From the NCBI GenBank assembly GCA_046075565.1, contig JBJTQJ010000057.1, positions 1-16,237 of the forward strand: a DNA stretch of 16,237 nt. The letters run 5' to 3'. Each line of letters begins with the position of its first letter. Position 1 is the first letter of the stretch. A program made the translations under genes and the position numbers. The stretch is from Verrucomicrobiales bacterium (GTDB taxonomy: Bacteria; Verrucomicrobiota; Verrucomicrobiia; Verrucomicrobiales; SLCJ01). This document shows, one piece after another, positions 1 through 16,237 of the stretch. Below the pieces are notes generated by a model. That model was not told the origin of the DNA, made no database searches, and was given only the letters and a program-made list of their open reading frames with translations.

Positions 1-1
1 C

Positions 2-115
2 TATGTCGAATGGGTTCGCGCGGTGGATAAAATGACCTCACGACTCTCCGTCTCCGAACAAGAAGCCATCTGGAACGGAACCGCCCGCCAGTTCTACGGA
101 CTCGCGAAAGTCTGA
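2..115 (+). CDS. 3' end (partial) of an amidohydrolase_2-family protein, L-fucono/L-rhamnono-lactonase-like
   Basis: Not in the ORF track. Frame +2 reads YVEWVRAVDKMTSRLSVSEQEAIWNGTARQFYGLAKV*, with TGA at 113-115. This matches the typical 'LS..E...I..GTA..FY.L' C-terminus of this family. Confidence 0.75.
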   Translation, partial: YVEWVRAVDKMTSRLSVSEQEAIWNGTARQFYGLAKV

Positions 116-121
116 ATCTCC

Positions 122-249
122 GGGACCGCCGACAGCCTGCCCGCCTACAGCCTCCGGCGAAGGCCGGGTCCTCGTCGGTTCTGCTCTGCTGGGACCGCCG
201 ACGACCCCGTCGGCTCTGCTCTCCCGGGATCGCCGAGGCCCACCTCGGC
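122..249 (+). repeat. REP-like palindrome cluster 1: three units of GGGA(C/T)C-GCCGA(C/G)G-N4-C(G/C)TCGGC
   Basis: Units at 122-179 (with a 34-bp insert), 191-214 (GCCGACG-ACCC-CGTCGGC) and 226-249 (GCCGAGG-CCCA-CCTCGGC, compensatory change). They are separated by TCTGCTCT-type spacers and lie between convergent genes, starting 6 bp after a stop codon. Confidence 0.85.
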
Positions 250-292
250 TTCTCGCTTCGTCGGCCGCCTCCCCAAAGAATTGCCTCAAAAA

Positions 293-1837
293 TCACGGCT
301 TGGTGAAACGGACATCCCGCGTGTGCTCGAGGAACAGATCCATCTCTTGCGGCGAGGAAATCATGCGGCCATCAACTACCAGGTTCTCAAAAGTCACGCC
401 GGAGATCGCCCGGTTGGGACTGAAACCATGAAGGAGCGATCCGCTCTGAGGTTTGCCGAGAACTTTCACATCGCGTAGCACAACATTGCTCACCTCGCCG
501 CGACCGATTTCGTAATTAGCGACATCTTCCATCTTCGGAACAAACCACTGGTAAGGATTGTTGGCGCGGGCTGGCAAATGTTCCTTCGGCACCGCTCGGC
601 GTTGCGGATTGCTCCGGCGGTAGGGCACCGGACAATCCCGACTGTAGATGGAAAGCCCGACGTGGAAATCAATCACACGGTCGGTGTTTTCCACCCGCAC
701 GTTTTCGATGAGCAGGTTTTCGATGCGGGCGCGATCCCCGTTGTGGATGGGGAAGGCCCCTCCCTTCACCACATGGATGATGTCGCTGTCCTTGAAGGTG
801 ACTCCGCGGATCGTGTCGATCCGGAGTTCAAAGCCAATTTCGAATCCCTGGCCGCCGGCATCATTCCACAGCACGCAATTGCTGATGTTGATGTTTTCCA
901 TCACCGACCCTTCGACGCGGGGAATCTCATGTCCGCCCAAGGTCTCGGGGTCAATCATTTCCGCCAGAGGCACTCCTTTGGTGCCCGGGGGGTAGATGGC
1001 CTTGATGGCGATGCAGTCGTCGTTGGTGCGCCAGAAACATCCATCCACTTGGACATCACTGGAGTATTCGATGTCGAGTCCATCGCTGTTGGCGCGCCAT
1101 CCAATCACCCGCGTGTTGCGGAGCCGGATGTTCCGGGAAGCGCTGAGATGCATGGTCCAGCCCAGCGGGTCGAGCAGGATGATATTTTCGATCACCGCAT
1201 CTCGGCATTCGCGCAAAACCAGCATGTTGATCTTTTGCTTCCGGGTCCCCGCATCCAGGATACCTGCACCGCGCACAGAGACACCGCTGGTCCCGACGGA
1301 TCGAACAACCGCGCGAACCACCGCTCCGCCTTCCAGATAAAGGGTTTCGCCGTCGCGGAGAAGAATCTCCCCTGCCTCGTGGATCTTGCCGGCTTCGAAG
1401 AACTTCACCTTCGGGTCGTTTCTGTCTGGGATATCGGTCAAAGCCGGATTGGCAAAAATGAAGACCGGGTTGGCCAAATCGCCATCCATCTCCACGCTCA
1501 GATTCATCGGACGGGGAAGTTGGAAGCGCACCACGTCTCCCTCCACTCGGGCAAGGATCCCCGCGGACAAGGGACGCACCACCACGGCCTTTGGCGACCC
1601 GACGACTTTGATCGCGACATCCACCGGTCCTGCCATCCCGAAACTTAGAACGCTACCCCGTGAGGTTTTGAGAGCTGGCACGCCCACACCACCAATGGTC
1701 GCGGAATGCACCTGGCTAACAGGGATCGCGTCAGGCAACTTGTAGGGAATGACCTGCGCCACCAGCGTGCTGCCAAGCAGCAAGGGGATCAAGATAGCGA
1801 GAAACCAAAGATGCACACGGATGGATGGTGACTTCAT
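293..1837 (-). CDS. Secreted GH28-like / right-handed parallel beta-helix glycoside hydrolase
   Basis: 514 aa with an N-terminal signal peptide. Motifs include TLYLEGGAVV, GAGILD, NSDGLDI and TNDDCIAIK (GH28-type NxD/DD acids), plus repeated NI.IENV beta-helix rungs. Confidence 0.8.
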   Translation of the reverse strand: MKSPSIRVHLWFLAILIPLLLGSTLVAQVIPYKLPDAIPVSQVHSATIGGVGVPALKTSRGSVLSFGMAGPVDVAIKVVGSPKAVVVRPLSAGILARVEGDVVRFQLPRPMNLSVEMDGDLANPVFIFANPALTDIPDRNDPKVKFFEAGKIHEAGEILLRDGETLYLEGGAVVRAVVRSVGTSGVSVRGAGILDAGTRKQKINMLVLRECRDAVIENIILLDPLGWTMHLSASRNIRLRNTRVIGWRANSDGLDIEYSSDVQVDGCFWRTNDDCIAIKAIYPPGTKGVPLAEMIDPETLGGHEIPRVEGSVMENINISNCVLWNDAGGQGFEIGFELRIDTIRGVTFKDSDIIHVVKGGAFPIHNGDRARIENLLIENVRVENTDRVIDFHVGLSIYSRDCPVPYRRSNPQRRAVPKEHLPARANNPYQWFVPKMEDVANYEIGRGEVSNVVLRDVKVLGKPQSGSLLHGFSPNRAISGVTFENLVVDGRMISSPQEMDLFLEHTRDVRFTKP

Positions 1838-2006
1838 GAATGAGCAAAGATCGAATCTTCCGGCTATTATGCGTGAGAATCGACTTTTGTCGGGGAAAAA
1901 CCGAGAGACCGCCCAAGATCGTGGCAGTCCTAGTCACTCTTCCTTTTCTATTTCCTGCCCAACATCCGAATTAGGATTCGCCCCCACTTTACCTTCGGGA
2001 GTCTGC

Positions 2007-2169
2007 CACCGGCGTCCTGCCGGTGCTTCTTCTTTCCTCTCATGCCCTCCCAGGACCACCGCCAACAGCCTGCTGGGACCGCCGACGTCCTCGTCGGCTT
2101 TCTCTATCTCCCGGGACCGCCGACAGCTTGCCCGCCATAGCCTCCGGCGAAGGCTGGGGCCCCGTCGGC
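2007..2169 (+). repeat. REP-like palindrome cluster 2
   Basis: CACCGGC-GTCCT-GCCGGTG (2007-2025), a truncated unit ACCGCCAACAGCCTGC (~2058-2073), an intact GGGACCGCCGACGTCCTCGTCGGC (2075-2098), and a unit with a 33-bp insert (2113-2169) that closely matches 122-179. Confidence 0.85.
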
Positions 2170-2367
2170 TAGCCCTTTCCCACCCCTCTTTGGGTCCTCC
2201 GATTTGCTTCCTCAACCACAACGACGCGAGCACCACCCCCCTCGATTGCAGGAAAAACCGCGCGCTCCTGTTTTGGCGGAGATTGTGAAAAACCTTGAAA
2301 GCGGATTCGCCCACAACCGCGTAGAGAACCCCACTGCCAAGCCGCCGGACGGAAGCAATCGAAAGCA

Positions 2368-4965
2368 ATGAAAACCATTCCCTTGACGAGCTTCCTCGTT
2401 CTTTGTCTTGCGGCCCGACCAGCCATTGCCGACTCACTATCCACATCTCGGAATCCATCGGACCCGCCAGCCGTTTATCAGGATCAGAACCTAACTGGCA
2501 TTGATTTTCCCATCGGGGCGGTCGGCGGCAGTGTGATTCGGATGAATGGCAAAGCCGAGCGCAGGTGGTGGCAGATCTTCCACAATTACGAGCAACGCCA
2601 GGGCAGCGGCGTGGTGCCGAACAGTTTCTTCGCCATACGCACGAAGTCCGGCGATGCCACCCGGGTGCGCGCGCTCCAGACCTCGGCGGTCGGGCCGTTT
2701 CCCGCAATGCAGAGCTTGACCTTCTCAGGTGAGTTTCCCTTTGGCTGGTATGCCTTTCAGGACAAGGAAATCCCCGTCAAGGTGACGCTGGAAGCCTACA
2801 ACCCGCTCATACCGATGGATCTGAAGAACTCGGCCATACCCTGCGCGATCTTCCGCATCAAGGTGAGCAACCCGACGGCCGCACCCATCGAAGTTGGCCT
2901 GCTCGCCACCCAGCAAAACGCGGTGGGCTTCTCCGGCTACGACACCATCGGCGGTGAAAACCAGCGGCAGAACCCGGACTACGGAAAAAACCGCAATGAG
3001 GTCACGGTTGGAAAAGAACGCACCGGCATCGCCCTCACCGGCCCCAAAGGCAGCATGCACCTTTCGGCCCACACCGAAGGCACCACGGCCACTGCCTCGT
3101 GGCAGGACATGGCATCGTTGTTCGCCGACTACGAGGCCGACGGCAAACTCACCGGACCCGCCATCGCCGAAAGCCCGGCACCACAAACCACCGTCGATGC
3201 CGCACTGGCCACGAATTTCCGCCTGGAACCCGGGGCCGAGCGCTTCGTCACTTTCGTGCTGAGCTGGCACTTTCCCGGTGGCACCTTCGGCCGCGCCGAC
3301 ATTCCGCAATGGTATTTCGTCGATGGCGGAAACCAATATGAAAACTGGTGGGCCAATGCTGCCGAGGTGGACGCGTATGTGGCCGAAAAGTTCGACTACC
3401 TCGACTCGACAACGCGTCTCTATCATCAGACCCTTTATTCATCCAAGATCCCGCGCTACGCGCTCGACCGGATGAGCGCGAATCTCAGCGTGCTGAAGTC
3501 CCCGACCAGTTTCTGGACCAAAGCCGGCTACTTCGGCATTTGGGAAAGCACCTCCGATAAACAAGAGTGGTTTGGCAACTGCAAACACGTGATCCACTAC
3601 GGCCAGGGGCACGCCCGCCTGTTTCCCGAACTCGGACGTCTCCTGCGCGATATCGATCTGCGCAGCCAGCTACCCGAAGGACTGCTCTCCGATCGCGACG
3701 GCGGAAAGAACGATGCCATCGACGGCCACTTCGGCACTATCCTCGGCGTCTATCGCGAGCACCTGCTCTCGACCAACACCGACTACCTCAAGACCGCCTG
3801 GCCGCGCACCCGCAAGGCCATGGATTACGCCATTGACCGACTCGATCGCGACCGCGACGGCATGCTTTCCGGCTCGTATCACAACACGCTCGACTGCAAT
3901 TCTTCCGGCACCTCGCCATGGATTGGATCCCTCTACATCGCCGCGCTCAAAGCCAGTGGCAACATGGCGGATCTCATGGGCGAAACCGAAGCGGCCAACG
4001 GATATCGCGAACTCGCCGCCACCGCCATCCGCAACCAGAACGAGCAACTCTGGAACAATCAACTAGGATACTACGTCGAACGCCCCGAAAACCTCCCGGG
4101 CACCCGCATTATGGGTGATGCCGTCGGCATCGACATGCTGCTCGGCCAATGGTGGGCCAATCAGCTCGGGCTCGGACAACTCTATCCGGCCGACCGCACC
4201 CGCGCGGGATTGGCGAAAATTTTCACCACCAACCGCATCACGGATCCAGGCAAAGGCTATCCACCACGATACCGCGATTTTCTCGGCACCGGCGATACCG
4301 GCTGGCAGATGTTCGTTCATCCCGGCCGCGTGCCCGATAACACCATCCACTATTTCTGCGAAGTCATGTCCGGCTTCGAATACGCCGCCGCTGCCACCAT
4401 GATCCAATACGGCCTGACCGCCGAAGGGATGGAAATGGTCAAGGAAATCTCGAAACGCTACGACGGCCGCCATCGCGGCAGAGGCGAAGTCACCCTCGCC
4501 TCGAATGCCACGGTCGATGGCAGCGGCAGCCCCTTCGGTGAGGACGAATGTGGAAAATACTACGCCCGCGCCATGAGCAGTTGGTCGGTCCTGCTCGCGC
4601 TCCAGGGATTCTCCTTCGACGGCCCGCAACAACGCATCGGCTTCCAACCGGTCTGGCAACCGGAGGACCACGCCTCGTTCTTCTCCGCAGCGAACGGCTG
4701 GGGCCTCTTCACCCAGAACCGCAGCGATGGAAAACAGGAGTCCGCCATCCACCTCAAGTTCGGCACCCTCGATCTAAAATCCATCACTCTCGGAATTCCG
4801 GAAGGCATGCGATCCGCCAATGCCCGCATAACCCTTGATGGCAAGGAACTGCCGCATAAGCCGCTAACCCACAAGGGAAGCACAATCGAAATCAATCTGG
4901 AGCAGCCGATCACCATCAAAGCCGGATCCTCACTTGCCCTCGAATTGCCTCTGGCTCCCATGTGA
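2368..4965 (+). CDS. Secreted GH116 family glycoside hydrolase (GBA2-like beta-glucosidase/xylosidase)
   Basis: 865 aa with a signal peptide. The N-terminal domain has GIDFPIGAVGG, FSGEFPF and AYNPLIPMDLKNSAIP. The (alpha/alpha)6 domain has HARLFPEL, DRDRDG, HNTLD, DMLLGQWWA and ECGKYYARAMSSW. Confidence 0.9.
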   Translation: MKTIPLTSFLVLCLAARPAIADSLSTSRNPSDPPAVYQDQNLTGIDFPIGAVGGSVIRMNGKAERRWWQIFHNYEQRQGSGVVPNSFFAIRTKSGDATRVRALQTSAVGPFPAMQSLTFSGEFPFGWYAFQDKEIPVKVTLEAYNPLIPMDLKNSAIPCAIFRIKVSNPTAAPIEVGLLATQQNAVGFSGYDTIGGENQRQNPDYGKNRNEVTVGKERTGIALTGPKGSMHLSAHTEGTTATASWQDMASLFADYEADGKLTGPAIAESPAPQTTVDAALATNFRLEPGAERFVTFVLSWHFPGGTFGRADIPQWYFVDGGNQYENWWANAAEVDAYVAEKFDYLDSTTRLYHQTLYSSKIPRYALDRMSANLSVLKSPTSFWTKAGYFGIWESTSDKQEWFGNCKHVIHYGQGHARLFPELGRLLRDIDLRSQLPEGLLSDRDGGKNDAIDGHFGTILGVYREHLLSTNTDYLKTAWPRTRKAMDYAIDRLDRDRDGMLSGSYHNTLDCNSSGTSPWIGSLYIAALKASGNMADLMGETEAANGYRELAATAIRNQNEQLWNNQLGYYVERPENLPGTRIMGDAVGIDMLLGQWWANQLGLGQLYPADRTRAGLAKIFTTNRITDPGKGYPPRYRDFLGTGDTGWQMFVHPGRVPDNTIHYFCEVMSGFEYAAAATMIQYGLTAEGMEMVKEISKRYDGRHRGRGEVTLASNATVDGSGSPFGEDECGKYYARAMSSWSVLLALQGFSFDGPQQRIGFQPVWQPEDHASFFSAANGWGLFTQNRSDGKQESAIHLKFGTLDLKSITLGIPEGMRSANARITLDGKELPHKPLTHKGSTIEINLEQPITIKAGSSLALELPLAPM

Positions 4966-7666
4966 GAGTGCCCCATTTTCCAGACATGCACGCCATGATT
5001 CACCGACCCGCCATCATCATCACCATCGGCTTGTGCTTTCAACTCGCGGTTGGCGCGGCGGAGGAAGTCAAGCCACCCGCTGCTCCAGCCAATGAACTCA
5101 CACCATCCTGGACGCTACCCGATCCTTCGCTTCTCCTCGGCAATCCTGCGCCCGGCTGGCCGGAGGTTCGTCCGGAGGCGCGACCAGGATCCTATTGGTG
5201 GTGGCCCGGCAGCGCGGTCACGCAGAAGGACCTAACTTGGAATCTTGAAACGTATGGGAAAGCAGGTTGGGGCAACATGGGGGTGATCGGCATCTACGGA
5301 GTGAAGGGCGAAGAGAAACGGAATATTCCGCTTTTCACTCCCGAATGGTTTGAGGTGTTCAATCACGCGGTCAAAGAGGCACGGCGGCTCGGCCTGAATA
5401 TCGATCTGACTCCATCCGGTGGTTGGCGGCTCGGTGGACCGCATGTCACGAAGAAGCATTCGGAGCGTTCCTTCGCGGTGAAGGACGGGAAAATTGATGT
5501 CGTGGTCCGGAGCGACAAGGTCAAACGCGCGGGTCTCGGTGGCGTCGGCATGTGCATCAATCCCTATTCGCCGACAGCGGTGAAATTCCATTTCGACTGG
5601 CTGGCCGATCGTTTCTCCAAAGGCCAAGGACTTTCCCCGCGGGCTTTCTACTACGACTCTTTCGAAAATCAGGGAAACTGGGCGCCCGAACTGCCGGACC
5701 GATTCAAGCAGTGGCGAGGCTACGACATTCAAGCACATGCCGAAGCGTTGGGCGGCACGGGCGATCCTGAAAAAGCCCGGCGGGTCCTCTGCGACTACCG
5801 GGAAACCCTCTCGGATCTTGTGTTGGAGTGCGTGAACCAAATCGTGCAATGGAGCGACAAACGCGGGAGTGGATTGCGCATGCAAGCCCATGGAGCGCCC
5901 GCCAACCTGCTCGACATGTATGCCGCAGCCAGCATCCCGGAGACCGAAGTTTTCGGCGCGAACAAATTTGAGATTCCCGGATTCCGCCGCGATCCACTTT
6001 CCTCACTCGACCAGCCTCATAGCGAGATGGTGAACCGGTTCGCCTCATCGGCCGCCCATGTGGCCGGTCGCAGCCTCGTGATCTCGGAAAGCTTCACCTG
6101 GTTGAGGAACCACTTCCACACCGCCTTATCCCACATCAAACCGGAGGCGGATCGCCTTCTCCTCTGCGGGGTCACTGGGATCTACTATCACGGCACCTGT
6201 TATTCACCGGAAAAAACCGAATGGCCGGGGTGGTTGTTCTATGCCTCCACCCAGGTGAACGCGCGCAACTCGATCTTCCGCGATATCCCGGCGCTCAATT
6301 CCTATCTAACCCGTTGCCAAAGTGTGCTCCAACAAGGGAAAGCGCACAACGACGTCCTGCTCTATTGGCCGGTTTACGACCTCTGGATGAGCGGCGGAAA
6401 AGGGGAAAAACGCTTCACAGTGCATGACTCGAGCTGGATTGAGGACCAACCCTGCGGCGAGGCGGGTCGCTGGTTGATGCAACAGGGTCATACCTTCGAC
6501 TTCGTCTCCGATGCCCAGGTCGGCGCCACCCGCTGGCAGGATGATCGTCTCGTCACGGCAGGCGGGGCCGCTTATCGGACGGTGCTGGTGCCGGCCGCCA
6601 AGGTCATGAGAGTCGAGACCGCGACCAAGCTGATCGAACTGGCCCGTGCCGGAGCATCGATTGTGATCTGGCGGCACTTGCCGGAAACCGTTCCCGGTTG
6701 GCATCAATTCGCCGAACGTGAAAAGGAACTGAAAAACTTCTGGGCGATCTGGCCTTCGTGGACGGCGTCGCCCCGGTCGGCAAAGGCCGCATTCTGCTGG
6801 GCGATGATCTCGCCGCCCTGATTGCCAAGACAGGCATCCCCCGCGAGGCGATGGTGGATCACGGACTCAAGTTCATCCGCCGAAAAGTGCCGGGTGAAGT
6901 GATTTATTTCATGGCGAACCAATCCGCCAAAGCGGTGGATGAATGGATACCCATCGCCTCCCCTATCCGATCCGCGTTGCTCATGGATCCGATGACCGGT
7001 GCCCTCGGCAAGGCAAACACGCGCATCGAAAACTCCATGACGGCCATCCGCCTGCAACTCCTACCCGGAGAATCGCGTATCCTGCGCGTTTTTGAAAATG
7101 AGGAGACCGATGCACCCATGTGGCCCATCACCACGCCATCGGGCGCTCCGCTGGAGGTGAAAGGACCATGGACGATCCGTTTCGTGGAAGGCGGTCCGGT
7201 CCTGCCGGCAGAGGCCAAGGTTGAGAAACTGGTATCATGGACGGAAACCGCCGATCCCGAGGCCCGGCGCTTCGCCGGAGCCGCCAGCTATTCCACTTCT
7301 TTTACCCTTCCCGAAAAAGCCGACAAGTGGGTGCTCGATTTGGGAGATGTGCGTGAAAGTGCGCGCGTGAGCGTGAATGGCAAATCGGCGGGAGTGCTTA
7401 TCGCCCATCCCTTCCGTCTGGATATCACTGGATTCCTCATAGATGGAGCGAACAGCATCGAGATCGAAGTGACCAACCTCTCCGCCAACCGCATCCGCGA
7501 TCTCGATCAACGCAAGGTCGGCTGGAAGAAGTTCGACGACATCAACATCGTGGACCACAAGTATAAAAAGTTCGACGCCACGGAATGGCCGACCGAACCC
7601 TCAGGTCTTCTCGGCCCAGTCACCCTAACGCCCATGACGGTGACTTTCCCCGCCGCGCATCCGTAA
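4962..7666 (+). pseudogene. GH106 (alpha-L-rhamnosidase-like) glycoside hydrolase, split by a -1 frameshift at ~6732-6736
   Basis: ORF 4962-6821 has the GH106 motifs RPGSYWWWPGSAV, IYGVKG, GWRLGGP, VKRAG, FYYDSFE, QAHGAP, IPETE and SESFTW. ORF 6758-7666 carries the expected C-terminal part (LDLGDVRESARVSVNG, IEIEVTNLSANRI, PSGLLGPV). Adding one A gives a continuous ...ELKKLLGDLAFVDGVAP... The true start may be ATG 4986 or 4995. The break may be a sequencing error. Confidence 0.85.
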
Positions 7667-7830
7667 ACAATCCTTGGCAAGGTCTACTCGACAGTCATCC
7701 TTTCTGTGCCTACCCGCGGTTTCTTTTCACTTCTTGTCCCGAACCTCTGGTTGGGGAGTCCCCACGATCTTTGCCAACGGCTTCAGCGCTGCCGCGTGCG
7801 CCCTCGGGCGGATTAAATCCGGGATCTCCC

Positions 7831-8160
7831 CTACCCCACCTTCCCGGCGAAGATGATCGCGACCACGGCCCCGCTGATGCCAAGGCTGGCGGCGAAGACG
7901 GCGATGGCAAAGATGACGGAAGAGCGTTTGTTGAGGAGCAGGATACGTTCTTCCTGGAGGGCGGCGACAGCGGCGAGTTCTTCGACGCGGGTGGCGAGAT
8001 CGCGGGTCAACTCGGCCTGACGGGTGGCCAATTCTTCAATGCGGGCGATTTCTTCGGCGGGTGGTCCGCTGGCGGCTTTGGCGGCGCGGGCGCTGCCGAC
8101 AAGCTGGGTGGCCACCTCGATCACGGAGGGCAGGGCCTTGAGCAAGGAGTCGAACTTCAT
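7831..8160 (-). CDS. Small hypothetical protein with a coiled coil and a C-terminal transmembrane helix
   Basis: 109 aa starting 30 bp after the nadK stop. It has a heptad-like middle (EEIARIEELATRQAELTRDLATRVEEL) and a hydrophobic C-terminal segment. Confidence 0.7.
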   Translation of the reverse strand: MKFDSLLKALPSVIEVATQLVGSARAAKAASGPPAEEIARIEELATRQAELTRDLATRVEELAAVAALQEERILLLNKRSSVIFAIAVFAASLGISGAVVAIIFAGKVG

Positions 8161-8190
8161 GGCGCAAGATGGCGCGGATTGAGGTCCGAA

Positions 8191-9063
8191 TCAAACATTG
8201 CTGCCGTGCCAGCGCAGTTTGGCACGCAGGGTTTCATAGAACGAACCGGCTCCGGGCACGACCAGCGGAAGACGCGAACCACTGCGGCGGATGACCAGGG
8301 TATCAGCTGCTTCGATGAGGCAGGCGGTTTCGCCATCGGCGGTGAGCATGACGGCGTCAGAGTCGTCGGCGGACCAAGCGCGCAACTCGATGGGTTCCGA
8401 GTCGCTCACCACGACCGAGCGGTTGCTCAGGGCGTGCGGGCAAATGGGCGTGACCACGAGCACGGCGGCGTCGGGCGCGACGACCGGTCCGCCCGCCGCC
8501 ATGGAATAGGCAGTCGAACCGGTGGGCGTGGCAACAATCAATCCATCGGCATGGTAGTGATTGAGCAATTGCCCGTGCACGCTGGCCTCGACATGGATCA
8601 TACGCGCGACCTTGCGGCGGGTGACGGTTAGTTCGTTAACCGCGAAGAACGTTTCCTCGTGGCCATTGGCACGCGTGATGACGGCTTCGATGAGGGAGCG
8701 CTCGGTGATGGCGTATTCGCGGTCGCGGAGGGCCCGGGCGATTTCCCCCGGTTCGGTGGCGGAAGAAAAGGAAAGGAAGCCGAGGCGTCCGGAATTGACC
8801 CCCATGACCGGACGCATGACGGGGGCCATGCGGTGGACGGCGCGCAGCATGCTGCCATCGCCGCCGACAACGATGACCAATCGCGCCCACTCGGCGAGGG
8901 CACGGAGGTCGTCGGTTTCCCCGGCGGGCAAACCGGCCACGCGGGCGGTCTCGGCGTCGAGGCGGACCTCGCGACCGTCACCTTGCAGGGCCGAAAGAAG
9001 GCCGGCAAGATAACCGGGCGCGGGCGGCCGGAGCGGGTTGGTGGTCAGGGCGATACGATCCAT
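8191..9063 (-). CDS. nadK: NAD(+) kinase
   Basis: 290 aa with VVGGDGSML, GVNSGRLGFL, the NE motif, DGLIVATPTGSTAYSMAAGGP, TPICPHAL and the C-terminal LRAKLRW. Confidence 0.96.
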   Translation of the reverse strand: MDRIALTTNPLRPPAPGYLAGLLSALQGDGREVRLDAETARVAGLPAGETDDLRALAEWARLVIVVGGDGSMLRAVHRMAPVMRPVMGVNSGRLGFLSFSSATEPGEIARALRDREYAITERSLIEAVITRANGHEETFFAVNELTVTRRKVARMIHVEASVHGQLLNHYHADGLIVATPTGSTAYSMAAGGPVVAPDAAVLVVTPICPHALSNRSVVVSDSEPIELRAWSADDSDAVMLTADGETACLIEAADTLVIRRSGSRLPLVVPGAGSFYETLRAKLRWHGSNV

Positions 9064-9132
9064 GCTAGAATTTCGTGGTTACCGTCGCTTCCAGTGATAG
9101 GCGAATCCACCACTCCCCGCCAGTCTTTTCCT
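9057..9132 (-). repeat. Duplicated (displaced) 3' end of tlyA; direct repeat copy 1, att-like
   Basis: 66/76 nt identical to 13346-13421. Read through to TGA at 9045-9047, it encodes GKDWRGVVDSPITGSDGNHEILAWIVSP*, overlapping the nadK ATG. Confidence 0.93.
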
Positions 9133-9187
9133 CGGGCAGAGGCAAATTTGGGAAAATGGAGATTTGAGCATCGGAAACGGGACCGCC

Positions 9188-10177
9188 TCAGGGCGTGGTT
9201 CTTCTTGGGGCGGACACGTTGGGATCCGAAAAATCAGTGATGATCGCGAAATGGTCACAGCCAATCGTCACATCGGTGAAGTCGGTTGTCTTTTCGGGCT
9301 CTAGGGCCACATCGCCTCTCTTCAGCCCGGAGGCCTTCAAATCAGCTTGAGGCATGACGAGCGTGTTGAAAATGAAGCTTCCTTCTTTTCTCAGCACACT
9401 GGAGTTGACGAGCGTGAAGTCGATGCGGTTTTTCCCGATGCTCGACCACTTCCCCTTCGCATCAAGCTCCACATTCCCGATGGTCTTGTCCTGTCCGGTT
9501 GCTCCGGGATGTGAGGGGCGCATGTCGATGAAGCCTTTTTTGCCGACAAGAGTCGCGTATGCGCTTTGCGTTTCGTTCTGGTTGAAATCGCCGCAAATCA
9601 TGATGGATGCATCGGATGGAATGCCTGCGGCGTGCTTGCCGGCCCTGACTTCGTTGAGGAAATCAACGGCGGCTGCGATCTGTTTGTCGATCTGGGTCCT
9701 GTAATGCACGTTGATCACCACCAGATCCTTGGTGCTGACAGAAGGCGGCAGATCGATCCATGATGCATGCACCCGACGATGGAGCTCCTTGTTCCAGCGT
9801 ATCGGATATCGAGTCAGGAGATAACGCCCTGTCTTATCCCACGAATAAATCCAGTCATTTTTCCCTGTGACCATTTCCACGCGATTCCTAAAGGCTTCGC
9901 CCTGGGCCTCGGGAGCCGGCGCGTCTCCATAAAATGTTTCCTGTAAAACCCAAACACCCGCATTGATCGCTTTCAGCATTCTCGCCCAACTGTCGGCCCG
10001 GCTCCGGCCTTCCAGAATCCTGGTTTGCATCACGTTGTAACTGGCGACCCGCAGGGTGGATGAAGCGGGACGATACAGTCCTTCTGCGGCAATCAATGGC
10101 TCACCAAACGACAGGCCACTGGCAACCAAAAAAAGGAAATTACAAGCAAACCGACTTGAAGTAAGGTTGTCTTTCAT
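9188..10177 (-). CDS. Secreted endonuclease/exonuclease/phosphatase (EEP) family protein
   Basis: Motifs LRVASYNV, VLQE, VINVH, ICGDFN, RIDF and CDH appear in canonical order after a signal-peptide-like N-terminus. ATG 10177 is preferred over TTG 10186. Confidence 0.88.
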   Translation of the reverse strand: MKDNLTSSRFACNFLFLVASGLSFGEPLIAAEGLYRPASSTLRVASYNVMQTRILEGRSRADSWARMLKAINAGVWVLQETFYGDAPAPEAQGEAFRNRVEMVTGKNDWIYSWDKTGRYLLTRYPIRWNKELHRRVHASWIDLPPSVSTKDLVVINVHYRTQIDKQIAAAVDFLNEVRAGKHAAGIPSDASIMICGDFNQNETQSAYATLVGKKGFIDMRPSHPGATGQDKTIGNVELDAKGKWSSIGKNRIDFTLVNSSVLRKEGSFIFNTLVMPQADLKASGLKRGDVALEPEKTTDFTDVTIGCDHFAIITDFSDPNVSAPRRTTP

Positions 10178-10472
10178 TCGAATCAAGGAAAAAGGCGTTG
10201 GTCAGAAAAACGAAGCGACTTGCCATGGCGTGGGATGCATGATGAGTGCCCGGTTTTTTCAAGCTAAGGCCATCCCTATCAGGTTCAAGAACTTCCTTGG
10301 ATCCGATGGTGACGCACGGTCCGGCCTGCGACACCCCTCGCAAGGTCCGGAGCCTCGGTGGCGAGGCCGTGCCATGCGGAGATGCGGCCTCCCAGGCTGG
10401 TGAGAGCATGGGTTGCGCCTTACCGGGTAAAGCAATTTTCCCGGTAACATGATCCGCGCCAGCGCAGGAGCC

Positions 10473-11009
10473 TTACTGAGCAGCGGGTTTTCCGGGAGCA
10501 GGCTCGAGCTTCTCGGTCTCTTCTTTGGTAACTTTTTTCAACTGTGTGATGACATCTACGGGAGTGCTAAAGCGATTCTTCGTCACATAGTTGTGCTGCC
10601 AGTCAAGCATGCCATAATCGCCGGGCTTAAGCGCCTTCACCGCCTTCTCGTTTTCTGGGGAAATTTTAAGGTTACCCATATTGTCACGCACCAGAAAATC
10701 ATATCTCTTTGTCTTGTCCTGGCCGTATTCATCCAGTTTTTCGTAGGCCACATACTTTACAATTTCAAAGTTGGCCATGTTGCCGGAAGCGCCGCATCGG
10801 TCCGGACACAAACCCGTCGCGCCCATGCAGCGGTGCTCGGCTATTCCCTTGAATAAGGCGACGGTACGATGTTTGGCGAGCACTTCGGTCTTGTCTCCGT
10901 CCTGCCCATCGGCGGCGACGGCGTTCAACGCCAGGCCGGCATTGAACCAAAAGCTAAGGATGGTGGTGAACAGAGCGGACGGGAGCCAGCGCAGTTGTGT
11001 TTTCATCAT
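10473..11009 (-). CDS. Secreted hypothetical protein with a C-x6-CPDRCG motif
   Basis: Part of ORF 10473-11081. The likely start is ATG 11009 or 11006 (MMKTQLRW...AVAAD signal peptide). The mature part is a soluble domain containing HRCMGATGLCPDRCG. Confidence 0.8.
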   Translation of the reverse strand: MMKTQLRWLPSALFTTILSFWFNAGLALNAVAADGQDGDKTEVLAKHRTVALFKGIAEHRCMGATGLCPDRCGASGNMANFEIVKYVAYEKLDEYGQDKTKRYDFLVRDNMGNLKISPENEKAVKALKPGDYGMLDWQHNYVTKNRFSTPVDVITQLKKVTKEETEKLEPAPGKPAAQ

Positions 11010-11045
11010 GGTTTCTGGTTGTCGATTTGAGTTTTTGGCCGGCAA

Positions 11046-11063
11046 ATTGGAATTAATTCCAAT
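11046..11063. promoter_or_regulatory. Perfect 18-bp palindrome, candidate operator
   Basis: ATTGGAATT|AATTCCAAT lies 36 bp upstream of the probable start at 11009. Confidence 0.5.
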
Positions 11064-11203
11064 CCGGTAACGGTATGACACATGGCCGCCTGATTAATTA
11101 GAAACTTTTTTCCGCTTTGCCGAGTTCTACGGGCACGAAGGGAATTAGTGCTGAGAAATTGCTTTCCGAAAGGAACAAGTGAAACACCGTTTCGAAAGTC
11201 CCG

Positions 11204-11236
11204 GCCTGCCAGGCGTAGCTTTAGTAGCGAAGACAG
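11204..11236 (+). repeat. Diverged copy of the 33-34 bp mini-element found inside the REP units
   Basis: GCCTGCCAGGC-GTAGC-TTTAGTA-GCGAAG-ACAG compared with GCTTGCCCGCC-ATAGC-CTCCG-GCGAAG-GCTGG (2126-2157). Confidence 0.55.
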
Positions 11237-11284
11237 AAGGCCGAAAAAAGGGCGGTGATGTGTTCCCGAAGGAGGATGCGCGGG

Positions 11285-13201
11285 CTAATCTTTCAGGGCC
11301 TCTATGTGCTGCGGCAGGTATTCCACCATGCGATTCACATAGTCGGCGACGGGGTCTTTCATCTTCAGCCCCGCAGCACGGATCGCCGGCAACGCGGGCT
11401 TGGCCTGCGAGCCAAACCGGTCAAGCACATTCAACGCGGCGAGTCGGACAAGCGGTGCATCGTGCTCCAGCGCCTTTTTCAGCACCGGCAGCGCGGTGGC
11501 ATGGTCGCCGAGATTGCCGATGGCTTCGGCAGCGGCGATGCCAACGCAAGGAGACTCAGCGCTCAGCGCCTTCCGCAGCGCGGACTCGGCGGGCTTTGCG
11601 TCCTTGCCGAGAGCGACGAGACCGAGAGCGCCCCACCAGCGCAGCGCGGCGTCTTTGTTGGCCAACAATTCCGTGAGGCGCTCCGTGTTGGCGGGCTTCA
11701 TTTCGTTGGCGAGAGCGGCAGCTTCGAGCAACGCGTCGAGCGGGTTCTTCTTCGGGTCGGCGGCGATCTCCCAAGGCGTGCTGCCAGTTGAGCGCAAGAG
11801 CATCTCGTGCTCGGGGAGCAGACCGAGGTCGCCTGTCGCTTTCATCCATCGCACGCACTCGGTGCGCAGACGTTCCAGCGTCTCGCGATGCTTTGGGTCT
11901 GTGGCGAGATTTTTCACTTGGTTCGGGTCGGCTTCGTTGTCGTAGAGCTCCTCGCCTGGTTTCGCCGGCGAGAAGTAACGCGCTGAGGTGCCGGTGAGTT
12001 TTCCCTCGCTGGCGAGCTGACGCCACGCCTTCATCGTTGGCATTTCCTCGGTATAGCTCACGAACTGCGACCAGCTCAGATGCGGGATGAAGTTGCGGTG
12101 GTACTGATAGCGCCGATCGCGCACGACACGCACGATGTCTAACCTTTCGGCCATGCGATCCCGGATGGCGTGGATGTATTCGCGCGGTTTGCCGGCCTGT
12201 CCGCCGAGGAACGCCGTGCCTTGCAGGTGTGGCAGGACTTTCACATCGCAGAGGCTCAACACCGTCGGAGCAAAGTCCACGAAGCTGACCATCCGGTCGG
12301 TGGTCTGGCCCGGCGAGGAGGGTGCGAGGTGCTGCCATTTTTTCGGGAAGCGGACCAGCAGCGGCACATGGATCCCACCTTCCCAAATCCATTTCTTCAT
12401 CCCCGGCAGACCCGTGCCGTTGTCGCCGAAGAAGAAGACGATGGTGTCCTCCGCGAGGCCGGCGTCCTCCAGTTCCTTGAGTTTGTCGGCGATCTGGTAG
12501 TCCATCGCCGTGATGTTGTCGTAATAGCGCGCCCAATCTCGCCGCACCTCCGGCGTGTCGGGATGAAATGGCGGCACCGGCGTTTTAGCGGGGTCGCGGC
12601 GTTGCGCGGGCGTGAGGCGGGCGGTGTTTTGTTGATACTTCGACTCCGGCACGCGGATCTGGCTTTCGTGACAGACCTCGTAGTTGAAAACGGCAAAGAA
12701 CGGCTGGTCCGGCTTGCGGTTGCGCCAGTGGCCTTTGGGACCGTTCTCATCCCACGCGCTCTTCGGCACCGCGAAGTTGTAGTCGGTTTTGGCATTGTTG
12801 GTGCAGTAGTAGCCCGCCTCGCGCAGGTATTCGCTGAAACACTTCACCGCCTTCGGCAGCGTCGTGGTCGAACGCATCCCTTGGCTGCCGAGCCGCGTCG
12901 GGAACACCCCGGTGATCAAGCAGGAACGGTTCGGCGCGCAGACGCCGCTGATGCCGAACGCGTGCGTGTAACGCACCGCCTGCGTGGCGAACCGGTCGAG
13001 GTTCGGCGTGACGGCATATATGTCGCCGTAGCAGCCGAGATTCGGGCAGATGTCCTCTGCGGTGAGCCAGAGGATGTTGGGGCGCGCGGGGGGCGCGGGG
13101 GACGCTGTCGTCTGGGCGTTTGCGAAACTCGCCACCAGCAACAGCGCGAGCAGTCCCCGAGTCGCGATAGCACCGCCCCGGGATTGTTGGGTCTTCTTCA
13201 T
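11285..13201 (-). CDS. Secreted formylglycine-dependent (S1) sulfatase with C-terminal HEAT-like repeats
   Basis: 638 aa with a signal peptide. Motifs include RPNILWLTAED, the CxPxR signature VCAPNRSCLITG, KTDYN, FGDNG, VPLLVRFP and EELYD. The C-terminus has LRWWGALGL / AAAEAIGNLG / VRLAALNVL HEAT-type repeats. Confidence 0.93.
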   Translation of the reverse strand: MKKTQQSRGGAIATRGLLALLLVASFANAQTTASPAPPARPNILWLTAEDICPNLGCYGDIYAVTPNLDRFATQAVRYTHAFGISGVCAPNRSCLITGVFPTRLGSQGMRSTTTLPKAVKCFSEYLREAGYYCTNNAKTDYNFAVPKSAWDENGPKGHWRNRKPDQPFFAVFNYEVCHESQIRVPESKYQQNTARLTPAQRRDPAKTPVPPFHPDTPEVRRDWARYYDNITAMDYQIADKLKELEDAGLAEDTIVFFFGDNGTGLPGMKKWIWEGGIHVPLLVRFPKKWQHLAPSSPGQTTDRMVSFVDFAPTVLSLCDVKVLPHLQGTAFLGGQAGKPREYIHAIRDRMAERLDIVRVVRDRRYQYHRNFIPHLSWSQFVSYTEEMPTMKAWRQLASEGKLTGTSARYFSPAKPGEELYDNEADPNQVKNLATDPKHRETLERLRTECVRWMKATGDLGLLPEHEMLLRSTGSTPWEIAADPKKNPLDALLEAAALANEMKPANTERLTELLANKDAALRWWGALGLVALGKDAKPAESALRKALSAESPCVGIAAAEAIGNLGDHATALPVLKKALEHDAPLVRLAALNVLDRFGSQAKPALPAIRAAGLKMKDPVADYVNRMVEYLPQHIEALKD

Positions 13202-13336
13202 GAGTCCGATTGGTAGGGATGAGGCTGATTGCTCATGTTTGGAAGGGTGGAGCTTCGCGCGTGCTTTCGCGAGAAAAAATAGGCCCTTAAGGGCATATAC
13301 GCACCTATAGGGTCTATAAATCAGAAGCTGGTCCCA

Positions 13337-14065
13337 CTATGCAGTGATCCATGCGAGATACTCGTGATTGCCATCGCTTCCAGTGATGGGTGAATCCACC
13401 ACTCCGCGCCAGTCTTTTCCTTGGTCGAGGGCGAATTCACGGATTTTTTCCACGGCGGCGAGCCGGGCTGCCTCGTCGCGGACAATGCCGCCTTTTCCGA
13501 CCTCCTCGCGTCCACACTCGAACTGCGGTTTGATCAAACAGACGACATTTCCGCCGGGACGAAGGATGCTGAAAACAGCGGGTAGGACCATGGTGAGGGA
13601 AATGAACGACAAATCCATGACGGCGAGATCGACCGGTTCACCCACATCGCCGGGGGTCAGCTGCCGGGCGTTGAAGCGCTCCTTGGCGATGACCCGCGGA
13701 TCGTTGCGGATTTTCCAGACGAGTTGATTGGTGCCGACATCAAAGCAGTAGACTTTCGCTGCCCCACGCTGGACCAGGCAGTCGGTGAAACCTCCGGTGG
13801 AGGCCCCGATGTCGGCACAGACCATGCCGGAGACATCGAGCGCGAAGGCGTCGAGGGCGCCTTCGAGTTTGAATCCGCCGCGGCTAACATATTTCGGTTT
13901 GGCAGCGACTTCGAGAACATCCTCCTGCTTCACCGCGCGACTGGCCTTATCGGCGGGGTGGCCGTTCACTCGCACCTCCCCGGCGAGGATGAGACGGCGG
14001 GCCTGCTCGCGGGAATCGCAGAGACCCCGCGCGACAAGCGCGACATCGAGTCGGTCATTCGCCAT
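13337..14065 (-). CDS. tlyA: TlyA family rRNA (cytidine-2'-O)-methyltransferase / hemolysin A
   Basis: S4 domain (RLDVALVARGL..SREQA) followed by YVSRGGFKL, DIGASTGGFTDCL, DLSFISL, LIKPQFE and SPITGSDGNHEYL. The start is probably ATG 14065, overlapping the LOG stop (the ORF track gives 14092). Confidence 0.96.
   Translation of the reverse strand: MANDRLDVALVARGLCDSREQARRLILAGEVRVNGHPADKASRAVKQEDVLEVAAKPKYVSRGGFKLEGALDAFALDVSGMVCADIGASTGGFTDCLVQRGAAKVYCFDVGTNQLVWKIRNDPRVIAKERFNARQLTPGDVGEPVDLAVMDLSFISLTMVLPAVFSILRPGGNVVCLIKPQFECGREEVGKGGIVRDEAARLAAVEKIREFALDQGKDWRGVVDSPITGSDGNHEYLAWITA
13346..13421 (-). repeat. Direct repeat copy 2 (current 3' end of tlyA)
   Basis: Aligns without gaps to 9057-9132. 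The longest perfect stretch is CGCCAGTCTTTTCCT (13407-13421 = 9118-9132). Confidence 0.93.
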
Positions 14066-15200
14066 TGGAGGCTCCGTTGGTCTCCGCGCCAAGGCGGTTG
14101 ATCGTATCGATCAACTGGCGCAATCGTCCGAAGTTTTTCCGTTTCGCCGAATAGACAAGGCGGGGCAGCAATTCGATGTCGGGTTCGTCGGCTTCGACGG
14201 GCAGGGCATCGCGTTGCACGAATTGACCTTTGGCGAGAAGATCGTGAAAGTCATGGTTCAAACTTTCCACCGCTTCCGGTGGCAAGGCGCGGTTGAGGCG
14301 AATGACGAGTTCGCTCCCGACCTGGCGGTACGAGTGGAAGACGCTGAAGAAACGTTCGATCTCGGCGATGGCATCCTCGACGGAATCGGTGATATGGAAA
14401 AGATTGAAGTCTTCCGGCGAGATGAGGCCGAGGCGGAGGAAATGCTCGCGCAGGAAACGATCGAAGGTTTTCCAATAGGTGCCGCCGGGGGCATCGATCA
14501 TGACAATCGGCTGCACGACACTCTTGCCGGTCTGGATGAGCGTGAGCAATTCGAATCCCTCGTCCATGGTGCCGAAGCCGCCGGGGAAAAGAGCGAAGGC
14601 GTGGGCTTCCTTGACGAAGGCGAGCTTGCGCGTGAAGAAATAGTTGAACTCGATCAACTTCGGATCGCCGTGGATGGTCTCGTTGGCGGATTGTTCGAAG
14701 GGCAGCGCGATATTGAGACCGAAGCTGTTGTCGCGGCCCGCGCCCTTCTGGGCCGCGCCCATGATGCCGTCCCCTGCCCCGGTAATGACCATGTATCCTT
14801 CCTCGACCATACGTTTGGCGAAATGCACGGCAGCCTGGTATTCCGGGCGGTCGGTGGTGGTGCGGGCCGAGCCATAACAAACGACCTTACGGGTCTGGCG
14901 GTAGGGATGGAATACCCGGTTGGCGCGGCGCATTTCCTTGAGCGCGCGGGTGATGAGTTTGAGGTCGGCGGCCCCGGTGTTGTCGCGCCCGGTTTTGATC
15001 GCGGTGATGATCATTTCCGCAACGAGTCCGACGGAAGATTCGGCACAGCCGGCCTCGCGCGCGATTTCAACGATGCGGGCATCGAGGGCTTCGTCTCCGG
15101 TCGTGCCGCGGATCCGCGACGGGAGCATGTGGATGCCACCTCCTGTGAAGTCCTTGTCATCAAGACGGGGGCGGCGGCGAGGGATGGATTTTTCACTCAT
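14055..15200 (-). CDS. LOG family protein (nucleotide 5'-monophosphate phosphoribohydrolase, long form)
   Basis: 381 aa with YGSAR, ITGAGDGIMGAA, GLNIALPFEQ, YFFTRKLAF and the LOG signature PGGFGTMDE, plus N- and C-terminal extensions. Confidence 0.92.
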   Translation of the reverse strand: MSEKSIPRRRPRLDDKDFTGGGIHMLPSRIRGTTGDEALDARIVEIAREAGCAESSVGLVAEMIITAIKTGRDNTGAADLKLITRALKEMRRANRVFHPYRQTRKVVCYGSARTTTDRPEYQAAVHFAKRMVEEGYMVITGAGDGIMGAAQKGAGRDNSFGLNIALPFEQSANETIHGDPKLIEFNYFFTRKLAFVKEAHAFALFPGGFGTMDEGFELLTLIQTGKSVVQPIVMIDAPGGTYWKTFDRFLREHFLRLGLISPEDFNLFHITDSVEDAIAEIERFFSVFHSYRQVGSELVIRLNRALPPEAVESLNHDFHDLLAKGQFVQRDALPVEADEPDIELLPRLVYSAKRKNFGRLRQLIDTINRLGAETNGASNGE

Positions 15201-16237
15201 GATGGGGATGATTTAGCCTGTGGAACGGGTTTTGGGAAGGACGGATTTTGCGAATCGGGGTCGGAACCAGCACGTTCGTGGTAATGGCGGAGAAAATACA
15301 CGAGCACGGCGGTGGCGAAAAGGGCGAGCACGAACCAGAAGATGGCCCATTGATGGAGGGGGGAAACGGGAATTTTCCCGCAAGTCTCAAGCCACCATCC
15401 GCTACCGAGAGCACCGAGCAGCGAACCAATGCCGCCATTGACCGTGGTGAGCAAAGCCTGGGCGCGGGCGCGGATTTCCATGGGCACCCGCATCTCGAGG
15501 AAGACCTGCGAGGTAACAAAGTAGAAGGTGAAAACGAGTCCGTGTAAAGCCATGGCCGGGTAGATCCAGACCAACTGGCCGGTGACGGCACCGATGGCGA
15601 GCAGATAGTAACGCATGGCCGCGCAGACAAGTCCGAAAGCCATGACCCATTTGACACGCCACTTCAAGACGCACCATCCCAAGCATAGCATGGAGACGGT
15701 TTCGGCGACTTGCCCGAGGGTCATCCAGGCGGTGGGGTTCTCCAGCCCCATGAGGGTGAGTTGCTGCGGAGCGAAGGGAATGTAGGCGGCCAAGGGAATG
15801 GCCAGGCAACCGGTGGTGATGAGGAAAGCCCGGAAGTCGCCTTTGCTGAAAATCCGCAAGGCTTCCAACCCGAAAATCGCCCGCCAACTGCGTCGGCCCG
15901 AGCCGAGAGGCGCGCGCGGCGGTGTGGCCGGTATAAGATAGGTGTAAAATGTCACGAGCACGAGCACGCCGGAGGCCACCAATCCTCCCAGCGGCGAGTG
16001 GTCGGCCTTCATTCCGAAGCTGACGATGACTCCGGCAAGGATCCAGCTCAGCGCGGCTCCCGTGCGCAGGAGCGGAAATTGCCGCTGCGGGTCCGGGATG
16101 TGGGCGAAAACAACGGTGGCGACGAGCGACCAAGTCGGGGTGAAGAAGAGCGCCTGCAGGGTTTGCCAGAACAGAAACCACCCGGCTCCCCAACCCTGTT
16201 GGAGAGAATAAAACGAGAGGAAGAGGAAGATGGCGGA
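15197..16237 (-). CDS. MFS transporter, nucleoside:H+ symporter-like (5' partial)
   Basis: The frame stays open from ATG 16012 to the window edge (SAIFLFLSF...FFTPTWSLVATVVF...QFPLLRTGAALSWILAG). Downstream it has MTLGQVAE, LHGLVFTFYFV and RARAQAL. It overlaps the LOG start by ATGA. Confidence 0.88.
   Translation of the reverse strand, partial: SAIFLFLSFYSLQQGWGAGWFLFWQTLQALFFTPTWSLVATVVFAHIPDPQRQFPLLRTGAALSWILAGVIVSFGMKADHSPLGGLVASGVLVLVTFYTYLIPATPPRAPLGSGRRSWRAIFGLEALRIFSKGDFRAFLITTGCLAIPLAAYIPFAPQQLTLMGLENPTAWMTLGQVAETVSMLCLGWCVLKWRVKWVMAFGLVCAAMRYYLLAIGAVTGQLVWIYPAMALHGLVFTFYFVTSQVFLEMRVPMEIRARAQALLTTVNGGIGSLLGALGSGWWLETCGKIPVSPLHQWAIFWFVLALFATAVLVYFLRHYHERAGSDPDSQNPSFPKPVPQAKSSPS

Follow-up and report, generated by a model that had tools for sequence, protein, structure and literature searches.

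A foreign islet flanked by a duplicated tlyA 3' end between tlyA and nadK of a Verrucomicrobiales bacterium looks like a one-off recombination scar

The window, a stretch of 16,237 nt from a Verrucomicrobiales bacterium, was analysed as a whole, and all features described here lie on its minus strand. The tlyA gene, which encodes an rRNA 2'-O-methyltransferase, is intact (13337..14065, 242 aa; Pfam FtsJ 5.7e-44 plus S4), and its product ends in EYLAWITA before the stop codon. The protein belongs to the TlyA family according to NCBIfam TIGR00478 (252 bits, cut-off 185.8); the Pfam S4 and FtsJ domains span residues 14-248 of the 251-aa tlyA frame, and an identical protein is already on record (P0124). 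Upstream of tlyA lies its conserved neighbour, a LOG/'lysine decarboxylase'-family gene (14055..15200; Pfam PF03641, 8.4e-27), which occupies the same place in 8 of 29 relatives' loci. The nadK gene for NAD kinase is also intact (8191..9063; Pfam NAD_kinase_C 4.2e-31), and its ATG is located inside an orphan copy of the tlyA tail.

The tlyA and nadK genes of the window are ordinary members of a conserved pair, which is adjacent elsewhere, whereas in the window it is split by 4.3 kb. In 13 of 29 order relatives and at 58 of 80 metagenome loci, nadK begins within 150 nt of where tlyA stops, and the two genes overlap in all three same-family genomes and in the nearest metagenome locus. The window nadK is 50-56% identical to the nadK of those family relatives in which it overlaps the tlyA end. 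These counts bear out the adjacency that a first-pass annotation of this DNA had proposed as common, and the arrangement is ancestral. One other split of the pair was observed, at locus L016, where a single 312-aa gene lies between tlyA and nadK without tail duplication. When metagenome contigs were searched with tlyA, the best match was 71% identical, and neither close kin nor a DNA-level empty site was obtained from this search.

A repeat search revealed a direct repeat with two copies of 92 nt, at 9057-9148 and 13346-13437, which are 83% identical and spaced by 4289 nt. The repeat is the 3' end of tlyA in duplicate. The attached copy (13346..13437) contains the tlyA codons for EFALDQGKDW through EYLAWI and is followed, outside the repeat, by the new terminal codons Thr-Ala-stop (13337..13345), an ending absent from relatives. 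The orphan tail (9045..9148) reads from KFASARGKDW to EILAWIVSP and stop, has no tlyA body upstream, and includes the nadK start codon, which it overlaps. A scripted count gave 16 mismatches across the 92 nt. Ten of them fall within the 76 nt at 13346-13421, namely eight synonymous third-position changes and two changes within one codon (TAT versus ATT), exactly as first recorded; the other six lie within the 5' 16 nt and alter three residues (L/S, D/A, and Q/R). The similarity of the copies ends at 9148/13437. The tail match is not a chance resemblance, because the orphan was the sole second match of the C-terminus when tlyA was searched against its own genome (E 8.2e-12, 79%, residues 218-250). 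The longest identical run between the copies is 15 nt, AGGAAAAGACTGGCG, in which the first-pass annotation had placed a crossover. There is no evidence for such a crossover, and the run does not clearly stand out, because two further perfect runs of 14 nt occur in the same repeat; the runs of 15, 14, and 14 nt form the pattern given by a conserved coding stretch with third-position changes.

The nadK-proximal copy is the ancestral tail, as had been proposed earlier, because the genes overlap in every same-family genome and IVS or IVSP is found in 10 of the 12 proteins that share a 90% cluster with the window tlyA. Seven of the 12 carry IVSP (one of them reading past it), three IVS, one IASP, and one IAG; the ITA ending was absent from all 12, from 13 proteins at a greater distance, and from the loci of 29 relatives. 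The read-through protein, P0135, continues beyond IVSP into nadK-like sequence, beginning CPPTRSARP, which matches the frame of the window orphan, continuing after its stop codon as PPTRSGRP. The orphan is decaying, as it has Ile at a site where all of 29 loci and all of 25 proteins have Tyr or Phe. Phe is present in both window copies at a position occupied by His in all 12 cluster relatives, and both copies share GKDW, VVDSP, and TGSDGNHE in the same order.

The DNA between the copies begins, on the tlyA side, with an intergenic spacer from the tlyA stop to the sulfatase start (13202..13336, 50% GC), whose predicted fold was no better than those of shuffled sequences (z -1.82). The first cargo gene encodes a sulfatase with C-terminal HEAT repeats (11285..13201; Pfam Sulfatase 1.1e-37 plus HEAT_2). 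Its nearest counterparts, at 82-87% amino acid identity and 82.7-85.7% nucleotide identity (the latter for window 13148-11313 only), belong to genomes with just 50-55% identity in tlyA, and its best match among 40 order relatives is 48% in amino acids. The sulfatase was acquired horizontally, because its identities are discordant with those of tlyA. Five genomes carry the near sulfatase without the other two cargo genes. The second cargo gene (10473..11009, GC 51%) encodes a small protein that has an N-terminal hydrophobic stretch and is of unknown function; no match to it was found in Pfam, NCBIfam, or PHROG. Atlas clusters of hypothetical proteins matched it with scores of 0.95-0.96, its family is rich in Verrucomicrobiota, and a 44% paralogue lies on contig C31, with a 44% homologue in one family relative. 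The third gene encodes an endonuclease/exonuclease/phosphatase (EEP) hydrolase with an N-terminal hydrophobic stretch (9188..10186; Pfam PF03372, 4.8e-06; GC 53%); a homologue was present in only 1 of 40 relatives, at 33% identity, and no close relative was found in species-representative genomes. The spacer from the EEP stop to the orphan start (9149..9187) holds the non-homologous junction, where the similarity between the copies stops at 9148/9149.

In GC content, the EEP gene and the second cargo gene rank at the 1.3 percentile of the genome (the lowest ~1%). In tetranucleotide distance, both halves of the islet are near the 96th percentile, and the flanks are at the 31st-34th. The earlier view of the 4.2 kb between the copies as an insertion of foreign genes is upheld by the discordant identities of sulfatase and tlyA together with the atypical composition; this DNA is both foreign and mosaic. 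Rfam gave no match at E<=1 in 8000-14500, and the matches of promoter and terminator scans were no commoner than in shuffled sequences.

The absence of a recombinase from the islet, which had also been remarked upon, was borne out by Pfam on the genes, by 12 further ORFs at E<=0.05, and by PHROGs, none of which revealed a recombinase or a remnant of one. Moreover, no excisionase or transfer gene was found with Pfam or PHROGs, and a repeat search detected no terminal inverted repeats bounding the islet. A transposon or insertion sequence was rejected as a candidate, since there is no transposase, the edges carry no inverted repeats, and the duplication is 92 nt long. The islet is single-copy in the genome. 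A genome-wide search for other orphaned gene tails reduced 53 ungapped pairs to 4 candidates, and the three besides tlyA (C82, C124) proved on inspection to be non-coding repeats, so no other gene-tail orphan was found in this genome.

The reading that we tentatively favour is a one-off insertion by host recombination or repair, with displacement of the 3' end as in homology-facilitated illegitimate recombination (HFIR) and with no recombinase encoded by an element. Ancestrally, the two genes overlapped, with the nadK ATG inside the last tlyA codons. DNA of a close relative, in which a tlyA end was followed by cargo, may have paired at one end with the tlyA of the recipient, while the other end (9148/9149) would have been joined without homology. 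The ~4.2 kb of mosaic DNA (the sulfatase, the unknown secreted protein, and the EEP hydrolase) was inserted within the last ~30 tlyA codons. The second tail copy at the left edge of the insert keeps tlyA whole, with the new end ITA, and the old tail, IVSP, was pushed 4.3 kb downstream to become a non-coding orphan. This orphan, otherwise decaying, would persist because the nadK start and its upstream region are still part of it. Both the route of the recombination and the origin of the attached tail are inferred.

In HFIR, as described in PMC3240628 and PMC5361080, foreign genes enter beside a stretch homologous to the recipient and the other end is joined without homology, no recombinase of an element being required. 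The far edge of such an insert usually shares microhomology of a few bases with its donor. The window insert likewise has one tlyA-homologous edge and no element recombinase. The foreign nature of the DNA expected under HFIR was found here, with a sulfatase at 83-86% nucleotide identity against 50-55% for tlyA, at most 48% amino acid identity for it in order relatives, and atypical composition of the other two genes. A homologous anchor edge and a displaced native end downstream were likewise found, as the attached tail at the left edge and the IVSP orphan 4289 nt downstream. However, HFIR is defined by experiment, and in the window case the donor, the anchor crossover, and the microhomology are unobserved. 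No donor arrangement, with an ITA-ended tlyA leading straight into the sulfatase and no orphan, was encountered, as 0 of 24 sulfatase loci had tlyA within 6 kb and 0 of the 12 closest tlyA proteins ended in ITA; the kin donor is thus unobserved, because none of these 12 proteins has the ITA end.

A similar outcome is described for Rhs and T6SS effector-immunity arrays, in which, according to PMC5361080, the old 3' end is moved downstream by the arrival of a module that brings a gene end of its own, and an orphan fragment is left. In those arrays, the new end changes the function of a toxin, and orphans accumulate under diversifying selection. In the window, by contrast, the gene encodes a housekeeping methyltransferase, the new end is functionally equivalent, and there is one orphan, kept because it holds the start of the next gene. 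The case shows an insertion between two overlapping genes, one of them probably essential, in which neither was broken: the shared segment was duplicated, each gene has one copy, and the surplus decays. It also documents the transfer of a sulfatase gene between distant Verrucomicrobiota.

An in-place duplication was considered possible, if unlikely. Foreign DNA without tlyA homology would have been ligated where the tlyA/nadK overlap had suffered a staggered break or an error of replication, and the 92 nt between the joints would have been copied on both sides. Under this unlikely route, the copies would first have been identical, after which the attached copy drifted synonymously and the orphan decayed neutrally, and ITA with its stop would be the first in-frame stop of the captured DNA. 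Such a capture would be a single event in one lineage and needs no unobserved donor. The Phe and the GKDW, VVDSP, and TGSDGNHE motifs shared by the two copies are consistent with it; however, the shared Phe fits an imported kin tail equally and may be ancestral, being common in more distant relatives. In a simulation of the excess of synonymous differences, in-place duplication was not rejected over the full 92 nt (P 0.08-0.10), whereas P was about 0.02 for the conserved 76-nt block. The synonymous bias is thus weakly above what drift of a live copy and neutral decay of an orphan would give, and is too weak to prove an imported tail.

A co-occurring allele in sequencing run X1 bears on the same question. 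The window differs from this allele at 4 sites, and three synonymous inter-copy differences arose since the split from it. When the 4 sites were left out, the 12 inter-copy differences comprised 6 third-position and 6 other changes, a ratio that is compatible with plain neutral decay and thus with in-place duplication. However, the X1 allele shares the ITA end with its stop and 5 nt more, which amounts to 14 nt past the repeat, before it diverges from the window at 13332/13331, so that an in-place duplication would need a second event just past the joint. Such a departure is as expected at a natural gene end, and it was counted toward an imported tail. The 30-letter loose end of the allele was not found in the genome of the window with <=3 mismatches. 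A target duplication of 92 nt far exceeds those known from repair or transposition, which also argues against in-place duplication. Tandem duplication followed by trimming was rejected, since it would leave or require a second cargo copy and the islet is single-copy.

The first-pass annotation had instead read the locus as a reduced or trans-mobilised site-specific element or a cargo-swapping hotspot. On the former reading, which resembles a CIME and which we consider improbable, the tails would be attL and attR, and the integrase would have been lost or would act from elsewhere in the genome. A CIME is described in PMC5704250 as an element whose genes for integration and transfer are gone and that keeps attL and attR. 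The architecture fits integration into a 3' end with an element-borne replacement tail: 92-nt direct repeats that include the target gene end flank the insert at both edges, the gene is restored by the edge copy, and no integrase lies inside. Moreover, the non-synonymous differences lie 5' of the 15-nt run and the synonymous ones on its 3' side, a distribution that would follow if protein coding were required of the 3' part of the site alone, and four tyrosine-recombinase matches were found on other contigs of the genome. However, recombinase, excisionase, transfer gene, and remnant are all absent from the islet, its cargo is mosaic, combining ordinary genes for secreted enzymes from different origins, the repeats are only 83% alike and have no clearly distinct identical core, and there is no trace of ICE or IME descent. 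Nor did the arrangement recur: a second tail copy was seen at 0 of 111 other tlyA loci (1 of 112 with the window's own), a recombinase family in 0 of 75 downstream ORFs at 25 loci, and no other copy in the genome. The filled alleles that had been anticipated, with other cargo between duplicated tails or with an integrase at the tlyA end, were thus absent from the 111 and 25 loci, respectively. No joint of a circle or an empty site (~9148 to ~13437) occurred in the Logan contigs of 4 runs from one study with partial coverage, a result of little weight as contigs drop rare forms, and a literature search for tlyA with attB and a genomic island gave nothing relevant, as judged by title. The claim of a mobile element or hotspot was not sustained, and a duplicated gene end flanking foreign genes is insufficient, as a caution, to call a mobile element.

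It is very improbable that co-occurring freshwater Verrucomicrobiota exchange cassettes without an integrase at the tlyA end, with cargo swapped between fixed tail repeats by a recombinase elsewhere in the genome. In run X1, two alleles seem to have the ITA end and the nadK-side junction in common, but the stretch between these points differs or does not align. If true, such cassette exchange would make a housekeeping gene the site of a CIME- or integron-like hotspot; otherwise, the locus opens no new question.

That two strains were fused in assembly at the repeated tail is hardly credible and largely refuted: the genome assembly is in 129 contigs and two alleles ~5% apart co-occur in run X1, but a k-mer assembler would not be misled by exact inter-copy matches of at most 15 nt, a chimera is not expected to put an orphan tail precisely at the start of nadK, and both junctions are bridged by independent Logan contigs. 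The nadK/orphan/EEP region is spanned in two runs, by X1 record 1 (8700-10166) and X2 record 9 (9008-9764), and one X1 contig spans the sulfatase start, the intergenic spacer, and the tlyA tail (13198-13421). Because independent contigs bridge its junctions, the islet between tlyA and nadK is not an assembly artefact. Run X1 also contains a joint from 10166 to 12273 (depth 5.4, side 30), located exactly at unitig ends; a deletion was rejected as its explanation, and the joint was taken instead to reflect another path that the second allele follows through the assembly graph.

The window comprised one entire contig of 16,237 nt from a source genome of 129 contigs. On its minus strand, a LOG-family gene was the first of a series and was followed by tlyA (13337-14065), a HEAT-repeat sulfatase gene (11285-13201), a small gene without an assigned function (10473-11009), an EEP-family hydrolase gene (9188-10186) and nadK (8191-9063). 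A repeat search of the window returned one direct repeat of 92 nt (9057-9148 and 13346-13437; 83% identity, spacing 4289 nt), in which 16 of the 92 nt were counted as mismatches by script. The upstream copy was the genuine tlyA end, with a protein ending in EYLAWITA and a stop. The downstream copy, referred to as the orphan, had no tlyA body, ended in EILAWIVSP and a stop, and contained the nadK ATG; with tlyA as the query, it was a significant second match in the source genome (E 8.2e-12). The first-pass annotation had described the tlyA end as present twice, with 10 mismatches in a 76-nt block, namely eight synonymous third-position changes and one codon (TAT/ATT), and the script count agreed with this tally. 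The repeat and the islet of DNA inserted between its copies are real.

Forty genomes of the same family and order were sampled, and 29 yielded tlyA loci. nadK started at most 150 nt from the tlyA end in 13 of the 29 loci; no nadK was present within 1.5 kb in 14, one had it at 1185 nt, and one locus was too short. In all three same-family genomes, tlyA and nadK overlapped by a few bases. Among 80 metagenome loci, nadK was adjacent in 58, at 154 nt in one and absent in nine, with 12 loci too short. A protein search, which recovered kin missed by the DNA scans, assigned the window TlyA to a 13-member cluster at 90% identity. Of the 12 other members, seven carried IVSP, and the rest ended in IVS (three), IASP (one) and IAG (one); none ended in ITA. 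In one of the seven IVSP proteins, P0135, the stop was lost and the frame continued as CPPTRSARPLSL; at that read-through position, the orphan frame of the window reads a stop followed by PPTRSGRPRP, which is the nadK 5' region in the tlyA frame. Thus, the IVS(P)-type tails of the kin and the P0135 read-through, whose frame matches that of the orphan, point to an empty site in close relatives, with tlyA joined to nadK, and identify the orphan as the ancestral tail. The earlier proposal that the nadK-proximal copy is the native one was therefore upheld. Moreover, Tyr or Phe occupied the Ile site of the orphan in 29/29 relatives' loci and 25/25 proteins, and an Ile at a position otherwise Tyr or Phe throughout indicates that the orphan is free of tlyA constraint.

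In P0135, the tlyA frame gains 12 residues from the nadK 5' region, and this read-through shows that the tail tolerates lengthening after AWI. In one order relative (locus L016), a lone gene for a 312-aa protein (2331-3269) lay between tlyA and nadK, and the tail was not duplicated. The protein had a hydrophobic N-terminus, a C-terminal end resembling a PEP-CTERM sorting signal by eye, and no Pfam match.

The inserted DNA is foreign and mosaic. The sulfatase matched proteins at 82-87% amino-acid identity in five Verrucomicrobia-labelled genomes and at 72-77% in further genomes labelled Lentisphaerae or Planctomycetes. Identity at the DNA level (82.7-85.7%) was limited to 13148-11313 of the window, and the flanks were without similarity. 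The TlyA proteins of the five genomes were only 50-55% identical to that of the window. Among the 40 order relatives, TlyA was 50-76% identical (at least 57% in 39), and the best sulfatase reached no more than 48%. The sulfatase and TlyA identities were discordant, which demonstrates that the sulfatase gene was transferred horizontally. None of tlyA, nadK, the EEP gene and the small gene lay within 6 kb in 24/24 sulfatase loci (L135-L158), and the EEP and small genes were absent from all five near-sulfatase genomes. The EEP gene had one homologue (33%) among the 40 relatives, and no close relative of its protein was found among species-representative genomes. For the small gene, homologues at 44% occurred in one relative and, within the source genome, on contig C31; its protein resembled clusters of hypothetical Verrucomicrobiota proteins. 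GC content was 59.6% for the genome and 63% for the sulfatase gene, whereas the segment 9149-11284 had 53.5%, which placed it at the 1.3 percentile among 1-kb windows. Both islet halves lay at about the 96th percentile of tetranucleotide distance, and the flanks at the 31st-34th. Together with the ancestral adjacency, this foreign, mosaic cargo bore out the earlier claim that foreign DNA was inserted between tlyA and nadK.

Homologues of the sulfatase-HEAT gene (L135-L158) were always found in other gene contexts, and from its matches the gene looks widely exchanged across Verrucomicrobia-, Lentisphaerae- and Planctomycetes-labelled genomes. The GC content of nadK was 66%, above 99.7% of the 1-kb windows of the genome; despite this high value, the gene looks native both in tetranucleotide profile and in how closely it matches nadK of family relatives. 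A 348-aa frame opposite nadK (7585-8631, plus strand) had no family match and is probably not a gene.

Since tlyA and nadK overlap, both genes stay intact only if an insertion duplicates the common segment. This need explains the architecture, whatever the route. The route tentatively favoured, at somewhat less than an even chance, is 3'-end displacement by homology-facilitated illegitimate recombination. Incoming DNA from close kin would carry a tlyA end and then the cargo; the kin tlyA end would pair with the resident tlyA, and the far edge would be joined without homology at 9148/9149. However, the kin donor was not observed. This process and orphaned 3' ends are known from T6SS and Rhs loci (PMC5361080; PMC3240628). 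Displacement at those loci leaves orphaned 3' ends, to which the orphan tlyA tail can be likened. The structure represents a recombination scar, well preserved and of a type already known, in an unusual location. Duplicative capture in place, for which the overlap segment would likewise have to be duplicated, is a possible but rather unlikely route.

A decayed or trans-mobilised site-specific element is doubtful. Such an element would resemble a CIME, defined in PMC5704250 as lacking integration and transfer genes but having attL/attR. Four tyrosine-recombinase matches were present on other contigs of the genome, and action in trans is possible, but none of the four was tied to the tlyA site. 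No recombinase, transposase or phage family was found in the three islet genes or by PHROGs, nor in 12 further ORFs, gaps included, at E<=0.05, and the repeat search gave no inverted repeats at the islet edges. When the last 40 residues of each locus were used as the query, a second tail copy was found in 1/112 tlyA loci, the window's own. In 25 loci that lacked an adjacent nadK and extended 900 nt or more 3' of tlyA, recombinase families matched none of the 75 downstream ORFs of at least 150 aa, all of which were ordinary genes. A literature search returned nothing relevant, judging by title, on tlyA as an attB or genomic-island site. With no recombinase, no recurrence in other loci and a single copy of the islet in the source genome, the suggested integrative element or hotspot at the tlyA end was not sustained.

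A genome-wide search for a gene tail with an orphan reduced 53 ungapped repeat pairs to four candidates, including that of the window; the other three (contigs C82 and C124) were rejected as non-coding repeats. Those on C82 formed a short non-coding family (52198-52309, 57988-58099 and 86138-86197). On C124, a repeat (12087-12133 and 12880-12926) lay where a gene ends whose product, by eye, looks like a REP-associated transposase, with a tyrosine recombinase match nearby (9086-9598).

An assembly chimera is very unlikely as the source of the structure because Logan contigs, assembled from public sequencing runs, bridged both the nadK/orphan/EEP joint (two runs) and the sulfatase/spacer/tlyA-tail joint (one run), and the longest identical run shared by the tail copies was 15 bases.

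The source of the attached tail was considered by simulating divergence from two identical copies, one limited to synonymous changes and the other free to take any change. Under this model, the low observed number of differences at first and second codon positions had P 0.08-0.10 for the full 92 nt and P ~0.02 for the 76-nt block, a hint, short of proof, that the copies had diverged beforehand. In the freshwater run X1, one of four runs, a second attached-tail allele (depth 7.8) was found beside a window-like allele (depth 10). It differed from the window at 13367, 13370, 13373 and 13388, with the orphan letters at the first three. When these four sites were excluded, the other 12 differences comprised six third-position and six other changes, a split compatible with an orphan that has decayed neutrally. 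Phe stood in both tail copies of the window, whereas His was found in 12/12 cluster relatives; as Phe is frequent in more distant relatives, the common Phe may simply be ancestral.

Paired X1 contigs about 5% apart also covered 12419-12627 (10 differences) and 12889-13088 (12 differences), with depths near 7 and 8-9, and paired contigs also lay at 13332-13420. An alternative path ran from 10166 to 12273 at depth 5.4, and 8700-10166 was a single contig at depth 16.3, about the summed depth of the alleles. From these X1 contig depths alone, X1 being one of four runs that all belong to one study, we read two related populations, both with the nadK-side junction. The second allele agreed with the window through the tlyA stop and 5 nt and then diverged, its sequence just 3' of the stop being unrelated to the window spacer.
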